Source: a virus. From it: a stretch of 58,669 bases of DNA. The notes beneath the pieces were generated by a model. That model did not search any database. It worked only from the letters and a program-made list of their open reading frames with translations, and was not told the DNA's origin. Shown here piece after piece: positions 1-58,669 of the stretch; position 1 is the stretch's first letter; each line of letters starts with the position of its first letter. The stretch lies in the IMG/VR virus record IMGVR_UViG_3300005613_000075, positions 1-58,669 of that record, one strand, 5' to 3'. Position numbers and translations under genes: made by a program.

Positions 1-123
1 GATGGCAAGTTCTGGGCCAAGACCTCAAAAGACCCGATGTGGGCTAGGATTATTCTACGCTCTGCTGACAGTGAGGGTGGGCTAGAGGCGGCTACTGCAA
101 AGGGGGCATGGTTGGATGAAGCA
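1..123. repeat. Terminal direct repeat, exact copy of 58547..58669 (circular-assembly overlap or terminal redundancy)
   Basis: Bases 1-123 are letter-for-letter identical to the last 123 bases; one ORF reads continuously through the junction. Confidence 0.95.
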
Positions 124-1047
124 GGCCAGACCGGTTTTGATCTGTCAGCCTGGAACGCCATCAGACGGCGGTTAGCGCTTCATGAGGGCAGGGCACTTAT
201 TACGAGCACTCTGTATGATCTTGGCTGGCTTAAACAGAAGATGATCGACCCTCTGACCGGAGTCACTCCTACCCATCACATCGTCGATGACCGCGGCGCG
301 GAGATGACCCTCCGGGAGAACGATGACATCGCTCTGATCCAGTTCGACTCTATCGCCAACCCCTCGTATCCTCTGGCTGAGTTTGAGGAGGCGCGGGCCA
401 CCATGCCTCCTGACGAGTTTGCTATGTTCTGGCGGGGCTTGGCGACAAAGCTGCGGTCTATGATCTTCGACTGCTTCGACCGGGGCCTGAATGTGGTGGA
501 GCACTTCGAGATACCGTACAATTGGGTGGCGGCGGTAGGGATTGACCCGGTTGGTACTCATATCGCGGCGGTGTGGGGAGCCTTGTCGCCGGTAGACAAC
601 AAGTTCCATATTTACCGCGAATATCTGGAACCCTTCGGGAAGACTACCGCCGGCCATGCCCAGGCTATCAAAGACCTGTCTCATGAGCGGGTAGTGCGTT
701 GGATTGTGGGACAGCCGGCCGAGCGACAGGCGCGGTTGGACTGGCAAGCAGCGGGGATACCGGCAGAATCTCCGCCCTTCGCTGATTTGTGGGTGGGGAT
801 CAATCGAGTATACTCCATGTTGAAGTCCGGGGATATGGTGATCCACGATAACTGCGAGGGACTGCTATCAGAGATTGGCAGTTATCAGCGGGAGAAGGAC
901 AAGCGCACTGGCGAGTTGACAGACCGGATTGTGGCCAAGGAGACTTGGCATGAGCTGGACGCACTCAGATACCTCGTCGCGGATGTAACAGAACCGTACG
1001 CTAGAGAAGAAGTGGTCTACGTGCCTAACAGGTTCGTGCCATTTTGA
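1..1047 (+). CDS. terL: Terminase large subunit, C-terminal portion (continues from 58169..58669 across the junction)
   Basis: In frame with the ORF that is open at the window end. Walker B-like WLDEAGQ at 109-129. Nuclease-domain-sized C-terminus. Sits after terS and before portal. Confidence 0.85.
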   Translation, partial: DGKFWAKTSKDPMWARIILRSADSEGGLEAATAKGAWLDEAGQTGFDLSAWNAIRRRLALHEGRALITSTLYDLGWLKQKMIDPLTGVTPTHHIVDDRGAEMTLRENDDIALIQFDSIANPSYPLAEFEEARATMPPDEFAMFWRGLATKLRSMIFDCFDRGLNVVEHFEIPYNWVAAVGIDPVGTHIAAVWGALSPVDNKFHIYREYLEPFGKTTAGHAQAIKDLSHERVVRWIVGQPAERQARLDWQAAGIPAESPPFADLWVGINRVYSMLKSGDMVIHDNCEGLLSEIGSYQREKDKRTGELTDRIVAKETWHELDALRYLVADVTEPYAREEVVYVPNRFVPF

Positions 1048-1059
1048 GGGGGGGCAACC

Positions 1060-1443
1060 ATGAAGAAGTGTCGAATTGCTAAGATAGATAAAATCGAGAA
1101 TGGATTGCTATTCGGAAAGGTGGTGGATTGTTCTGTGAAAGAAATACGACGTATGAGCATGAAAGAGTATTTGCAAGAGGGATTTGCCAAAATCATAGCA
1201 GGGTTCGACTCCGACTTTCCATGCGTCGGATATGCAGATATCCGACATGTTAGCAATCTCAAGGATATTGATTACCATGAAGTCAATTGGACTTGTGAAT
1301 GTGGCAATGATTTTGTTATTACCGACAGAAAATATAGCACTTGTCCAAATTGTGGCAGAGTATATAAATTGCAAATGACCTTGATACGTAGGATAGACGG
1401 GGTTGATATGGTGACTGTGTCAAATACGGCAGAAATGGAGTAG
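1060..1443 (+). CDS. Hypothetical small protein with zinc-ribbon-like CxC...CPNCG motif (low-GC island)
   Basis: ORF starts 13 nt after terL stop, GGGGG SD-like upstream; CECGNDF...CPNCG cysteine pairs; visibly AT-richer than flanks. Confidence 0.6.
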   Translation: MKKCRIAKIDKIENGLLFGKVVDCSVKEIRRMSMKEYLQEGFAKIIAGFDSDFPCVGYADIRHVSNLKDIDYHEVNWTCECGNDFVITDRKYSTCPNCGRVYKLQMTLIRRIDGVDMVTVSNTAEME

Positions 1444-1447
1444 TAAC

Positions 1448-1705
1448 ATGAAAAAGCCTAATGCAGAAGAAAGAGAATTGATTGAACATATACTGTTCGA
1501 GGATTGGGAATATGATGTCGTTACTACCAATGACATCCTTGAGCATCACCAGCAACGATGTGTTTTGCAACGACTACTTGCTGAAGGGGCAAAAAAACAT
1601 CTTGCCTATCTTGACAATTGTGCAAAAGTCTGGAAGAGACGCAAGCCCGCCAATCAAGGCAAGGGGCAAGTCTCTGGAACAGAGATGATAAAATATACAG
1701 GGTAA
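1448..1705 (+). CDS. Hypothetical protein (low-GC island)
   Basis: Tightly packed co-oriented ORF, 85 aa. Confidence 0.55.
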   Translation: MKKPNAEERELIEHILFEDWEYDVVTTNDILEHHQQRCVLQRLLAEGAKKHLAYLDNCAKVWKRRKPANQGKGQVSGTEMIKYTG

Positions 1706-1732
1706 CATAGTCGGGGGGCGGGGAGATGAAAC

Positions 1733-3535
1733 ATGCCAAGTATTAGACAGCGAGTAGCGGATGCCCTGTTGGGCCATGAGAGACAGAGGCTATTGGAGTC
1801 TATCGACATCCTGGAGGACGCCTATTTCCAGGGCAAATACGCGTTCCCTCCTGACCGGCTAGCGCAGGGTCTGGAGGAGTCAGCCTCTTCCTACATGATT
1901 GACTTCGTCACCCGTCTCCAGACGGACTACGAACCGATAGCCGGCTTTGGGGAGAAGACGGAATCGGAACGACTGTACGTGGTGCAAGAATCGCGCCGGC
2001 TATGGAGGCGTGATGTTGTAACTCAGTGGGCTGTCTGGCTGTGGACAAACTACGGCTTCGGGGAGAAAATTGTCATTGTCCCCAAGGACCCGGAGGCTGA
2101 AGAGATTTGGAAAGCCTTCTGGACAGCGGACGAAAACAGCATAGTCCTGGCGGCTGATGGTCTGCAACAACTATCCTATGATGTTCTGGTAGATGGGGAA
2201 TTGTTCCTGGCTTTCTTTATCTCCACCGTAGACGGGACGTGCCAGGTCAGGGTCATCAAGTCTGACCAGATCAAAAAGGTGGTAACCGACCCTGAAGATG
2301 AAAACGTCCCTCTCTATTACAAGCGAGAATGGTCGGATGAAGATGGTTCGGTCAAACCACTGTACTATGCTGACTGGCAAGCTCTAAGGAACGGTTGGAC
2401 CGCCAGGGCTAAGTTAGAAGGTGATGTGGGACGGGCTGAGGACATGAAAAGCAGTACCACCGTCTGTGTGTTGCACATCGCGCACAACAGAAAGGCCGGT
2501 CTGCGCGGTTGGCCTATCTTCTGCGCCGGAGTGCCCTGGACGAAGGCGCATACCCGCTTCCGGGAAGATCGTTCGACAGTAGCCGCGACGGTGGCGATGT
2601 TCGTGAACAAACTGAAGGTCAAAGGCGGTTCCCGTCCGATAGACAATCTAAGAGCCAGACTAGAATCCACCTGGACTTCGGGCAATCCGGAGACTAACCC
2701 CGCGGCCGCGGCAGGGTCGATGTGGCTGGAGAATCAGGCCGGTGAATTGGAACGGATGCCACTGATGACAGGAGCGAGTGACGCCAAGATCGACGGAGAA
2801 TCGCTCTTGCAGATGGCCGCGTTGGGCGCGGGGGTATATCCGCACTACATGGGCTCGGGTGACGCCTACCGGCTAGCTACCGCCACGAGCATGGAAGGTC
2901 CGGTCCTCCGTCAATGGTCGCGTTACCAAACCTTCTGGGCCGCGCAATTCCGAAGGATGGTCCGGATCGTGCTGTGGGCCGCGGCGACTTATTCCCAAGC
3001 GAACGAACTCCAGACCGGAGCGCCTGACAAATTCGTCGACGTAGAGGTCACCGTCTCTACTGACAAGTTGGTAGAAGTGGACTTGGAGGTCATCAGCCAG
3101 GCCATGTCAGCCATGCTGCGAGACGGGCTGTTGCCCTATGTGCAGATGGGCATGATCGACACCGAAATGGCGCAGGGTATCCTGTCTTCCGTGTGGCGGA
3201 TGGTACTGGAGGCCCTGGGTATATCTGATGTGGTGGATATTATACCCGCTGAGGTCGAGTCGGGAGAATCTATTCAACAGTCGCCGACGGTGGGTGAACT
3301 ACGGGCAGCTAATTCCTTGATCGGGGTAATGAAAGGGTGGGATGCCAGAATGGAAGTATTGGAAGCGGAACTGCGCGAGGCGCACGTCGCCCCGGAAGAG
3401 GTCAATATCGTTTGTCCCTTCCCTGACTGTGAGGGCCAGATCGCCTATCGCTATCCGGGTCATCCATCGAACTTGTTGGTGTGTGCTGAGTGTGAGAGAA
3501 CGTTCAATAGTGACTTGGAGCAGAGAGGGGGCTGA
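1733..3535 (+). CDS. Portal protein (putative) with C-terminal Cys4 zinc-ribbon tail
   Basis: 600-aa ORF downstream of terminase (separated by two small low-GC ORFs) and upstream of the MuF-like protein. GGGGAG SD. C-terminus has CPFPDC...CAEC. Confidence 0.7.
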   Translation: MPSIRQRVADALLGHERQRLLESIDILEDAYFQGKYAFPPDRLAQGLEESASSYMIDFVTRLQTDYEPIAGFGEKTESERLYVVQESRRLWRRDVVTQWAVWLWTNYGFGEKIVIVPKDPEAEEIWKAFWTADENSIVLAADGLQQLSYDVLVDGELFLAFFISTVDGTCQVRVIKSDQIKKVVTDPEDENVPLYYKREWSDEDGSVKPLYYADWQALRNGWTARAKLEGDVGRAEDMKSSTTVCVLHIAHNRKAGLRGWPIFCAGVPWTKAHTRFREDRSTVAATVAMFVNKLKVKGGSRPIDNLRARLESTWTSGNPETNPAAAAGSMWLENQAGELERMPLMTGASDAKIDGESLLQMAALGAGVYPHYMGSGDAYRLATATSMEGPVLRQWSRYQTFWAAQFRRMVRIVLWAAATYSQANELQTGAPDKFVDVEVTVSTDKLVEVDLEVISQAMSAMLRDGLLPYVQMGMIDTEMAQGILSSVWRMVLEALGISDVVDIIPAEVESGESIQQSPTVGELRAANSLIGVMKGWDARMEVLEAELREAHVAPEEVNIVCPFPDCEGQIAYRYPGHPSNLLVCAECERTFNSDLEQRGG

Positions 3536-3536
3536 C

Positions 3537-3824
3537 ATGAAAATTAAGGGATTCGCGAGACGTAAAGAGGAGTTTGAATATTGCTTTGAGGTGTTGGTAC
3601 ATGAACTTGTTTCAATTCCAAATAATGCAGAGGTGACTATCGAGTGGGAAGAACCCAGCCCAGTGCATGAATGTAGTGCACAACCGGAATGGGTGAAAAT
3701 AATACACAATGGTCATCAATGGAATGTTTGGCTTAATACCCTCAACATCAGGCAGCGTCGGGAAAGTTTAATGGCTGTCTCATATTGTCCCTACTGCGGG
3801 GAGAAATTGAGCGGAACCGGATAG
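3537..3824 (+). CDS. Hypothetical protein, C-terminal CPYCG zinc-ribbon half-site (low-GC island)
   Basis: ATG at 3537 overlaps the portal stop region; in-frame part of tracked ORF 3342..3824. Confidence 0.55.
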   Translation: MKIKGFARRKEEFEYCFEVLVHELVSIPNNAEVTIEWEEPSPVHECSAQPEWVKIIHNGHQWNVWLNTLNIRQRRESLMAVSYCPYCGEKLSGTG

Positions 3825-3845
3825 GGAATAGCTATAGGGAGGGAC

Positions 3846-4118
3846 ATGTTGAGCATAATTAAATTGTGGCAATCATTGAGTTGGGGTCTTGGTTGTGCCT
3901 TGGCACATGATAGACGTATTAGGCCCAGCATGGAACAACTTCATGCGTTAACTATGTTTACTCCGCCAGAGCAAGAAGCTATCAAACGAACGGCCTTAGA
4001 GACGCCTGTAAGCACGACAGATGTAGCATGGATTATACGACATAGGCATCCAATGTGGTCGGGTGAGGTTGGTCGAATATATGAGAAACACTTATCGGAA
4101 TATTGTGAACCGGAGTAG
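3846..4118 (+). CDS. Hypothetical protein
   Basis: GGGAGGG SD 5 nt upstream of ATG; 90 aa. Confidence 0.55.
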   Translation: MLSIIKLWQSLSWGLGCALAHDRRIRPSMEQLHALTMFTPPEQEAIKRTALETPVSTTDVAWIIRHRHPMWSGEVGRIYEKHLSEYCEPE

Positions 4119-4155
4119 CCATGCCCGTTCCACATAAGACCCGCCAGGGGATAAT

Positions 4156-4359
4156 ATGAGGACTGTGAGATGTGAGAGATGTCATAAGAAACTAACTGAC
4201 TATTCTGTACACAATGATTACATCTTGCCTGACTGTATGGCCTCAATGAGAGTGTGCAAGGAATGTAGTGACGAATGGGATGCTATGCTTACAGCTTATC
4301 TTGAAAGAAGCGAAATTATGCGGGCATCTGTGATTTTACAGGAGGGGGACAATGAATGA
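4156..4359 (+). CDS. Hypothetical Cys-rich small protein
   Basis: CERCHKK...CKEC cysteine pairs; 67 aa; co-oriented. Confidence 0.5.
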   Translation: MRTVRCERCHKKLTDYSVHNDYILPDCMASMRVCKECSDEWDAMLTAYLERSEIMRASVILQEGDNE

Positions 4360-4648
4360 CAGTGACAAAGAGGCGCTATCCGGCTTCTTGGGCGACATTA
4401 TCAGCGATGCAGAACAAAAGAAATCGGATAGAGAGAAAGAGATAGAACAGCTCAAACAAGATGTGCGAGAATTATTGATTGGGAAGACTATTACCGCGAT
4501 CAATTTTCACGAGCACGGTTATATGTTGAGCATCGAGACTGAAGATGCAGAGATCAGGCCTACCAGTGAGACTGCCGACGACCCTGACTACAATGATTTT
4601 TACTGGCTAGAGATTTGGACAGAGACTGATGACTCGGAGCAAGAGTAG
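4352..4648 (+). CDS. Hypothetical acidic protein
   Basis: GGAGGGGGA SD; overlaps the previous stop by 8 nt (translational coupling). Confidence 0.55.
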   Translation: MNDSDKEALSGFLGDIISDAEQKKSDREKEIEQLKQDVRELLIGKTITAINFHEHGYMLSIETEDAEIRPTSETADDPDYNDFYWLEIWTETDDSEQE

Positions 4649-4662
4649 AGAGGGGCTGACAA

Positions 4663-4845
4663 GTGTTATACCAGATGGTAATTACTATGTGGGGAGGCAT
4701 AGCGATGTTCGCTGGGCTATGTCTTGCCGCGACAGGGGTACTATACTGGCAGCAACAGGATTCTAATATCATAAAGGCGTGGGGGATGATGGGTATGGCT
4801 GTACTATTCATAATAACCGGCGTCTTGATAATGCAGTGTAAATAG
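4663..4845 (+). CDS. Small membrane protein (two predicted TM helices)
   Basis: Two hydrophobic stretches (ITMWGGIAMFAGLCLAATGVLY and MMGMAVLFIITGVLIM); GTG start with GAGAGGGG SD. Confidence 0.45.
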   Translation: MLYQMVITMWGGIAMFAGLCLAATGVLYWQQQDSNIIKAWGMMGMAVLFIITGVLIMQCK

Positions 4846-4854
4846 GGAAGGTGT

Positions 4855-6516
4855 ATGCCAGTACCGCATAAGACTCGCCAGGACGCCAAAGACCAGGAGG
4901 AACGCCAGGTTATCGATGCCGAAACCCTGCGTGACTTCGCGGCATTTCAGGATCGCCTGCTCAGACGTAGCATTGAGCGGTTGCTGGCTATTCCCGACGA
5001 AGAATGGCAAGCGGCAGTAGATGCCGACTTGGAACGGGAGCAGACCGAGGCCGACTTCTCGGAACAATTAACACCATGGGGACAGTTGGTCGCTCATGGT
5101 AGTGATGTAATGAAATTGGCGCATGGGGCGGCTATGCAAGATGAGACCACAGAGCAAATGACACGGGGAGAATTAACAGCGTATCGGGCGCGGGCTTACG
5201 AGAAGGAATTAGCGACGCAGGCCCAGCGGGTTGGCTGTGATCAGTACAGCGCCCCGCTCCGTATCGGTCCGGAATGGGTAGAACTGGACAAGAAGAGCAT
5301 CGACGACGCCCGTAGTATCACCAACACCTACAACCGCGACCTGGCCAGGGAGATCAACAAGATTCGGAAAGACGTACCCACTGCCAACCGCAACACCTAC
5401 GCCAAGCGAATCGAAGGCTGGAGCAAGTCTCGGAAGGATTGGAAAGATAAGCAGATCATTCAGTATACCAACAACTCAGCCCGGAACCAGGCTCAGCGCG
5501 ACTTCTATCGTAACAATGGGATCACAGAGGGAACAGCGGTGCTGAGGCCGCGGACAGCGGTATGCCCGATTTGTAACGGGTGGATAAATAGAGGAGAAGT
5601 ACCGTTGAATGTTGCTTTAGCGAATCCGGCAAATTTCCATCCCAATTGCCCACATTACTGGGACGTGTACCCTCCCAAGCTCGCCCCTGACGACTGTGGC
5701 AACTTGTGGAGGCCCGGTATACCACCAGGCCGCGGTAGTATGCCGAGTGTGCCGGAGCCAGAGCCTATAGTAGCGGAACCGGTCTATGAACCAACTACTG
5801 CGGATGACTTTACCAAACGAGCAGCTCGTGAGATTGCCGAAGAAGCAATGGAACGTTACCACGATGAGTATGGTATAAGTGTGGCAGATTGGGAGAATAA
5901 AGCGTTAAAGCAAACAGATGAATTGCTACAGGGCGATATTTCAATTAGACGCAAGATGCGGGGAAGCATTAGTGTATTAGAGGACGGGAGATTCAAGACG
6001 CAGTTTGAAAGCGGGCGCTCCGGTGGTATGTTTGATATTGAGGCGAGAAAAAGAGCCGAAAAAATGGGCATGGGTATTCCGAGAGACATTGATCCGAGAC
6101 AGAGACCTGTATATGGTGTGGTTTCCAATCCGCCCGGAACAGTGGCAGCGGTGGAACATACGTATGGTCCTGTTGAGTTCAAGCTAAAACCATCTGTAAG
6201 ACGCCGGACAACTTATACTGTTGGCGATAGCTTTGGCGGAATGTCTTCGGGGGAGCAAGCAGGTGTGCTTGTCAATGACGGAGCCCAAATGGAGGCAATC
6301 GCACACTGGGCTCCAGAGTTGGCGACTGGTGAGATAAACGTCATACCGTATATCGAGGCCCAGATTCAGGGTGGCGTGACGCTTGACGATGTTGCTGAGA
6401 TTGTTTTGCATAAGGCGGGCGTAATAGCTAAACTCACAGATGCCGACATAACCGCTTTGGAGCAGCTTGCGAAATCGAAGGGCATCAAGACACGGATGGT
6501 AATAGATACCTTTTAA
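4855..6516 (+). CDS. MuF/SPP1-gp7-like minor head (head morphogenesis) protein with ~230-aa C-terminal extension of unknown function
   Basis: Lies downstream of portal. CPICNGW...FHPNCPHYW resembles the C-terminal HxNCxC signature of the Phage_Mu_F domain. A Pro-rich linker is followed by an extra domain. Confidence 0.6.
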   Translation: MPVPHKTRQDAKDQEERQVIDAETLRDFAAFQDRLLRRSIERLLAIPDEEWQAAVDADLEREQTEADFSEQLTPWGQLVAHGSDVMKLAHGAAMQDETTEQMTRGELTAYRARAYEKELATQAQRVGCDQYSAPLRIGPEWVELDKKSIDDARSITNTYNRDLAREINKIRKDVPTANRNTYAKRIEGWSKSRKDWKDKQIIQYTNNSARNQAQRDFYRNNGITEGTAVLRPRTAVCPICNGWINRGEVPLNVALANPANFHPNCPHYWDVYPPKLAPDDCGNLWRPGIPPGRGSMPSVPEPEPIVAEPVYEPTTADDFTKRAAREIAEEAMERYHDEYGISVADWENKALKQTDELLQGDISIRRKMRGSISVLEDGRFKTQFESGRSGGMFDIEARKRAEKMGMGIPRDIDPRQRPVYGVVSNPPGTVAAVEHTYGPVEFKLKPSVRRRTTYTVGDSFGGMSSGEQAGVLVNDGAQMEAIAHWAPELATGEINVIPYIEAQIQGGVTLDDVAEIVLHKAGVIAKLTDADITALEQLAKSKGIKTRMVIDTF

Positions 6517-6527
6517 TAGGGGGACAG

Positions 6528-6755
6528 ATGGAATTGAAATTGAAACGTCCTATGGTTGTGGGAAAAGAAGGCAATTCCTTCTTGTTGGCGGAGAGTGACG
6601 ACATTGCCCGTGGCGAGAAGAACGGACTGGCTCAAGTCCACGACCTTGACACCGGCGAATATACGGATACTCAGCCTTTGCAAGTCTGGTTCAAATGGGC
6701 TAACTGGGAAGATGCCACAGAGGAAGAATATCAAGCCGCCAGGAACAATACTTAG
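6528..6755 (+). CDS. Hypothetical protein
   Basis: GGGGGA SD; 75 aa. Confidence 0.55.
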   Translation: MELKLKRPMVVGKEGNSFLLAESDDIARGEKNGLAQVHDLDTGEYTDTQPLQVWFKWANWEDATEEEYQAARNNT

Positions 6756-6768
6756 TGGATCGCTTCAC

Positions 6769-7014
6769 ATGGAGGCCATGAGAATGAGTAACGACAGACA
6801 GCGGCGCGTGAACGACTTCGTGCAGGCATTTCATCGGCTGGACGCTTTAGTTGCTGATAATCTGAATCTGGATTTGACAGTAGAGGAGATGCAGCAGATC
6901 AAAGAACGCATCGTATATCTGTGGGTCATTGAGAAGTTGACTGGTCCGTATAACCGGGCGGTGTTCGATGCTGTGTTATCGCAACCAGGATTTGGCGGAT
7001 CCTCGGAAGCCTGA
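6769..7014 (+). CDS. Hypothetical protein
   Basis: Internal ATG of tracked ORF 6556..7014, chosen because the upstream part overlaps the previous gene. Confidence 0.45.
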   Translation: MEAMRMSNDRQRRVNDFVQAFHRLDALVADNLNLDLTVEEMQQIKERIVYLWVIEKLTGPYNRAVFDAVLSQPGFGGSSEA

Positions 7015-7032
7015 CTGAGGTGCTATCCGGTT

Positions 7033-7245
7033 ATGGCAGACACAGAAGAGGCCGCTCCCCTGTTCGTGCCGGTACTAGAGGAGGGCTTTATCTTCCTGGG
7101 GGGAATCAAGATCGCCCGCTGGGTTCCAGATAGGGGCACGCTGGCGTTCCACGACAAGGATACCCGAAGGGCTAATAGACGTAGAGCAGAATGTGTGGAA
7201 GTGAAGGTGCTGCAATTGGTGGACTTCTTGGAGACGTTGTGTTGA
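7033..7245 (+). CDS. Hypothetical protein
   Basis: 70-aa co-oriented ORF. Confidence 0.45.
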   Translation: MADTEEAAPLFVPVLEEGFIFLGGIKIARWVPDRGTLAFHDKDTRRANRRRAECVEVKVLQLVDFLETLC

Positions 7246-7250
7246 TGTAT

Positions 7251-7279
7251 TTGCCAGTAGGAGACGACTATGGTATAAT
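7251..7279 (+). promoter_or_regulatory. Sigma70-like promoter TTGCCA-17-TATAAT
   Basis: -35 at 7251-7256, -10 at 7274-7279, exact 17-nt spacer; drives the HNH gene at 7380. Confidence 0.6.
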
Positions 7280-7379
7280 TAGGCAGTGTAGCCCCACCTA
7301 GCCTTGCGCGGGTGAAGAGCGGATTCCCTGTCCGCCTGGTGGGGCATGAATCAGGGATAACATCTGAGGGAGGTGTAAT

Positions 7380-8189
7380 GTGAATAAGAAGAAGCGTAAA
7401 GCCACCATGCGATCCGGTGGCTTTTGTCCTGTAGCAATGGATAATGTTGTATCAACAATTGGTGAACTCAATACTATTGATGGGATGGTATCTTTGCCAC
7501 GAACATTGCGTCAATACACCAGTGTGTTGAGATTGAGTATTATCGAGTTGGTGCTTGTCGAGCTTTATCTAACACAGCGATATAGACGTGGGAACATGGT
7601 ATGGCTGAATATAAGTGAATGGGCGGAGAAGATCGGAATTCATCGTTGTTCATTGGCTCGGGCTAATGCAACGCTAGAAGAAAAACAGTTCATCGTTCCA
7701 GCGGGGATGCGGCAATACGGTATTAGAGAATATGATATTACTGGCTTATTCCAAGCTCTGGCAATTTGCATAGTTTGTGACCCGAACGGGAAGTTTGCAG
7801 AGAAGAACGGGTATCATGTTGATTTAGAACAATCTGAAAAGTGGATGGAATCTATTGGCCTGCATTTCGATTTGGACTTTAGCGTATATGGTGAAGTAGA
7901 TTGCAAGAAACGCAAGTCGCAAAATGGAGCTTGGCAAATTCGCAAAGAAAACGCTGATGGCATGACTACGCAAGAACAACTGCAAGCACGTTGGGATTAT
8001 TATGGGAATCGGTGCTACATTTGCGGTGCACCTGCCGAAGCGACTGACCATGTAATACCACTCAACAAAGGTGGTAGTGATTGGCCTGCTAATCTGAGAC
8101 CCATTTGCAAACATTGCAATTCCAAGAAACGTGATAAGTGGCCTTATGATTTCGAGCAAGCCAAGCGAGATGCACCAACCAAAACTTGA
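7380..8189 (+). CDS. HNH endonuclease with N-terminal HTH-like DNA-binding region (free-standing homing-endonuclease-like gene, low GC)
   Basis: C-terminus CYICG...DHVIPLNKGG...NLRPICKHCNSKK is a canonical HNH motif. It is about 75% nt-identical to the HNH domain of 49326..50159. GGAGG SD before GTG. Confidence 0.85.
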   Translation: MNKKKRKATMRSGGFCPVAMDNVVSTIGELNTIDGMVSLPRTLRQYTSVLRLSIIELVLVELYLTQRYRRGNMVWLNISEWAEKIGIHRCSLARANATLEEKQFIVPAGMRQYGIREYDITGLFQALAICIVCDPNGKFAEKNGYHVDLEQSEKWMESIGLHFDLDFSVYGEVDCKKRKSQNGAWQIRKENADGMTTQEQLQARWDYYGNRCYICGAPAEATDHVIPLNKGGSDWPANLRPICKHCNSKKRDKWPYDFEQAKRDAPTKT

Positions 8190-8214
8190 CAATCCGGTAA
8201 ACTTATGCTATACT
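8186..8214 (+). promoter_or_regulatory. Sigma70-like promoter TTGACA-17-TATACT
   Basis: -35 at 8186-8191 (overlaps the HNH stop codon), -10 at 8209-8214. Confidence 0.6.
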
Positions 8215-8278
8215 GGTACATAATATAATACCGATTCTTATCTGAGAGCTGTGGACAGCCTTTATAGGTGAACAGTCG

Positions 8279-8336
8279 AGAGCCGAGAGGTGCACGAGAC
8301 GATTATTTCGTGTTGCTTCCGGCTCTTTTTGTTTTG
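8279..8336 (+). terminator. Leader intrinsic-terminator-like hairpin plus T-tract
   Basis: AGAGCCG...CCGGCTCT outer stem with inner GCACGAGACGA/TCGTGTTGC stem, followed by TTTTTGTTTTG; lies between the promoter and the 8366 start. Confidence 0.55.
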
Positions 8337-8365
8337 TCCGGGGCCAAAAGGCAGAAGGAGAAGCT

Positions 8366-8824
8366 ATGCCTGCTGAAGTGTTTATCCCGACGTATCTACA
8401 GTTACAAACGGTACGCGCCTCGGCTGCTTTACCCGCGGCGGGGGCCTTCGATCCTACTCCCACTGAGCTATACTGTGTGACATTCAACTTCGTGACCTTC
8501 TACATGAGCTACATCCGCGGTGGTGCAGGGGGCGCCTTTGATTTTACCTTGCAGGTATCGCCCTACAGTGCGGACTTGGCCGGGGTAGAGGACTGGTTCA
8601 CGCAGGGAATCATCGCCGGTGGGGCAGTAGCAGCCAGCGCCGATACTACTTCCCTGACGCAGCGAGAATTTGTCAGCTACGGCGCGGTTGGGGCGGGTAT
8701 GGAGAATTTCGTCTATGGCCCAGTGGAATTGCAGGGTACGGTGGAACGGTTACGGATGCCCTGTGCTGAATCGGGTAATGTCGGTGCACCGGGGACGTTG
8801 CACATCGTGGCGGTGTTCACATGA
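8366..8824 (+). CDS. Hypothetical (probably structural) protein
   Basis: AGGAGAAG SD; 152 aa, Gly/Ala-rich; in the head module. Confidence 0.6.
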   Translation: MPAEVFIPTYLQLQTVRASAALPAAGAFDPTPTELYCVTFNFVTFYMSYIRGGAGGAFDFTLQVSPYSADLAGVEDWFTQGIIAGGAVAASADTTSLTQREFVSYGAVGAGMENFVYGPVELQGTVERLRMPCAESGNVGAPGTLHIVAVFT

Positions 8825-8999
8825 GGATGAAATTAACGCGTATCGGGTATCCGTTGAAGGTCGTTGGCTTGATGCCACGTAGAGCCTTCAACCCAGCTAC
8901 GCCGGACTGGACGGTGGCATATAGGCGAATACTGTTGTTGTGGGCTTACGTGACAGGTTGGGAGCCATAAGAGTAAAATCAGGAAGGATGAGACTAAGC

Positions 9000-9125
9000 A
9001 TGGCAACAAAAAGAGGAAACAAAGGTCGAGGCAGCCGAGGTTCATGTGGCGGTACTCGCCGTCGAGATGGTAGTGGCGGTGGTGTTGGTAATAAAGGCAC
9101 ATCAAGACAACCAAAGAAGAAGTGA
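9000..9125 (+). CDS. Small highly basic Arg/Gly/Lys-rich peptide (41 aa), possible DNA-associated or internal head protein
   Basis: MATKRGNKGRGSRGSCGGTRRRDGSGGGVGNKGTSRQPKKK; AGGAAGG SD about 16 nt upstream (long spacing). Confidence 0.35.
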   Translation: MATKRGNKGRGSRGSCGGTRRRDGSGGGVGNKGTSRQPKKK

Positions 9126-9169
9126 GTATTACGTTGCTTAAAGTGGTTGAGCCTGGAGGGTAAAGTGAG

Positions 9170-10525
9170 ATGCCCTATGCGCGCTGGGAAGATGTAAATC
9201 CCGCCCTGAAAAGTATAAAGCCCAAAATTAGCTTGAATCAAGCCAACATGATTTCACGTTGGGCCGACAAAATGGAGGCGTCAGATAATCCGCCCGATTC
9301 CCCTTGGGCCGTCGCGATAGCGAATTTCAAGAAAATTTACACTCCTAAAGACGGACGCTGGGTGAAAAAGGAAATGGGCGAGAAAGAGGAGAACGACTCG
9401 ATGGAAGAGGTGACCAAGACAATAGGCGGGGAAGCGCGGCCTGCGGGCGATTTCCTGGTGGTAATAGACGCAGAGAAACCCTCTACCTGGCACTTGCCTG
9501 TCAAGAAGAACGGCAAGCCTGACCATAAGCTCATGGGCGCAGCCTGGGCCGCGTTGCACGTGGGTTTTCGGGGCAAAACCTACGAAGGGCCTGAGAAATC
9601 GAAGGCTATCTCCAAGCTGAAGGCCATGTACAAAAGCGAAGAGATAGAGCTGCCGGAAGCTGAGCCGCCAGAGGTTCCCAAACCACAGGCCATGAGGGAG
9701 CAATTGTCCGATGGTAGTCTGGACGAATTCGGACAGCGTATTCGGTGGGCGTTTCAAGATGTGTTTGGTATGGGTGATGTGAATGCTCTTTCCAGTCTGT
9801 GGGTTCTAGAAGTCTTTCGCAATCATCCCCGTATGGGTAATTGCCTGATTGTAGAAGAACCGGGTTATGTATTCTATCAGGTTGGCTATGAAGAGACAGG
9901 ACGTGACTTCTACTTCGCGGAACAGGGTGACTGGCAAGAGGTAGTCAGGGTATGGGAGCCAGTGCCGAGTTCTGAGACGGAAGAGACCGCAACCGTTGAG
10001 GTGGCGGAATCAGAACTGGAAGAGGTCAAGGTGGGACACGCCTTGAGGCTAATAGAGGCTGAGGGCGAACAGACAGACATTGTGCCATTGGCAATGGAGG
10101 TCTGTCTGATCGAACCCGGCTGGGGTAACAAGCGTGATAAGAACTTCTATCCTGCCGAGGTTCTGAAGCGAGACGCAGAGGTCTTTGTCGATGCCAAGAT
10201 GTATGAAAAAGACCACACTCCCGACAAGACGAATCGAGATTGGGTGTCTATTGTAGATTCGATTGTCGGTGAAACGGAATTAGGTGGGCCTGTGGCGAGA
10301 GTCATAGTGCACGACGAGGGTTTTGCCAAACGAGCTATCGCCTTGAGTAAGGCTGACAAGTTGCAACACTTGGAGTGTTCGATCATGGCTCGCGGCAAGG
10401 CCAAGAAGGATCAACAAATTGGTGAGCAACGCGGCAATTGGGTGGAGGCGATTACCGAAGCCCTGGCGGTAGATTGGGTCACCAAGGCTGGCGCGAGAGG
10501 ACATGCCGTCAGTTTAGACAAATAG
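9170..10525 (+). CDS. Head-morphogenesis protein with N-terminal ChaB-like domain (possible scaffold/protease-related)
   Basis: N-terminus MPYARWEDV...SPWAVAIANFKKIYTPKDGRWVKK resembles the ChaB family pattern. 451 aa, sited before the acidic scaffold-like gene and the capsid gene. Confidence 0.5.
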   Translation: MPYARWEDVNPALKSIKPKISLNQANMISRWADKMEASDNPPDSPWAVAIANFKKIYTPKDGRWVKKEMGEKEENDSMEEVTKTIGGEARPAGDFLVVIDAEKPSTWHLPVKKNGKPDHKLMGAAWAALHVGFRGKTYEGPEKSKAISKLKAMYKSEEIELPEAEPPEVPKPQAMREQLSDGSLDEFGQRIRWAFQDVFGMGDVNALSSLWVLEVFRNHPRMGNCLIVEEPGYVFYQVGYEETGRDFYFAEQGDWQEVVRVWEPVPSSETEETATVEVAESELEEVKVGHALRLIEAEGEQTDIVPLAMEVCLIEPGWGNKRDKNFYPAEVLKRDAEVFVDAKMYEKDHTPDKTNRDWVSIVDSIVGETELGGPVARVIVHDEGFAKRAIALSKADKLQHLECSIMARGKAKKDQQIGEQRGNWVEAITEALAVDWVTKAGARGHAVSLDK

Positions 10526-10534
10526 GAGGTTGTC

Positions 10535-11011
10535 ATGTCAAAAAAGCGAGAGGAAGAACTCGACCGTCTGTTAGAGGAACTGGACGAGATCATTATTGCC
10601 GAGGAAGAGGCTGAGCAGGTCGAAGAAGCACAGGCCGAGGACGAAGAGCAAGAGTCACAAGAATCAGACCTTGAAACTGAGCCTACGGAATCTTCGGAAG
10701 AGGGAGATGACCCTGACGAGACGTCAGGCGAGGAAAGCCAATATCTATCTGAGACCGATGTGGCAACATTTCTCTCCAGGACACGTCTGCCGGAAGTAGT
10801 GAAGCAGCGATTGGGCAAAGGTCAATATTCCGACCTCGACGATCTGAAAACTGCGGCAGCGAACGAGATCGAGTATGTCAAGGCCGTGACTGGATCAGGC
10901 AAGCCATTCGGGTTGGGGGAGACTCAAGAGGCTCCTGCTGATATCAAGCTGGACGAGAAAGCATACAAGGAACGCCTTGACGAAATCAACAAGAAGTGGT
11001 TGGGCGCGTAA
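10535..11011 (+). CDS. Scaffolding protein (putative), very acidic coiled-coil
   Basis: Glu/Asp-rich helical 158-aa ORF immediately upstream of the decoration and capsid genes; AGGAGG SD. Confidence 0.55.
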   Translation: MSKKREEELDRLLEELDEIIIAEEEAEQVEEAQAEDEEQESQESDLETEPTESSEEGDDPDETSGEESQYLSETDVATFLSRTRLPEVVKQRLGKGQYSDLDDLKTAAANEIEYVKAVTGSGKPFGLGETQEAPADIKLDEKAYKERLDEINKKWLGA

Positions 11012-11059
11012 GCGTCCGGCTCCTAGAAGTGTAGTTGAGGAACTACAGGAGGTTTCACA

Positions 11060-11557
11060 ATGACTGAAGTGATCAATCAAGATTATGAAGTTTCGAGTGA
11101 AGGCGCTGTACGACGCTGGGAGATTCCCTATGCCCGGATGACCGATACCTCGCCTACGGTAACACTACCGGCGGAGGTCACCTGTCTGTTGGACGGGAAG
11201 CAAATGACCGGTACGGTGCTGTCAATTGACGCCACTGACAGCGTGGCTATCGTAGACTTTACCTGCTCGATGGTCTACCAGCACAACGTCCGGAACGTAT
11301 TGACCTATAACCCCGGCGTGGCGGAATTGACCTGGGGGCCTATCAACATTGGCGACCTGGTGTACTACGACAGTTCGGCCTCAATGCCGGCTGGCACAAA
11401 ACTGAGCACCAGTCCTTTGAACACCGGCGGGACGGCCAATTCGCTGTTTGGACGAGCGGTGCCCTATGACATTGCGGCCGACACCTTCCCGAAGGGCGGA
11501 ATCACCGCGTCCACGCAGGTGTGTGCCATAATGCAGGTGGGGGCTGGCGGTTCATAA
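11060..11557 (+). CDS. Head decoration-like protein (DUF2190-like pattern, putative)
   Basis: 165 aa directly before the major capsid gene; GDLVYYD...GRAV...VGAGGS pattern; AGGAGG SD. Confidence 0.45.
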   Translation: MTEVINQDYEVSSEGAVRRWEIPYARMTDTSPTVTLPAEVTCLLDGKQMTGTVLSIDATDSVAIVDFTCSMVYQHNVRNVLTYNPGVAELTWGPINIGDLVYYDSSASMPAGTKLSTSPLNTGGTANSLFGRAVPYDIAADTFPKGGITASTQVCAIMQVGAGGS

Positions 11558-11607
11558 ATACTGACAGTTGTTGGATAACTGTCCAGGAATGTAATGGAGG
11601 TAATACC

Positions 11608-12792
11608 ATGTATCAAGTAATTCAATGGTTGAAAGACACCGCAGAGGCCGTTCACGAAAAGGGGGAGACCCCTTCCAGTGGGCAATTTGCCGAGGCCATG
11701 TTCTGGGGCGCGGTCGAATCTGACAGGGGAGCGGAATATACGGATGAACGGCGTAAGTTGGTAAAAGACCGGGCGTTCGATATTCAGATGAGCGCGTTCA
11801 CGGTGCTGGAGAAGAATTGGCGACAGATGAACGGACGGGAATTCGTCGAGACGATGACCACCGCTCATTTCGCTGACTATTTCTCCACCGCTTTGTCCCG
11901 GCTGTTCTACAAGGACTATGAATATCAAGTGGGAGCCTGGGTGAACTATACCTATGCTGACACCACACCTGACTTTCGGGACGTTGACCGGCACAGGATG
12001 ACCGAACCCGGGACGTTGTATCGCCGCCGCGAGAAGGCTGAAGCCAAAGCGACGGACATCTCTGATAGTCACATTTCCTACGGGGTAGAGGAATACGCCC
12101 GGCAGTTCGACGTAAGTTGGCAGACCATCGTCAACGACGACCTGGGAAAGATCAAAGAGACTCCGCAGAGAATGTTCAAAGCCGCCAAGAGATTCGAGGA
12201 TAGTTTCGTCTCGAACCTGTACGACAACGCTACCACCCAGGGTACGATTGCCGGGTTGGGAGCGCCTTGGTCAGGTACAGGACGGTTGACCGCTGCTAAC
12301 CTGGCTATCGGACTGAACGCCATGATGCAACGGACGGATGCCAGTGGTATACAGATGAACATCGGTCGGGTGCATCTGGTCATTCCGCCCATTCTCAAAA
12401 TTCAGGCCCAGGCGGTACTCAAGGACCTGATTCAGTACGGAGCGGGGGGAGTGGGAGACATCCTGTCGCAGTACATCGCTGGCGTGCATGTAGATCCCTA
12501 TATCACGACCGCCGGGGCTAACGTGCCCTGGTATCTGTTTGCTGATCCTAGTGAAATACCGGCGGTGACCGTAGCCCGTCTGAATGGCTGGACCGGTCCG
12601 GCTGTCTTCATGAAAAAGTCCAACATGGAGACCATCATGGGCAGCGCTCCGGCGGCGATTCTGATGGGATCGTTCGAGACGGGCGACATCGAGTACATGG
12701 TGGAAGATGTCATCGGCGGCTGGGACGACGCAAGCCTAGTGGGGGTCAGCGATTACCGCGGGCTGTATTACTCTTCAGGTACTACGGTGTAA
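11608..12792 (+). CDS. Major capsid protein (putative, Mu gpT/HK97-fold-like)
   Basis: 394 aa from the ATG at 11608 with GGAGG SD; position after scaffold/decoration; FDVSWQTIVNDDLG-type motif. Confidence 0.7.
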   Translation: MYQVIQWLKDTAEAVHEKGETPSSGQFAEAMFWGAVESDRGAEYTDERRKLVKDRAFDIQMSAFTVLEKNWRQMNGREFVETMTTAHFADYFSTALSRLFYKDYEYQVGAWVNYTYADTTPDFRDVDRHRMTEPGTLYRRREKAEAKATDISDSHISYGVEEYARQFDVSWQTIVNDDLGKIKETPQRMFKAAKRFEDSFVSNLYDNATTQGTIAGLGAPWSGTGRLTAANLAIGLNAMMQRTDASGIQMNIGRVHLVIPPILKIQAQAVLKDLIQYGAGGVGDILSQYIAGVHVDPYITTAGANVPWYLFADPSEIPAVTVARLNGWTGPAVFMKKSNMETIMGSAPAAILMGSFETGDIEYMVEDVIGGWDDASLVGVSDYRGLYYSSGTTV

Positions 12793-12806
12793 CAGAAAGA
12801 GAAACT

Positions 12807-13553
12807 ATGAAACATTGTCCACGGTGCGGTAAAGATTTGCCTGAAGAAGCCTTTCACAAGAATAGATGCCGAGTCGATGGATTGCATCAATGCTGTAAAG
12901 AATGTCGAAGTAAATATCGACGGGCTAGGTATGCAGCTAATCCGGAATTGCGAGAGGCTAGAGCAGAGGAATACCGAGAACATGCCATGGACCCAGAGTT
13001 TGTGGAGAATAATAGACGACGGGTCAGGGAGTATTGTCGCGAGAAACGTTCAGATCCAGAGTGGCGCGCGATTGAAAGGGAACGTCTAGCCTGGAAGAAT
13101 CTTAGTTCTGAACAGAAACAACAGGCCATAGATAGACAACGGGTTAGACGTGCTGCTAACAGGGAGATATTTAATCGCAAACAGAATGAATATCGTAGGG
13201 AACGACGCAAGAAAGACGCTAAATTCCGACAGGCCAAACGCGATGAGGCAAAGATGAGGAAGCATCTGAAACGCGCCAACGGCGGTTCGTATACCGCAGA
13301 AGAATGGAATACTATGTGTTTGTTCGTTGGTGGCCGGTGTGTTGCATGTGGACAAATTGCTGAACTAACAGTAGATCATATCATCCCCGTATCCATGGGC
13401 GGCGGGAATGATATAAACAACATTCAGCCCCTCTGCATGTCTTGTAATGCTAGTAAGGGTGCAACCGAAATGGATTTCCGCCCATTAACACTGTGGGCGA
13501 TAATGCCTGAGACAAGGGCAGAGTTCGCCTGTTTGGAGGGGGACAATGGCTAA
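12807..13553 (+). CDS. HNH endonuclease with N-terminal zinc ribbon and Arg/Lys-rich helical repeats
   Basis: CPRCG...CCKEC N-terminus; CVACG...DHIIPVSMGG...NIQPLCMSCNASKG HNH motif; inserted between the capsid and connector genes. Confidence 0.85.
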   Translation: MKHCPRCGKDLPEEAFHKNRCRVDGLHQCCKECRSKYRRARYAANPELREARAEEYREHAMDPEFVENNRRRVREYCREKRSDPEWRAIERERLAWKNLSSEQKQQAIDRQRVRRAANREIFNRKQNEYRRERRKKDAKFRQAKRDEAKMRKHLKRANGGSYTAEEWNTMCLFVGGRCVACGQIAELTVDHIIPVSMGGGNDINNIQPLCMSCNASKGATEMDFRPLTLWAIMPETRAEFACLEGDNG

Positions 13554-13830
13554 CAAAACGAAGCCTGCTGGGGTAGTGACCAAAACGGTAAGAGGACGGT
13601 CGGTTGATTGTATCCAGCCTGGTAGTCAAGCGATGGATGATCTCTTGGCTGTCGGCTATGGTATGACCGTGGCAGAGGCGCGGACGATCATCAAGGAACG
13701 AGATGAGAATCCTCAGTCCTGGCCTTACGAAGAGTACAAGAAAGCCAAGGCAATGTTGGCTGCTTTCGAGGCTGAGCCACAGGTCGTATCAAAGACGCCA
13801 GGTTGGGTACGCCAGCGGGACGCAAGATAG
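13546..13830 (+). CDS. Hypothetical protein
   Basis: GGAGGGGGA SD, overlaps the HNH stop; 94 aa. Confidence 0.55.
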   Translation: MANKTKPAGVVTKTVRGRSVDCIQPGSQAMDDLLAVGYGMTVAEARTIIKERDENPQSWPYEEYKKAKAMLAAFEAEPQVVSKTPGWVRQRDAR

Positions 13831-13839
13831 GAGGTAACA

Positions 13840-14844
13840 ATGGTAAATCCAGAATTGGGCTACCATGCGGGCCGCAGCCCGCAATGGGGTATTCAAGGTA
13901 CCGGTCTGGGAGCTACAGTCGGACCGGGTAAACAGGTGTTCTATGTGGATGCCGCTCATGCCAATGCCTCTGATTACCATGATGGTACAGAGAGCTTCGC
14001 GCCTTTGGCGACTCTGCAAGCATTGATCGATCGCACTGCCGCTATCGCTGCCGGTACAGGGACCAGACAACCGTATCTCAAAGAGAACGACACGGTCTAC
14101 ATCATGTCTGACCTTACCGAATCGGTGGTGACCGGTGATACTACCGACATGCCGGCTCACGTCAATATCGTGGGAATGTATTCGGATGAATGGTCTCCTG
14201 CCTGGGCCACCGACGCGGTAGGTAGTCCCTGTTTGACTCTACGGGCTTTGGGTTGGACGGTACAGGGTATCAAGTTCCTGCCGGGCAGCGCGGCCGCGGG
14301 TATCAAATTGGAATTGGTGGCGGCCAGTGACTACAATGCCAGTCGAGCTACCATCAAGAACTGTGAGTTCGACGGGGCCTATACCGGCTTCTATGGTATA
14401 GAGTTCTACGGTGCACCGTATGATGTCAAGATCATCGGCTGCGAGTTCCGGGAATTAACCGCGGCGGGCAACGCCTACGCTATCATCATCACCAATACCA
14501 GCTTTGCCCATCCCTACATGTGTAAGATTATCGACAACCTGTTTTGGGAGAACGAGAACCATGTAGGGTCATTCGACCAGCTCAGGTGTTTCAACACCTG
14601 CCTGTTCAAGGGCAACATCTTCCATGAAGGGTCGGGGATCGCAGCTACCAACAAGCTGGACATGCGCGGCGGAGCCAGCGGCAACAATATCGTTACTGGT
14701 AACGTCTTTTGTGGTGACTACTCAAACGCGGGGGGATACTACGCTAATGTGGCTACGCCCGGCAACTGGGTAGGCAACTTCGCCGAGGATGTAGCGGCCT
14801 TACAGGTGGCGGACAACGGCCTCACCGTCGCTATTCCGGCATAG
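13840..14844 (+). CDS. Right-handed parallel beta-helix repeat protein, paralog 1
   Basis: Repeated IKNCEFDG / IIGCEFRE / IIDNLFWE / FKGNIFHE / VTGNVFCG rungs; AGGAGG SD. Confidence 0.65.
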   Translation: MVNPELGYHAGRSPQWGIQGTGLGATVGPGKQVFYVDAAHANASDYHDGTESFAPLATLQALIDRTAAIAAGTGTRQPYLKENDTVYIMSDLTESVVTGDTTDMPAHVNIVGMYSDEWSPAWATDAVGSPCLTLRALGWTVQGIKFLPGSAAAGIKLELVAASDYNASRATIKNCEFDGAYTGFYGIEFYGAPYDVKIIGCEFRELTAAGNAYAIIITNTSFAHPYMCKIIDNLFWENENHVGSFDQLRCFNTCLFKGNIFHEGSGIAATNKLDMRGGASGNNIVTGNVFCGDYSNAGGYYANVATPGNWVGNFAEDVAALQVADNGLTVAIPA

Positions 14845-14850
14845 GAGGAT

Positions 14851-15723
14851 ATGATAATGGGAAATCCAAAATCTGCGGCTTGGTATGGCAGTGATCTGGC
14901 AAACTACGTCATACCCGGGGCAGGACTGGGCAACGTGTTTTATTGTGACGGCTGTGCCGGGAGTAACGACAACGGTGGGCTAAGTCCACAGACTCCTAAA
15001 TTGACTCTGACCGCAGCCCTGGCTTTGTGCACCAATGACATGAACGATACCATCGTCGTGCTGGACTACTGGCAGCCTGCCGGGGAGACCTGGCCGGTCA
15101 GTATCAACAAGAGCAAGGTTAACATCATTGGCACACCTTCCGGGTCGTTTCGACCCTGGGCATGTGTCGCCCCTCCCGGTGACACGGCTTGCTTTAGCAT
15201 TGCGGCCAGTGATGTTATCGTGCGTGGGTTCTACTTTGACGCCGGGGCCAGCCATGCCGGTATAGAGTTCGCTAACAACAAATGTCGTATGGGTATCTAC
15301 GATTGTTACTTTGGTACCGGGGCGATGGGTGTGATGAGTGCCGCTGGTGGAATAACGTTCGGGCTAGAGATACGCAATTGTTTCTTCCAGCAGTCCCTGA
15401 CCGCGCAGGGTATCTACATCAACGATGACCCGGCCTTCATCAAGATCATCGGCAACGTGTTCGACCGGGTGCAGGGCGTGGCTATCGAAGTGGTACAGGG
15501 TGGCGCACCAATGATCCTGGACAACGTTATCGCCTTGCCTTCCAACACGGCGGGTATGGCTATCACGTTAGGTGCTTCGGTCACGCGGGCTATCGTCAAC
15601 GGTAACTCGGCCAACTACGGTGATACGGTAATGGGCAATGTACCGTTCACCGATGGCGCGGGGGCTGGGGTCAATAGCTGGCTGTTGAACTATCAAGGCA
15701 CGACGGCGGCAATGCCGAACTAG
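14851..15723 (+). CDS. Right-handed parallel beta-helix repeat protein, paralog 2 (start may be the ATG at 14857)
   Basis: VRGFYFDA / IYDCYFGT / IRNCFFQQ / IIGNVFDR / ILDNVIAL rungs. Confidence 0.65.
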   Translation: MIMGNPKSAAWYGSDLANYVIPGAGLGNVFYCDGCAGSNDNGGLSPQTPKLTLTAALALCTNDMNDTIVVLDYWQPAGETWPVSINKSKVNIIGTPSGSFRPWACVAPPGDTACFSIAASDVIVRGFYFDAGASHAGIEFANNKCRMGIYDCYFGTGAMGVMSAAGGITFGLEIRNCFFQQSLTAQGIYINDDPAFIKIIGNVFDRVQGVAIEVVQGGAPMILDNVIALPSNTAGMAITLGASVTRAIVNGNSANYGDTVMGNVPFTDGAGAGVNSWLLNYQGTTAAMPN

Positions 15724-15733
15724 GAGGTTAGAC

Positions 15734-15898
15734 ATGGCTGATAAGAAATCTGAAAAGGAAGTCAAGGATAAGCCGAAGGTCAAAGTTGAACCTCGGTTCA
15801 AATCGGAAGCTGAGTTGGTGCAGTTCCTAAAGAATCAGTTTGACGCATTGCCGGCAGACAAACAGAAGATGCTCAATGACTTTCGCCAAAAGAAATAG
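15734..15898 (+). CDS. Lys-rich 54-aa miniprotein
   Basis: Not in the ORF track (<60 aa). AGGAGG SD 6 nt upstream. MADKKSEKEVKDKPKVKVEPRF...FRQKK. Confidence 0.45.
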   Translation: MADKKSEKEVKDKPKVKVEPRFKSEAELVQFLKNQFDALPADKQKMLNDFRQKK

Positions 15899-15907
15899 GA
15901 GGTCGCC

Positions 15908-16885
15908 ATGACCGTAAGAGACAGAACGGCGGGCTATATGCCCGGTCAGGCGGGCGTGTTGGGGATAGACTTCACCGCGCGCTATGCCAAGTCCATGATG
16001 GCCGATAGTCGTCTCCTATACGTCAATCCCAATCACGACCGTGCTACAGATAATGGTAACACCGGAGAAGATCCGGAATGTCCCTTTGCTACGGTGGCAG
16101 CCGCTCTTCTCCGGTGTAGAGACAACCGGGGTGACGTGATCTTTGTCGGTCAGAACGATGGCTGGCAATGGGGCGGCGGTTCGGCCTGGAGGACACCTAT
16201 CGCGGAAGAGGTAATCATCACCGTAGACGGCATCAGTCTGGTGGGAATACAACCGGGCACGATGGGCGTACCCTGGAACCCGGTGACAGCAGCGGGAGCA
16301 GGGGTGTGTATCACCGTTAATGCCATAGACGTGTCAATCGAAGGATTCAATTTCTTTGCTGATACAGCTCTGGGCGGGACGGCTATCGCCATGAACTGGG
16401 ATGGGACAACGACCTTCGGTGACAATACCGAAATTTCCTATTGTCAGTTTGATGAAGATGTGACCACCGCTATACAGGGCGATGGGACCTGGTATACGCA
16501 CATTCATCATTGCTGGTTTCAACAGGTTGATACCGATGGGATCATCGCCACGGCAGCAGAATCATTTCATATCCATGACTGCACCTTCATAGACGCCGGT
16601 GTCCCAAGTAGCGGGGCGGCCATTGCTTTGCCTGGTGCTGATCGTTGTAATATCCATCACAACTATATTTTCAATAGCAATGCTATCGCGGCGGCCGCGG
16701 CTACAGATGAGGGTATCAATCTTACCGGTGGCAGTGACAATATCGTCGGTGGCAATTACTTCTCTTGTATCCTGACCGATACAGGTGCCAACGGGGATTG
16801 GGGAGACCTCAATACTGGTGGGGCAACGGATGCCTGGCCTGGGAATTGGTGTACCACTGGTCTGGCGGTAACAACGCCATCATAG
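15908..16885 (+). CDS. Right-handed parallel beta-helix repeat protein, paralog 3
   Basis: IEGFNFFA / ISYCQFDE / IHHCWFQQ / IHDCTFID / IHHNYIFN / VGGNYFSC rungs; AGGAGG SD. Confidence 0.65.
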   Translation: MTVRDRTAGYMPGQAGVLGIDFTARYAKSMMADSRLLYVNPNHDRATDNGNTGEDPECPFATVAAALLRCRDNRGDVIFVGQNDGWQWGGGSAWRTPIAEEVIITVDGISLVGIQPGTMGVPWNPVTAAGAGVCITVNAIDVSIEGFNFFADTALGGTAIAMNWDGTTTFGDNTEISYCQFDEDVTTAIQGDGTWYTHIHHCWFQQVDTDGIIATAAESFHIHDCTFIDAGVPSSGAAIALPGADRCNIHHNYIFNSNAIAAAAATDEGINLTGGSDNIVGGNYFSCILTDTGANGDWGDLNTGGATDAWPGNWCTTGLAVTTPS

Positions 16886-16893
16886 GAGGCAAT

Positions 16894-17034
16894 ATGAGCA
16901 AGGATAAAGTGGAGGAGCGTATCAAACAGGCCAAGAAGGACCGTAGGGATGCCGTCAAGATTTTGAAACAGCAAGGCAAGAAGATTCCCAAGAAGATCAA
17001 GGAACGAGCTGAGCGGGAAGCTAAAGACGAATAG
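16894..17034 (+). CDS. Lys-rich 46-aa miniprotein
   Basis: AGGAGG SD; MSKDKVEERIKQAKKDRRDAVKILKQQGKKIPKKIKERAEREAKDE; same position relative to a beta-helix gene as 15734..15898. Confidence 0.4.
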   Translation: MSKDKVEERIKQAKKDRRDAVKILKQQGKKIPKKIKERAEREAKDE

Positions 17035-17046
17035 ACAGGGGACAGC

Positions 17047-17457
17047 ATGACTTCAACATACGCCGAGGGGGTATTGTACCTTAATGCCGGAGATAACCTG
17101 TCCGAGGATTTGACCTATCTGGGAGACTTGACGGGTCGGACCCTGCTGTGGGTTACCATCAAAAAGTCACAACAGGATGCTGACGGAGCGGCGCTCATGC
17201 AGATCGAAGAGACCGCCGGGCTGGAATACATCAACGGAGGCGCGGCCGGCACACCTGCCAATGGGGTCATTACCGTAACCAACGTCGTGGCCGGTAATTT
17301 GACCTGGACTTTGCGGGCGACTGAGAGCGTCAAGCTGGTCGACGTAGCTGGTAAGTGTTATTTCGATGTCAAGTGGGCCGATGCGGCCGGGGACGTATGG
17401 ACCTTGTACCGGCGCAAGATAGTCTTCACTACAGACATTACCAGGGCGGTGAGCTGA
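17047..17457 (+). CDS. Hypothetical structural protein
   Basis: 136 aa, beta-rich composition; head-tail region. Confidence 0.5.
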   Translation: MTSTYAEGVLYLNAGDNLSEDLTYLGDLTGRTLLWVTIKKSQQDADGAALMQIEETAGLEYINGGAAGTPANGVITVTNVVAGNLTWTLRATESVKLVDVAGKCYFDVKWADAAGDVWTLYRRKIVFTTDITRAVS

Positions 17458-17897
17458 TGGCTTGTGATGGTAGATATGCCAATGCTGATGACTACCAAGC
17501 GGTGTGGGGCTGCGAGGTCAATCCCGACTATGAGAGTATTATCAACCGGGAATTAGACCTCTCAGCCTCACAGATACACGCGGCTATGGCCGCGGTGGCG
17601 GCTTGCGATTGTACCCTGGCGGACTGGGCCACGCAGTACCTGAAGCATCTCAACTGTATCATTGCTGCTCTGACCTTGCAAGGGGCCTGTCCCTGTCCGA
17701 ACCTGACCGCGGAGGAGGTGCGTATCTACATGGAGTGGGCCAACACCCGGTTGGAGGAAGTACGCACCGGCAAGATCGAATTATGTACCGGTGAGACCGG
17801 GCTTGATTACCCGGCCTTCGCGGTGGCCGAGATAGCAGTGACCGACTTCGCGGCCCGGCGTATCTGGGAGAATTATCGTAAGCGGAGTCGAACCTGA
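17457..17897 (+). CDS. Head-tail connector/adaptor (putative)
   Basis: ATGA overlap with the previous gene; 146 aa; position between head and tail modules. Confidence 0.4.
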   Translation: MACDGRYANADDYQAVWGCEVNPDYESIINRELDLSASQIHAAMAAVAACDCTLADWATQYLKHLNCIIAALTLQGACPCPNLTAEEVRIYMEWANTRLEEVRTGKIELCTGETGLDYPAFAVAEIAVTDFAARRIWENYRKRSRT

Positions 17898-18490
17898 TGG
17901 CGGTAAAGTTTCGTAGCGCAGGTGGTGGGGTTAAGTTGACCGCTATCCTGCCGGAACCGTTGCGAGTCAAGCAGATGGAGGCGGTCATTCTCAGGGACAT
18001 GCAAAAGATGGCCAGGGAGATGAAGAAAGACTTTGCCAAGACGACGGCTACCTGGGACACGAATGTACAATTCCAGTACCGGACCAAGCCCCCGGCCAAG
18101 CCAATGGATGGGAGGGCGAAAATAGATATTCAAGTGGGGCCTAAGCCAAACACCAAAGGAGCAGAGATTTATGGCTATGTGGATAAAGGCACCAGGGGTC
18201 CGTACCCAATTCCCAAGGCAGGCAATACTAGGGCAAAGACACTGGTATTCCAATGGGGCGGAAAAGGTTCTTACAAAGCGAAGACCAAGCCTCGCACATT
18301 AGGATCTACAGGCGGAGGTCCATCGGGGCCAATCGTACACCGTAAGAGGGTGATGCACCCCGGTATTAAGCATCCTCGCAAATTTACCGAGACCATCGCC
18401 CGGCGGTGGGGGCAGCTTAGCCGGGGCTATGCCACCAAGACCATGAGTGGGGTAGCATTGGCTTCCGGGCACAGCATGAAAGGGAGATGA
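17897..18490 (+). CDS. Head closure / tail completion protein (putative)
   Basis: ATGA-type coupling; basic 197-aa protein upstream of the major tail gene. Confidence 0.35.
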   Translation: MAVKFRSAGGGVKLTAILPEPLRVKQMEAVILRDMQKMAREMKKDFAKTTATWDTNVQFQYRTKPPAKPMDGRAKIDIQVGPKPNTKGAEIYGYVDKGTRGPYPIPKAGNTRAKTLVFQWGGKGSYKAKTKPRTLGSTGGGPSGPIVHRKRVMHPGIKHPRKFTETIARRWGQLSRGYATKTMSGVALASGHSMKGR

Positions 18491-18771
18491 GTATGGAAGA
18501 TAAACAGACTTATGATATTGAGCTAGATGAGGAAAGTAAGCAGGTGAAGAAAGTTCCAGAGAAGACCAAGGCTGAAGGGATTCCTTGGGAGGAGCTAAAA
18601 TTCAAGGCGAACGCCAAGGAGTTCGCTAAGGCGATGCGGGACAATGGCTTGCTGACTTACCAGGATGTTCGTACTAACGCTCAGATGGTTGTGCGGCTAT
18701 TGCAGGCCCACTACAAGGTGGACTTGGGCGCGATTCTGGCTTTCGCCAAAGAACATGAGGAGGTTGACTAA
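18487..18771 (+). CDS. Hypothetical protein
   Basis: Overlapping start/stop with both neighbours; 94 aa. Confidence 0.5.
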   Translation: MSMEDKQTYDIELDEESKQVKKVPEKTKAEGIPWEELKFKANAKEFAKAMRDNGLLTYQDVRTNAQMVVRLLQAHYKVDLGAILAFAKEHEEVD

Positions 18772-20255
18772 TGGCAAATGATTTAACGACTAGAAATGGC
18801 GCGTTGTGGGTGCAGCCCGACGGGCCAAATACAGAGGTGGTATATCTCGGCAATCATGGGGCCGACGAAATCACAGAGGCCATGGGTGGCCTTGAATTGC
18901 TGCGTTGCTTTACCAGGGATGGGGCTGGTTGGGATGTTACCGGTCAGACGATTACTCCTCCCGATCCGGTGACGGTAACTATCAATACCAGGTTGCGCAG
19001 TGTGCGCAGCTATATGCAGAAGCTGGATTGTGCCTTCTCGTTGTATTTGCTACAACGTGACTGCGGAATGGCAGACGAGTTCAACAACTATGTCCGGGGA
19101 GATGTTCTTAAGGGTTGTCGAGTCACCGGCAAGACCAAGGGACCGGTAGCATCTATCGAAGAAGATGCCGAATCCATGCTATCTGTAGATGTAGCCGCCC
19201 ATCCTCCGGTACTCGAAATCCCCAACCTGGTAATAGATCGCCTGACGGCTGACACCTTAGCAGTCACCGGGGCTTACTGTGCTGTACCTAACCCGGATCG
19301 GCGTTGCTATGGCGAATGTGGTGACCAACTCAAGCGCGGTGAGCAGGTACTGATGGTGGGCGAGAGTGCTCCGGCGGCTTTGCTGGCTGAGTTAGAATTT
19401 TCGGCAGATTCGGGGGCCACCTTCACTGACACAGCCTCTGATCCATTTGCGGCCGGCATTGGAGCCAAATCCGGCACTCGGTTCCCGATGGGCCGAGATG
19501 GTTGGCGATGGCTGGTCTGGCAGGAGGTGGACGCTGCGGGGCAAGGCTATATTGCCTACTGTGATGATCTGTTGGGGACCGCCTGGACGACGGTGGCCAT
19601 CGGTGGGGCGGCGGCTGGCGAGGGGTCCATTCGGGGTCAGTCAGTATTCAGTCTTCATGGACGGTTCATTTTCCTGGCCGGAGCTAACGGTTCCATCTGG
19701 AAATCCACGGACTATGGTCTGACCTGGACGCAGGTAGAGGCGGGAGTGATTCATGCCGGGAACTACAACTGTGTGCACTTTGCTGATGAGAATTACGGAG
19801 TAGCTGGTGGGGCAGCCGACATCATTGCGGTAACCACCGATGGGGGGATAACCTGGAATGCAGCCACGCCCACAGGGTCTGGAGATGACATTCTATGTTG
19901 CTGGCAACATGACAAGAATCGCATCTGGCTGGGCACCGACGAGGGCAGTCTGTACTTCAGCCGGGATGGGGGCGTAACCTGGACGGAGCGCACTGGCTGG
20001 GCCGGGAGTGGGGTAGGAGATGTCACCGGTATGAGTTGGTATGATGACCATTATGGTTTCATCTGCTCGGATACTGCCGCGCCGGTAGGCACGGTGCTAC
20101 GCACCATCAACGGTGGCTATGACTGGGAAGCTATCGACACACCGACCAATGCCGGACTGACACACATTGCCTGTGTCGCGCCCGATCTGGCTTACGGTAC
20201 AGGGCTGGCGCAGGGTGGTAGTTCGGTTTACTTCAAGGTCAGGGAGTCAGCTTAA
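18771..20255 (+). CDS. Major tail protein (putative) fused to a C-terminal BNR/Asp-box beta-propeller-like domain
   Basis: Immediately upstream of chaperone and tape measure. At least 4 Asp-box motifs (STDYGLTWTQ, TTDGGITWNA, SRDGGVTWTE, SADSGATFTD) plus TINGGYDWEA. Confidence 0.55.
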   Translation: MANDLTTRNGALWVQPDGPNTEVVYLGNHGADEITEAMGGLELLRCFTRDGAGWDVTGQTITPPDPVTVTINTRLRSVRSYMQKLDCAFSLYLLQRDCGMADEFNNYVRGDVLKGCRVTGKTKGPVASIEEDAESMLSVDVAAHPPVLEIPNLVIDRLTADTLAVTGAYCAVPNPDRRCYGECGDQLKRGEQVLMVGESAPAALLAELEFSADSGATFTDTASDPFAAGIGAKSGTRFPMGRDGWRWLVWQEVDAAGQGYIAYCDDLLGTAWTTVAIGGAAAGEGSIRGQSVFSLHGRFIFLAGANGSIWKSTDYGLTWTQVEAGVIHAGNYNCVHFADENYGVAGGAADIIAVTTDGGITWNAATPTGSGDDILCCWQHDKNRIWLGTDEGSLYFSRDGGVTWTERTGWAGSGVGDVTGMSWYDDHYGFICSDTAAPVGTVLRTINGGYDWEAIDTPTNAGLTHIACVAPDLAYGTGLAQGGSSVYFKVRESA

Positions 20256-20338
20256 TCGCTGGCTAGCTGATGCGGCAGTCAGGTAATGATGATAGTCCCC
20301 CCAGTCATTGCCTGCTGCCGCGAGATAGGGGGGCCAAG

Positions 20339-20917
20339 ATGACTGATAAGTTACGATTGTTCGTGACCAGGTCGGGACGTGAGATACCGCTTCGACCTAT
20401 CGCAGTAGAGACGCTGGATGATCTGCAAGTGATGGTCAAGCGGGTAGAGGAGATACGACCGCCGACCTATACTGTCAAGATACTGGGCCGGGATGAAGAG
20501 GAAATTGAGCATGATCCTACTACGCTGAAGACGGCGGAGGATAGGATTGCTTGGGATGCCTATCTGGAGCGGGTAGAGCAGGCCAGCGAGGAATGTAACC
20601 GCAAGGTTACCCGGACTTATCTGATCTTTGGTATTGATATGGACCCGCCGGACGATGGCTGGGAAGAAGACTTTGAGTTCTGTGGCATACCTGTTCCCAC
20701 CGGGGCCAATGAACGCAAGGTCTTTTACTTTGAGCGAGTATTGCTGTCTGACCCGGTAGATCAACAAGCGTTTGTGCAGCGGGTGTATCTCATCTCGCAA
20801 TTGAGTGGGGAGGCACTGGCTCGTGCTGATGCCATCTTTCAGCGTGGAATGGCGAACGGCTGGGGGTTGGACACCGCTGGAGAAATTAACGGTCAAACGG
20901 GGCCGCTGGCGGCATAG
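20339..20917 (+). CDS. Tail assembly chaperone (G-like)
   Basis: Position directly upstream of the tape measure; ATG at 20339 after a G-rich SD; overlapped at its 3' end by a startless ORF. Confidence 0.55.
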   Translation: MTDKLRLFVTRSGREIPLRPIAVETLDDLQVMVKRVEEIRPPTYTVKILGRDEEEIEHDPTTLKTAEDRIAWDAYLERVEQASEECNRKVTRTYLIFGIDMDPPDDGWEEDFEFCGIPVPTGANERKVFYFERVLLSDPVDQQAFVQRVYLISQLSGEALARADAIFQRGMANGWGLDTAGEINGQTGPLAA

Positions 20918-21092
20918 TCAAAGATTTGGCGAGGTACATGCGGCTCACGAATGGGGTCTCACACCGTCGGAGTTCTGGGAGTGTTCAGAGATGGATCGAG
21001 CATTTATGGTTCGATACTGTGATACTGTAGGGCGTATGGAATCTTGGGAAAACGAGCAGATGTCGAGAGATTCTGAGAGGAAGAGTAAATAA
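20805..21092 (+). CDS. Tail assembly chaperone frameshift extension (T-like segment, no independent start apparent)
   Basis: The credible part (SQRFGEVHAAHEWGLTPSEFWECSEMDRAFMVRY...) begins right after the 20917 stop and has no nearby start codon. Its frame is +1 relative to 20339..20917. It ends at the tape-measure ATG. Confidence 0.45.
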   Translation: MGRHWLVLMPSFSVEWRTAGGWTPLEKLTVKRGRWRHSQRFGEVHAAHEWGLTPSEFWECSEMDRAFMVRYCDTVGRMESWENEQMSRDSERKSK

Positions 21093-23092
21093 TGCCTAAC
21101 CCGAATGATGTAGGCATACATGCCATTTGGGACAACAAAGACTTTGTGCGAGGCATGAAGGCTTACCAGACTGGACTGAAGCAGGCTGGCATAGCTACTA
21201 CTACAGCAGCTGCGCAAACCAACACTATGAGTACTGCCTCTCTGGGTATGGCCAATATTATGAAGTCAGTACTGGGGCCGGTCATCGGTATTTACGGGGT
21301 ACAGATGATGGCTCGCAGTGGCTTGGAGATGGCTAAGATGGGTGCCGAGGCCCAGCGGATGGATGTGGCTTTTCGGCAGATGGCAAAGCGGATGGGCAGT
21401 GATGCTGATGCTATCCTGAAATCTTTGCGAAAAGCATCTCGGGGAACCATCGCTGACATGGAGCTGATGCAAGCGGCTAACATGGCCATGGCTGGGGGAC
21501 TGGGTGCTAATGCTGAACAATTAGGCCAACTGATGGAAGTTGCAGCGTTCAAGGCCAAGGCGGCTGGTATCAGCACTGAGCAAGCCTGGAGTGATATGAC
21601 CAGGGGTATCGCCCGACGGTCTAAACTGATTCTTGATAACTTGTTCATCTACAATCTGAAGATGGACGAAACGACTAGTACCGCGGATATTATGGCTCAG
21701 GTTATCAGAGAAGGACAAAAGGATATCGCTGCCGCGGGTGGAGTGGCAGGAGATGCGGCTACTAAATTTGAGCAGCTTGATGCCAAATTACTGAATGTTA
21801 AGAGAACCATAGGTGGTATCATCCTTGACTTGGGGTTAATAACGACTCCCATTGACCTGACTATCAAAGGCGTGGAGGGTTGGGAATCTGTAGCAGAGTC
21901 AGTGAAGATTATTGACGCCTTTATCAAGGGGCGGAAGGGTGAAGAAGCTACTGGTATTCAGGATGTAGCGAATATCGCTCAGGAAGGCTTAGTGGCTGTA
22001 CTGACTGGCCCATTTTACCCTCTCGCTAAAACAGCCTGGGCTTTAGCCACTAAAGATGGTGTACAGGAAGGTATAGGCAAAGGTATTGCCGCTGGAATAA
22101 AAGCTCACGCTGGTCCTGGTATATCTGGTGGTGGCTTTGGGGGTGGGGTAATTTTAGGGGCTGGAGGACTCTTGTCTGGTGGCGCGAGTGGGAGAGCACC
22201 GGGCGCGAGAGAAGTAAATGCTGCATTGAGCTTTACAAAGGCAGTCGTTGCGGCGGGGGCAGCAATGGCAGGAGTAAGTCAGTCACTAAAAAAAGACTCT
22301 TACGAATTGTTTGTTAGCCAGTCACGGGCCAGGAAGGAATTCCAACGTAGTGAACGCCAGATTCTGGAAGATAACCAACGTGCTATACAGAATGTTATTC
22401 GGGACTTCCACGAGGCCGAGCGACAAGCGGAGCAGGCCTACTATCAGCAACGCACCGAGGCAGTTGCCAACTATAGCCTGACAGTGCAACGGGCAGAGGA
22501 GAATCATCAGCAGAATATGGCCCGGCTGCGACAGAGGTACGATATACAGCAGGAAGATAATATCCGATCCAGGGATGCGATAGCATATCTACGGGAGCGC
22601 CGCAATTACAATGTTGAACGGCAGAATGCTGAAACAGACTATGCTATTGCCGCCAAGCAACGGGCCGAAGACTTCGCCCTGCAACTACGCCAGATGGAGA
22701 CTGCTTACCAGCAGCAACAGAGGGAACGGGAGGCAAATTACCGACGACAGCTGGCAGATATGCGTACCGCTCAGGCCAGAGAGCGCAGCCTGCGACTGGA
22801 GGCCTTCAACCGACAACAGTGGGATGAGTATAATAACTTCATTGAGCAGGAACGTATTGCTGCTGGACATTACGATCGGGCGGGAGCGGCTTGGAATTCG
22901 TTCTTGGCCGGGATCGTCAATAGCGTCAACGCGGCCAGCTGGCCGGCCCGGGTGACGTCTCCGGCAGTCGCAACTACGAGTAGCCGGGCCGATATCAATA
23001 TGAATCTGACCGGTGGGGGAAGTTTCGATGCTGGTCTTAAAGCTGAGATATTGAGCGTTGTGAGAGACGTAGTAGGGAGGGCCTTTGCTTGA
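21092..23092 (+). CDS. Tape measure protein
   Basis: 666 aa, Ala/Gly-rich with a Gly-rich hydrophobic middle and a long Gln/Arg/Glu coiled-coil C-terminal half; follows the chaperone pair. Confidence 0.8.
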   Translation: MPNPNDVGIHAIWDNKDFVRGMKAYQTGLKQAGIATTTAAAQTNTMSTASLGMANIMKSVLGPVIGIYGVQMMARSGLEMAKMGAEAQRMDVAFRQMAKRMGSDADAILKSLRKASRGTIADMELMQAANMAMAGGLGANAEQLGQLMEVAAFKAKAAGISTEQAWSDMTRGIARRSKLILDNLFIYNLKMDETTSTADIMAQVIREGQKDIAAAGGVAGDAATKFEQLDAKLLNVKRTIGGIILDLGLITTPIDLTIKGVEGWESVAESVKIIDAFIKGRKGEEATGIQDVANIAQEGLVAVLTGPFYPLAKTAWALATKDGVQEGIGKGIAAGIKAHAGPGISGGGFGGGVILGAGGLLSGGASGRAPGAREVNAALSFTKAVVAAGAAMAGVSQSLKKDSYELFVSQSRARKEFQRSERQILEDNQRAIQNVIRDFHEAERQAEQAYYQQRTEAVANYSLTVQRAEENHQQNMARLRQRYDIQQEDNIRSRDAIAYLRERRNYNVERQNAETDYAIAAKQRAEDFALQLRQMETAYQQQQREREANYRRQLADMRTAQARERSLRLEAFNRQQWDEYNNFIEQERIAAGHYDRAGAAWNSFLAGIVNSVNAASWPARVTSPAVATTSSRADINMNLTGGGSFDAGLKAEILSVVRDVVGRAFA

Positions 23093-23513
23093 AGCAACTT
23101 GGAACACCTGCGAATATGCCTTGGGAACATCAGTAGCGACTTACAGCTATTTACACGCTATCGGCGTGCCGCCGCCGGATGTAGTGTTCTCCTCGCCCTA
23201 CGAGGTAGAAGAGCTGCGAGGGAATCTGACCTGGCAGTCGGCGGGAATCAGGACGGTTACCTGGCAGTGGAGCAATATCACACATGCCCAACTGCGACGA
23301 TTGCTGGCCTGCATCTTCACCTCGGAGACAGATGTTAGTGCCACCGGTTATGTACGAACCGATGTGCGTAATGCCTGGCTGGGCGGCGAGGCGGAGTTTG
23401 CAGATTACACCTGCGAGGTCAAACGACCCAAATTGGATGGGCAAGATGGACAGCCAGCCCCCAGTGCTACGACACAGTATCAGCAAGCTAAACTAACTTT
23501 CATTTTGACTTAG
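23085..23513 (+). CDS. Tail protein (distal tail-like, putative)
   Basis: Overlaps the tape-measure stop; 142 aa. Confidence 0.4.
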   Translation: MLEATWNTCEYALGTSVATYSYLHAIGVPPPDVVFSSPYEVEELRGNLTWQSAGIRTVTWQWSNITHAQLRRLLACIFTSETDVSATGYVRTDVRNAWLGGEAEFADYTCEVKRPKLDGQDGQPAPSATTQYQQAKLTFILT

Positions 23514-23520
23514 GAGAATT

Positions 23521-26500
23521 ATGGCTTATTCAGCACCGACCATGGCTACTATACGCAATGCCGAACGAGCCGATGCCTTGTGGTATCTGTCCGCTTTGGG
23601 ACGCAGCGAGTCACTGATGTGGAGTTGCCAGGTGAACAGCGCCACTATTGCTACTGGAGACAGAATCTTTGCTGTGGATACGGGGGTATTGCACAATGGT
23701 TATGTCTTCGCCGACTTTGCCACCAGTCCGGGACTGGCTTTGTACGTTACTACCGCTACAGGAGTAGAACGAGTCAGATTCAAGGGATCAGTCGATATTG
23801 CTCAACCGGTATCAGCCACGGTGACTGTGGCTGAGAATAACATTGTCTGGGCCGATGACCAGGTACTCATGCTGTATCACGATTACCCTGTCTTTCCGGT
23901 ATTTCCCCGCATTGACGCTGCCGGGGTATTCTACAAGGACTACGATGTCGCTTATACCGATGAGAACGAAGACCCTATCCCCGTGGCAATCATGGGGCCG
24001 GATTGGGCGGGGTTCCTGGTGGCGGGAACAGCGGTGGCTACGTTGGATGCTTCTGACAGTTATGCTATCAAGGCTGGAGCGACGGTCAATACTTGGGCTT
24101 GGGTAGCGGAACCGGCCGCCGGGGCGGTGATTGATGACGCGGTGGCAGAAACGACTTTTGTGACATTCTCCGCAACCGGTTTCTGGTGGATTAAGCTGAC
24201 GGTCACTGATGACAATGGCAAGAGTGACTATACCCGACGATTGTTCTGGGTGCACGATGCTTCGTATCCTCCTATTTTTATCAGTGGCTTCAGTTTCAAC
24301 AATACCTATGATAGTAGTATATCGACCGGCCAATTTGTGGTACGGGACGACCAGGCTGACGAAGATACCATTCCAGACGAGACTCGGCTACTGGTGTGGT
24401 CTGATGATAAACTGGACGGGATTCAGAGTTACCAGGGTGGCTGGACCGGGCGGCAGATGAGTAAGTGGGGTGGCTATGCTATAGGTGGTTCTTTACGCCG
24501 GACGCCTGGCCGGTCTGAGATGCAATTCGAGGCAGAGGGAGCTACATCTATACTAGACAGAAGTCAGATATATTCCATTGCTTTGGAATATGCCAGTGAT
24601 CCCTCAGCATGGTGGCAATATGGCGATGGCGGTATTACGGTAACGCAAGCTATCCATCATCTGTGGCGCTATCATAGCACCCTATTCAATGTTCGAGATG
24701 TGATCCTACCCACGAGTAATGCTCTGCGGGCCAAGTACGTCGAAGATTTCGAGAAGGACACCCTGTTGATGCAAGCCAAGAATCTGTCCTATGAGCATGG
24801 TATCTTTGCCAATGTGTGCTATAACGAAGCGGGGATTATCTATGTAGAACCAGATGCTCAAATATATCCGGTGGCTATCCCGGCCGGTTTTGCTTTAGAT
24901 AATGCTGATTGGGTGGGCGACTTGGAGATAGAATACCAACCGGTTAATCGGGTATCATTTTTGCAAATGAGTGGGTTTTCCTTCGATGGTATGAACTCAG
25001 CCGCCATTATTAGCAAAGCTCCGGGTGGCGTGATGGCTGATCGGGGGCAGGGCGGTATGGACATCGAGCGGCAAATACTGGAAGATCAGGCTGGGGCCAA
25101 TGTTCTGGTCGGTAGGGTGATGGCCAAAGAGAATAATAGCTATCCCCATTTGTCGATGGAGCTGACAGCAGCAAATAGCCAGACACAGGCTTTCCGGGTT
25201 GCTCCCCAACAATGGCACGATCTTACTATTGCTGCCGCTGACACGGTGCGAGGTTTGGACTGGAGCGCGGGGCAGGACCTGGTAGTGCGAGAGATCAGCG
25301 CTGAGTATACGCCAGGCAAATGCAAGAAGAGTATTATTTTTGAACCATATACCTTGGGGCCAACAGGTGTTACCGGTGACTATCCTATTACTCCAGAAGA
25401 GCCGCCTACTGAGGAACCGCCGGTGCCTCCCCCTTGGCCCCCTCTGCCACCGGAACCATCGGAGGTATTCAAGTATGCAGTGGTATTCGACAATACCAAC
25501 GGTTGCTACTGGACGCCGGATAGAGGGGCCAGCTGGACAGCCAGGAATACCGGCTTGCCCGCGACTGCATTTCTGTGCGGAATGGTCTTGCGAGGTTGGC
25601 AACAAATTCAGGGTACTAACGATCCAGAGCGGGCAATTTTGGTAGGTGGTGGAGATGGGTTTCTGGCTGTATCTCTCGATGCTGGTAAGACCTGGCAAGA
25701 CAGGACACCGGTAGATTTGCCCGCTGGGATAGATGTGTTTGTGGATTTGGACTGTCCCAACGACATCACGGAGACATTTTTTGCGCTGTTGCGTAATGCT
25801 GGTAGCACTAAAACCTATTTGGCTAAAACTGAGGACTTGGGTTTAACGTGGGTATATCACCAGATAGGTGGTGTGGGCATAACTGACGGCACGTACTACT
25901 ATGCCACCGAAGTAAATGACTGGGGCGGAGGAGAAGGGTACGAGAATATAGGCGGGGGTTGGTGGCGATATTGGTATAATGAGCTGGAGGATTTGGGTAA
26001 TTTGGCAGGACAGGCTGATGGCAGCTATGCCCGCAGCCACCATTATTCCGAGAATCATCTGGCCGGGACCGGCTCGAAGGGCTACAATATCCATGAACAG
26101 GGCTTTGTGTGCGATATGGGGGTAGTAGTGAGCGGCGTCGGCAGCCAGATTGCCCTGAAATGCGGCTGGGAGAATGGATTTAATGGTGCCTTCCCAGCCA
26201 TATATGTTGCCAGTACCGAAGCGGCCTATAATCTGGCCTGCAACTGTCCGCCCGGTACCAATCCCAGAACACTGGCTGGCTGGACTAACTTGGGCGGATT
26301 TTGCTGGACTTATAATGGAGCTGGCTGTCCTCACTCGCAAGGCCAAGCATGGGCCCCTTCCAAAACCACCAACTCGACCTTCCGTTATCTGATGATAGTG
26401 GCCGGTAATGGTACGATTGCCCAACCACCGGGTTCATTCTATTGGGACGGCGATGCTATCCGGGTGCTGGGAACAACCGTCACCGAAATGGACAGCCGGC

Positions 26501-27135
26501 CCTTTGGTATGGCTATTGATTTCGAGGACGGCACTCGTATTTATGTTACCTTTGCTAGCACAGACCCGGTGACTATGAATGAGAGTATTTATCTGGCGCA
26601 ATTCGATGCTGATATGGTTATGCAACATGCCTTTAGTCTGACGAATAGTGATAGTGTATTGGGAGCCTATCCTCGCACTGTGTGGCAACCTACGGTAGCG
26701 AATTTTGGAGATATTGTAGCGGTTCACGGTTCACAGGTCGGCCCGACTGGCTATGTAGGATATTCCACTGATGGGGGAGTAACTGTGGTAGATCAGACCG
26801 GGGCGCTAACAGCAGTCACAGATGTGACAGCCTTGGGAGCCAAAGGGGATGGGGCTGGGGCGGCTCTGTATTGGAACGCCTATACTGATACCCCGAATGT
26901 GTATACTGAAGATGGTGCTTGGACATGGGCCTTACAGGGGGCTACGCCTTTTGAGCCTCACCGTCGGGGATTAAGTATCGCCTACGACCTTGGTCTTACT
27001 TCATTACTGACCAACAGTGGGGCGGCAGCAGCCATGGCAGAGACTGCTCCAATGCCCTACAGTGGTTGGACAGACATTACCGATGCCTTACCAATAGATG
27101 GCGGAATAGTGTTCGCCGAATGGATAACGCCCTGA
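23521..27135 (+). CDS. Large tail/baseplate host-interaction protein with Pro-rich linker and BNR-like repeats
   Basis: 1204 aa; PPTEEPPVPPPWPPLPPEP linker; Asp-box-like TPDRGASWTA, SLDAGKTWQD, TEDLGLTWVY, STDGGVTVVD. Confidence 0.6.
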   Translation: MAYSAPTMATIRNAERADALWYLSALGRSESLMWSCQVNSATIATGDRIFAVDTGVLHNGYVFADFATSPGLALYVTTATGVERVRFKGSVDIAQPVSATVTVAENNIVWADDQVLMLYHDYPVFPVFPRIDAAGVFYKDYDVAYTDENEDPIPVAIMGPDWAGFLVAGTAVATLDASDSYAIKAGATVNTWAWVAEPAAGAVIDDAVAETTFVTFSATGFWWIKLTVTDDNGKSDYTRRLFWVHDASYPPIFISGFSFNNTYDSSISTGQFVVRDDQADEDTIPDETRLLVWSDDKLDGIQSYQGGWTGRQMSKWGGYAIGGSLRRTPGRSEMQFEAEGATSILDRSQIYSIALEYASDPSAWWQYGDGGITVTQAIHHLWRYHSTLFNVRDVILPTSNALRAKYVEDFEKDTLLMQAKNLSYEHGIFANVCYNEAGIIYVEPDAQIYPVAIPAGFALDNADWVGDLEIEYQPVNRVSFLQMSGFSFDGMNSAAIISKAPGGVMADRGQGGMDIERQILEDQAGANVLVGRVMAKENNSYPHLSMELTAANSQTQAFRVAPQQWHDLTIAAADTVRGLDWSAGQDLVVREISAEYTPGKCKKSIIFEPYTLGPTGVTGDYPITPEEPPTEEPPVPPPWPPLPPEPSEVFKYAVVFDNTNGCYWTPDRGASWTARNTGLPATAFLCGMVLRGWQQIQGTNDPERAILVGGGDGFLAVSLDAGKTWQDRTPVDLPAGIDVFVDLDCPNDITETFFALLRNAGSTKTYLAKTEDLGLTWVYHQIGGVGITDGTYYYATEVNDWGGGEGYENIGGGWWRYWYNELEDLGNLAGQADGSYARSHHYSENHLAGTGSKGYNIHEQGFVCDMGVVVSGVGSQIALKCGWENGFNGAFPAIYVASTEAAYNLACNCPPGTNPRTLAGWTNLGGFCWTYNGAGCPHSQGQAWAPSKTTNSTFRYLMIVAGNGTIAQPPGSFYWDGDAIRVLGTTVTEMDSRPFGMAIDFEDGTRIYVTFASTDPVTMNESIYLAQFDADMVMQHAFSLTNSDSVLGAYPRTVWQPTVANFGDIVAVHGSQVGPTGYVGYSTDGGVTVVDQTGALTAVTDVTALGAKGDGAGAALYWNAYTDTPNVYTEDGAWTWALQGATPFEPHRRGLSIAYDLGLTSLLTNSGAAAAMAETAPMPYSGWTDITDALPIDGGIVFAEWITP

Positions 27136-28082
27136 TGGCTATTAAGATTGTACAACAGGTGAGAACCGAATCAGCTTTGCAGCAAGCCATTCGTCGCCGA
27201 CTGGAGAAGCGCCGGGAGATCATTACCGGGGTCATGGTTGGCATTGACTATGCTGATGATCCTAGCGTATCCGGGCGACCAGGCTACGTTTGGGTACGTG
27301 AGTATGGTAAAAGCACGGAGGATTTTGGCGGGGTATTCCCGGTATTCAATTCTCGAGTAGAGAAGCGGGTCAATGTGCCGGTGCACATCGGGCCATCGCC
27401 TAAGAATCCTTGGCAGTTAGTAGTATTGGGAGTCGACTGGAGTGTGATGGCGACCGACAGTTCCTATGCCGACCATCCCTTTGACACAGCAGCACATGGT
27501 AACAGTCACGTTTATATGCCGGGCAAGCCCACACAGCACTATAGTACAGATGTAGTAGATATCACAGAGCGCAATCTGGGGCCGGGGCGGGTATATCCTA
27601 CCGATCCCATGAGTATGCTATGCGTGATCGCTCCAGTGAATTATCTGTACTCGACTTACGTGAAGTATTTTGCCGGAGGACTGACCATAGATTTTACCGG
27701 GCAAGTACCGGCGGCTAACCTGGCTCTATTGGCATTCATCTGTATAGATGGGGAAACTAATACTCCAGCATACCAATATAGCGACACCTTCGGCTGGGGA
27801 GCCTATGGTGATCCTATTCCGGCAGAAATTTTCAATCACGAGATCACCGCCGGGTATGTCCTGCTCAGTGCCATTATTCTTTACAATGGCATGACCGAGA
27901 TCAACGAGCGTTGCTTCACTTATGAGCGGCGTCCTCTCTTCCGGGCAGTGGCTAACGAAGAGGTCATATCAGATCAGACCCTAATCGAACGTCTGGCTGA
28001 TGGGACGGGGGCTTATGAGATGGTACTAGAGCGTGCTCCAGATGGCACTGGAGCTTATGAAATAGTAATCGAACCACTTTAG
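27135..28082 (+). CDS. Tail protein, hypothetical
   Basis: ATG at 27135 overlaps the preceding TGA; 315 aa. Confidence 0.5.
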   Translation: MAIKIVQQVRTESALQQAIRRRLEKRREIITGVMVGIDYADDPSVSGRPGYVWVREYGKSTEDFGGVFPVFNSRVEKRVNVPVHIGPSPKNPWQLVVLGVDWSVMATDSSYADHPFDTAAHGNSHVYMPGKPTQHYSTDVVDITERNLGPGRVYPTDPMSMLCVIAPVNYLYSTYVKYFAGGLTIDFTGQVPAANLALLAFICIDGETNTPAYQYSDTFGWGAYGDPIPAEIFNHEITAGYVLLSAIILYNGMTEINERCFTYERRPLFRAVANEEVISDQTLIERLADGTGAYEMVLERAPDGTGAYEIVIEPL

Positions 28083-28094
28083 AGGTGATGTAAT

Positions 28095-31052
28095 ATGAAA
28101 ATACACCATGAATTGGTAGAACATCAACTGCATGTTGCGGCCCATGCTGTAGCTGACAACGCGGCCCGGGTGGCTCTGGAAGCCACTTTAGTGGCGGCAG
28201 ACCGAGGCTATCTGGTACTACAACTTGACGATGGTACAGTATGGCAGTGTGTGGCGGCGGGGACCCTGGTCTTCGTGGGTAATAACCTGTCTGGCGAGGG
28301 CTACAGCGTAGATAGCTCCGGTACAGTGACCATCAAACTGGGTGACGCGGCCGGGGCGGAGAGCTTCATCCTGACTGATTCTGGCGACGCCACAGTATTT
28401 GAGATAGATTCCAACGGAGTCATCACTACGTATGCCGCCATGACTTTCGGGGCGGATATTATTCTGGACGACGGCGCGGGCGACAGTCCTAACATTCGAT
28501 GGGTTGGTGGTAGCAACGATGACACCGCCTATATGTTCCTGGACGACGACGCGGTGGCAGGGGATTCGGATCTGGTCATCAAATTGGTAGATGCTGCTGG
28601 TGATTCGGTGCTCAAGGTACTCGACAGTGGAGACGCCACCATATTCAGTCTGGATTCCAACGGTAACATCGTGCTGGTAGATGGGGCCACTGTCGGGCAA
28701 GCAGCCGGGCCCTTGTTGACCTTCGATGATACGCTAAACTTCTTAGAGATCACCGGTTGTGATGTGGGGCTAGGTACAGCCACACCAACCGCGAATCTGG
28801 ACGTAGAACAAGCCATTGTCGCCACTGGAATACGGAAGGGCATTGTCTACACCGGCGCGATCAATACGAATCAAACCCTGTCTACCGAGATACCGGCGGT
28901 AACCATCACTACCGCCGGTCGGGAATGGGCCACAGGCGCACTGGCGTTACAACGGGAAGTGCTTATTACTCAGCCGACGTATACCTTCGTGGGAGCCAGC
29001 ACTATCACCGACGCGGCCACAGTAGGAATTGTTGGTGCACCCATCGAGAGCACCAATGCCACTATCACCAATACGCACGGGTTACTGATTCAGGCCGGCG
29101 CGGTGGGAGCGGCAGATGTATCATATGGCTTGACAGTCAACGCGCAGACCGGGGCGGGGGTGAATTATGCCGCGGTGTTATTGGGAGGCAACGTCGGAGT
29201 AGGTGTAACAGACCCGGACGAACTACTCGAATTGTACAAGGTTGGCACGCAACTCAAGTTGTCCGGTGGAGCAGCAGACTATGCTACCTTCGCGGTCGCG
29301 GCTGATGGAGCATTGACTATCACCACTGTCGATGTAGACGCGGCGGAAGCTGACATCATTCTGGCCCCAGATGGAGACGTGACATTATCACCGGCACTGA
29401 AGGTCACGGGAGACGTATATCTCACCTCCGGTCTACGGATTGGCGACATCACTACTGATCCCGATGATAACACCATCGAGATGGAAGAACGGTCTACTGA
29501 CCCCGGTGACCCAGCAGAGGGAAACGGTATCCTGTGGCTATCAGATGGGTCTGACATCGGTGAAGATGGGGATCTGATATGGAAGCGTACTGCTGGGGGA
29601 GTAACGAGGTCGATAATACTCGGAGGCGAACCGTTCTACGGAGTGATGTGGAACGAGAGCACCGATGCCTACGAACGCACCGGTACGTTAACCAGTATCG
29701 CGGTGGGAAGCTCGCCAGGGAATGGCCTGCTATCCTTACAGTCCATGATGCGGCGCTGTGTCATGGATGATACCGGTGTCATCAAGTACTACCTGTGCGC
29801 CACCGATAGTACCAAGAAAGAGGACTGCCTGACCGCGTCCGTGCTCGATGGCACAGACGGCCAGGTAATGGTAGAGATACCGAAGTTTTATTTGAGGTAT
29901 TCCTACGCGGCTAACTTGCACCGGTGGGACATCAGTCCCGTCCCGTTGGCTGGCTTCAGTGTGCACCCCGCGTTCTTCAAAAACGGCGCAGAGGTAGATG
30001 CTCGTTACATGAGCGCGTATGAGGGCATACTGTACGACGATTCCGAATCGGTGTACACCAGTGACTACAATCCCATCGCGGCGCATGCGGTGACGGTCGA
30101 TGTCGATGTCGGTGGTTCGGGGAAAGGCTCGATCACCGAGAACGCGGCGGGCGGAACTATTTATGCTCAGTTGCAAGCGGGCGATGTCATCGTCGTGACG
30201 GGTACAGCGGACAACAACGGGACATACATCGTCGAATCCATCACCGGGGGAGACGTTATCACCTGTACGGGGGTAATCGCTGGCGGGGACGGGGTAGAGG
30301 CTACCTGTGTCATCAGTGCCCCAGCGGTGGACACTGCTAACGACATTCTGTCCAGCGTCAGTGGTAAGAAACCCTTCAGTGGTATCACACGGGACAACTT
30401 CCGGTCTATCGCTGCTCTACGTGGTACAGGTTGGCGACAGTTTGACTTCTACCTAGCCAGTGCGATTCAGTTGTTGTATCTGACTGAGTATGCCAGCTTC
30501 TACTCACAGTCCATGATCGGCGCAGGCTTGACGGATTGGGTTGCTGCCACGTGGAACACCTATAATGCCTATCATGCTATTAACAACACCGGTCTGAGTA
30601 ACGGTGACGGTAACGCCACCGCGAACGTCTCAGGCGGTGACGGAGTGTTAGGCTCCTACATGACCTATCGCGGTATCGAGAACTGGTACGGTCACTTATG
30701 GAAGTTCGTAGACGGATTCAACATCAATAATAACGTGCCTTACGTCTGTAATACTGACACCGATTTCGCCGATGACACCGCTACCGATTACACCGACCTG
30801 GGCATTACGCTACACAATGCCAACGGCTGGCAGAACACGTTGGAGCAGATAAGCGGGGGATTCCTACCGGCTAGCGTGGGCGCGAGTTCGTCAACCAAGA
30901 TTACAGACTACTATTATCAGGATGCTGGTTGGCGGGTGGCTCTGCTTGGTGGTACTGCTCATGCTGGCGCGTACGCTGGGGGGTTCTATTGGACTTTGGC
31001 TTATTCGGCGGCTAGCCTTGATGCTAGGATCGGTGCTCGGCCCTGCTATTAA
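28095..31052 (+). CDS. Tail fiber / receptor-binding protein, DGR target (C-terminal variable region)
   Basis: 985 aa. The last ~45 aa (QDAGWRVALLGGTAHAGAYAGGFYWTLAYSAASLDARIGARPCY) match the common C-type-lectin-fold DGR VR pattern and are repeated downstream as TR. Confidence 0.8.
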   Translation: MKIHHELVEHQLHVAAHAVADNAARVALEATLVAADRGYLVLQLDDGTVWQCVAAGTLVFVGNNLSGEGYSVDSSGTVTIKLGDAAGAESFILTDSGDATVFEIDSNGVITTYAAMTFGADIILDDGAGDSPNIRWVGGSNDDTAYMFLDDDAVAGDSDLVIKLVDAAGDSVLKVLDSGDATIFSLDSNGNIVLVDGATVGQAAGPLLTFDDTLNFLEITGCDVGLGTATPTANLDVEQAIVATGIRKGIVYTGAINTNQTLSTEIPAVTITTAGREWATGALALQREVLITQPTYTFVGASTITDAATVGIVGAPIESTNATITNTHGLLIQAGAVGAADVSYGLTVNAQTGAGVNYAAVLLGGNVGVGVTDPDELLELYKVGTQLKLSGGAADYATFAVAADGALTITTVDVDAAEADIILAPDGDVTLSPALKVTGDVYLTSGLRIGDITTDPDDNTIEMEERSTDPGDPAEGNGILWLSDGSDIGEDGDLIWKRTAGGVTRSIILGGEPFYGVMWNESTDAYERTGTLTSIAVGSSPGNGLLSLQSMMRRCVMDDTGVIKYYLCATDSTKKEDCLTASVLDGTDGQVMVEIPKFYLRYSYAANLHRWDISPVPLAGFSVHPAFFKNGAEVDARYMSAYEGILYDDSESVYTSDYNPIAAHAVTVDVDVGGSGKGSITENAAGGTIYAQLQAGDVIVVTGTADNNGTYIVESITGGDVITCTGVIAGGDGVEATCVISAPAVDTANDILSSVSGKKPFSGITRDNFRSIAALRGTGWRQFDFYLASAIQLLYLTEYASFYSQSMIGAGLTDWVAATWNTYNAYHAINNTGLSNGDGNATANVSGGDGVLGSYMTYRGIENWYGHLWKFVDGFNINNNVPYVCNTDTDFADDTATDYTDLGITLHNANGWQNTLEQISGGFLPASVGASSSTKITDYYYQDAGWRVALLGGTAHAGAYAGGFYWTLAYSAASLDARIGARPCY
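30915..31047 (+). repeat. DGR variable repeat (VR)
   Basis: 133-nt alignment to 31075..31207 at a fixed 160-nt offset; 27 mismatches, 26 of them opposite TR adenines. Confidence 0.9.
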
Positions 31053-31074
31053 CATAATTGTAGTGGGTTGTCCA

Positions 31075-31207
31075 TATCAAAATACTGGTTGGCAGGTAGC
31101 TCTACTTAGTGGTAATGCTAATAATGGCGCGAACACTGAGGAGTTCTATTGGAATTTGAATAATTCGGCAGCTAACCTTAATGCTAATATCAGTGCTCAG
31201 CCCAGCT
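31075..31207 (+). repeat. DGR template repeat (TR)
   Basis: A-rich copy of VR. 11 AAY codons when read in the VR-equivalent frame. 26 of its 39 adenines are substituted in VR. Noncoding position between the fiber stop and the RT. Confidence 0.9.
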
Positions 31208-31330
31208 TATTTCAAATACGAAGGCAGTGAAAGATATGGAGAACCTTGCCTCTTGGCACAATACAAAGCAAAGCCTCATTGGTGTTGGTAGGACTGTAAA
31301 GTCTCGAAGGCTCCGAGGTGAAATAAGCAG

Positions 31331-32392
31331 ATGAAACGATATGGGAATTTGTATCCAAAGATTTGGGATATGGACAATATCAAGGAGGCGCATCGAAACG
31401 CACAGCGGGGGAAGAAGCATTATCAAGAAGTCCAGATGGTAAACGCTGACGAGGAGAACTATTTGGTACAGCTTCAAGCGATGCTACGAGATAAAACATT
31501 TCGTAATTCTGCTTACGAGGTGTTCACGAAAGTAGAAGGTGGCAAAGAACGTGAGATTTACCGATTGCCTTATTTCCCCGACAGGATAGTGCATCATTGC
31601 ATTATGCAGATATTGGAACCGATTTGGATGAAAACGTTCATCTCTGATACTTACGCTGCATTGAAAGGACGTGGTATTCACAAAGGCGTTAAACGTCTAA
31701 AGCTGGCATTGCGCGATGTAGAGAATACCAAGTATTGCCTGAAGTTTGATGTGCGCAAATTCTATCCTTCTATTGACCATGATATTTTGAAAGTAATACT
31801 TCGCAAGAAGATAAAAGGCCCTGATGTGTTATGGTTATTGGAGGAAATCATAGATTCCGCTGAGGGTGTTCCAATAGGCAATTATCTGAGTCAATATTTT
31901 GGTAATCTCTATTTGGCATATTTTGACCATTGGATGAAAGAAGAGAAGGGATGTAAATACTATTTTCGTTATTGTGACGATGTGGTTGTGTTGCATAGAG
32001 ACAAAGGTTTTTTGCACAAGTTGTTGATCGAGGCTCAGGAATATTTGGATACTCATTTGAAACTTCGTATGAAAGCTAACTATCAAATCTTTCCGGTCGA
32101 TAAGCGTGGGATTGATTTTCTAGGTTACCGATTCTTTCATAATTACACATTGCTACGCAAGAGCATCGTTCAAAGATTCAAGGCAAAAGTGGTGCGCATT
32201 AAACGTTCATATCGTGAAATGTTCTCAAGCCAAATCATAAATGGATTGATGAGTTACTGGGGATGGATGAAATATGGTAATTGTTTGAATTTGGCAAAGA
32301 GATACATTGACGGAAATATTAGACAAATTGTGGGAACGGTGTCTAAACAGAACGACATCAAAAATCCACTGAGGAGGTTCACATGGCTATAA
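31331..32392 (+). CDS. DGR-type reverse transcriptase
   Basis: RT motifs YRLPYFPDRIVHH, FDVRKFYPSIDH, IGNYLSQYFGNLYL (DGR-typical I/LGxxxSQ motif 4), YCDDVVV (YxDD), FLGY. 353 aa; conspicuously lower GC than the flanks. Confidence 0.88.
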   Translation: MKRYGNLYPKIWDMDNIKEAHRNAQRGKKHYQEVQMVNADEENYLVQLQAMLRDKTFRNSAYEVFTKVEGGKEREIYRLPYFPDRIVHHCIMQILEPIWMKTFISDTYAALKGRGIHKGVKRLKLALRDVENTKYCLKFDVRKFYPSIDHDILKVILRKKIKGPDVLWLLEEIIDSAEGVPIGNYLSQYFGNLYLAYFDHWMKEEKGCKYYFRYCDDVVVLHRDKGFLHKLLIEAQEYLDTHLKLRMKANYQIFPVDKRGIDFLGYRFFHNYTLLRKSIVQRFKAKVVRIKRSYREMFSSQIINGLMSYWGWMKYGNCLNLAKRYIDGNIRQIVGTVSKQNDIKNPLRRFTWL

Positions 32393-32715
32393 GTGACACG
32401 CGTCCGGCGGAACGTTACACATCCAACGGCAAGACAGTCTTTCCATTCAACATCGTCGAGACAGAAGTGACGGACCCTGAGACGGGCAAGAAGCGCACGC
32501 AGTACGAGTACGACGAAGCACGGGTCGAAGGCGAAGTGACGCGGGAGAAGATCGTCCGGGCGGCGATTGCGGCCCGCTACAGCATCGAGGATGAATTGGC
32601 GACGATCAATAACTACCTAGCGGACAAGGTGAAGTACGAGGCGGAGTATCAGAAGTATCAGGATTTCAGGACTACAGCCAAAACAATAGCTACAGATTTG
32701 GGGGTGAGAGCATGA
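32383..32715 (+). CDS. Hypothetical protein
   Basis: Overlaps the RT stop by 10 nt; GGAGG SD; GC returns to the genome norm; acidic, not Avd-like. Confidence 0.55.
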   Translation: MAISDTRPAERYTSNGKTVFPFNIVETEVTDPETGKKRTQYEYDEARVEGEVTREKIVRAAIAARYSIEDELATINNYLADKVKYEAEYQKYQDFRTTAKTIATDLGVRA

Positions 32716-32936
32716 CTGATAAGCAACTGGAGGGGACGGAACAACGCCTGCCATTGACAGGCACTATGAAGCGCACCTTGACCTCGTTGCTGGTGGAGCG
32801 GAGTCAGATTGACGCGGCCATCAATGACCTGGTGAAGATGTTCGCGGCTCAAGCTGGGGTGAACGGGACAGGGTTCGAACTGGATATGGCGGCGGGGGTA
32901 ATTATCGCCACAGTGCCACCGGAGAAGGATAGCTGA
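32712..32936 (+). CDS. Hypothetical protein
   Basis: ATGA coupling; 74 aa. Confidence 0.5.
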   Translation: MTDKQLEGTEQRLPLTGTMKRTLTSLLVERSQIDAAINDLVKMFAAQAGVNGTGFELDMAAGVIIATVPPEKDS

Positions 32937-32938
32937 TC

Positions 32939-33922
32939 GTGAGACGTTGGCTGGCAATTGTCCTGGCTATTGTCGTTGCTATGGCTTTGTTGCTGCTAAT
33001 AGTGTGGTATGTGCGACGACCACCGGCCTTGCCATCCTTGCCGCCTCTGGCGACTAGATTGGCCTGGCCCGCACCATTTGCCTATCTGACGCCGGAACCA
33101 AGCAGACCATACAAATACTATTTCCCAATTGTGTATGGGAGTGGAAATGTGCCATCAGCACGTCGCGTGAGGAAGTCATTGAACATGGTCGGGGGCATAA
33201 GCTGTACTGAGTTAAATAGCCTGAATACGGACTGGGTCTACAATTGGGCACCAATCCTGGGTGAACAATGTCCCGGTATTCCCCAGTTGCCTATGATTCG
33301 AGACCGGAATCAACTCGATAATTTGGGTCACAAATTAGATGATTATGAGGGTATAATCCTGACTTTCAACGAACCGGAATATCAGGTTTGCTCAGAGGGA
33401 GCTTGTATGAGTTTGGATGAGTTAATTGAGGCCTGGCACGATATGGAACTTCTATTGCCCGGTAAGACATTTACCTCGCCAGCTTTTGCCTATCCATATC
33501 CTTTTGAGTATGATTTTCACGATTTCGTATATGGGTATCGAGATAGATATGGAACCTGGCCCGATTTCAAAATCATCGCGGTGCATTTCTATGCCCCGCA
33601 TTACGAGGGCTATACCCTGTCACTAGCGCAGAATTGGTTTTACTATATGTGGAGCCGGATTGAGACTTTGCCGGACGTCTATCGCGATTGTCCGGTGTGG
33701 ATTACGGAGACCGGGGTACATTGTGAGTATGGGTTAGATCCTCTACCGCGCTTGTTTGCAGAAGCCTGGTTACGATGGGAGCTAAATTACTTAGAGGCCC
33801 AGGGGCGGTGTGAGTATGTCAACTGGTTCGGGCCTCGCATGGGGAATTATCAATTCTGTGTGCCGTTGTATGCCGATGGGAATCTAACGGAAGTGGGAGA
33901 GCTGTGGCAGAATTGGAACTGA
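32939..33922 (+). CDS. Membrane-anchored TIM-barrel glycoside-hydrolase-like protein (clan GH-A-type NEP / ITETG motifs)
   Basis: N-terminal hydrophobic anchor WLAIVLAIVVAMALLLLIVW. FNEPEYQ (acid/base-like) and WITETG (nucleophile-like) at typical spacing. Confidence 0.55.
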   Translation: MRRWLAIVLAIVVAMALLLLIVWYVRRPPALPSLPPLATRLAWPAPFAYLTPEPSRPYKYYFPIVYGSGNVPSARRVRKSLNMVGGISCTELNSLNTDWVYNWAPILGEQCPGIPQLPMIRDRNQLDNLGHKLDDYEGIILTFNEPEYQVCSEGACMSLDELIEAWHDMELLLPGKTFTSPAFAYPYPFEYDFHDFVYGYRDRYGTWPDFKIIAVHFYAPHYEGYTLSLAQNWFYYMWSRIETLPDVYRDCPVWITETGVHCEYGLDPLPRLFAEAWLRWELNYLEAQGRCEYVNWFGPRMGNYQFCVPLYADGNLTEVGELWQNWN

Positions 33923-34098
33923 ACACGACAGAAACACGCGAGGCAGAATTATGGGCCAAAGTGTCCGAGTTCGCGGACGACGGCGAATTGTCGGCTGACC
34001 CTCGAAAACTGAAAGAAGCGGTCAAGGCCTTGAGGGAACTGCTTGCCGAGGGACTGCGTGATATTCGGAGTGCGAAGAAGGTGAAGGGCGGCAAATGA
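33904..34098 (+). CDS. Hypothetical helical protein
   Basis: 64 aa, overlaps neighbours. Confidence 0.4.
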   Translation: MAELELNTTETREAELWAKVSEFADDGELSADPRKLKEAVKALRELLAEGLRDIRSAKKVKGGK

Positions 34099-34364
34099 TA
34101 ACGCGACGGGAGTTCTTGACCCTACCTTTGGCGGGCTGGTTCGGTAACGATGACTACGAGTTACAACGGTTGCGCCACGACTTCGAGGAATACTGCCGGG
34201 CAGACAGGCAGGACATGGACGCGGTGAAAAGGGTCATCGGGGAGACCATCGGGGCTATGATAGAATTGGCCCGGATCATTGACCAGAACACTGCCTATCT
34301 GGAGGCCCGGATCGAGGCGCTAGAACAGGGGCGATATCAGCAAAGAGAGAGGGAGCAGATATGA
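34095..34364 (+). CDS. Hypothetical protein with Tat-signal-like N-terminus (MITRREFLTLPLAG)
   Basis: RREFL matches the twin-arginine consensus core, but the hydrophobic region is short. Confidence 0.45.
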   Translation: MITRREFLTLPLAGWFGNDDYELQRLRHDFEEYCRADRQDMDAVKRVIGETIGAMIELARIIDQNTAYLEARIEALEQGRYQQREREQI

Positions 34365-34876
34365 TAGAACAATTAGGACTTACCATCCTGTTGGAATTGA
34401 TGCTGGAGCCATATTTGCAATGTGTCCTCGGGGCGGAAATGTATCCCGATTGGCCAGAGGTGGACTACTGGCCCCTTGAGGCATTGAAGGCCCAGGCGGT
34501 GGCAGCCCGATCGTATGCTATATGGAGAATTGAACACCCTCGAAACGAGTATTTCCATCTCTACGGTGACGCTCGCGATCAGGGCTTCGACTGCACCCGG
34601 CGACATCCGAAATCAGACCGAGCTGTGCTGGAGACTCAAGGCGAGGTCATAGTCAGCCCTGAAGCGAATTTTGTGGCCAGGTACGTGAATCGCTGTGGGC
34701 AGAAACATTGTCCGGTGTGTCATGGTGAAAACGGGTATGATAATCGAACATGGGAAGGCCGGTTGTGTCAGTTTGGGACAAAGGCATTAGCTGATCGGGG
34801 GCTGACATATGTAGAGATTCTGCAATATTACTATGGTTCGGAGATAACAGTGAGGAGGTACGATGATATATCCTAA
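34361..34876 (+). CDS. SpoIID/LytB-like peptidoglycan-remodelling domain protein
   Basis: EALKAQAVAARSYAIWRI matches the conserved SpoIID motif; 171 aa. Confidence 0.55.
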   Translation: MIEQLGLTILLELMLEPYLQCVLGAEMYPDWPEVDYWPLEALKAQAVAARSYAIWRIEHPRNEYFHLYGDARDQGFDCTRRHPKSDRAVLETQGEVIVSPEANFVARYVNRCGQKHCPVCHGENGYDNRTWEGRLCQFGTKALADRGLTYVEILQYYYGSEITVRRYDDIS

Positions 34877-36683
34877 GCCGAGTAATGGAAGTAAGCGCGG
34901 TATCCACTGGACTGCCTCAAGCTATCCCGTTCACGCCAATTTTCAGTGGCACTTGGACTGGATGGTGCGCTGTGGCATGGGCTGGGTGAAATACGTCGCT
35001 GATGGAGACGCTTCGCCTGGGCAGGGTGACAGTGGGGTACAATTCGGTATTGAGTGCCTGAAGCGAGGTCTGATTCCTATTCATCGTTTCTACAAACCGG
35101 CTGACCACGGCTGGATAGATGCCAACGACAACGCAGTGCAAGCCTGTGTCGCGGCCGGGATCCGCTATATCGAGCCAATGAATGAGCCTGACCTGAAATG
35201 TGAGTGGGGCTGTGGGTATCTGCCACAGAATTGGCTTGAGCGGTCGTTTACTACCTGGATTCATCAAGCTCAACGGATACTGTCTCTGGGCGGGATTCCT
35301 CTATCCCCGGCCTTGGCTTCGGGCGCGTTCCATGAGCGGGGCGAGGACGCTGGGACGGTGACAGTGAACCCGTTTCAGTGGGTGGCCGATGCGGGGATCA
35401 CCGATTTCGTATGTGCCATTCACAATTACACCGGCAATCATCCGATTGCTTATCCCTATGACGCGGTGAACCAGACCGGACAGCCGTTGACACAGGCGGA
35501 GTATGATAAGTATGGGCCAGAAGCCTGGGATAACCGGCCGCTGGAGCACATCAATATCCAGCGAGAACGAGACAAGAATCCAGGCAATACCATCTATGAT
35601 GACGATTCGTGTTTCCTGGCTGTGATACGGTTCCGAGAATTATTGGATGAAGCCGGTTTCGAGCATGTACCGATAATGACTACTGAAGGCGGGCCGGTTC
35701 ATACCGATCTGTGGGACGGACGCTATCCGCGGGTGACACCGAAGCTATTCATTGAAATGATAGAGCAGGAACTATCATGGATGAGTGACAAAGACTGGTA
35801 CTACTGCCTGTGTCCGTGGTTGTGGGCCAACAATGCCGCTGGGGGGACAGGCGGCTGGCCCGATTGTCAATGGTTCCATCCCGGACATCCCTGGGTGGAT
35901 TCGGACGGTTTCATGCCGGTGGTGAAATGGCTCATTGAGCGGCCCATCTCGGCAGATGGCAACCTGGAGCCTCCAGAACCAATTCCTGACCCGGAGCCTC
36001 CACCACCAGAGCCAGATGTAGACAACGATGCCGAGGCTTATGAAGTAGTCGTTGTCCCCGCAGCGGTAGAACCTGGGGAGATGTATTGGAAGTGTACTCG
36101 CGTGCATCACCTGGACCAGAATGAAAACAATGGGAATCACAACGTCTACCTCAATGTCTTTGGCGAAGATGGCCCGGCCTGGCAGGTACAGATACAACTC
36201 GATTGGCAGGCGGGCGGTGACAGAGTCAAACTCGACAAACCGTGGCCGGATGAACCAATGGGCAACGCCCCGCTGTGGAAGGGCCAGATAGTCAGTGTGG
36301 CCGTGGTGGATGAATTGGAATCGGACCGGGTGGACAATATCCACACCGCCCATCCCGATGAACCGCCGGGGAATACCCTATTTCACCATTCATTCTTAGT
36401 GGAATGGCAACTGGCGACCAAGAGCGGAGAAGAACCGGAACCGCCTCTACCGCAGCCGGTCGATGAAAACAATATCCGGGAGCAAGCCTGGAATCACCTA
36501 TACCCTACGGGGGTAAACTACAATCCCACCGCCGCGTTCCAGGCAGTGGCCCGTGAGCGTGGCTACGGCGCACCGACGACACAAGAGTTCGACGTGGACG
36601 ATTACCGGGTGCAGGGCTTCGTGCTGAAGATTCTCTACGCCCAGATTGGAGACTGGGATAATGTGAAGGAGCTAGACTGGTGA
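34863..36683 (+). CDS. TIM-barrel glycoside-hydrolase-like protein with Pro-rich linker and C-terminal domain (candidate endolysin or depolymerase)
   Basis: IEPMNEPD and IMTTEGG catalytic-pair-like motifs; PEPIPDPEPPPPEPD linker; 606 aa. Confidence 0.5.
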   Translation: MIYPKPSNGSKRGIHWTASSYPVHANFQWHLDWMVRCGMGWVKYVADGDASPGQGDSGVQFGIECLKRGLIPIHRFYKPADHGWIDANDNAVQACVAAGIRYIEPMNEPDLKCEWGCGYLPQNWLERSFTTWIHQAQRILSLGGIPLSPALASGAFHERGEDAGTVTVNPFQWVADAGITDFVCAIHNYTGNHPIAYPYDAVNQTGQPLTQAEYDKYGPEAWDNRPLEHINIQRERDKNPGNTIYDDDSCFLAVIRFRELLDEAGFEHVPIMTTEGGPVHTDLWDGRYPRVTPKLFIEMIEQELSWMSDKDWYYCLCPWLWANNAAGGTGGWPDCQWFHPGHPWVDSDGFMPVVKWLIERPISADGNLEPPEPIPDPEPPPPEPDVDNDAEAYEVVVVPAAVEPGEMYWKCTRVHHLDQNENNGNHNVYLNVFGEDGPAWQVQIQLDWQAGGDRVKLDKPWPDEPMGNAPLWKGQIVSVAVVDELESDRVDNIHTAHPDEPPGNTLFHHSFLVEWQLATKSGEEPEPPLPQPVDENNIREQAWNHLYPTGVNYNPTAAFQAVARERGYGAPTTQEFDVDDYRVQGFVLKILYAQIGDWDNVKELDW

Positions 36684-36880
36684 GTGCTGTAACCTGTCCC
36701 TACTGTGGACATCGGATCGCTTGTTTGCAATGCGACAATGGTATCTGTGAGGCTTGTAGCGCCGACTTGTGGTCGGACGAGGCTGTTCCCTTCACTGATA
36801 CACAGCCGGAACATGAGTACACAACGTTGGAATTGGGAAACATAATGAGACGTAAACAGAAAGTCAGGAGGTACACATGA
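36680..36880 (+). CDS. Small zinc-ribbon protein
   Basis: CPYCGHRIACLQCDNGICEAC; GTG start overlapping the previous stop. Confidence 0.45.
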   Translation: MSAVTCPYCGHRIACLQCDNGICEACSADLWSDEAVPFTDTQPEHEYTTLELGNIMRRKQKVRRYT

Positions 36881-37170
36881 GTTCACAAGAGTTTTTGAGT
36901 TATCTATTGACAGTTAGTGGTATCAACGCAGTCATCGGGGTGGCCCTGTCATATTTGGCCGAGATGTTCCCCGGTTGGCAAGAGAATTTATCGCCCAAGG
37001 CTAAGCGGTTGTTGATGTTGGTCCTATCGTTCGTAATTCCGCTATTCGCCACCGTAGCGATGGGCAATCTTGACCAGGAATCGTTGTGGGCTGCCTTGGT
37101 AGTCGGCTTCATGGCCGGCGGGATTGGCTTCTCCGCTAACCAGACAGTGCATATTCGCGAACTAAAGTAA
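36877..37170 (+). CDS. Holin-like membrane protein (about 3 TM)
   Basis: Three hydrophobic segments, 97 aa, adjacent to the cell-wall enzymes. Confidence 0.45.
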   Translation: MSSQEFLSYLLTVSGINAVIGVALSYLAEMFPGWQENLSPKAKRLLMLVLSFVIPLFATVAMGNLDQESLWAALVVGFMAGGIGFSANQTVHIRELK

Positions 37171-37195
37171 CAAGTCCCACCGGGGAGAAAACATC

Positions 37196-37495
37196 ATGCC
37201 AGACGAATTGGCAGCCATACAGAAGGACATCCACGAGATCAAAACGGCGGTTGCGGTGCTCAAGGAACGCAGCGATCACACTATCGACCATTGTCCCTAC
37301 CGGGTCCAGATTTCCCGGAATGAGAACGGGATCAAGGATTGCCGGAAGGACATCTTAGAGGCCATCGCCTGTGCTAAGCAGGCGATGGCGGTCGCACAGG
37401 ATAACCGCGTCAAGATCGCGCAACTCGTAGGCTCCGGCGTGGCAGGCGGTGGGCTGGTGGCTCTGGTGCAGGCTCTGGTCGCCTTTGCCAAATGA
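37196..37495 (+). CDS. Membrane-anchored coiled-coil protein (XhlA-like architecture, lysis-associated, putative)
   Basis: N-terminal helical region plus a single C-terminal TM (VGSGVAGGGLVALVQALVAFA). Confidence 0.35.
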   Translation: MPDELAAIQKDIHEIKTAVAVLKERSDHTIDHCPYRVQISRNENGIKDCRKDILEAIACAKQAMAVAQDNRVKIAQLVGSGVAGGGLVALVQALVAFAK

Positions 37496-38331
37496 GAACA
37501 ATTGAACGGCGCATCACGGTAAGCAGCCGTTCCGATGTTATCACCATAGTACCTCTCTTCGACCTCCATATCGGGACCGCTCGCTGTCGTGAGGACAAGC
37601 TCAAGGCTGTCATTGAGGATATTCGCCAAAGCAAAAATACCTACTGGCTTGGCGGCGGGGACTATGCTGAGTTCATTAACCGCTCCGATCCTCGGCACAA
37701 GGAATCAGATTTAGCACGGTGGTTGCACGGAGAAGACGATCTGGCTAAAGCTCAGTGTCAGCATTTGCTCAAGCTGTTGGTTCCCATTGCTGATAAGTGC
37801 ATCGGGATATTGTCGGGCAACCACGAGGGGCAAGTACTCAAGCACTATGAGCGCAACGTGTATGCCTTCATTCTCGAAGCCATCAAAGACGCTGGCGGAC
37901 ACAAAGGACAACTGGGGCTTGGCTATCGGGGCTTTATCACCCTGCGCATCAATCGCGACGGTCATCACATTAATACCTTGACTATTTATGCCGAGCATGG
38001 TTGGGGCGGCGGGCGGCTCAAAGGTGGTGACGTGCTTAATTCGCAGCGAATATTTGCCTATTTCGACTGTGATCTGTACCTGGCTGGACACAGACACAAG
38101 GCGCACCTGATACCACACACTATGATTTCCGCCAGAGGCAAGCACATTAAACGTGCCACCAAACTAGCGGCCATGCCTGGTTCATTCCGAGATGTGACGC
38201 TGTCGCACGCTGAGGATGATCCGGGCAGCTATGAGGACAGTAAGGGCCTGCCACCAGGAGACGCTGCCGGGGTGAAAATTTACTTCGAGCCGGACAGCCG
38301 CATCCTACGGGGCGAGATATTCCCGTACTAA
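37492..38331 (+). CDS. Calcineurin-like metallophosphoesterase
   Basis: Ordered motifs DLHIG, GGDYAEF, GNHEG, HGWGGG, GHRH. Confidence 0.7.
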   Translation: MRTIERRITVSSRSDVITIVPLFDLHIGTARCREDKLKAVIEDIRQSKNTYWLGGGDYAEFINRSDPRHKESDLARWLHGEDDLAKAQCQHLLKLLVPIADKCIGILSGNHEGQVLKHYERNVYAFILEAIKDAGGHKGQLGLGYRGFITLRINRDGHHINTLTIYAEHGWGGGRLKGGDVLNSQRIFAYFDCDLYLAGHRHKAHLIPHTMISARGKHIKRATKLAAMPGSFRDVTLSHAEDDPGSYEDSKGLPPGDAAGVKIYFEPDSRILRGEIFPY

Positions 38332-38425
38332 AACGTCGGTACTTATTTACAGATTTGTGGTAAAGTGATAATAAGAGCGCGCATAAAATAATAGGAGCGA
38401 GCGTAATAGGCGCGTATACGGCTGA

Positions 38426-38719
38426 GTGAGTCAGCACGAGAGACTAACGGGTGCAAGTCCGGCTTGTTGGGAAGACTCGCACTTTTGGGGAGACGTGATC
38501 TACAGGCACGGGGGACACGCGGATCGTTCGCCCCACGCACGCGTGGAGGTTTGGCAAGTCCCTACCGCTCTTCATAGCTCGTGTCCCATGCGGACAAGGA
38601 GTATACGACGCCGCCTGCTTGAACAGGCGGCGTTTGCTTTATTTCTGGATAGTGTGTATAATAGAGGTGATAGGGAACTTGGGCGGTTTTTTTCTCGCCA
38701 CATGAGCCCGCATATTTAG
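38426..38719 (+). CDS. Questionable ORF; its 5' part encodes CWEDSHFWGDVIYRHGGHA, paralogous to a segment of 53549..53821
   Basis: About 85% nt identity over ~65 nt to 53661-53725, with many differences at codon third positions. However, the ORF has no SD and reads through a strong terminator and the next promoter. Confidence 0.25.
   Translation: MSQHERLTGASPACWEDSHFWGDVIYRHGGHADRSPHARVEVWQVPTALHSSCPMRTRSIRRRLLEQAAFALFLDSVYNRGDRELGRFFSRHMSPHI
38608..38644 (+). terminator. Rho-independent terminator
   Basis: ACGCCGCCTG-cttgaa-CAGGCGGCGT perfect 10-bp stem followed by a TTTGCTTTATTT tract. Confidence 0.8.
38634..38662 (+). promoter_or_regulatory. Sigma70-like promoter TTGCTT-17-TATAAT
   Basis: -35 at 38634-38639 inside the terminator tail, -10 at 38657-38662; start of the early region. 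Confidence 0.5.
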
Positions 38720-38801
38720 CTCAACCGACCCGTTCCCTATCAAGAATGGCGAGGGGCTGAATGTGCGGGCTTTTGTGTTGCAGAGAGGGAAGTGTGAGAA
38801 C

Positions 38802-38891
38802 ATGGGCTTCTGGGAGGGATTTGCGTTTGGGTATGCCACTTGTCTAATCGTGGTGACAATCTGGTCGTTCACCACCGGGAAGAAAATATAA
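38802..38891 (+). CDS. Possible 29-aa hydrophobic peptide
   Basis: MGFWEGFAFGYATCLIVVTIWSFTTGKKI; GAGAGGGA SD-like sequence about 13 nt upstream (long spacing); below the ORF-track cutoff. Confidence 0.25.
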   Translation: MGFWEGFAFGYATCLIVVTIWSFTTGKKI

Positions 38892-38915
38892 AGCAGAAAC
38901 GGAGCGGAGATAGCC

Positions 38916-39584
38916 ATGACCATCACCACCCTTGCCACCGTGATCTGTTGGCTGGCTCCCGTGCCGTCGGCCTACCTGGTAGGCACGTCCGCCATGCGGA
39001 ACCTTAATCTACCACTACCGGTGGCGGTGGTGCTAGCCTTTGTGATCGAGGGCCTGGGGTTAGTGTGCTCCCATCTGGCCCTGGGCTTCTGGAACCACAA
39101 CCGCCACACTTACCGCCTGGCGGAATATCGCCGGGCCTGGACGGAGTTCTGGCTAGAGATCGGGATGTACACTTTGTACTTTGTCACCACCCTAGCGTTA
39201 CTGGCAATGCTGGAACTGGCCTGGGTGACGCTTCTATTCCCGGTACTGGCGGCCATCGGCGTGGTGAACCTGGCCCTGTTGCGCCAACTGGCGGAGCTAC
39301 GAACACCGGTGAAACGGGTGGCACAGCCTATCGTACAAAAGACGAACAAGAAGAACAAACCGGAAACACCAGATACAGGCAACGAACTGGATAATGCTAT
39401 CTTGTCGTATTACCACGAATATCGGTACGCTACCATGAGACAAGTCGCTTCTCAGGTAGGCTGCGCGGCATCAACCGTGAACAAGCATGTTCGCAAAATG
39501 GAAACAGCGGGATACCTCAGCCGGAATGGCAAAGGAACGGAGGTAAACATGAGTAATACGAAAACAGAAGGGGGAGAACCATGA
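38916..39584 (+). CDS. Membrane protein (about 4 TM) with C-terminal winged-helix DNA-binding-like domain
   Basis: Hydrophobic N-terminal 120 aa; C-terminus YATMRQVASQVGCAASTVNKHVRKMETAGYLSRNG resembles a MarR-type wHTH. Confidence 0.5.
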   Translation: MTITTLATVICWLAPVPSAYLVGTSAMRNLNLPLPVAVVLAFVIEGLGLVCSHLALGFWNHNRHTYRLAEYRRAWTEFWLEIGMYTLYFVTTLALLAMLELAWVTLLFPVLAAIGVVNLALLRQLAELRTPVKRVAQPIVQKTNKKNKPETPDTGNELDNAILSYYHEYRYATMRQVASQVGCAASTVNKHVRKMETAGYLSRNGKGTEVNMSNTKTEGGEP

Positions 39585-40195
39585 AGAACTACGATAGCAC
39601 TATCCAGGCAACCACCTTCGAGACACCTACCCCAGGAGCCGCGGCGGAGGTATGGAATGTGTTAGTATTTGCCACCGGTGGCAGCCTCTCCATTATTCTG
39701 GGGGGAGCAGTGTTCCTCTTGGCGGTGGACATGCTACACTGGGAGCGGTTGCGACTATTTGTCATCGTGGCGGCTGTGCCCTGGGTGCTGGTAGGGGCCT
39801 TGCTCATCATTGCTACCTATCAGCAAAGCGTAGCTCTATTGGAGCGACTGACAGGCCGGGACTTGGATGGCTCTGGTGAAATAGGCGACATTCCTGATAT
39901 CCGAATTGTGCCCTACCGCGGACCGTCTCACACTGTGGGGGGCTGCGTACCAGATGATCTGCGATATTTCGTGCGTACTATTGTGGCTACCGGTGATTGG
40001 ACGCAAAAAACCTGGCGGGGGAAACAGCTCCCCTCGGGCCAGAAATGCGATAATGACTATCATGCCAAACTGTGTGCTGTGTTGCAAAGAATTGGGATCA
40101 TTGTCGGGGCCGGACCGCGAGTATCAGGGACTCTGACCACCACCGATGTGGGGGAGATATTGGATTTGCTAGGGCTAAACGGTGAACTAAACTGA
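39581..40195 (+). CDS. Membrane protein with cytoplasmic C-terminal domain
   Basis: Two TM segments; ATGA coupling with the previous gene. Confidence 0.5.
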   Translation: MKNYDSTIQATTFETPTPGAAAEVWNVLVFATGGSLSIILGGAVFLLAVDMLHWERLRLFVIVAAVPWVLVGALLIIATYQQSVALLERLTGRDLDGSGEIGDIPDIRIVPYRGPSHTVGGCVPDDLRYFVRTIVATGDWTQKTWRGKQLPSGQKCDNDYHAKLCAVLQRIGIIVGAGPRVSGTLTTTDVGEILDLLGLNGELN

Positions 40196-40251
40196 ACTGA
40201 CTGACACCGTTCAGCGAATTTACTGTCACGCAGACAAACGGGAGGGGACTA

Positions 40252-40572
40252 ATGGGGAGACAGCGTAGTAGCGTGTTTAAGACACTACTGGACATCGGTT
40301 GTACACTGGATTGGATAACGCCGGCAGTGGCGTTTGTCAAAGACATCTGCAACGGGCCATGCTATACCTTCAGCATACCGGAACGCGCCCGGACCGGACG
40401 ATCTATCAAACGCCTGCTGAGGCAGCACGGCATATCTCACTGGGGCTGTCTGATTGTCAACAACAGCTTCATTTTCACGGTGCGACAGGGACAAGCACAC
40501 CTCGTTCAGCATCTACTGCAACAACAGGGAGTACCTATCGAGAACCCACTAAAGATAGGGAGGAAACCATGA
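40252..40572 (+). CDS. Hypothetical basic protein
   Basis: GGGAGGGGA SD; 106 aa. Confidence 0.5.
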   Translation: MGRQRSSVFKTLLDIGCTLDWITPAVAFVKDICNGPCYTFSIPERARTGRSIKRLLRQHGISHWGCLIVNNSFIFTVRQGQAHLVQHLLQQQGVPIENPLKIGRKP

Positions 40573-40769
40573 GTACTGATGTATGGTTCCGGAGCGACAT
40601 ACACCACGCGTTGCAGGCCGCCGCCGCAGCTGGACAGGAGACCGCGATGGTGGCTCGTGACGACAACTATCTGCGGGGATACGCCGCGGCGCTGAGGATG
40701 TTGGCCTTGACGTTCGGGTTGAATCCGATTGAGATTGTACCGGAGCGCACAGAGCGAAAATACCGGTAA
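40569..40769 (+). CDS. Hypothetical protein
   Basis: ATGA coupling; in-frame part of tracked ORF 40299..40769. Confidence 0.45.
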   Translation: MSTDVWFRSDIHHALQAAAAAGQETAMVARDDNYLRGYAAALRMLALTFGLNPIEIVPERTERKYR

Positions 40770-41048
40770 TTCAGGCCAAAACAGCCACCACAATCGCCTC
40801 TACGCCCCAATTTCTAGCCATTCTGTACCAATTCTAACACAATTCTATACAATACGGGTATCATACTATACCAATAATCACTTACACAACACGCTATGTA
40901 CCGTCAATATACATCAGAACGGAAAAATACCGAAAAAACAGGGCATATCATAACACCTAAAACGGAAAATCGCCCACACGGGCTAATACAGTGCGAGTCG
41001 CGTGCAGGCTTTTTAAGGTTCGGAAGTGAGAACTCGTGCTCAAAACCC

Positions 41049-41077
41049 TTGACAAATATACAGATATGTGGTATAAT
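41049..41077 (+). promoter_or_regulatory. Strong sigma70-like early promoter TTGACA-17-TATAAT with TGn extended -10
   Basis: Consensus hexamers; shares downstream TATAATAATTATAGAAT with the promoter at 43169. Confidence 0.7.
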
Positions 41078-41120
41078 AATTATAGAATTGAGAATGAAAA
41101 CACACGAGAGGAGAAGGAAG

Positions 41121-41483
41121 ATGATAGAGGGATACATCACCACACAGCAACGCAGGGAATACGAGAAGAAGCACGGGGGCCATGTCACTCGCTATGGGAA
41201 CCACTACACCAGCGAAGAGTGGGCCACAGAACAGGCCGGATACCAAGCAGAGCAAACAGTGCGCGACAGCTATGTTGAGAGAATGGAAGCCATGTACCAA
41301 GTAGCTACAGAAAAGCTCAAAGCTCTGGGCATCACCAACAACACCCGGAAGGTCATTGAGCACATCTGGGAGAATGGCACCGAGGAAATTACCTTCACCA
41401 GCCAAGAACGCAAGATAGAAGTAGAAGAAATCAACAACTGGATGATAGCCCAGGAACGGATGATAGCCCAGGAACTGAGCTAG
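41121..41483 (+). CDS. Hypothetical protein
   Basis: Follows the CACGAGAGGAGA box at 41103-41114; 120 aa. Confidence 0.55.
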   Translation: MIEGYITTQQRREYEKKHGGHVTRYGNHYTSEEWATEQAGYQAEQTVRDSYVERMEAMYQVATEKLKALGITNNTRKVIEHIWENGTEEITFTSQERKIEVEEINNWMIAQERMIAQELS

Positions 41484-41533
41484 CCACCACACGGCGGGGC
41501 GTAGGCCCCGCCACACATGAAAGGGGAAGGACA

Positions 41534-41734
41534 ATGAATTGCAATCAATGTGGAGCAGAACTGGATAAGAGCGAGATCGCCAAGATGGTCAATGGCGAGA
41601 AGCCCTACGACTTCGCAGACACCCCGGACAGATGGGGTGTCGATCCGGAGAACTGTGACTGGTTCTGCGGAGACTGCGCCCGCAGTTTCGACAACAACGT
41701 CCCGGAGGACTGGGAGGTATACTATCTCGGATAG
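41534..41734 (+). CDS. Small zinc-ribbon protein
   Basis: CNQCG...CGDC; 66 aa. Confidence 0.5.
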   Translation: MNCNQCGAELDKSEIAKMVNGEKPYDFADTPDRWGVDPENCDWFCGDCARSFDNNVPEDWEVYYLG

Positions 41735-41806
41735 CCGAAACGCCCCACCCTGGGGCGTCTGCCGGGGATAGTCGCCCGGCACTGACGAAGGCAGACTGAG
41801 AGGAGA

Positions 41807-42058
41807 ATGAAAATGTCAGTTTGGAAGAAGTTGAGCTGTGGACACACTGTGTCTAACTCAATGTTAGACACGGAATGGAAAACTGGCTACTGTCAGACGT
41901 GCAAGGGCCGGTTTGATATAGTCGGCGATGAGTCCACTGTTGAGTGGACGCCTGGTCGCGTAGCGGGGACGATGGCCCGCTACGCTCCTCCGAAGGGGCG
42001 TCCAGAGCACCGGGACGATGGGGGAGACCCCAATCCCGGGTTCGGGAGAGGAGAATAA
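41807..42058 (+). CDS. Small Cys-containing protein
   Basis: GAGAGGAGA SD; CGH...CQTC; 83 aa. Confidence 0.5.
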   Translation: MKMSVWKKLSCGHTVSNSMLDTEWKTGYCQTCKGRFDIVGDESTVEWTPGRVAGTMARYAPPKGRPEHRDDGGDPNPGFGRGE

Positions 42059-42348
42059 AAATAGGCTTGTGCCTCCGGAGTGAGGCGTCTATTCAAGAGC
42101 AGGCCAGCAAATGCCGCTGATTCTGGCGGAGGGGGAACTACTCCCTCAATAAGCCTGCCGCCACGAAGGGTACAGGGCGCAAGCGTGGGACTCGCCATAG
42201 GTGCTTGTTCGTCGAGCCGGACAGCAGCCAGTACAGTTAGGGGCGAGGGGAGCGAAAAAAGGTCAAAGGGACGCTGACCGCTGGTGGGGGCCGCTCCAAG
42301 AAATCGTGAGAGCGTGACTGCGATTCTTTTATTTAGAATGGAGGCATT

Positions 42349-42537
42349 ATGATACGAAAACACCCAAGATATAGTAGACTGAGCGTCAAGAATTTACCCC
42401 TCACCGTCCGGGAGTACCTCGTCCGTCTGGTGGATGAGCGGGACTACACTGTCACTAAAGCGGTGGAACAGGGACTGCGCTTGCTGTATGAGAGAGAGTA
42501 TCCAGAGCAGAACAGGCAGGCCGATGAATCTCACTGA
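42349..42537 (+). CDS. Ribbon-helix-helix (CopG/Arc-like) DNA-binding protein, putative regulator
   Basis: 62 aa; beta-strand LSVKNLPLTV followed by two helices (REYLVRLVDE..., TKAVEQGLRLLYE); GGAGG SD. Confidence 0.45.
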   Translation: MIRKHPRYSRLSVKNLPLTVREYLVRLVDERDYTVTKAVEQGLRLLYEREYPEQNRQADESH

Positions 42538-42902
42538 GGCCGCTATCGCCCTGCTGTTCGGGCTGGTGCTGATCCTGATCACCGCCCCGCGTCCGAAGTG
42601 ATCCTCAACAGGCTATTGAGAGAGGAGGTGGCCGCCAAGAGAACGGAGACATACAACTGAGAATGAGGCATACAGGAAAGAGGCTGCGAACGGCACAGCC
42701 TGGGCCTGGCCCGAAGAGAGCCGTGTAGAAGGAGCGGTTACGCAGCGCCGGCTTCGCAGCCGGGGAGTGAGGTTGAGTGAGTCGTGTCGCTCGACCGCAC
42801 TTCCGGGCTGCTGACCACAGCCCGTTTCATTTCTTTCCTCCGAAGAGCCGGGGGCCTGACTAGCCCCCGGCGAGGGGAGGACTATCACGAGAGGAGAAGG
42901 CA

Positions 42903-43094
42903 ATGTTGAAATGGATAACGAATAGGCGCAAGGGCGAAGAGAACATCGAGACAGTACACCAGGTTGTCATTGGTGAACCGCAAGCGACGGAGACGTGCAC
43001 CGTAGAGCAACTAAAGAGCATGGGGCACGTTGGCCTATACACCGTCGTGTCAGGGGACAATGACCAGCAAACGCAGGACAGCCGGGAGAAGTGA
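42903..43094 (+). CDS. Hypothetical protein
   Basis: Follows the CACGAGAGGAGA box at 42886-42897. Confidence 0.5.
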   Translation: MLKWITNRRKGEENIETVHQVVIGEPQATETCTVEQLKSMGHVGLYTVVSGDNDQQTQDSREK

Positions 43095-43168
43095 TCCAGG
43101 TAGAGATTGGCTGTTACCACAAATTAACAAATGTCAGACTATTGTCAGGTTAGTGTCAGGAAAAGCTA

Positions 43169-43197
43169 TTGACATTAGTACAGAAGTGTGATATAAT
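43169..43197 (+). promoter_or_regulatory. Strong sigma70-like early promoter TTGACA-17-TATAAT with TGn extended -10
   Basis: Consensus hexamers; paralog of the promoter at 41049. Confidence 0.7.
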
Positions 43198-43257
43198 AAT
43201 TATAGAATAGAGAGACGGAAACAGAGACACGAGAGGAGAGAGGACAAGGAGAATGAA

Positions 43258-43416
43258 ATGGAACACTACAGATTCAGAATAAGAATAAATGAGATGATAA
43301 TTATCAGGGCCAAGAGCTACATCGAGGCGCTGGCCCTGGCTGATGCCCTGGATGACGGGGGGCATCAGACTTGGACCCAAGCGGCTGAGGTTATAGCCGC
43401 TTGGAAGATCGACTAA
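43258..43416 (+). CDS. Possible 52-aa protein
   Basis: Follows the CACGAGAGGAGA box at 43228-43239; MEHYRFRIRINEMIIIRAKSYIEALALADALDDGGHQTWTQAAEVIAAWKID. Confidence 0.35.
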   Translation: MEHYRFRIRINEMIIIRAKSYIEALALADALDDGGHQTWTQAAEVIAAWKID

Positions 43417-43462
43417 TCACACGGGCGGGGCCCTCGCCCCGCCTACACGAGAGGAGAGAACA

Positions 43463-43759
43463 ATGGCAAAGGCAAAATGGTACATAGAAGTAGATTCATA
43501 CTGGCAGAACAGCCCTTTGCTGTTCATTGGACCGTTCGCATCCAGGGCTGCCGCGCAGGCCGCCGCTAACGCGTCTGACGCAGTACATCAAAGCATGACT
43601 GCCTCGGATGTACATCACAATGTGCGGTACGTCATCAAGAATACCACCGGCGCGCGACGCCGTGGGATGCGAGACAATAATATTGTGTCGAATCTCAATA
43701 CGGCTGTGCCGAGCAACACAGAGGAATTGTCTCGGTTGTGGAATAGGATAAACTACTGA
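43463..43759 (+). CDS. Hypothetical protein
   Basis: Follows the CACGAGAGGAGA box at 43446-43457; 98 aa. Confidence 0.55.
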   Translation: MAKAKWYIEVDSYWQNSPLLFIGPFASRAAAQAAANASDAVHQSMTASDVHHNVRYVIKNTTGARRRGMRDNNIVSNLNTAVPSNTEELSRLWNRINY

Positions 43760-43773
43760 AGAGGAGAGGATCC

Positions 43774-44052
43774 ATGTATTACGAGACAGTACCAAGTCTA
43801 CCCGCCCCATGGTGGGAAACGAGAGGAAAGGAGAGTACCATGTGGGACGCGCAGTGTGAGGCGGATATACGAGACGAGCAGGAGGCCCGCGACGAAGCGA
43901 ACGCGGCCAAGCGCGATATTATTGAGATGATCCAGGAGATGGACAACAAAACGTTCATGTCCTGGTACGATCAGCACTGTCACGAAATGGCGGAATTGGC
44001 GGTCCGTCGCTTCGCGGCTGCTACGATGTACCACGAGGAGCCAGCCTGGTAG
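43774..44052 (+). CDS. Hypothetical protein
   Basis: GAGGAGAGG SD; 92 aa. Confidence 0.5.
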   Translation: MYYETVPSLPAPWWETRGKESTMWDAQCEADIRDEQEARDEANAAKRDIIEMIQEMDNKTFMSWYDQHCHEMAELAVRRFAAATMYHEEPAW

Positions 44053-44216
44053 GTTCCATCGGGTTCTGGCGATTGGCAACAGTCGCCGGAGCCCGGGGGA
44101 ACGTGACCCCCGGCTCCTTTCACCCCGCGCCGGTTTCTACTCTAAATGGGTTTGGACTGGGCCGGCGCGGGGTTGTGTGAAGGGAGAATAATGAGAATGA
44201 AAGAGAGGAGAGAACG

Positions 44217-45371
44217 ATGGAATTTCAAAAAGCAGTCAGGAAGCAAGTCAAAGCCCGCGTCGCTATCGCGGGGCCGGCGGGAGCCGGCAAGACCTACACC
44301 GCGTTGATCGCCGCCACCACGTTGGCAAACGGAGGGAAGATCGCCCTGATCGACACGGAACGCCAGTCGGCGCGGTTGTACGCCGACGAGTTCGAGTTCG
44401 ACGTATTGGAGCTGGATACCTTCGCCCCGGCTCTGTATGAGCAGGCTATCCAGATGGCGGAGGCCGCGGGCTACAGTGTCGTTGTGATCGATAGCCTCAG
44501 CCACGCCTGGGAAGGCGAAGGCGGGGCGTTAGACCAGAAGGGTCGCCTCGAAGATCAGCGGGGCTACAACTCGTGGACCGCTTGGCGCAAGATCACGCCG
44601 ATGCACAATGCGCTGGTGGATACCATGCTCCGATGCAATATGCACGTGATAGCCACCTTGCGCTCAAAGATGGAATATGAGCAGGTCACCGACGAAAACG
44701 GTAAGGCACGAGTACAGAAGATCGGGCTAGCTCCCATCCAGCGGCAGGGCATGGAATACGAGTTCACCTTGTTCTGCGATATGGACGTGAACCATAGCAT
44801 CAGTGTCTCCAAGACCAGGAGTAAACCGATGACCGATGCCGCGGCCCATTTGCCTAGCGCCACCTTCTGGCAGCCGTTCGCCCAGTGGCTGGACTCCGGC
44901 ACGGCATATGAACCAACCCCACCGGCAGAACATGTTTTGGTGGATGACAAACCGACCTATCAAACAACGCAGAAGAGCAACGGTACTCGCCCCTTCGAGC
45001 CAGAAACGCTGCGGGCCAAGCTGCGGGTATTCGCCAGCAAATACGCCGACCAGGACGGTGACGCCCCGACGGACAAAGTCCAGCAGCAGATGATCGCCGC
45101 CTGTCTCGACAAGGTGTGCGGAGACTCGGATCGCCGACACACCTTCACCCATGATGTCTTCATGTGGCAGAGCACCGCGGACATGAAGCTGGCTCAATTC
45201 CACGCTTTGAACAAGTGGTTGGGTTTGCCGAAGAGCGGGGACTTCGAGATGTACGACGAGGACTTGGAGTTGTGCGGCGACGAGGCCAATCGTTTGGTGA
45301 ACAGCGTGATCAACAGCGAGGCCGTGGGAACGCTGTTCGAGGAAGAGGAGGAGCTGAACGACATAGGATAG
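44217..45371 (+). CDS. RecA-fold AAA ATPase (Sak4-like recombination ATPase, putative) with C-terminal extension
   Basis: Walker A GPAGAGKTY, Walker B VVVIDSLSHAW; 384 aa. Confidence 0.55.
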   Translation: MEFQKAVRKQVKARVAIAGPAGAGKTYTALIAATTLANGGKIALIDTERQSARLYADEFEFDVLELDTFAPALYEQAIQMAEAAGYSVVVIDSLSHAWEGEGGALDQKGRLEDQRGYNSWTAWRKITPMHNALVDTMLRCNMHVIATLRSKMEYEQVTDENGKARVQKIGLAPIQRQGMEYEFTLFCDMDVNHSISVSKTRSKPMTDAAAHLPSATFWQPFAQWLDSGTAYEPTPPAEHVLVDDKPTYQTTQKSNGTRPFEPETLRAKLRVFASKYADQDGDAPTDKVQQQMIAACLDKVCGDSDRRHTFTHDVFMWQSTADMKLAQFHALNKWLGLPKSGDFEMYDEDLELCGDEANRLVNSVINSEAVGTLFEEEEELNDIG

Positions 45372-45433
45372 CCACCATCCCCGCCGACACCTGAGAAACG
45401 GGCGGCGGGGGTATGATGAAAGGAGACAGAACG

Positions 45434-46063
45434 ATGGAATCAGAAAAGCTACAGATGATTCTGAAATCACATGAGAAGCATCTGAATGGGGAAAAAGACG
45501 GTCAGCGCGCCGACCTGTACGGGGCCAACCTGCGCGGGGCCGACCTGTACGAGGCCGACCTGAGCGAGGCCAACCTGTACGGGGCCAACCTGTACGGGGC
45601 CGACCTGTACGGGGCCAACCTGCGCGGGGCCAACCTGTACGGGGCCGACCTGCGCGAGGCCAACCTGCGCGGGGCCGACCTGAGCGAGACTAAGGGATTA
45701 CTCAATCCCACAACTTGGCTTCGAGAGAAATTCAAAACCACACCGGAGGGGCTGATAGTCTACAAAGCCCTTGGAGATACATATCAGCCTGCCCCGTCCC
45801 ACTGGACAACTGCGCCGGGCGAATATCTGGAGGAAGTCGTCAATCCAGATCGGGGGACCGACTGCGGGTGCGGGGTCAACTTTGCCACACCGGAATGGAT
45901 ACAGGCTAATTACAGCGGGAGAATCCAGAACGGCACTGTCCAGGTCTGGGAATGTCTGATTGAATGGCTTGATCTGGCTTCTGTGGTCGTGCCGTTCAAC
46001 ACCGATGGCAAGGCACGGTGTGGACGGCTGAAACTGTTGCGGACCGCAGGAGAGACACCATGA
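45434..46063 (+). CDS. Pentapeptide-repeat protein with C-terminal globular domain
   Basis: At least 12 consecutive A(D/N)LxG/E pentapeptides ([25 protein letters not shown]...); AGGAG SD before the ATG at 45434 (track start 45413). Confidence 0.8.
45509..45688 (+). repeat. 12 tandem 15-bp units GCC(G/A)ACCTG(T/C/A)(A/G)CG(G/A)G (coding, pentapeptide repeats)
   Basis: Counted directly; units nearly identical at nt level. Confidence 0.9.
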
Positions 46064-46260
46064 GCAGACCAATGATAGGCAGCTATCGACTCATCAAAGC
46101 CTACGCCAGCGACGAGGACATCCGGGCCTACTGGCGGGAGCGGTACGGACACGAACCGGTGTGCATCGAGCACACCGGTGGCGGTATCCTGGCCGGGCCG
46201 GTGCTGGCCGGGGAAGAGCTAAGGCCAGGGGAAGAAATTGTGACGGGGAAAAGGTGGTGA
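46060..46260 (+). CDS. Hypothetical protein
   Basis: ATGA coupling; 66 aa. Confidence 0.45.
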
Positions 46261-46268
46261 CGGGGATA

Positions 46269-46652
46269 ATGGATGATCAAACACAAGGTCTAGTTGATGT
46301 ACTGGGTCTAATCATTTCTGACTATGACATGGAAACAACCACGATGGAGCCATGTGTCTGGTATCCTAATTGCTATCCTGATATGGAATACTATTTGGGT
46401 ATGGCAGTTGACTTCGAGCCGTTCTATGATATTGAGCAGGCTGTTGAAGTTGCCAATTTGTATTGCCGGCAAAGGGAAGTAAGCTGGACACTGGAACGGA
46501 TAACGGTCGGCGGGAAAGTTCAGTTTCATGCCTCTTTTGCTTATGCTCCGGGAGGCAGCCCCACACATCGTATCATTGGGCAGAATACTGACGCATTAGC
46601 AGCAACTGCATTGATGACAGCTCTCGTAATAACAGCTGAGCAGTTATCCTGA
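46269..46652 (+). CDS. Hypothetical protein
   Basis: In-frame ATG of tracked ORF 46161..46652; 127 aa. Confidence 0.5.
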   Translation: MDDQTQGLVDVLGLIISDYDMETTTMEPCVWYPNCYPDMEYYLGMAVDFEPFYDIEQAVEVANLYCRQREVSWTLERITVGGKVQFHASFAYAPGGSPTHRIIGQNTDALAATALMTALVITAEQLS

Positions 46653-46668
46653 AAGAAGGGAGAACGAC

Positions 46669-46965
46669 ATGAAGAAGTCTGACAAACCATCACAGCGTTT
46701 CATCGGTGTCATCCTGCGGGCCTATGATAAGGAAGCTCAGAACGGTTGCGCGGTGACCTGCTCCGGTATGTGGGATCACATTGTCATGGAGTGCCTGCAC
46801 AGTGGACGCGGCGCGTTCGACATCATGTTCGACTGGGATACCTCGCAGGCGCAGAACAAGAACCGCATCGGGACTATCGCCGAGTGCATCAGGCGGGGAC
46901 ATGTGCCGGGTCTGGAGCTGGCCCAGGACCGCGGGCGGGAATATGTGCGACCATGTTCGAACTGA
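46669..46965 (+). CDS. Hypothetical protein
   Basis: GGGAGAA SD; 98 aa. Confidence 0.5.
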   Translation: MKKSDKPSQRFIGVILRAYDKEAQNGCAVTCSGMWDHIVMECLHSGRGAFDIMFDWDTSQAQNKNRIGTIAECIRRGHVPGLELAQDRGREYVRPCSN

Positions 46966-47078
46966 TACACTTGCTCTTATCCCATCAATTCCTGCTTGGC
47001 GTCGGTGTGGGCATGGCGGTGACGTATGCGCTGAGCATCACTGTACTGGTGGTGCTGGTGGGATGGGACGAGCTGTGA
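46953..47078 (+). CDS. Possible 41-aa single-TM peptide
   Basis: MFELIHLLLSHQFLLGVGVGMAVTYALSITVLVVLVGWDEL. Confidence 0.3.
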   Translation: MFELIHLLLSHQFLLGVGVGMAVTYALSITVLVVLVGWDEL

Positions 47079-47198
47079 GCGTCCTGTGCCTGGCCCTGGT
47101 GCTGGCCGCGGCGGTGGCCTGGGTGCTGTGGATAAGAGAGTTGTGGTAAACCTTGACACAAATTGTCGAATTATTGAACTAACTGATTGGGAGGGAAA

Positions 47199-47483
47199 AT
47201 GACTGTATTGTATTGCAGGCTACCGTATGATGAGGAAGAATTGGTTGAGTATGTAGCTGTCTACCGGTGCAAATGGGGACAGAGACCTGAATACCCAACA
47301 GCTTCATTCGTGGACTCAGGATACACAGTAGAAATGTTTGATAAGTTGATTGCCGCTTGTACAAACGCTTCCTTAGAATTGGGTGTTCCTGATTCTGAGT
47401 ATCCTGCCCCTATCGCAAACGCCTGGAGAATACTTCAGGCAGCATTAGAAGATGTCAACCAACACAATCTGACAAAACAGTAA
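47199..47483 (+). CDS. Hypothetical protein
   Basis: GGGAGGG SD before the ATG at 47199; 94 aa. Confidence 0.5.
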   Translation: MTVLYCRLPYDEEELVEYVAVYRCKWGQRPEYPTASFVDSGYTVEMFDKLIAACTNASLELGVPDSEYPAPIANAWRILQAALEDVNQHNLTKQ

Positions 47484-47667
47484 TGCCGTAGGGGATGAAA
47501 ACGAGATGGGCGGTACGGGGAATAAATACCCAAATTATATTGCCTTACCGGGTGAACGTACTTGCGGCGAGGTCGTCTCCTCCGCATAATGTGGAAGCGA
47601 TAACTAGGAGTTACCTGCCGGTGAGAATCCGGCCCCATCTAGTGTAAAGTGGAGGTTTGGCTGTAGC
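47484..47667 (+). ncRNA. Candidate structured RNA / regulatory leader (unclassified)
   Basis: 184-nt ORF-free gap. Closing helix AGATGGGC (about 47504)/GCCCCATCT (about 47630). Internal helices CGGTA/TACCG, GCGG/CCGC, AGGTCGTCTCCT/AGGAGTTACCT. Confidence 0.3.
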
Positions 47668-47880
47668 ATGACTGATCGCCTGTACGCCAATTGGGAACGG
47701 GAGACGGTAATCGCTGTCTCGTTGGGCAATATGCCCTACGAGGAGTATTCACCAGAAGAGCGTGCTACCTGGATAGCAGCCAGTTTGCTGCGCTGGGCGG
47801 AAGACAACGACATCAGCTTGAATTACCATAACGCGTATCAACAAGCAGAGACCATAATAGGCTGGGATGGTGAACCTTGA
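47668..47880 (+). CDS. Hypothetical protein
   Basis: GGAGG SD; 70 aa. Confidence 0.5.
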   Translation: MTDRLYANWERETVIAVSLGNMPYEEYSPEERATWIAASLLRWAEDNDISLNYHNAYQQAETIIGWDGEP

Positions 47881-47905
47881 CAATCCATGAATTGTGTGGT
47901 AGAAT
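47877..47905 (+). promoter_or_regulatory. Sigma70-like promoter TTGACA-17-TAGAAT (TGn extended -10)
   Basis: Shares an extended box GTGAACCTTGACAAT...TGTG(G/A)TAGAATGGG with the promoter at 50178. Confidence 0.65.
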
Positions 47906-47961
47906 GGGAGTATAGGATAACAAAAGCGTTGGCAGCGCTAAACAATTCCGGTAGAAGCGGA

Positions 47962-48056
47962 GAGATAATATTCTCTGTGTGCTCCTTTGCTCATTTCCGG
48001 CTACCGGCGGATCTGCCAAGGGAGCGGGGAGCACACACAGGCTATTATCTCTTTTG
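47962..48056 (+). terminator. Leader hairpin with T-tract (terminator/attenuator-like)
   Basis: GAGATAATA...TGTGTGCTCC pairs with GGAGCACACA...TATTATCTC, followed by TTTTGT; lies between the promoter and the 48075 start. Confidence 0.5.
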
Positions 48057-48074
48057 TATTATGAGGAGGCAGAC

Positions 48075-48194
48075 ATGGACATCCACCGCGAGCTAGACAG
48101 AATCATCATCGCTATCGAGTCAGGCCGACATGGGCCGTTCGTGGTGCGTCTCTTGCGTCGCTGGAAGGGACTACTCGAAAGGCTGATACCATGA
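48075..48194 (+). CDS. Possible 39-aa protein
   Basis: GAGGAGG SD 6 nt upstream; ATGA coupling into the primase gene. Confidence 0.4.
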   Translation: MDIHRELDRIIIAIESGRHGPFVVRLLRRWKGLLERLIP

Positions 48195-49147
48195 AGACAG
48201 CCGAACTACCGCCGGAATTCTCCGGACTACAGGGACAGGTACACTATGTCCGGCAAGCCTCCCGTACGGAATTTTGTAGCTCCTGTCCGAAGTGTGGGGG
48301 GGAGGTCCACGCTGATGGCGAATGGCCGGACAGGTTCCGGATGTTCACCGACAGCAAGATACGCGGCTGGTGTCGCCGTTGTTCGTTCGTGTGGTTCCCG
48401 GACATGGCCGACAACTACGATCCTCCCACGCCGGCAGAATTGGAACAGTGGCGCAAGAAGCAAGAGGAAAGCGAAGAGGCCCGACTGCGATCTGCTCAAC
48501 GGGCATTGGACAATTTGCGCAGTACTCGTCTCTGGGAGCAGTATGCTGAGATGAGCGGGGAACGAGGCCGCCAATGGTGGGAAGGGCGAGGGATACCCTA
48601 CGTGTGGCAAACCATCTGGAACCTGGGCTTCGACTATGACCTTAACCGGTGGGGCTGCGCCAGTGCCACAATTCCGTTGTTCGATCAAACAGGCAACTGC
48701 TTGAACATCAAGCACCGGCTACTGGACGACAGCAAAGGCAAGTATAGGTACAACGTAGTGGGGCAGGACGCTCCACTTTTTTTGTGCGCGCCGGAAACGG
48801 ATATGAGCGGACACGTGATCGCTATTGAGGGAGAACTCAAAGCCGCGACTACCTATGTTGTGTTGGATGACCCAACAGCCTGCATCGTGGGTTTACCCGG
48901 CCTGAACCCTCCCCAGAGCATTACCGACACCCTCGCCCAGGCTGAGCGGGTAACGCTGGTGCTGGACCCGGGCAGCGATACGCGGGTGAACGGAGGCTGG
49001 TCTCCAATGGGACGGCTCGTGAGTAAAATCGGTAGAACAAAATGCAAAGTCCTAATTCCAGTCTCGAAGATAGATGATAGTTTACTAGCCATGCAGGCTG
49101 ATAAATGGGACGTTCGCCGTCTGTTAAGTCAGGCAATGTATATGTGA
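48191..49147 (+). CDS. DNA primase-like protein (zinc finger + TOPRIM-like)
   Basis: CSSCPKCGG...CRRC zinc motif; IAIEGELKA and LVLDPGSD acidic TOPRIM-like motifs; heads the replication module. Confidence 0.5.
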   Translation: MKTAELPPEFSGLQGQVHYVRQASRTEFCSSCPKCGGEVHADGEWPDRFRMFTDSKIRGWCRRCSFVWFPDMADNYDPPTPAELEQWRKKQEESEEARLRSAQRALDNLRSTRLWEQYAEMSGERGRQWWEGRGIPYVWQTIWNLGFDYDLNRWGCASATIPLFDQTGNCLNIKHRLLDDSKGKYRYNVVGQDAPLFLCAPETDMSGHVIAIEGELKAATTYVVLDDPTACIVGLPGLNPPQSITDTLAQAERVTLVLDPGSDTRVNGGWSPMGRLVSKIGRTKCKVLIPVSKIDDSLLAMQADKWDVRRLLSQAMYM

Positions 49148-49155
49148 TATGGAAT

Positions 49156-49184
49156 TTGACAAACAAACCAATGTCTGCTATACT
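49156..49184 (+). promoter_or_regulatory. Sigma70-like promoter TTGACA-17-TATACT (copy A)
   Basis: Paralogous to 52260..52288. Confidence 0.65.
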
Positions 49185-49185
49185 A

Positions 49186-49302
49186 TAGGTGCTGAAGATG
49201 TGAAGTCGATTTTTGTTTGTCACCGAAGGCCCATGTATTTACCGGAATCGACTGCATCTTCAGCAATGCGGCAAACACCGGTAAGTGCGTGGGCTTTTGT
49301 TG
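49186..49302 (+). ncRNA. Conserved structured leader RNA, copy A (stem-enclosed domain plus terminator)
   Basis: P1 GCTGAAGATG (49191-49200)/CATCTTCAGC (49255-49264). P1b AGTCGA/TCGACT. Terminator arms 49229-49245/49278-49294 plus TTTTGTTG. Covaries with copy B. Confidence 0.55.
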
Positions 49303-49325
49303 TGGAGAAACAAGGACTAGCTAAC

Positions 49326-50159
49326 ATGGATACTAAAAAATGCACCAAATGCGGGACTATCAAACCAATAAGCGAATTTTACAAGAACAGAAGTAAACCG
49401 AGCGGCCTCGCTTGTGAGTGTAAGACTTGTGCGCGAGCTTATGCTAATCTCCGCTATGCTAATAATCAAGAGAAGATTGCAATCATTCAAAAAATTTCTC
49501 GTGCAAAACACCAGGAACGGATAACCGCTTACAATAAAAATTACTATGCCAAGCATCAAGAAAGGAATATCGCCAGAGCAAGGATTTACCGATCTAGCCG
49601 TAGAAAAGAAATGGCTGCTTATACTAGAGCCTACTACGCCGAGCACAAAGAGGAGAAAAGGATTTACAACAAAAATTATCTCCTCAATAACTTGGAGAGT
49701 GTAGCCGCCCGCAAGAAAATTTATCGATATAAATATAAGGATAAAGTAGCAGCACGTCAGAAGGCTTATCGCTCAGTGAATAAAGATAAAGTAGCAGCAC
49801 GTCAGAAGGCTTATTATACCGAACACAAGGAGAGAATCGCTGCTCGTAGCAAAATCTACCGCGCTGCAAACCTAGATAAACATCGAGCAAGTCAGGCAAA
49901 ACGTAAAGCGATTAAAATCAATGCGCCTGGCAATGCGACTGCCGAGCAGATTGCTGCACGGTGGGAAGTGTATGGCAACAAATGTTACATCTGTGGCGCG
50001 CCTGCGGAAGCCACAGACCACGTGATACCGCTTGACAAAGGTGGTAGTAATTGGCCGGCAAACCTTCGACCTATATGCAAGCGGTGCAATTCTACTAAGG
50101 GAGCGAAGTGGCCTTATGATTTCAAAGAAGCACAGGCGGTGGGGAATCGGACGGGATAG
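49326..50159 (+). CDS. HNH endonuclease with N-terminal zinc ribbon and tandem helical (YRxxNxEK-type) repeats
   Basis: CTKCG...CKTC. Repeated KxYxxxHxERIAAxxKxY units, including a 30-bp exact direct repeat (49740-49769 and 49785-49814). CYICG...DHVIPLDKGG...NLRPICKRCNSTKG. Low GC. Confidence 0.85.
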   Translation: MDTKKCTKCGTIKPISEFYKNRSKPSGLACECKTCARAYANLRYANNQEKIAIIQKISRAKHQERITAYNKNYYAKHQERNIARARIYRSSRRKEMAAYTRAYYAEHKEEKRIYNKNYLLNNLESVAARKKIYRYKYKDKVAARQKAYRSVNKDKVAARQKAYYTEHKERIAARSKIYRAANLDKHRASQAKRKAIKINAPGNATAEQIAARWEVYGNKCYICGAPAEATDHVIPLDKGGSNWPANLRPICKRCNSTKGAKWPYDFKEAQAVGNRTG

Positions 50160-50177
50160 TCTGGGATATTGTGAACC

Positions 50178-50206
50178 TTGACAATGATGACGAAGTGTGA
50201 TAGAAT
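50178..50206 (+). promoter_or_regulatory. Sigma70-like promoter TTGACA-17-TAGAAT
   Basis: Consensus -35, 17-nt spacer; paralog of 47877. Confidence 0.65.
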
Positions 50207-50264
50207 GGGGGTACAAGTGAATATCAGTGACAAGGCCCTGGCAAGCCTAAGCAAGCGACACAGA

Positions 50265-50354
50265 AGCGGTTTTTAGAACTGCTCCTGCGCTCTGCCTTTG
50301 TCGCTTGAGGGATTGCCAGGAGCTGTAGGAGCAGTTCTAAGGATCGCTTTTGTT
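50265..50354 (+). terminator. Leader long hairpin with T-tract (terminator/attenuator-like)
   Basis: AGCGGTTTTTAGAACTGCTCCT pairs with AGGAGCAGTTCTAAGGATCGCT (22 bp including G-U pairs), followed by TTTTGTT and then GGAGG-ATG at 50369. Confidence 0.55.
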
Positions 50355-50368
50355 ATGGAGGTGATACA

Positions 50369-51220
50369 ATGTCAGTTGAAGTAATGAGTGTGGTATGGAA
50401 ATTGGATCTGCCACAGAACAAAAAGTTGGTATTATTGGCTATCGCCGATCATGCCAATGATGATGGCATAGCATGGCCCTCGCAGGGTCGCATTGCTTGG
50501 AAGACTGGCTACAAACGGAGAAATATCAAGCGCATCTTGGATGAACTGATAGAGGATGGACTCCTGCAAGTAATGAGGGTCGGACGTGGTCGTGGCAACT
50601 CTACTGTTCATCAATTGACGCTAGAAAATGCCCCCCAATTACCAGAATACAACGCCGATGACTACTATGTTCCATTCAAAGAAAAGGTGACGCCACTGAC
50701 ATCTAATACTGTAAAAGGTGTAATCCCGGACGAAAAGGTGCAATCCGAGGTAATAAAAGGTGCAATAGCTAATACACCTGAACCATCATTTGAACCATCA
50801 TTTGAACCATCATATTCTGCGTCAAAAAGCGACGCAGACCTCGGTGTTATATCTGCTGGTGAAGTAATAGATCCACCAAGAGCCATATCAGCAAGTAAAG
50901 GCAATAGTAAGAACGAGATCCGTGGAAACTTAGAACAATACTTCGCGGAGATCAGTAATATACCATTGCCAAAACGTGAGACTGAAAGGCAACGTAAGGC
51001 TGCTGGTGAGTTATGGTGGGGACCACTTCGGGAAATATTGGACATGACAAACTGGGATCCAGAGCAGGCGAAGGGTTTGATACGCGAGTCATATAAGGCG
51101 TTGAAGGCTCCTGAGAACAAGCTCAATGTATCCAGTCCCAAAAGTATTTTGAAGACAGCAATCTCACTACATGCCGACGGGCGGGTCGGCGCCAACGGAA
51201 GGAGAATAATCCGAGTATGA
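50369..51220 (+). CDS. Replication initiator-like protein (N-terminal wHTH)
   Basis: N-terminus VVWKLDLPQNKKLVLLAIADHANDDGIAWPSQGRIAWKTGYKRRNIKRILDELIEDGLL is typical of phage HTH replication/DnaD-like loaders; precedes the helicase with ATGA coupling. Confidence 0.5.
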   Translation: MSVEVMSVVWKLDLPQNKKLVLLAIADHANDDGIAWPSQGRIAWKTGYKRRNIKRILDELIEDGLLQVMRVGRGRGNSTVHQLTLENAPQLPEYNADDYYVPFKEKVTPLTSNTVKGVIPDEKVQSEVIKGAIANTPEPSFEPSFEPSYSASKSDADLGVISAGEVIDPPRAISASKGNSKNEIRGNLEQYFAEISNIPLPKRETERQRKAAGELWWGPLREILDMTNWDPEQAKGLIRESYKALKAPENKLNVSSPKSILKTAISLHADGRVGANGRRIIRV

Positions 51221-52230
51221 AGCACACTATGGACGACATTCAGGATATCACGTACACTCCGAACGCGGCGGTAAAGTCCGCGTTGGAAATCATCACAGAG
51301 TTACACGAACAAGCCCAACAACCACATCCCGATCTGGGTGTATTCACTGGGTTGAAGGATGTAGACGAGGTCATGTTCCCCGGCAAGCCGGGCCACGTCA
51401 TTGCCGTACTGGGACGTACCAATCATGGCAAGTCCCAATTCATGCAATTTTGGGCACGTAACCAGTCGGCATTTATCTGCGAACGGGAGCAGCAGGGACT
51501 GGCGAAAGACAATCAGTGCGTGGTGTTTGTCACTTGGGAGCAGGCTATTGAAGAAGTCATTTGCTTTGACCTGGCACAGTCAGCGAAGATTTCGTCACGC
51601 GACGTAATGCTTGGCAAGATCAGTGACGAGCAATTACGTCGGCTGCATCTGGTGGATGGTATGAAGCGAGCCACAATGCCCATCTATTTGATAGGTCACA
51701 GCGTCCAGGCCGGTAAAGCACGCCCAGCATTGACATTAACAGCGGTGCGGGACGGGTTGCGATTGCTGCGTGAGAATTATGATGTCAAGCCTCGCGTTTT
51801 ATTCTTGGATTATCTCCAAGAGATTACTCCCGAACAAGGGCGTACCAAAGAGGAACAAACGCGGTACAATGCCTCCACGCTAAAGGATATTGCCTTTGAG
51901 ATGCGGTGTACTGTGGTAGTGGGAACACAGGCCAAGCGGACGAGCAACGATAAGATGTGGCTGCCTCAGATAGACGATAGTGAGTGGACGTCTACCCTGG
52001 AACATACCTGTGATGTTATATTCGGTATCTGGTATCCGCACCGGGCCAAAGAGATTGAACTGGGGGATGTCATTACACGCGGCAAGGTCAATATGACAGT
52101 TACAGAGAACCTGTTTATACTCGGATTGCTTAAACAGAGATGGGGCGTGGCGGATAGGTGGTGGCCGCTTCATATTCGCCCTGAGATCAACCATATTGCC
52201 CCGATGGAACTGGAGCGACATGATCTGTAG
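51217..52230 (+). CDS. DnaB-family replicative helicase (RecA-like C-terminal domain)
   Basis: Walker A GRTNHGKS; FLDYLQEI matches the DnaB IDYLQL motif; 337 aa. Confidence 0.65.
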   Translation: MKHTMDDIQDITYTPNAAVKSALEIITELHEQAQQPHPDLGVFTGLKDVDEVMFPGKPGHVIAVLGRTNHGKSQFMQFWARNQSAFICEREQQGLAKDNQCVVFVTWEQAIEEVICFDLAQSAKISSRDVMLGKISDEQLRRLHLVDGMKRATMPIYLIGHSVQAGKARPALTLTAVRDGLRLLRENYDVKPRVLFLDYLQEITPEQGRTKEEQTRYNASTLKDIAFEMRCTVVVGTQAKRTSNDKMWLPQIDDSEWTSTLEHTCDVIFGIWYPHRAKEIELGDVITRGKVNMTVTENLFILGLLKQRWGVADRWWPLHIRPEINHIAPMELERHDL

Positions 52231-52259
52231 GGCGCTACGGCGCGGAGAGGGGGAGTGAT

Positions 52260-52288
52260 TTGACAAATATTCTGATTGGTGCTATACT
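52260..52288 (+). promoter_or_regulatory. Sigma70-like promoter TTGACA-17-TATACT (copy B)
   Basis: Paralogous to 49156..49184. Confidence 0.65.
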
Positions 52289-52289
52289 A

Positions 52290-52405
52290 TAGACGCTAAG
52301 ATGTGAAGTCGCTTTTTTGTTTGCCAACAGAGGCCCTTGTATTACCGGAAGCGACCGCATCTTAGCAGTGTGGCAAACACCGGTAACACAAGGGCTTTTG
52401 TTTTT
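52290..52405 (+). ncRNA. Conserved structured leader RNA, copy B
   Basis: P1 GCTAAGATG (52295-52303)/CATCTTAGC (52358-52366). P1b GTCGC/GCGAC. Terminator arms 52333-52348/52380-52395 plus TTTTGTTTTT. Confidence 0.55.
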
Positions 52406-52424
52406 GAGCAAATGGAGGCTAGTC

Positions 52425-53027
52425 ATGGGTAACATCGTATCAGCAGGGGTAGACATTCGGGGCACGCGTCCGTTCCTGTGGCATTGGTTTGGACCGAACG
52501 CTATCTCATTGGAGAAGGTCGAACGGACGGGAGTGGCCGGCAACGACCCACAAGAGTGGCGCAATTCTGTTTTGTTCACCAACGAAGGCCAGCTATACAT
52601 CGAACCGACGTACGTCTTCGGTTCGATTCGAGACGGCAGCAAGCATACCAAGAAAGGCAGAGGCAGTATCCAGAAACTTGTCACGGCGACCTTGCAGGTA
52701 GTGAATGACCGTATCCTATTTGACCGGTTCATACCGGGATTCGACAAGGGATTGCCTGATGAACTCACTACTGATAATGAGCAACCGGTTTATCTTGACG
52801 TGAGGTCATGTGTCAATCCCAGCACCAGAGGGCGCAACGTGCGTTACCGGGTCGCGGCAGCGGCGGGTTGGCAGGCGTTCTTCCGCATCGAATGGGATAA
52901 GACCATCGTCTCTACCGGTGAGATGCAAGCTGTTCTGATTGACGCCGGGCGGTTGGCAGGCATTGGGGACGGGCGCAATATCGGATTTGGTCGCTATGAG
53001 ATCGTCGGGGTAGACCTCAGCGACTAA
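52425..53027 (+). CDS. Hypothetical 200-aa protein with C-terminal glycine-rich loop GIGDGRNIGFGRYEIV (RAMP/Cas6-like motif, speculative)
   Basis: GGAGG SD at 52414; the upstream part of tracked ORF 52317.. is promoter/leader. The helix-Gly-loop-strand pattern resembles the RAMP G-rich loop. Confidence 0.5.
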   Translation: MGNIVSAGVDIRGTRPFLWHWFGPNAISLEKVERTGVAGNDPQEWRNSVLFTNEGQLYIEPTYVFGSIRDGSKHTKKGRGSIQKLVTATLQVVNDRILFDRFIPGFDKGLPDELTTDNEQPVYLDVRSCVNPSTRGRNVRYRVAAAAGWQAFFRIEWDKTIVSTGEMQAVLIDAGRLAGIGDGRNIGFGRYEIVGVDLSD

Positions 53028-53045
53028 CGCTGCCTGGTATGGAGC

Positions 53046-53120
53046 GTGGCAAGGCCAGGCCTGGCTAGGCTGGGTGAGGCTAGTCCTGGCATGGCGCGGC
53101 TTGGCCGGGCGAGGCAAGGG
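53046..53120 (+). repeat. Array 1 of pentanucleotide-periodic NNGGC motif (15 units)
   Basis: gtGGC aaGGC caGGC ctGGC taGGC tgGGT gaGGC taGTC ctGGC atGGC gcGGC ttGGC cgGGC gaGGC aaGGG; 12/15 exact GGC. Confidence 0.9.
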
Positions 53121-53149
53121 AAAGACTGCCATTATCGTTACAACCAGGT

Positions 53150-53224
53150 ATGGCGAGGTGAGGCTGGGCCCGGCCGGGCTGGGCCAGGCGGGGCGAGGTC
53201 TGGCTTGGCGGGGCAAGGCAAGGA
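53150..53224 (+). repeat. Array 2 of pentanucleotide-periodic NNGGC motif (15 units), ending on the SD of the next gene
   Basis: atGGC gaGGT gaGGC tgGGC ccGGC cgGGC tgGGC caGGC ggGGC gaGGT ctGGC ttGGC ggGGC aaGGC aaGGA; 12/15 exact GGC. Confidence 0.9.
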
Positions 53225-53233
53225 GAATCATCA

Positions 53234-53524
53234 ATGCCCAAAAGCAGGCAACCGCAAGAGGTATGGCAAGAGACAAGACGCATTGTCTGGGAACGTGACA
53301 GGCACAAGTGCGTTCACTGTGGTGAGTCTGTGAAGCTCGAAGAGTGCCACATTGACCACATCAAGTCGGGTAAGTTAGCTGGCAACGAGTTAAGCAACCT
53401 GCGAACATTGTGCCGTCGATGTCATGTGTTGCGAGTAGACAAACGACATCGGGGGATGATAGCGTCGGCATTACGAGATGGAATTATCCCATCGGATTGG
53501 CGGGGGCTGGTATGGGGGGAATAA
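53234..53524 (+). CDS. Small HNH endonuclease
   Basis: CVHCG...CHIDHIKSG...NLRTLCRRCHVLR; AAGGAG SD at 53219-53224. Confidence 0.75.
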   Translation: MPKSRQPQEVWQETRRIVWERDRHKCVHCGESVKLEECHIDHIKSGKLAGNELSNLRTLCRRCHVLRVDKRHRGMIASALRDGIIPSDWRGLVWGE

Positions 53525-53548
53525 GGACAGAGTATTTAGGAGGAAGAC

Positions 53549-53821
53549 GTGGCTATTTGGATCGATCCGAAGTCTAAGCAACGCTACTGGGATTTTTGCA
53601 TCTCATTCCACGACTACTGGCCGCGGGGCTTCACCAAACGGCGACTGGAGCGTATCCGGTTGGCGTGTTGGGAAGACAACCACTTCTGGGGTGATGTTAT
53701 CTACCGGCATGGGGGACACGCGAATCCCCGCGACATCAAGCCGGAACTATTCGAGCACTGTATTGGGAATTTCTATGCGATGCTGGCGGAGGTCGCCAGA
53801 GGGGATGGGATAATCAAATGA
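53549..53821 (+). CDS. Hypothetical protein containing the CWEDNHFWGDVIYRHGGHA motif
   Basis: AGGAGG SD, GTG start; motif duplicated at 38466-38530. Confidence 0.55.
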   Translation: MAIWIDPKSKQRYWDFCISFHDYWPRGFTKRRLERIRLACWEDNHFWGDVIYRHGGHANPRDIKPELFEHCIGNFYAMLAEVARGDGIIK

Positions 53822-54084
53822 GCTACGTGCGGTTTGGTGAGGAAGGTTCTGATGTGTATGTGTACAGCCACGCGTATGGTGGCTTCGTGTGCGATATGTG
53901 CCGGCTGGAGGAAGAGAATTGGACATTTGTGGCTATGTCTCGCTCTGGTATGATCGCCCACCTGCGGGAGCATATCGCCGCGGGGCACGTTGTCCCGGAG
54001 TGTGCTATTGAGCGACTTGAGGAAGAGATTGAGGCAGAGGGCGACGAGTGGCAGGCGTGTGAGAGGGGGGAGGACGATGAGTAA
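53818..54084 (+). CDS. Hypothetical Cys/His-containing acidic protein
   Basis: ATGA coupling; 88 aa. Confidence 0.5.
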   Translation: MSYVRFGEEGSDVYVYSHAYGGFVCDMCRLEEENWTFVAMSRSGMIAHLREHIAAGHVVPECAIERLEEEIEAEGDEWQACERGEDDE

Positions 54085-54337
54085 ATATCAGAAATACTTA
54101 GACTGTCAGCATCGTTGGATGAAAGGCTATAAGTGGTGCGTGAAGTGTGGTGCTGCGAAGGACGACCTCCGCTGGATGAATGAGTTTGCTGCTATCGAGG
54201 TTCAGCGTGATGAATTGCTGGCGGCGTGTGAGGCCGCTTGGTTCGTGCTCCAAAAATATGATACTAGAGATGAGTGGGAGGCGGGCCAAACAGTTTTCAC
54301 CGCCATTGCCAAGGCGAAGGGAGAGAATGATGAGTGA
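54077..54337 (+). CDS. Hypothetical protein (paralog of the C-terminal part of 54327..54671)
   Basis: Shares LLAACEAA...AKGENDE with the next gene; CVKCG. Confidence 0.5.
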   Translation: MSKYQKYLDCQHRWMKGYKWCVKCGAAKDDLRWMNEFAAIEVQRDELLAACEAAWFVLQKYDTRDEWEAGQTVFTAIAKAKGENDE

Positions 54338-54671
54338 GCACACGCCAGGACCTTGGGAGAGTGATGATGGCGCAGTAGAATATGAACCCGGACATGGCCC
54401 ATTTTATGAACAGGGCGCATCGATAACAGCAGGCTACGATCATTACGTTGTCGTCGGTGGCTGTCAGGACGAGCAGGGTAGCGCGATCGGTGTTCTGCGT
54501 AATGCAGATGCTCGGCTTATGGCTGCCTCGCCTGATCTGCTGGCAGCGTGTGAGGCGGCCCTAAATTTTATTGACATATTTGATGGGTTTGTGCACGTGG
54601 AAAGTGCCACTCACAAACAACTCAAAGCTGCTATTGAGAAGGCGAAGGGAGAGAGCGATGAGAACAAGTAA
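54327..54671 (+). CDS. Hypothetical protein (TPGPWE...ARLMAASPDLLAACEAAL type)
   Basis: Overlapping start; 114 aa. Confidence 0.5.
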   Translation: MMSEHTPGPWESDDGAVEYEPGHGPFYEQGASITAGYDHYVVVGGCQDEQGSAIGVLRNADARLMAASPDLLAACEAALNFIDIFDGFVHVESATHKQLKAAIEKAKGESDENK

Positions 54672-54990
54672 CGGTTGGAAGCAACCCGTTCGTTGTGCGG
54701 TGGATAGCATGTATAGGCGACGGACTCGATTAGTAAAGCCTACTGCCACCCCCGGTCTGGTTCTTACAGAGTGGTATTCCCCTCGTTGGGAATACCCCAA
54801 ATACGGCATCACTCACCAGCGTTCGGGCTGGGGGGTCGGGGCACATTACCGCGCATTGGAGCAAGCGCAACAAGTGGCCGCGGAGCTTGGACAATTGGTA
54901 GACTGGACGCAGCCTGGACGCAGTCTGGCGAGGTTGATTACTGATGAAGAATTTGCGGGGAATCTTGCCGAGGTATTAGGAGAAGAGTGA
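54658..54990 (+). CDS. Hypothetical protein
   Basis: Overlapping start; 110 aa. Confidence 0.45.
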   Translation: MRTSNGWKQPVRCAVDSMYRRRTRLVKPTATPGLVLTEWYSPRWEYPKYGITHQRSGWGVGAHYRALEQAQQVAAELGQLVDWTQPGRSLARLITDEEFAGNLAEVLGEE

Positions 54991-55571
54991 TGAACCTGGA
55001 ACCAGAACGTAGGTGGGCACGTGCTTGGAAGCAGGCGGCGAAGGCTTGGCGGGCCAGCCATCGCTTCTATGAACGGCTAGTGGACAGTTGGGAGCGGTGC
55101 TATGATGATACGTATAAGCAACTTAAGGAGGCCCGCTACTGGGCTATCCGTATGAAGCGGGAGCGGGATGAACAACAGAGGTTGCGAGAGATGAAATATC
55201 GTCGCAACATGGAACTAATTGCAGAGAAACAGGCGTTGCAGACACAAGTAGAGGAACTCGAAGCTAGTAACAAGCTCTTCTCCGACTGTCTCCACCGGGC
55301 ACAGCTTGCCTACAAAGAAGCACATCCCGACCTGGACGAGAGCTTCTGGCCTGATGGAGCAGAGGCGTTCGTGAATTGGGTAGAGGGATTGCAGGCGGAA
55401 CTTGATACACGTCAAGAGCGGCGGTGTGAGACGTGTCGTAAATGCGGCACGCGAACAAGTGCCATATTCCCCCACAAGGAGTTACCATATTGTCAGTTTT
55501 GGAGTGGATTTAGACAGCCGGATGATTATTGTTCTCGTTGGGAGGCCCGCGATGAACCAAGCGACAGCTAA
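54990..55571 (+). CDS. Hypothetical coiled-coil protein with C-terminal Cys cluster
   Basis: GTGATG start region overlapping the previous stop; CETCRKCG...C...C. Confidence 0.5.
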   Translation: MNLEPERRWARAWKQAAKAWRASHRFYERLVDSWERCYDDTYKQLKEARYWAIRMKRERDEQQRLREMKYRRNMELIAEKQALQTQVEELEASNKLFSDCLHRAQLAYKEAHPDLDESFWPDGAEAFVNWVEGLQAELDTRQERRCETCRKCGTRTSAIFPHKELPYCQFWSGFRQPDDYCSRWEARDEPSDS

Positions 55572-55929
55572 CGCAGCGGAGATGTTTGATAGTGTACATG
55601 AGCGGGACTTCTACCTGGCCTGTCAGGTGGAAGGGTTGCCAGAGCCAGAGACGCAGTACCAATTTTGTCCAGGGCGCAAGTATCGGGCTGATTTCGCTTG
55701 GCCTGCCCGACGGGTGTTGGTGGAAGTGGAGGGCGGAGAGTGGGCAAAAGGTCGGCATGTCCGGGGCGCTGGTTATACTCGCGACTGCAAGAAGTACAAC
55801 TTGGCAGTGCTGAGGGGCTGGCGATTACTACGTTTCACCGGTGGTATGATTGCTGGTGATCCGTGCGGTTGTGTCCGGCAAGTGCAGGAATTGTTGCAGC
55901 AGGAGGGCTGGCGGGTGGAGGTGCTATGA
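55552..55929 (+). CDS. Vsr/DUF559-like PD-(D/E)xK endonuclease (putative)
   Basis: YRADFAWPARRVLVEVEGGEW...DCKKYNLAVLRGWRLLRF matches the D...(E/V)xEG...K and GW-x-(V/L)-(L/I)-RF pattern of that family. Confidence 0.5.
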   Translation: MNQATANAAEMFDSVHERDFYLACQVEGLPEPETQYQFCPGRKYRADFAWPARRVLVEVEGGEWAKGRHVRGAGYTRDCKKYNLAVLRGWRLLRFTGGMIAGDPCGCVRQVQELLQQEGWRVEVL

Positions 55930-56390
55930 CGCGACCTAACCGTGACCTGGATACCGTCACCAACGAGGAACTGGAGGCGGTCAAGCATCTGACTTTCCTG
56001 GACGCCCGACGGGTGCTCGGTATCGGCTGCAGTCAGACTCTCAAGAGGCTCTACATCGCCCGGGGGATTGACTACGTGAAACGGAGGCCCGGTGAAATGG
56101 CTGAGTACAAGACGCGTAAACCGTATACCCGTAATGGCAAGTACAAGAAAAGCAAGACCACCGGACTATTTGGGAATGGCGACCCCGTTCCCCTCCACCG
56201 GGACGCGATGGACGAGTCCATTGCCTCCGACTTAGGGTTGACAAACACCTGTCCCGACCTGGGCACAGAGGCTTGTCTGTCATGCGAGCTGGGCTTGGAC
56301 CTTCCCGACGACTGCGACTGGAATTGCGGGGACTGTATTCATGAGTGGACGTGTCCTTGTTCGTGGATCGGTTGGCGGAATAGACAATAG
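55926..56390 (+). CDS. Hypothetical protein with HTH-like N-terminus and Cys-rich C-terminus
   Basis: ATGA coupling; 154 aa. Confidence 0.45.
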   Translation: MTRPNRDLDTVTNEELEAVKHLTFLDARRVLGIGCSQTLKRLYIARGIDYVKRRPGEMAEYKTRKPYTRNGKYKKSKTTGLFGNGDPVPLHRDAMDESIASDLGLTNTCPDLGTEACLSCELGLDLPDDCDWNCGDCIHEWTCPCSWIGWRNRQ

Positions 56391-56412
56391 GGTAAAGTTA
56401 TGTTCACAAACC

Positions 56413-56441
56413 TTGCTTTTGGCGACCCGATATGCTATAAT
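56413..56441 (+). promoter_or_regulatory. Sigma70-like promoter TTGCTT-17-TATAAT
   Basis: Hexamers with 17-nt spacer; upstream of the packaging genes. Confidence 0.5.
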
Positions 56442-56469
56442 GCAGACAGACGGAGGCAGACAGTCATAA

Positions 56470-56595
56470 ATGGACAGCATCAAGGACTTGAAACCGGATG
56501 CACAGAACGCCAACAAAGGCACACCTCGCGGCTTGAAACTGCTTGATGATTCCCTGCGCAAGTACGGAGCGGGGCGGTCGATTCTGATTGAATGA
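56470..56595 (+). pseudogene. Possible truncated remnant (41 aa) of a ParB-like N-terminal domain gene
   Basis: MDSIKDLKPDAQNANKGTPRGLKLLDDSLRKYGAGRSILIE resembles the N-terminus of ParB-like nuclease/methylase proteins (LxPDxxNANxGTxRG...SLxxxGxxRxI) and then stops abruptly. Confidence 0.3.
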
Positions 56596-56605
56596 GATAG
56601 GGGGC

Positions 56606-56803
56606 ATGATGGAACCAACGATGTTTACCGGGGCCATTCAGAAGATTTCGACTTTGGTGGATGGGGGTATACGTGTGACTTTCGACATGAACGAGGGTGC
56701 AATTATGCAGGCCGCTGAACTCATGGCTATCAGACAGGCGGGCTATGCCGTGCGGGTGACGGTCGAATCGCTTGAATGGCAGAACGACGGAAGTGGAGAT
56801 TAA
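56606..56803 (+). CDS. Hypothetical protein
   Basis: GGGGG SD; 65 aa. Confidence 0.45.
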   Translation: MMEPTMFTGAIQKISTLVDGGIRVTFDMNEGAIMQAAELMAIRQAGYAVRVTVESLEWQNDGSGD

Positions 56804-56945
56804 CTTAGAATTCACTTGGAGTGAAACGTGAAATTGAGCGATTTGAACTAATGTGGAAGGCAGGGACTAATTACCCTTGCTGACTGGCGGGACGCCTCCA
56901 CGTCCCGCCAGTCCCACAACATCTTGGAGGAGGTGTAGTGTGGAT

Positions 56946-57599
56946 ATGAAGAAGTGTAACAAATGTGGCGAGGTAAAGCCTGTTAGTGAGTTCAACAAGA
57001 GGCCGTCAAGTAGAGATGGGCTGCGATCGGAATGCAAGGTTTGTCGGGCGGCATACAAAAGAAAACACTATCTTGCTAATCGGGAGGCAATAAGGGCCAA
57101 ACATAGAGACTATTATATTAAGCATAGCGAAGAGATCAGGGCTCGTGTTAAGATATATGGCAAGGAACATCGGGCGCAATGTGCAGCCAGAAATAAGGCT
57201 TATCGTATCAAATACAAGGAAAAATTTATTGCCTACGATAAGGCTTATCGGGCTAAACATAAACAGCGAATAAAAGCCGTGCTGAGCAAGTGGCATAAAG
57301 ACAATCCCGAGAAGGTCCGGGAGGCGAAGTTCCGTCGCCGTGCCCATGAGCACGAAGTATCTGGATATGCTACAGCAGAGCAGGTAGCAGCGAGAAGAGA
57401 AGTGTTTGGAAATCGATGTTATATTTGCGGAGAAGAGGCAGAGGCAATGGACCATGTTAAGCCATTGGCAAAAGGCGGGGCAAATTGGCCGTGCAACTTA
57501 AGGCCGATCTGTAAGCTCTGCAATTGTTCAAAGCAAGCAAAGTGGCCATTTGATATTGAGGCTGCTAGAATAGAAACGATGGGAGACAATGGCCGGTAG
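56946..57599 (+). CDS. HNH endonuclease with N-terminal zinc ribbon and helical repeats, adjacent to terminase
   Basis: CNKCG...CKVC; repeated xxYRxKHxxxI units; CYICG...DHVKPLAKGG...NLRPICKLCNCSK; low GC. Confidence 0.85.
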   Translation: MKKCNKCGEVKPVSEFNKRPSSRDGLRSECKVCRAAYKRKHYLANREAIRAKHRDYYIKHSEEIRARVKIYGKEHRAQCAARNKAYRIKYKEKFIAYDKAYRAKHKQRIKAVLSKWHKDNPEKVREAKFRRRAHEHEVSGYATAEQVAARREVFGNRCYICGEEAEAMDHVKPLAKGGANWPCNLRPICKLCNCSKQAKWPFDIEAARIETMGDNGR

Positions 57600-58233
57600 G
57601 CGGACGATATGCACGCCAGAAGTAATAAAGGCAGTGTGCGATAATATTACGTTGGGATTGAGTAACCATGATGCTGCGGTATTGGCAGGCATTGCTGAAG
57701 CAACATTTTATGGTTGGTTGAAGCGTGGCGAATTAGAAACGCAACGGGTAGCAGAAACATCACGTAGACAGATACGCCAGCGTGAACGTCCCTTCGTCGA
57801 ATTTTTAGAGGCAGTAAAAAAGGCCAAATCAGTTCGCAAGCAAGTTCTCATCGGGCGTATTCAGAAGGCCGCCCAGGGTGGGACGGAATATACTGAGACC
57901 AAGACGGTACATAAGGGCGGCAAGGTGGTGGAAGAAACAATTACAACGAAACGACTTCATCCAGAATGGACGGCTGCAGCTTGGTTATTGGAACGGATGC
58001 ACCCGGATGAATTCGGGCGGCGGCAGCGGGTAGACGTGTATGACTGGCGACAGGAAGTAGTAGAGATGCTACAGGCAGGGGCTATTACCCCACAGGATGT
58101 GTATGAACAACTTGGACATGAATATGCCACCGACGTTCTTAAGTCCGCCGGGATTGTTATCTTTGGGAATGGACAATCTGCGGAAGGTGGCAAAACAGAG
58201 GACGACACAAACAAAGACGAAGTGGCCGACTGA
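57589..58233 (+). CDS. terS: Terminase small subunit (putative)
   Basis: N-terminal HTH (ITLGLSNHDAAVLAGIAEATFYGWLKRG), 214 aa, immediately upstream of terL. Confidence 0.65.
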   Translation: MAGRRTICTPEVIKAVCDNITLGLSNHDAAVLAGIAEATFYGWLKRGELETQRVAETSRRQIRQRERPFVEFLEAVKKAKSVRKQVLIGRIQKAAQGGTEYTETKTVHKGGKVVEETITTKRLHPEWTAAAWLLERMHPDEFGRRQRVDVYDWRQEVVEMLQAGAITPQDVYEQLGHEYATDVLKSAGIVIFGNGQSAEGGKTEDDTNKDEVAD

Positions 58234-58669
58234 GCACTTGGTTGGGCCAGATGAAGTCACACCGGTCAAGTTCCACCAGGGTCAACAGTGGGCTTGGGAC
58301 GCTGAGCAACGGTGGGTAGCGATGATAAGCGGCACTCAGTCTGGGAAAACGCAGTGGGCTCCCTGGTGGTTGAAACGTGAGATTGAGGGACGGGGCAACG
58401 GCGACTATATTGCTATTTGCCCTACTTATGACTTGTATACCTTGAAAGCTCTCCCTGCGCTGCTCAAGGTGTTTTGTGACATTTGTAACATTGGTAAGTA
58501 TTGGGGCGGAACCAGAGTTGTAGAAATTCGAGAAGATGCAAAGCCAGATGGCAAGTTCTGGGCCAAGACCTCAAAAGACCCGATGTGGGCTAGGATTATT
58601 CTACGCTCTGCTGACAGTGAGGGTGGGCTAGAGGCGGCTACTGCAAAGGGGGCATGGTTGGATGAAGCA
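58169..58669 (+). CDS. terL: Terminase large subunit, N-terminal portion (continues at position 124 via the 123-bp overlap; start uncertain: ATG 58169 or TTG 58238)
   Basis: Walker A GTQSGKT encoded at 58331-58351; the frame is continuous with 37..1047 (58583 corresponds to 37). Confidence 0.8.
   Translation, partial: MDNLRKVAKQRTTQTKTKWPTEHLVGPDEVTPVKFHQGQQWAWDAEQRWVAMISGTQSGKTQWAPWWLKREIEGRGNGDYIAICPTYDLYTLKALPALLKVFCDICNIGKYWGGTRVVEIREDAKPDGKFWAKTSKDPMWARIILRSADSEGGLEAATAKGAWLDEA
58547..58669. repeat. Terminal direct repeat, exact copy of 1..123
   Basis: Identical 123 nt. Confidence 0.95.

Follow-up and report, generated by a model that had tools for sequence, protein, structure and literature searches.

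The window (the whole 58,669-nt stretch of viral DNA analysed here) very probably carries a complete diversity-generating retroelement (DGR) laid out as target-VR-TR-RT with no accessory gene (architecture A1, RT lineage 3). The element lies at the end of the tail module and would retarget the phage's own tail fiber. It is a well-preserved representative of an Avd-less DGR lineage that has been described before, rather than a novel type of system. The phage genome itself is complete (~58.5 kb, with a 123-nt terminal overlap). The core components are as follows.

28095–31052, + strand: target gene, tail fiber/tail protein of 985 aa (open reading frame, phrog_5302, homologs, fold)
30915–31047, + strand: VR (variable repeat), covering the final 44 fiber codons (residues 941–984)
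31075–31207, + strand: TR (template repeat), non-coding, with 39 adenines and 11 AAY codons in the VR-equivalent frame
31331–32392, + strand: DGR reverse transcriptase (RT) of 353 aa (RVT_1, 8ub7, phrog_1423, motifs)
31053–32392, no strand: low-GC island of TR, spacer and RT, 39.9% GC against 52.9% in the remaining genome

VR and TR form a gapless direct repeat of 133 nt at an offset of 160 nt and are 80% identical, with VR in frame with the 985-aa reading frame. Among 27 mismatches, 26 fall opposite TR adenines, so that 26 of the 39 TR adenines are altered (18 A to G, 5 A to C and 3 A to T; hypergeometric p = 6.4e-17 for 26/27 mismatches on 39 As among 133 positions). The sole exception is TR T31188 versus VR G31028, and 93 of the 94 non-A positions of TR match VR. 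The VR–TR gap is 27 nt, and 123 nt (31208–31330) separate TR from the RT start codon. A first-pass annotation of this DNA had described the repeats, the adenine bias, the 11 AAY codons and the RT 123 nt past TR; every coordinate and count was reproduced, and the bias was upheld on re-alignment. Where a TR adenine is followed by G, it was read as G in about 90% of cases, synonymous sites included. No second VR was found within the window when both strands were scanned. The 3' ends of the repeats, where IMH and IMH* sit in DGRs of the BPP-1 type, are unlike each other (VR GCTCGGCCCTGCTAT versus TR GCTCAGCCCAGCTTAT) and are without a 14-nt G/C tract. There was no stable hairpin in 31025–31085 (z = 0.52), nor a BPP-1-type GC-rich IMH plus hairpin 3' of VR, and target recognition may therefore differ from that of the BPP-1 prototype.

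The RT matches Pfam RVT_1 at 1.4e-13 and the RT profile phrog_1423 at 8e-122. Its motif IGNYLSQ occupies residues 182–188 (nt 31874–31894) and the catalytic box YCDD residues 214–217 (nt 31970–31981); the longer IGNYLSQYFGN named at first pass was confirmed at residues 182–192. Equivalents of bRT R74 and I181 are kept. The best PDB match was 8ub7 (E 3.6e-40, over residues 2–293); group II and retron RT structures followed at E 1e-15 or worse, 25 orders behind. The 8ub7 chain (328 aa) carries the label 'Reverse transcriptase'. Its length and residue numbering, read beside the bRT cryo-EM preprint, lead us to treat it as Bordetella bRT; none of the papers searched gave the accession. Identity to the DGR RTs of crAss-like phages was 47–52%, including 46.8% (E 3e-85) to the crAssphage LMMB RT, and the nearest RTs among GenBank phages were all crAss-like. 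Sequence comparison thus supports placing the enzyme among DGR RTs, apart from those of retrons, group II introns and defence systems, in line with its original assignment to the DGR type.

These data bear on whether the 3' end of the gene was simply duplicated in tandem and then diverged neutrally beside an unrelated RT of the retron, group II intron, Abi or DRT kind. Duplication can produce direct repeats close to mobile-element RTs, and PADLOC generic RT and DRT profiles do match the enzyme. In contrast, the mismatches lie on the adenines of one copy only (p = 6e-17), and the curated NCBIfam group II, Drt and retron models all scored far below their cut-offs. No intron RNA domains or retron msr/msd were present, the RT-17 RNA described below standing there instead, and mismatches biased in this one direction are seen across dozens of loci. 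The adenine bias, the RT structure match, the failed models and this recurrence rule the duplication out, and we give it almost no credence.

Fiber residues 505–985 match phrog_5302 'tail protein' at 1.5e-88, and the last 465 aa have 1578 homologs; the C-terminal ~480 aa of the fiber are a widespread DGR-target module. An AlphaFold (AF2) model of the last 465 aa reached a pLDDT of 87.6. Against solved structures, Foldseek returned TaqVP (5vf4) as the best match (E 8.6e-8, probability 1.0), with Mtd a weaker one, whereas BFVD matches were phage tail (collar) fiber proteins at TM 0.6–0.7, including crAss-like cr55_1. In its predicted structure the module folds like the DGR variable proteins TaqVP and Mtd, which bears out the C-type-lectin-fold target first proposed from the peptide. 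The label 'tail fiber' rests on the PHROG match, the BFVD matches and the position of the gene. In a 78-homolog family, the 11 residues opposite TR AAY codons were among the most variable columns, ten of them with entropies of 3.1–3.6 bits and residue 423 with 2.4, against an upstream mean of 1.16 bits. VR ends here in ...IGARPCY, and the VRs of relatives in ...G(S/G)RLC(F); a conserved C-terminal ...SRLC marks the CLec3-class VR of lineage 3. The fiber is a singleton cluster, and the sole match in a metagenome scan was a chance 20-mer.

Related loci provided a record of transfer between the repeats. Nearly all of 80 related RT loci have the order VR-TR-RT with A-specific mismatches. One further record (L002) is the same phage, with a TR identical save for a 1-nt indel. 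The sister phage L001 is 82% identical to the window phage and repeats its GC contrast (RT 0.385 versus fiber 0.553). All 13 non-A differences between the TRs of these two phages are mirrored in each phage's own VR, and the two VRs differ at 2 of 73 shared non-A sites as against 20 of 35 shared A sites. TR-to-VR transfer therefore went on after the phages diverged, and as far as the two genomes record it, directional transfer over evolutionary time is shown. Together, the repeats, the RT, the target fold, the 80 related loci and the sister phage support the DGR reading of the locus that had been advanced at first pass.

We also considered a relic, an element whose parts can still be recognized but which has ceased to mobilize information, its TR/VR differences being left over from earlier activity. 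The one non-A mismatch (T31188/G31028) and the missing BPP-1-type hairpin past VR would fit such a state. However, the RT reading frame is unbroken and retains its catalytic YCDD as well as conserved residues of fingers and palm. The spacer RNA is also intact and conserved, as are both long-range helices described below, and transfer postdates the split from the sister phage. Identity at 93 of 94 non-A positions further argues for recent homogenization. A relic is accordingly improbable in our estimate, and a functional retroelement remains the preferred reading.

The spacer between TR and RT contains a known RNA motif and two strands that pair with the edges of TR.

31066–31078, + strand: 5' strand of the duplex that brackets TR, GGUUGUCCAUAUC (12 of 13 nt complementary; inverted repeat I14)
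31205–31214, + strand: TR 3' end/spacer junction, GCUUAUUUCA, pairing with 31319–31328
31233–31245, + strand: 3' strand of the duplex that brackets TR, GAUAUGGAGAACC, which adjoins the RT-17 hairpin directly
31242–31334, + strand: RT-17 RNA (RF03020), full-length match, 49.7 bits versus a gathering score of 40.4, E 4.7e-8
31319–31328, + strand: spacer tail, UGAAAUAAGC, complementary to 31205–31214

Of 16 related loci scanned, 7 have an RT-17 match above the gathering score at the corresponding position. The 5' strand of the bracket duplex overlaps the first 4 nt of TR, and the duplex is kept in about 35 of 38 relatives. Its mean RNAduplex energy was -14.7 kcal/mol with each locus's own partner versus -6.3 with swapped partners, and the own partner was the best of 38 in 27 loci; the bracket duplex covaries. 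We propose, by analogy, that 31066–31078 corresponds to the upstream strand of the BPP-1 'cPRT Stop'. The second duplex comprises 10 contiguous Watson–Crick pairs (-12.8 kcal/mol). Its TR-side strand begins immediately 3' of A31204, the last mutagenized adenine. The spacer tail sits between a Shine-Dalgarno-like GAGG (31315–31318) and the RT AUG at 31331, and is a conserved, unpaired tail in the RT-17 model. Compensated variants occur in loci L004, L008, L032 and L058 and in the L035 group; this duplex was not separated from swapped-partner controls, the swap statistic being uninformative for that helix. Modelling the spacer tail on the priming role described for BPP-1 (bioRxiv 10.1101/2023.10.23.563531), we propose that 31205–31214 is the template strand of a template:primer-like duplex and that the priming nucleotide lies in or just past the spacer tail (C31328/A31329). 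Both long-range duplexes together give a crossing (pseudoknot) topology, unlike BPP-1, and the second as priming duplex is therefore conjecture.

A working model can be assembled from these parts. A single transcript probably runs from the fiber gene through TR and the spacer to RT, since no terminator interrupts that stretch. The RNA from ~31066 to 31334 would fold so that 13 nt at the TR 5' edge pair with 31233–31245, bracketing the template, and the TR 3' edge pairs with the spacer tail. The 353-aa RT would bind this RT-17-type RNA, with cDNA primed at or beside the second duplex, and copy TR leftwards from about A31204 until halted at the bracket duplex; priming in cis and both the start and stop points are modelled on BPP-1. 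Non-adenine bases would be copied faithfully, adenines before A or T (AAY codons) randomized, and adenines before G, and largely those before C, read as G. The cDNA would then take the place of the homologous 133 nt at the end of the fiber gene, re-drawing up to about 11–13 residues on a C-type-lectin-fold receptor-binding tip and, if BPP-1 is a guide, altering host range.

The layout target-VR-TR-RT lies on one strand with no accessory gene in the core. Avd (PF05635) and HRDC gave no match in 81 ORFs, and neither was among the best 25 families, to E 0.067, in a permissive search (limit E 0.5) of 55 small ORFs. The absence of Avd had been missed by the first-pass annotation. It places the element in the known Avd-less lineage rather than beside the Bordetella prototype, and this absence and the BPP-1 analogy suggest that catalysis may be Avd-independent. 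Such an architecture and lineage are already in the literature (PMC5758913, PMC7290462). As judged by sequence, the element matches DGR 'lineage 3' / architecture A1 (Wu et al. 2018), which includes crAss-like phages; the crAssphage LMMB RT was assigned to lineage 3 by Morozova et al. (PMC7290462). No close relative of the phage was found among GenBank phages.

A functional DGR that needs an unrecognized accessory in Avd's place was also weighed, the DGR possibly requiring either a host factor or one small neighbouring gene.

32383–32715, + strand: acidic 110-aa ORF (pI 5.1) that overlaps the RT stop codon and matches phrog_11557 (unknown function) at 1e-8

This ORF lies directly downstream of and syntenic with RT in 21 related loci (tblastn), a different 98-aa ORF family (phrog_19665) comes after RT in 49 of 80 relatives, and small acidic 'CH1' proteins have been described in Avd-less lineage 3a by Wu et al. 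(PMC5758913). Set against this, the 110-aa ORF has the GC of the phage (~54%) rather than that of the cassette and no nucleic-acid-binding signature; no Pfam, NCBIfam or PADLOC family was found for it. The two candidate families replace one another, and many relatives lack both; they therefore fit better as phage neighbours than as core DGR parts. We thus consider such a requirement rather unlikely, though well ahead of a relic, and favour the accessory-gene-free element.

Comparison with known systems places the element closest to the DGRs of crAssphage LMMB and other crAss-like phages (PMC5758913, PMC7290462). These share the target-VR-TR-RT order without avd and a tail (collar) fiber target with a CLec-type C-terminal VR. 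Their RTs are 46.8% (LMMB) or about 50% (cr55_1, cr52_1 and others) identical to the one described here, the target module structurally resembles the cr55_1 tail fiber, and relatives' VRs end in the lineage-3 'SRLC'. In contrast, the host phage is unrelated (~58.5 kb, 53% GC), its 985-aa fiber has another N-terminal half, its VR ends in ...GARPCY instead of ...SRLC, and the VR–TR gap is just 27 nt.

The prototype BPP-1 DGR (mtd-avd-TR-brt), an Avd-dependent element of architecture B, likewise transfers TR to VR with adenine specificity, and there too VR closes the gene of a C-type-lectin-fold tail protein that binds the receptor. The RT described here is homologous to 8ub7 (taken to be bRT) and keeps IGxxxSQ along with the counterparts of R74 and I181. 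The TR-upstream:spacer duplex resembles the 'cPRT Stop' of BPP-1 and the TR-3'-end:spacer duplex its template:primer duplex (bioRxiv 10.1101/2023.10.23.563531), although the two duplexes here would cross in pseudoknot order and not lie side by side. Further differences are the lack of an Avd gene between VR and TR or elsewhere in the genome, a spacer RNA of Rfam type RT-17 and not RT-10 (PMC5737381), AAT being commoner than AAC in TR, and no GC-rich IMH plus hairpin past VR. TaqVP of Thermus aquaticus (PDB 5vf4), likewise a DGR-diversified CLec-fold protein, is the best solved match to the fiber module, but at 13% sequence identity and a TM of about 0.4–0.5; unlike the phage fiber, it is a variable protein encoded on a bacterial chromosome. 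Rfam RT-17 (RF03020; Weinberg et al. 2017) is matched at full length immediately upstream of the RT gene. Rfam and the source paper list it simply as an RT-associated motif with no role assigned, and it was RT-10 alone that was linked to a DGR (PMC5737381). Here RT-17 is placed as the TR–RT spacer of an Avd-less DGR clade, and both the 5' edge and the 3' tail of the motif pair with TR-flanking sequences outside the Rfam model.

The 3' end of the tail-fiber gene is duplicated as a gapless direct repeat at an exact offset of 160 nt (30915–31047 and 31075–31207, 80% identity), as the first-pass annotation had described. The upstream copy, the variable repeat (VR), is made up of the final 44 sense codons of the ORF at 28095–31052 (985 aa). 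A base-by-base count gave the claimed 27 mismatches, 26 at adenines of the downstream template repeat (TR; 39 adenines in total), with T31188 in the TR opposite G31028 in the VR as the sole exception. The probability of 26 of 27 mismatches falling on 39 adenines among 133 positions is 6.4e-17. Substitutions at adenines were A to G (18), A to C (5) and A to T (3). Read in the VR frame, the TR also carries the 11 AAY codons reported. A scan of both strands of the window with the TR, ignoring adenine positions, found no second or remote copy, and the element therefore has a single VR.

The 353-aa reverse transcriptase (RT) ORF placed 123 nt past the TR was confirmed at 31331–32392, with IGNYLSQYFGN at residues 182–192 and YCDD at 214–217. 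Its Pfam match was RVT_1. A search of all PDB sequences put 8ub7 (328 aa, E 3.6e-40, residues 2–293 aligned) far ahead of group II intron and retron RTs, which scored 1e-15 or worse. The 8ub7 entry is labelled only 'Reverse transcriptase'; we take it to be bRT, the RT of Bordetella phage BPP-1, on the basis of chain length, residue numbering and the cryo-EM preprint on bRT–Avd–RNA (bioRxiv 10.1101/2023.10.23.563531); none of the papers searched gave the accession. Residues R74, I181 and Q187 of bRT contact the incoming nucleotide and template (bioRxiv 10.1101/2023.10.23.563531), and their equivalents in the alignment to 8ub7 are conserved. Consistent with the diversity-generating retroelement (DGR) type assigned earlier, scores against the NCBIfam group II RT/maturase, Drt2, Drt3a, Drt5 and retron RT models all fell far under the curated cut-offs. 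PADLOC generic RT and DRT profiles matched the protein through shared RT domains only, and a defence RT was rejected. Homologs occur in 113 GenBank phage records, the nearest in crAss-like phages (47–52% identity). The crAssphage LMMB RT, assigned to DGR 'lineage 3' (PMC7290462), is 46.8% identical (E 3e-85).

The 985-aa fiber had no Pfam or NCBIfam match; residues 505–985 matched PHROG 5302 'tail protein' (1.5e-88). For its last 465 aa, 1578 homologs were found, most of them proteins of 480–600 aa. An AlphaFold2 model of this region, built from 78 homologs, had a mean pLDDT of 87.6 and a pTM of 0.89. The best-matching solved structure was the Thermus aquaticus DGR variable protein TaqVP (5vf4; E 8.6e-8, probability 1.0), with a weaker match to Mtd, the Bordetella phage target (1yu0; E 0.02). 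Searching BFVD returned annotated tail and tail-collar fiber proteins (TM 0.6–0.7), including one of crAss-like phage cr55_1, together with a Treponema TvpA-like protein and an FGE-sulfatase-like protein. In the homolog alignment, column entropy opposite the TR AAY codons was 3.1–3.6 bits at 10 of 11 residues and 2.4 bits at the eleventh, compared with 1.16 bits on average for the columns upstream of the VR. The PHROG match, the TaqVP, Mtd and tail-fiber fold matches and the high AAY-column entropy support the earlier proposal of a VR with a predicted C-type-lectin fold on a tail fiber. Upstream of the fiber gene, a 1204-aa protein had no Pfam, PHROG or NCBIfam match.

With the RT as query, IMG/VR yielded 80 loci, to which a simple TR/VR detector was applied. 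Nearly all are compact, with the TR-proximal VR 17–158 nt before the TR and the RT ~100–145 nt after it. Mismatches in these relatives are adenine-specific, and some loci hold two or three VRs. Multiple VRs are frequent in a subgroup with RTs 50–55% identical to that of the window (L035–L080); there the additional VRs sit ~600 nt upstream, in tandem target genes that are short (~158 aa), and every copy matches a single TR, again with adenine-specific mismatches.

Comparison with L001, a sister phage 82% identical over window 28695–32667, came closest to what read data would show. Non-adenine differences between the two TRs number 13, and at 13 of 13 each phage's VR carries the base of its own TR. 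The VRs differ at 2 of 73 shared non-adenine positions and at 20 of 35 shared adenine positions. This mirroring and adenine-site scatter show that information passed from TR to VR, scrambled specifically at adenines, later than the split of the two phages. Same-strain VR variants were found neither through the fiber cluster, in which the fiber is a singleton at 90%, nor by a 20-mer scan of IMG/VR; the lone metagenome 20-mer match to the VR search (L082) was attributed to chance, as it had no other similarity. One further record, IMGVR_UViG_3300005346_000863 (L002), is 99.8% identical and represents the same phage, and position 1 of its contig corresponds to window 31052, about 1 nt past the fiber stop codon. 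Two short contigs with RTs at least 90% identical (L083 and L084) start at about window 31066–31085, inside the TR, and are therefore uninformative on VR microdiversity; the start of L084 is Illumina adapter sequence. In all, three assemblies made independently from this phage or close relatives of it (L002, L083 and L084) break at the VR/TR region, which is compatible with repeat- or microdiversity-induced breakage and proves nothing alone.

The adenine-specific repeats, DGR-type RT, target fold and transfer seen against L001 bear out the original interpretation, and with high confidence the locus is a DGR. Present-day activity, the priming site and independence from Avd, the BPP-1 accessory protein, are inferences.

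The TR-to-RT spacer (31208–31330) holds a full-length match to Rfam RT-17 (31242–31334, 49.7 bits against a gathering score of 40.4), and of the 16 relatives scanned, 7 have RT-17 at the equivalent position. Weinberg et al. linked a single such motif, RT-10, to a DGR, that of BPP-1, and speculated that other RT motifs might belong to DGRs (PMC5737381). Two predicted long-range helices fall outside the Rfam RT-17 model:

31066–31078, + strand: helix 1, 5' strand, GGUUGUCCAUAUC; last 4 nt within the TR
31233–31245, + strand: helix 1, 3' strand, GAUAUGGAGAACC; adjoins the RT-17 hairpin
31205–31214, + strand: helix 2, 5' strand, GCUUAUUUCA; begins directly 3' of A31204
31319–31328, + strand: helix 2, 3' strand, UGAAAUAAGC; spacer tail

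Across 38 non-redundant relatives, helix 1 keeps a common form of 4 bp, a bulged or mismatched G, and 8–9 bp, built from many different sequences. Mean duplex energy in these relatives was −14.7 kcal/mol with the own partner and −6.3 kcal/mol with swapped partners, and the own partner was the best of 38 in 27 loci. By analogy, helix 1 would correspond to the BPP-1 'cPRT Stop' duplex, in which spacer nt 59–70 pair with the 11 nt preceding the TR and which its authors surveyed in Avd-containing DGRs only (bioRxiv 10.1101/2023.10.23.563531).

Helix 2 comprises 10 contiguous pairs (−12.8 kcal/mol), with compensated versions in L004, L008, L032, L058 and the L035 group of relatives. [quoted passage not shown] Partner swapping gave no separation (own −8.75, swapped −7.66 kcal/mol), a control made uninformative by the conservation of both strands within subfamilies. 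Helices 1 and 2 would also cross if formed together, whereas the BPP-1 topology differs. For these two reasons we rate helix 2 as a proposal, a candidate priming helix by analogy. Its spacer-tail strand sits between a Shine-Dalgarno-like GAGG (31315–31318) and the AUG (31331) of the RT gene, so that helix formation could compete with RT translation initiation. A BPP-1-type hairpin after the VR was looked for and not found, and the stretch from the fiber gene to the RT has no terminator.

Adenine misincorporation was compared by sequence context in 57 non-redundant TR/VR pairs of the clade. TR CAG became VR CGG in 31/31 cases, ACT became GCT in 25/25 and AGT became GGT in 56/59, while AAY codons gave many different VR codons. 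In the TRs of five relatives, TAG lies opposite an invariant Trp codon of the VR. Protein selection could be behind part of this codon pattern, but synonymous sites behaved alike. At four-fold degenerate sites, a TR adenine followed by G corresponded to VR G in 41/45 cases; those followed by A or T gave C (4), A (3), G (2) and T (1). When distinct sequence contexts were counted, which partly controls for phylogenetic non-independence, G was the majority VR base in 38 of 48. Within the window, adenine before G became G at 8 of 9 sites (exception A31204) and adenine before C at 4 of 5, with scattered outcomes before A or T; the first two contexts cover 12 of the 18 A-to-G changes. Codon usage as the cause of the synonymous-site excess was rejected, because G3 is only 20% at four-fold sites upstream in the same genes. 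Repair of G:T mismatches as the cause is not favoured, because the effect depends on the 3' neighbour. These data suggest that misincorporation is strongly context-dependent in this RT lineage. The AG-to-GG pattern is not mentioned by Wu et al. (PMC5758913). In a 2026 study of bRT, the 3' neighbour dominated the error profile, C misincorporation predominated, and re-use of the preceding template base was proposed (PMC12875486). The direction is the same here, but ~90% far exceeds the bRT mean of 31% (PMC12875486).

An exact 123-nt terminal overlap (window 1–123 and 58547–58669) shows that the phage genome of ~58.5 kb (ENA ERZ27256772, contig k141_2609504, 58,597 nt) is complete, and either circular or terminally redundant. 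The TR, spacer and RT (31053–32392) form an island of 39.9% GC in a 52.9% GC genome, and L001 keeps the same contrast. The RT gene is 66–70% identical in DNA to those of crAss-like phages, and RT-gene matches were all that a search for close GenBank phage relatives of the window gave. These features suggest a cassette that either came from a low-GC source or is kept at a low-GC composition. HNH endonuclease families (Pfam HNH/HNH_5; PHROG endonuclease VII/HNH) account for five ORFs of the window, unusually many for a 58-kb phage. A lysis region follows the DGR, with a Glyco_hydro_cc protein (32939–33922) and a SpoIID-domain protein (34361–34876).

The VR–TR gap is 27 nt and therefore contains no gene. 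In Pfam scans, neither 81 ORFs nor a set of 55 small ORFs screened at a permissive threshold included an Avd (PF05635), HRDC or MSL accessory gene; a weak MutS_IV match on one small ORF (E 0.012) is probably spurious. One small gene follows the RT:

32383–32715, + strand: acidic 110-aa ORF, pI 5.1; phrog_11557 (function unknown)

It overlaps the stop codon of the RT gene (ATGGCTATAA), and in 21 related loci the two genes are syntenic. In size and charge it recalls the acidic 'CH1' accessory proteins reported by Wu et al. in Avd-less lineage 3a (PMC5758913). Directly 3' of the RT in 49 of 80 relatives lies a different, ~98-aa ORF family (phrog_19665, function unknown; e.g. L008:3467–3763) with no Pfam or PDB match. 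Neither tblastn nor HMM searches found a homolog in the window, and it is also absent from the closest relatives (L001–L007). This family may represent a DGR accessory specific to the clade, or it may simply be a phage neighbour.

Thousands of DGRs have been catalogued, and one acting on a phage receptor-binding protein is expected biology. The value of this locus is as a clean, complete example in a phage without a close relative among GenBank phage records. Its ~80 relatives make two matters testable: template positioning in Avd-less DGRs, and the 3'-neighbour dependence of RT misincorporation (AG read as GG). Should the latter be as strong as it appears, DGR diversity estimates and synthetic TR design would need revising. 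A one-protein, ~1.3-kb TR–spacer–RT cassette would also be attractive for targeted mutagenesis tools.

A tentative wider reading, which we consider somewhat improbable as a whole, is that Avd-less lineage-3-type DGRs are RNA-scaffolded minimal systems in which a single ~350-aa RT and the RT-17 RNA replace the bRT–Avd complex. The RNA would clamp the template by a conserved bracket helix and a crossing helix between the TR 3' end and the spacer tail. The RT would turn template adenines before G, and mostly also before C, into G near-deterministically, leaving only those of AAY codons truly randomised. TRs could then hold 'cryptic G' adenines at scaffold positions, including in-frame TAG stops read as Trp.

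The element itself belongs to a kind already described, Avd-less DGRs of lineage-3 type acting on phage tail fibers. What goes beyond prior description is limited to the AG-to-GG rule and the pair of RNA helices, and these concern the whole clade more than this locus. Its layout matches 'Architecture A' of Wu et al., the TR–RT core without an accessory gene that accounts for 29% of DGRs, as well as their Avd-less RT 'Lineage 3' (PMC5758913). It equally matches the crAss-like phage cassette, described as 'TG-VR-TR-RT, avd absent' (PMC7290462).

Follow-up and report, generated by a model that had tools for sequence, protein, structure and literature searches.

The HK022 put RNAs and the lambda nut sites are paralogous structured RNAs located just past strong phage promoters, and they alter the response of RNA polymerase to terminators; no terminator is interwoven with the RNA of either kind of element. 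In the lambda PR'-6S RNA-tR' module, a constitutive strong promoter directs the synthesis of a transcript that is terminated early, the long operon behind it being expressed only once the terminator is overcome. This late module relies on Q, which binds DNA, together with a promoter-proximal pause; no conserved RNA hairpin around a terminator arm is needed.

The VIPR systems, described only in 2026, are presented in the text of the preprints as minimal phage-borne systems of RNA-guided DNA binding, possibly ancestral to the CRISPR RAMPs. As far as this text goes, Vipr is a phage-borne RAMP protein that polymerises on vrRNAs and binds DNA by a gapped code (bioRxiv 10.64898/2026.04.26.720920; 10.64898/2026.04.26.720927), a vrRNA being composed of 9-16 YNNGG repeats (bioRxiv 10.64898/2026.04.26.720920). 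The vrRNAs are described there as ~100-nt RNAs originating from the intergenic regions flanking vipr, with a 3' tail reported to fold as a pseudoknot (bioRxiv 10.64898/2026.04.26.720920; 10.64898/2026.04.26.720927), and accessory genes, named vap, form part of the systems, HNH domains being encoded by some of them (2026 VIPR preprints). In the preprint text searched, leaving aside the figures and supplements, there is no mention of a terminator, a leader or a structured 5' UTR, and the control of VIPR expression is not addressed in the text searched.

The window analysed here is the whole stretch of 58,669 nucleotides of the IMG/VR virus record IMGVR_UViG_3300005613_000075, and its leader copies and the genes behind them are all on the plus strand. 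A promoter-plus-leader element had been predicted to recur at two positions, copy A (49156-49325) and copy B (52260-52424), and both were confirmed by direct reading of the sequence; a third copy C (38634-38790), divergent from A and B, escaped the original prediction and was detected by our own helix-descriptor scan and then read directly. Copies A and B are 83% identical across ~200 columns of the alignment, the neighbouring coding sequences being unrelated, and are probably recent paralogues. The copy A promoter (49156-49184) consists of TTGACA at 49156-49161, a 17-nt spacer and a TG-extended TATACT at 49179-49184, the -10 element ending 5 nt before helix P1, and the copy B promoter (52260-52288) likewise consists of TTGACA, a 17-nt spacer and a TG-extended TATACT. 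Each of the two matches the sigma70 consensus at 11 of 12 positions in addition to the TG extension, and the pattern TTGACA-N16-18-TATACTATAG was found at exactly two sites in the window and at none in 100 shuffles.

The RNA behind each promoter is ~115 nt in length and is laid out in the order P1 5' strand, P1b 5' strand, U-rich block, T 5' arm, P1b 3' strand, P1 3' strand, linker block, T 3' arm and U tract. In copy A, the 5' domain (49190-49265) is formed by P1 (49190-49201/49254-49265) and P1b (49205-49211/49246-49252), and the loop of P1b holds the U-rich block (49210-49221) together with the 5' arm of T. The long hairpin T (49226-49302), supported by an RNAduplex z of -8.1 and by covariation, is composed of a 5' arm (49226-49245), a 3' arm (49278-49297) and a U tract (49295-49302), and its loop of 32 nt contains the 3' strands of P1b and P1 plus the GGCAAACA block (49270-49277). 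The ribosome-binding site AAGGA (49312-49316) and the ATG at 49326 of an HNH gene follow within 49312-49328. The 5' domain of copy A, folded alone, gave -29.5 kcal/mol, its U-rich block pairs with AAACAAGGA in the lowest-energy duplex, and copy A scored 110-137 bits against the covariance models R1 and R2 introduced below. The RNA of copy B (52295-52405) carries P1 at 52295-52304/52357-52366, P1b at 52308-52314/52349-52355, the U-rich block at 52313-52325, the T 5' arm at 52332-52348, the GGCAAACA block at 52372-52379, the T 3' arm at 52380-52395 and the U tract at 52396-52405.

All the differences between A and B that had been listed as compensatory are present, and all of them preserve pairing. 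P1 has one base fewer per strand in copy B, GCUGAAGAUG/CAUCUUCAGC being replaced by GCU-AAGAUG/CAUCUU-AGC; in P1b an A-U pair is changed to C-G (GUCGA/UCGAC versus GUCGC/GCGAC); and in the stem of T one A-U pair is changed to U-A and several U.G pairs to U-A, with pairing kept. Of three conserved blocks that had been taken as single-stranded, GTGAAGTCG coincides in part with the 5' strand of P1b, TTTTTGTTTG can pair with alternative partners, and GGCAAACACCGGTAA belongs to the linker in one half and to the top of the T 3' arm in the other. The folding of each copy far outdid that of shuffled sequences (z = -5.6 for A and -5.1 for B), the minimum-energy fold of both copies being the single long hairpin T followed by the U tract, with the P1 fold as a competing alternative.

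Copy C keeps the same layout with stems that have almost no sequence in common with A and B. An ordinary terminator (38607-38634) is located just 5' of its promoter (38634-38662), which is composed of TTGCTT, a 17-nt spacer and TATAAT with TGTG upstream. The RNA (38668-38780) includes P1 (38668-38678/38732-38742), P1b (38681-38686/38725-38731), the U-rich block UUUUUUUCUCGCC (38687-38699), the T 5' arm (38705-38722), the GGCGAGGG block (38748-38755) and the T 3' arm (38754-38771), after which the U tract follows. UUUUG stands directly after T, and then come a ribosome-binding site and a 29-codon open reading frame at 38802. Copy C scored 114 bits against R1 and 91 bits against R2, with an RNAduplex z of -7.2.

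Searches of public collections with the sequence of the element itself were empty. Exact conserved 14- and 15-mers were present at 188 loci of IMG/VR, but blastn showed the remainder of the element in none of them, and these were chance matches; no matches were obtained by megablast or blastn of the region against cultured phages or by megablast against E. coli genomes. Loci were therefore gathered through the protein encoded after copy B. On the protein side, tblastn against cultured phages gave no match for this protein, a single-sequence scan of IMG/VR for close relatives gave none, and an exact-protein lookup with the HNH gene gave no record. A total of 1395 homologues of the copy B protein were collected, and profile-based scans yielded 45 loci from viruses, 80 from metagenomes and 45 from genomes. 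A two-sequence nucleotide profile matched locus L209 (twice) and locus L210. The covariance model R1, built from the three window copies only, detected 11 further distinct instances, all on the plus strand and just 5' of a homologue of the copy B gene, and the refined model R2 brought the total to 19 instances, the leader being present in ~20 metagenomic phage contigs. Six additional leaders were recognised by eye in loci L198 (~2870-2990), L237, L248, L252, L272 and L278, whereas the 45 bacterial genome and MAG loci had none. The helix-descriptor scan that exposed copy C and a leader in L239 was very noisy (252 matches). Nearly all of these loci were obtained via the copy B gene, which is a bias of sampling; a gapped-pattern scan of IMG/VR that did not depend on this gene gave real leaders in only 2 of 38 loci, L389 (the same as L209a) and L377.

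In the alignment of 19 sequences, 96.1% of the 279 cells of P1/P1b were paired, and changes on both sides were observed for 15 of 15 pairs (96 cells). This was matched by none of 500 shuffles, and the pairing fell to 28-43% when the partner columns were slid by 1-3 positions. For T, a separate model R3 was used, which holds T pairs only and no P1 pairs and was seeded with copies A and B plus L236: 93.7% of cells were paired and 15 of 17 pairs were changed on both sides over ten rows (one row, an artefact, is copy B on the reverse strand), and sliding reduced the pairing to 34-49%. Without any alignment, the loop of P1b paired with the sequence 3' of P1 at RNAduplex z values of -4.6 to -10.3 in all 19 instances. 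Since the 5' arm of T lies within the loop of P1b, P1/P1b and T cross each other. The enclosure of the terminator arm by the P1 domain, from which mutually exclusive or pseudoknotted folds had been proposed, is thus borne out, and so is the original prediction of a functional structured RNA: a covariance model did detect further homologues, and both P1/P1b and the terminator stem covary in those from other phages. A search of copies A and B with cmscan against the 4227 families of Rfam 15 gave, with the cut-off relaxed to E <= 10, only chance matches to microRNAs (E at least 0.28), and no Rfam 15 family matches any leader copy, in agreement with the earlier failure to assign it to a known class. 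We hold with very high confidence that the leader is a real RNA structure under selection, and its standing as a previously uncatalogued RNA family is well supported.

Across the instances, P1 measures 10-16 bp, P1b 4-8 bp and T 15-21 bp, and the linker from P1 to the T 3' arm is held at 7-17 nt. The junctions vary in length and sequence, conservation in the 19-sequence alignment being confined to the U-rich block and a few A residues. Folded in isolation, the 5' domain reaches -25 to -49 kcal/mol, and P1b is then lengthened by U-A and U.G pairs involving the final 2-4 nt of the T 5' arm. The nested fold with P1 forced and the minimum-energy fold with T differ by 0-14 kcal/mol, being equal in four instances; such closeness is as expected of a two-state element. 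Coexistence of P1 and T as a pseudoknot with P1b open is not excluded, the energies being those of RNAfold, which does not treat pseudoknots. T has the traits of an intrinsic terminator in that the base of the stem is rich in G+C and UUU(U)G comes after the stem in all but 2 of the 19 instances (17 of 19), and the presence of a second conserved structure, P1/P1b, that is incompatible with T is as expected of an attenuator. The loop of T, at 28-35 nt and holding the 3' strands of P1b and P1, exceeds the compact loop of 3-8 nt of consensus terminators, and a scan for consensus terminators did not call T. A small hairpin predicted inside this loop has weak support (mean z about -1).

The U-rich block may form a third pairing, UUUGYC with GRCAAA of the linker block, which is clear in ~12 instances and absent in six. 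Its two sides change in step in three of the clear instances, namely CUCGCC/GGCGAG of copy C, GUCGCAG/UUGCGAC of L208 and GAAUGGUU/GGCCAUUC of L198a, and pairing amounts to 78% as against 70% in shuffles, so that support for this third helix is moderate. By RNAduplex, the T duplex extends beyond the U tract onto the ribosome-binding site in most instances. Pairing of the U-rich block with either the linker block or the ribosome-binding site gave a mean z of about -1 against composition-matched shuffles, and for the ribosome-binding site the cognate partners were no better paired than non-cognate ones; U-rich sequence pairs generically with purine-rich sites, and this latter pairing does not clearly exceed the composition-matched controls. 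Both the third pairing and the covering of the ribosome-binding site by the U-rich block are plausible and not established.

The location of the leader relative to promoter and gene is also fixed. A sigma70-type promoter, usually TG-extended, ends 5-7 nt 5' of P1 in 17 of the 18 instances with upstream sequence, from which it is deduced that the RNA starts at the foot of P1 and that the promoter is part of the conserved module. The start codon is located 17-31 nt 3' of the U tract in 17 of 19 instances. This gap leaves no room for a promoter, and we infer that the downstream gene requires read-through of T. Two other candidate elements were rejected: a start-stop mini-ORF (AUGUGA or AUGUAA) in P1 occurs in some members only, at unusable spacing from a ribosome-binding site, and for an early terminator ahead of the U-rich block there is no hairpin.

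The gene behind copy B (52425-53027), preceded by the ribosome-binding site GGAGG at 52414-52418, had been taken as hypothetical and is now identified as the Vipr RAMP protein of a VIPR system. The protein of 200 aa has no Pfam domain and matches phrog_4652. Its AlphaFold model (pLDDT 83, pTM 0.79) resembles, by Foldseek, the Csm3/Cas7 chains of type III and type VII CRISPR systems at E ~1e-8, and shows, as expected of Vipr, the RAMP fold with a single RRM and a glycine-rich loop, the C-terminal consensus being GLGDGRxIGFGRF. Over residues 8-195 the family profile matched the SUSP1 Vipr protein (PDB entry 36pp_D) with an E value of 6.8e-9; the single sequence alone gave just E = 0.0055. As is also characteristic of the Vipr family, arrays lie adjacent to the gene: two arrays of YNNGG pentamers, the guide arrays of vrRNAs, are located directly 3' of the vipr stop codon at about 53033-53118 and 53137-53222, this being the sole such site in the window by a periodicity scan. 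Transcription of these arrays from the copy B promoter through T is presumed, and no transcript data exist. A small HNH protein of 96 aa follows (53234-53524), having a Pfam HNH domain and a homologue in the same position in L198, and is probably an accessory vap gene of the cassette. When the NN code of the vrRNAs was compared with the window, including its own leaders and promoters, no target exceeded the shuffled-order control.

Copy A precedes the gene of an HNH endonuclease of 277 aa (49326-50159), which has two paralogues elsewhere in the genome. Behind copy C (38802-39584) are a hydrophobic open reading frame of 29 codons (38802-38891) and a protein of 222 aa (38916-39584) with a winged-helix-like C-terminal region and weak PHROG matches to Ren-like and MarR-like families, and the L209a leader precedes unannotated open reading frames. 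The leader is found most often directly ahead of vipr, but is not exclusive to it, since copies A, C and L209a stand before other genes. Among 155 vipr loci, the leader stands directly upstream of vipr in 21 and is absent in 134. Pentamer arrays 5' of some vipr homologues are upstream vrRNAs; no upstream array is present in any of the 21 leader-bearing loci. Of these, 20 extend far enough 3' of vipr, and 16 of the 20 have an array there, compared with 115 of 148 such vipr loci overall. Locus L198 encodes a second vipr paralogue, 28% identical, with its own leader copy. The leader-vipr-array-HNH cassette was found in phages that are otherwise non-syntenic with the window, the upstream regions of the leader-bearing contigs showing no synteny with it.

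Two conserved helices, their crossing topology, the fixed distances to promoter and start codon and the genomic association are thus on record. With moderate confidence we interpret the leader as a conditional intrinsic terminator, or attenuator, that acts in cis and is fused to a strong sigma70-type promoter, the trigger being unidentified. Transcription would start at the foot of the 5' hairpin composed of P1 and P1b. As P1/P1b and T cross and share the final 2-4 nt of the T 5' arm, they cannot both be fully formed. If P1/P1b holds, T should be unable to close to its G+C-rich base and the polymerase would read into the operon; if T forms, transcription would stop and an RNA of ~115 nt would be released. 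In the read-through transcript, the T helix is predicted to extend, and the U-rich block could cover the ribosome-binding site. Three units in the window may be gated in this way, namely the VIPR cassette (vipr, two vrRNA arrays and the HNH vap gene), the HNH endonuclease gene and a third operon. The action of P1/P1b as anti-terminator, the conditionality of termination, the ending of transcripts at the U tract and whatever tips the balance are inferences from the conserved structure. Few unpaired bases are conserved, which makes a protein or kinetic trigger more likely than a metabolite; a phage or host protein, RNase III acting on the long helix, or the speed of the polymerase is more plausible than a metabolite aptamer. 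The kinetic order is the weak point of the attenuator model: P1 is long, very stable and made before the T 3' arm, so that a simple kinetic view predicts that P1 always wins, and something must prevent or undo P1 for T to matter. Alternatively, P1 might persist and only P1b might switch.

It was mainly the dependence on read-through of T that led us to rank a cis-regulatory role over a stand-alone small-RNA gene. In the latter case the terminated ~115-nt RNA would itself be the functional product, a stable and possibly pseudoknotted small RNA acting in trans, and the downstream genes would be served only by chance leakage of the terminator. Such a product would fit the strong promoter of its own, the 5' end buried in a helix and the terminator, as well as the conservation of both crossing helices, which is expected if both belong to one final fold, the length constraint on the linker (7-17 nt) and the conservation in sequence of the U-rich block, like a seed region or an Hfq site. 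The start codon 17-31 nt past the U tract (17 of 19) leaves the downstream gene dependent on read-through all the same, the stems differ completely between copies in one phage, which leaves the U-rich block as the sole part that the copies could share for action in trans, and no candidate target was identified; we regard this possibility as doubtful. The association with vipr raises another reading, that the leader is an RNA specific to VIPR, to which Vipr, Vipr-vrRNA or the HNH vap protein binds for autoregulation, or that the short RNA is a non-repeat component of the system. Vipr is an RNA-binding RAMP protein, the leader is directly 5' of vipr in 21 of 155 loci, the cassette of leader, vipr, array and HNH gene recurs in non-syntenic phages, and the 28%-identical vipr paralogue of L198 has its own leader. 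The leader lacks, however, the YNNGG periodicity that Vipr recognises, the genes behind copies A, C and L209a are other than vipr, the leader is missing from 134 of the 155 vipr loci, no site in the window matches the vrRNA code better than the shuffled control does, and the loci were collected through vipr, so that the association is partly one of sampling. On this balance a VIPR-specific role is unlikely, and no higher rating can be given to the form of it in which the ~115-nt RNA serves VIPR as a second RNA component without repeats, or as a sensor, being either compact and pseudoknotted or bound by Vipr, vap or Vipr-vrRNA. If this reading were true, such binding would couple the amount of free RAMP protein to the transcription of vipr, the guide arrays and other phage operons, and no earlier regulatory RNA circuit would be on record for this family related to CRISPR.

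The presence of several copies in a phage, each just past a strong promoter that heads a long operon, and a conserved hairpin with an internal loop would also be found if P1/P1b, alone or with a phage protein, modified the polymerase for processive antitermination of the HK022 put or lambda nut kind, T serving as a checkpoint at which unmodified polymerases are removed. This proposal leaves unexplained why the T 5' arm is inside the hairpin loop of every member, no match in sequence or model to the known elements was obtained, and no candidate antiterminator protein was identified; it is considered very unlikely. Slightly less credit still is given to a metabolite or ion riboswitch with the P1/P1b domain as aptamer. 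Here the two conserved alternative folds of similar energy and the expression platform of terminator type are in favour, and are outweighed by poorly conserved junctions and loops with almost no invariant unpaired base besides the U-rich block, by a P1 of 10-16 bp that is much longer than typical switching helices, by the absence of a metabolic theme among the downstream genes (vipr, HNH and phage regulators), and by the lack of any match to an aptamer class of Rfam. The similarity of A and B might, at the extreme, reflect nothing but recent duplication of a promoter region together with insertion of an HNH homing endonuclease, the structure being incidental. The 83% identity includes the promoter, and two paralogues of the HNH gene lie elsewhere in the genome, which is common for mobile endonuclease genes. 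The differences between A and B themselves preserve pairing, and copy C and ~20 copies in other phages retain P1, P1b and T despite completely changed stem sequences. Recent duplication alone, named at the outset among the findings that would overturn the prediction, is thus not what the homologues indicate, the fold being kept in stems almost without identity; as a complete explanation it is already refuted and deserves next to no credence, and duplication may remain as the history of A and B.

The leader is located exactly at the transcription start of a subset of VIPR cassettes, and at that of further operons which these phages carry. A terminator arm placed in the loop of the competing hairpin is an unusual layout, and may illustrate anti-termination that is topological rather than a competition for bases. 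For annotators, the leader is a marker of promoter-led cassettes in genomes of uncultured phages.

Compared with other RNAs of phages, the window contains a single match to the int-alpA RNA (Rfam RF02996), at 7291-7356 with 50 bits, which like the leader is a structured RNA that lies past a promoter-like site and ahead of a phage gene's ribosome-binding site, the gene in this case being a paralogue of the copy A HNH gene. The int-alpA RNA differs in having one closing helix around two small hairpins and no terminator hairpin; none of the three leader copies matched it even at E <= 10, and homology was rejected because of the different fold. The leader resembles vrRNAs as an intergenic RNA of ~100 nt, and the upstream vrRNA of some relatives also lies between promoter and vipr. 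Nevertheless, the leader has no YNNGG, the real arrays of the locus are 3' of vipr (53033-53222), and it also precedes genes other than vipr; it is not a vrRNA, because no pentamer periodicity was detected in it by a 5-nt scan of both strands, which found arrays only at ~53000-53200.

With the lambda PR'-6S RNA-tR' module the leader shares the strong promoter, the short terminated transcript and the operon behind the terminator, but its hairpin encloses the terminator arm, and no Q-like protein was identified. The likeness to HK022 put and lambda nut is that of a paralogous structured RNA just 3' of several strong phage promoters; the leader differs in the interleaving of T, in the absence of similarity in sequence or model, and in having no known partner protein. 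The agreement with attenuators and riboswitch platforms is more extensive: the leader is promoter-proximal, its alternative folds are conserved, one of them being a hairpin with a U tract before the ribosome-binding site, and read-through is needed. It departs from attenuators in lacking a leader peptide, a conserved aptamer core and a known protein-binding motif, and in that the presumed anti-terminator encloses the T 5' arm and shares only 2-4 nt with it, P1 is very long, and the promoter lies within the conserved module. In the reading favoured here the leader is of the terminator/anti-terminator type, and yet is novel with respect to the enclosing hairpin, the unusually long stems and the inclusion of the promoter in the module.

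The region 52425-53524 of the window, which follows copy B of the leader (the promoter plus the structured RNA with its terminator), was identified as a complete VIPR locus. In it, the vipr gene for the RAMP protein (52425-53027) is followed by a pair of YNNGG guide-RNA arrays, at about 53033-53118 and 53137-53222, and then by the gene for a 96-aa HNH protein (53234-53524), which is probably the accessory gene of the locus and for which the final repeats of the second array serve as the ribosome-binding site.

A second, divergent vipr paralogue was found at 5922-6500 of L198, a contig collected from another phage, and likewise in L228. In L198 this paralogue, with 28% identity to the family and an hhalign probability of 99.4%, is located 2.3 kb downstream of the first vipr gene of the same phage and is associated with its own copy of the leader; the interval between the two vipr genes contains a homologue of the small HNH gene. 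Upstream of many vipr genes that lack the leader (L192, L194, L251, L253, L256, L258, L263, L265, and L269), a strong promoter was observed, of which the -10 region is within a conserved GGTTATAATGGTTATAG-like sequence that may represent another regulatory site. The gapped search pattern, with which the leader was sought independently of vipr, also matched thirteen large-phage contigs of 87-288 kb (L366, L367, L372, L373, L379, L384, L386, L387, L390, L392, L393, L394, and L397). Based on the equal span of 112 nt in all of these matches, the contigs seem to have some conserved sequence in common, and its membership in the leader family was ruled out by the absence of any match to model R2, the refined covariance model of this family.

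Three paralogous HNH endonuclease genes are present in the window (7380-8189, 49326-50159, and 56877-57599), the 3' parts of which have 61-74% of their nucleotides in common, and the third adjoins the gene for the small terminase subunit (57589-58233). Directly upstream of the first is an int-alpA RNA (7291-7356, plus strand; Rfam RF02996, 50 bits), itself preceded by a promoter-like site (7251-7279, plus strand). This gene and the HNH gene behind copy A are paralogues, and structured leaders of two different kinds thus stand ahead of paralogous endonuclease genes.

A second class of near-consensus promoters, composed of TTGACA, a 17-nt spacer, and TG-extended TATAAT or TAGAAT, was identified on the plus strand at 41049-41077, 43169-43197, 47877-47905, and 50178-50206, the last having the HNH gene on one side and the replication initiator on the other. 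None of the four is followed by the leader. The promoters at 41049 and 43169 have in common a conserved spacer, ACAGA..TGTG, that looks like an operator and has a looser match at 50178.

The plus strand also carries a diversity-generating retroelement (30915-32392), including a pair of variable/template repeats with 80% identity to each other (30915-31047 and 31075-31207), an RT-17 RNA detected by Rfam (31242-31334), and an ORF of reverse-transcriptase size (31331-32392). The gene at 45413-46063 (plus strand), composed mostly of 15-nt tandem repeats, encodes a pentapeptide-repeat protein.

The first and last 123 nt of the window (1-123 and 58547-58669) are identical, indicating that the contig is circular or has terminal redundancy, its unit being 58,546 bp long. 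ENA contig ERZ27256772 k141_2609504 is essentially this contig, and a JGI contig from sample 3300005346 matches it over 8 kb with 99.9% identity.

A type II hammerhead ribozyme was detected at 41733-41800 on the plus strand (Rfam match, 71 bits), flanked by two small ORFs of the same strand. It overlaps the 3' end of the first (41535-41735) and is directly followed by an ATG near 41809. It does not adjoin the vrRNA arrays, although arrays interspersed with hammerheads are described for other systems in the VIPR preprint.

Follow-up and report, generated by a model that had tools for sequence, protein, structure and literature searches.

Two NNGGC pentamer arrays in an environmental phage genome, very probably vrRNA genes of a VIPR cassette with an HNH partner

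Two tracts of strictly periodic pentamers lie between a gene for a protein of about 200 residues and a gene for a small HNH endonuclease in the phage genome analysed here, and the question that they raise is what such tracts are for and whether they are read as RNA, as DNA or as protein. The whole stretch of DNA that was analysed (58,669 nucleotides, called the window in what follows) is a phage genome, with its large ORFs all on the + strand and a capsid gene at 11521-12792. The first-pass annotation, made from the sequence alone, had described two arrays of 15 NNGGC units each, with GGC at pentamer positions 3-5 in 12 of 15 units of either array (53046-53120 and 53150-53224) and a spacer of 29 nt between them (53121-53149), and both the coordinates and the sequence are as it described. 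In array 1 the three other units end in GGT, GTC and GGG, and in array 2 in GGT (twice) and GGA, so that GGY units number 13 of 15 and 14 of 15 respectively. Also, the CAGGT at 53145-53149 is in phase with array 2, and counting it brings that array to 16 units. A sliding count of in-phase GGC per 15 units over the 58.7-kb window reaches 12 at the two arrays only, and counts of 7 or more are confined to their surroundings; the equivalent GCC count for the minus strand has a maximum of 5. When an 8-unit pattern was allowed up to 3 mismatches, 19 overlapping matches were obtained, all of them at the arrays, and none in 100 dinucleotide-preserving shuffles. Array 1 starts 19 nt past the stop codon of the upstream gene and both tracts are on the strand of that gene. 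The tandem-repeat list of the window holds no CRISPR-type repeats, and a search of 52000-54500 against Rfam at a permissive threshold gave chance-level matches only. The arrays are striking but are already explained, by work on the VIPR system posted between April and June 2026. With high confidence we read both of them as vrRNA genes of a phage-borne VIPR cassette, and we are about equally confident that this cassette spans 52260-53524 and is made up of a promoter-like site, a structured leader, vipr, two vrRNA genes and an HNH accessory gene (Table 1).

Table 1. Features of the putative VIPR cassette and of the genes upstream of it (positions in the window)
Feature	Position	Strand	Remarks
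O-like replication initiator	50369-51220	+	upstream of arrays
DnaB-like helicase	51217-52230	+	upstream of arrays
Promoter-like site TTGACA-17-TATACT	52260-52288	+	11/12 consensus, with TG; candidate cassette promoter
Long leader hairpin, then U-tract	52311-52419	+	core about 52331-52400; between promoter-like site and vipr start
vipr gene, 200-aa predicted Vipr RAMP protein	52425-53027	+	SD GGAGG 8 nt before ATG
Putative vrRNA1, repeat tract	53046-53120	+	15 NNGGY-type units
Putative vrRNA1, guide dinucleotides			GT AA CA CT TA TG GA TA CT AT GC TT CG GA AA
Putative vrRNA1, 3′ tail	53121-53144	+	AAAGACTGCCATTATCGTTACAAC; includes clade-conserved motif GCCATTATCGTTACAAC
Putative vrRNA2, repeat tract	53145-53224	+	15 units counted from 53150
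Putative vrRNA2, guide dinucleotides			AT GA GA TG CC CG TG CA GG GA CT TT GG AA AA
Putative vrRNA2, short tail (probable; extent inferred)	53220-53240	+	AAGGAGAATCATCAATGCCCA; overlaps HNH gene SD and start codon
HNH endonuclease gene, 96 aa	53234-53524	+	Pfam HNH, E 5.8e-8

VIPR (Viral Interference Programmable Repeat) is a phage-borne, CRISPR-like system of RNA-guided DNA binding that was described in two 2026 preprints (10.64898/2026.04.26.720920 and 10.64898/2026.04.26.720927). Its parts are a Vipr RAMP protein of about 20 kDa and vrRNAs with 9-16 YNNGG repeats, in which GGY is conserved, NN is hypervariable and the 3′ tail is invariant; the NN dinucleotides pair with double-stranded DNA by a one-nucleotide-skip rule, and the outcome is a CRISPRi-like repression of competing phages and satellites (10.64898/2026.04.26.720920). 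Seven types are distinguished, and nucleases and helicases are among the products of their vap accessory genes. Only types III and V are said to bear nucleases, and these are placed mainly in cellular defence islands; the legend of fig. S21 names an HNH domain for Vap examples of types II, III and VII (10.64898/2026.04.26.720920). In the structure one Vipr protomer covers each 5-nt repeat with GGY flipped out, and in the system of SUSP1 the GGY is held by H17, R138, D177, W178 and R179 (10.64898/2026.04.26.720927). The guide code is a gapped one, and the system has been proposed as an ancestor of CRISPR RAMPs. On reading the SUSP1 locus directly, we found GGT-NN arrays with tails flanking vipr.

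The protein encoded immediately upstream of the arrays links them to this system. A profile of its family (46 homologues) matches a single PDB sequence, 36pp_D 'SUSP1 Vipr protein' (E 3.7e-8), in an alignment that extends through the C-terminal G-rich loop, and hhalign against the Vipr ORF of phage SUSP1 gave a probability of 97.35% (E 1.6e-11, 169 columns, 29% identity). The AF2 model (pLDDT 88.3) has an RRM core with the topology beta-alpha-beta-beta(thumb hairpin 122-145)-beta-alpha-G-loop-beta, the G-rich loop GIGDGRNIGFG lying at residues 179-189, and the region equivalent to the alpha bundle is of low confidence. The model resembles Cas7/Csm3, and its best Foldseek matches are CRISPR RAMP complexes (type VII, type III Csm/Cmr and Cas7-11) with E about 1e-8. 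Four of the residues that hold GGY in SUSP1 have their counterparts here (H17 = H20, R138 = R142, D177 = D182 and R179 = R184), invariant or nearly so across the family, and W178, which stacks on G2, aligns with Gly183, so that 4 of the 5 GGY-contacting residues are kept. It may be noted that the ORF has no match in Pfam and one in a PHROG of unknown function, that tblastn of the protein against 50,697 phage records found no match, that a search of viral contigs for related loci with the single Vipr protein gave none that was confirmed, and that every one of the 1,395 matches to the family is listed as hypothetical or unnamed. As judged from profile alignment and predicted fold, the protein is a Vipr RAMP homologue, distant from the Vipr proteins studied so far. 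It is the single RAMP, and the single Cas-like protein, among the ORFs examined around the arrays. The first-pass idea that the RNA is read by a multimeric protein encoded nearby is thus borne out in its general form, since a Vipr homologue lies immediately upstream and, by analogy with the published structures, would place one protomer on each repeat.

The same annotation had proposed a comparison with relatives in which GGC should be kept while NN drifts, and the outcome was as predicted. Over 21 arrays of the clade, the first and the second G of the unit are G in 96% of cases each and position 3 is a pyrimidine in 98%, while NN holds 0.02-0.08 bits per position and has a dinucleotide entropy of 3.88 of 4 bits. 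The comparison with L121, a relative whose Vipr is 88% identical, agrees: GGY, the tail motif GCCATTATCGTTACAAC and the coding sequence on either side are kept, and most NN differ. The 5′ units of vrRNA1 are partly common to L121 and the remaining units differ, and from its sequence the first array of the window looks like a recombinant of two L121 arrays. The motif GCCATTATCGTTACAAC also follows the arrays in L121, and the variants GCCATTATCC and GCTATTATCC follow those in L122. RNA folding predicted no stable structure for the vrRNA1 tail, neither a hairpin nor a pseudoknot; the GCCATTATC motif is absent from vrRNA2, whose tail differs from that of vrRNA1. The spacing from vipr to the HNH gene is 206 nt in the window and anywhere between about 70 and about 330 nt in relatives, and the number of arrays varies as well. 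In relatives, arrays are also present upstream of vipr, in series of 1-3, with 3′ tails and far from any SD; no vrRNA is found upstream of vipr in the window. A candidate 5′ handle before each array, GGTATGG, was rejected, being absent in relatives and made up of just degenerate GGT-AT-GG units.

In IMG/VR, at least 120 viral contigs were found to hold a run of seven consecutive GGCNN units. Among the contigs listed, array lengths run from 6 to 142 units, many contigs have several arrays, and the table of all loci shows ORFs closely flanking the arrays on the same strand. At the loci that were read base by base, the arrays are intergenic, run in the direction of the genes beside them and stop a short way ahead of an SD and a start codon. 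Clustering of the array-flanking ORFs placed 63 of 254 in one family, to which the 52425-53027 protein of the window belongs, and an HMM found a Vipr-family ORF at 81 of the 120 loci among the matches listed. Because the contigs were chosen by DNA pattern alone, this is a statistical association of array and protein that does not depend on the VIPR papers. A second family of flanking ORFs (about 173 aa, MVYKLKPGSHIK...PLHDEFEWDD...) is present at L037 and at 26 other loci among L001-L120 and is a candidate Vap family; Pfam gave no match for it, and none for the five array-flanking families other than Vipr that were searched. The longest tract, L009 6301-7008, is one unbroken in-phase run of 142 GGCNN units, of which 120 are exact, and the array clusters of L045, L091 and L107 hold more than 100 GGC units each; lengths of the L009 kind far exceed the 9-16 (or up to 30) repeats of the VIPR preprints. 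L024 (2145-2460) has three arrays of 15, 12 and 14 units, each followed by an identical hairpin tail AAACACACTGCATCTCTTCGGAGGTGCAGAAGTTTGC, in a CRISPR-like layout of structured 'repeats' and GGCNN 'spacers'. Two vipr-vrRNA-HNH cassettes (L193 and L194) occur about 22 kb apart among phage-like genes on one contig of an Anaerolineae MAG (JAHDWA010000005.1), and L194 has additional arrays upstream of vipr.

The 3′ end of array 2 bears on how the cassette is expressed. The motif AAGGAG at 53220-53225 was correctly called the SD of the HNH gene in the first-pass annotation, because it lies 8 nt before the HNH ATG at 53234. The passage from the last array into the SD and ATG of the HNH gene recurs in L121 (AAGGAGGACTATCAATGCC), L193 (AAGGAGCAACACAATGCC) and L122 (GAGGAGTATTGAATGCC). 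HNH orthologues are found immediately downstream of vipr and arrays in L121, L122/L123, L124/L125, L193, L194, L195, L196 and L197, with the exception that in L195 the arrays are located after the HNH gene, and this synteny holds at all nine relatives' loci examined, amid unrelated phage neighbourhoods. As a conserved partner in the clade, the HNH protein is likely to be its accessory protein, a Vap nuclease, the basis for which is synteny; together with the shifting neighbourhoods, the synteny is in keeping with an HNH Vap in a mobile module of two genes.

The overlap of array and SD could also be taken to mean that the arrays exist to regulate HNH, with a TRAP-like multimer wrapping the GGC triplets of array 2 and hiding the SD, which was one hypothesis of the first-pass annotation. 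The triplets are indeed 2 nt apart, the last units do carry AAGGAG 8 nt before the HNH ATG, the junction is conserved in relatives, and Vipr coats the repeat tract in the published structures (10.64898/2026.04.26.720927). Yet the protein that goes with the arrays is a Vipr homologue of the Cas7-like RAMP kind and no TRAP ring, and the neighbouring ORFs have no TRAP family match. Arrays also lie upstream of vipr, 1-3 in series and far from any SD, and after the HNH gene in L195; the tails and the multiple arrays are left unexplained by an attenuator, and a pure binding platform fails to explain a near-random NN (3.9 of 4 bits). The vrRNA reading does explain it, because guide function has been shown experimentally for homologues. 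We therefore consider an attenuator as the reason for the arrays quite improbable. Nevertheless, given the Vipr coating and the conserved junction, it is physically plausible that the RBS becomes occluded on an unprocessed transcript as a side effect, and a secondary effect of vrRNA2 on HNH translation may exist because the last vrRNA overlaps the HNH SD. In a stronger form, the vrRNA2 tail would serve as the RBS of the nuclease gene, with assembly of the Vipr filament or processing of the transcript gating the synthesis of the HNH Vap, and the phage would cut a rival phage with the system instead of only silencing it; this we regard as doubtful. If true, guide loading would be coupled to nuclease expression and the phage would encode a VIPR of a destructive kind, in a setting other than the defence islands from which the nuclease types are reported.

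The other function put forward in the first-pass annotation acts at the DNA level, with the arrays as a replication origin or as a recognition array for a nuclease or for packaging. The arrays do follow the initiator and the DnaB-like helicase genes in the window, and several arrays in other contigs are at contig ends, but assembly breaks are expected to leave contig ends at repeats. In relatives the cassette lies beside capsid and scaffold genes (L122), tail genes (L197 and L193) or in other contexts, and not beside replication genes. The arrays occupy a single strand, the one that vipr is on, and a better origin candidate is at hand in the iteron-like repeats at 50712-50813, which makes a DNA-level main function highly improbable. 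These repeats lie within the initiator gene, as direct repeats of 20 nt (2.7 copies) and of 12 nt (2.9 copies, 100% identical), and they resemble the iterons of a lambda-type origin embedded in an initiator gene. It may be added that blastn in distant mode of 50300-56000 against 50,697 phage records gave no match. A repetitive Gly/Ala/Arg-rich protein read across the arrays, for instance from ORF 53046-53333, is hardly credible: two forward frames are open across the region, but the period is 5 nt and not 3 or 15, GGC is fixed in all three codon phases, the spacing from vipr to HNH and the number of arrays vary, no ORF is conserved in the relatives, and ORF 53046-53333 overlaps the well-supported HNH gene out of frame. 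The first-pass annotation had itself argued against coding from the 5-nt period, a judgement that the variable spacing in relatives upholds, and it had named a conserved translated peptide across the arrays as a finding that would tell against its view; no conserved ORF was found in the relatives examined. Its statement that all three forward frames and the reverse frames are open has to be corrected, since over 53036-53233 stops are absent from only two forward frames and one reverse frame, and the remaining three frames have 2-4 stops. A tandem repeat of the coding kind is found elsewhere in the window, at 45509-45686 (GCCAACCTGTACGGG, 15-nt period, about 11.6 copies), where it encodes a pentapeptide repeat, and this genuine coding stretch stands in contrast to the non-coding 5-nt arrays. 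A G-quadruplex reading was rejected, as was coding, on the conserved C/T after GG, the strand-specific link with a RAMP gene and the variable spacing.

As for the start of the cassette, the promoter-like site is a consensus match only, of which about 1 is expected by chance in the scanned region; TTGACA/TATAnT pairs are also seen by eye upstream of vipr in L195, L196 and L197. The leader hairpin folds at -51.9 kcal/mol (z = -4.8), with 0 of 200 shuffles as stable, and a comparable hairpin with a T-run is seen by eye upstream of vipr in L196 and L197. Its role could be that of an attenuator, of a small RNA or of a processing signal.

Taking the arrays as vrRNA genes, a mechanism can be proposed by homology with the SUSP1 and P. 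fulva systems. Transcription of each array on the + strand would yield a vrRNA about 100 nt long, and Vipr protomers would polymerise on it, one per 5-nt repeat. The GGY would be flipped out and gripped by the RRM sheet, the thumb and the G-loop, leaving the two variable bases exposed. The 15 NN dinucleotides would then jointly pair with 45 nt of double-stranded DNA, every third base being skipped (NNx rule). The target is likely to be a gene of some competitor (phage, prophage or satellite), and the binding would block transcription; the HNH partner that is conserved in this clade probably cuts the DNA in addition.

We also searched for such targets, by converting both guides to NNx patterns and scanning for them with seeds of 8-9 perfect consecutive units; six of the scans covered viral contigs, and metagenomes and genomes were covered by one scan each. 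The seeded scans are insensitive because so many perfect consecutive units were required, and they are much less sensitive than the nhmmer procedure of the VIPR paper. Within the window, allowing skips of 0-3 nt, the best self-target has 21 of 30 guide bases matched, which is within the shuffled-order null; self-targets are absent in the published systems too (10.64898/2026.04.26.720920). No natural target with at least 80% of NN matched and with supporting context was found in the seeded viral, metagenome and genome scans. The best viral match (24/30, in a provirus family) was rejected since its skip base falls on codon position 1, the wrong codon phase. The best genome match (26/30), on the opposite strand of a PAS histidine-kinase gene of the cyanobacterium Komarekiella, was judged to be a chance one, because it came out of 38 seeds that each had a probability of about 0.3-1% of such an extension. 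When units 2-10 of vrRNA2 (53155-53199) are written as NNx codons, they read [DE][DE]CPRC[HQ]G[DE], a CxxC zinc-finger motif. Many of the vrRNA2 seed matches, in viral and in cellular genomes, are CPRC zinc-finger genes, of which none extends to at least 80% in a supporting context. The CPRC reading hints at the kind of gene that vrRNA2 may target.

The locus is of interest as an uncharacterised VIPR member from an environmental phage, with a distantly related, GGC-preferring Vipr, and its specific points are the phage-borne HNH partner and the guide tail that overlaps the RBS of the nuclease gene. With a guide abutting the start codon of its nuclease partner, the clade could inform how nuclease Vaps are coupled to the filament. 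GGCNN arrays are common in viral contigs, some of them far longer than reported, which is useful for annotation, and 5-nt arrays of the NNGGC kind can now be labelled instead of being flagged as unknown.

Among known systems, TRAP has in common with this locus that a protein multimer reads triplets 2-3 nt apart on single-stranded RNA. The fold differs (a beta-sandwich 11-mer ring in TRAP against a helical filament of a RAMP in Vipr), as does the triplet ((G/U)AG in TRAP, GGC or GGT here), and the spacer bases hold no information in TRAP whereas they are the guide in VIPR. Also, TRAP regulates its own mRNA while VIPR targets foreign DNA. With Class 1 CRISPR-Cas, where Cas7/Csm3 assemble on crRNA, the likeness goes further and takes in the RAMP fold, the G-loop, the thumb, the protein filament along a guide RNA and the periodic base flipping. 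Unlike it, the window lacks CRISPR repeats and spacers as well as any further cas genes, the VIPR guide is non-contiguous, and the period is 5 nt (three bases sequestered, two pairing) in VIPR as against 6 nt (five pairing) in CRISPR. VIPR types III and V share with the cassette an accessory protein that is a predicted nuclease, but they are described as enriched in cellular defence islands whereas this clade is found in phage and prophage genomes. The closest comparison is with Escherichia phage SUSP1, the exemplar of VIPR type II (PDB 36pp). In both, the Vipr protein is a RAMP of about 200 aa that has a thumb and a G-loop, the vrRNA genes are made of GGY/NN pentanucleotides, lie on the strand of vipr and are each followed by a tail, and the cassette is compact and phage-borne, with one accessory gene and no self-target. 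The repeat number is 15 here and about 11-15 in SUSP1 by our own reading of that locus, and the SUSP1 tail start ATGGGYA recurs in close relatives of the window. The differences are that the homology between the two proteins is detectable by profile only, that W178 of SUSP1 is a Gly in the family of the window's protein, and that the third repeat base is C in 70% here (GGC) and T in 92% in SUSP1 (GGT). Unlike in SUSP1, the vrRNA tail in the window is shorter and has no predicted pseudoknot, and a vrRNA upstream of vipr is missing. Finally, the accessory gene encodes an HNH nuclease here in place of the DNA-binding Vap1 of SUSP1, and in the window, unlike SUSP1, the last vrRNA overlaps the SD and the ATG of that gene.
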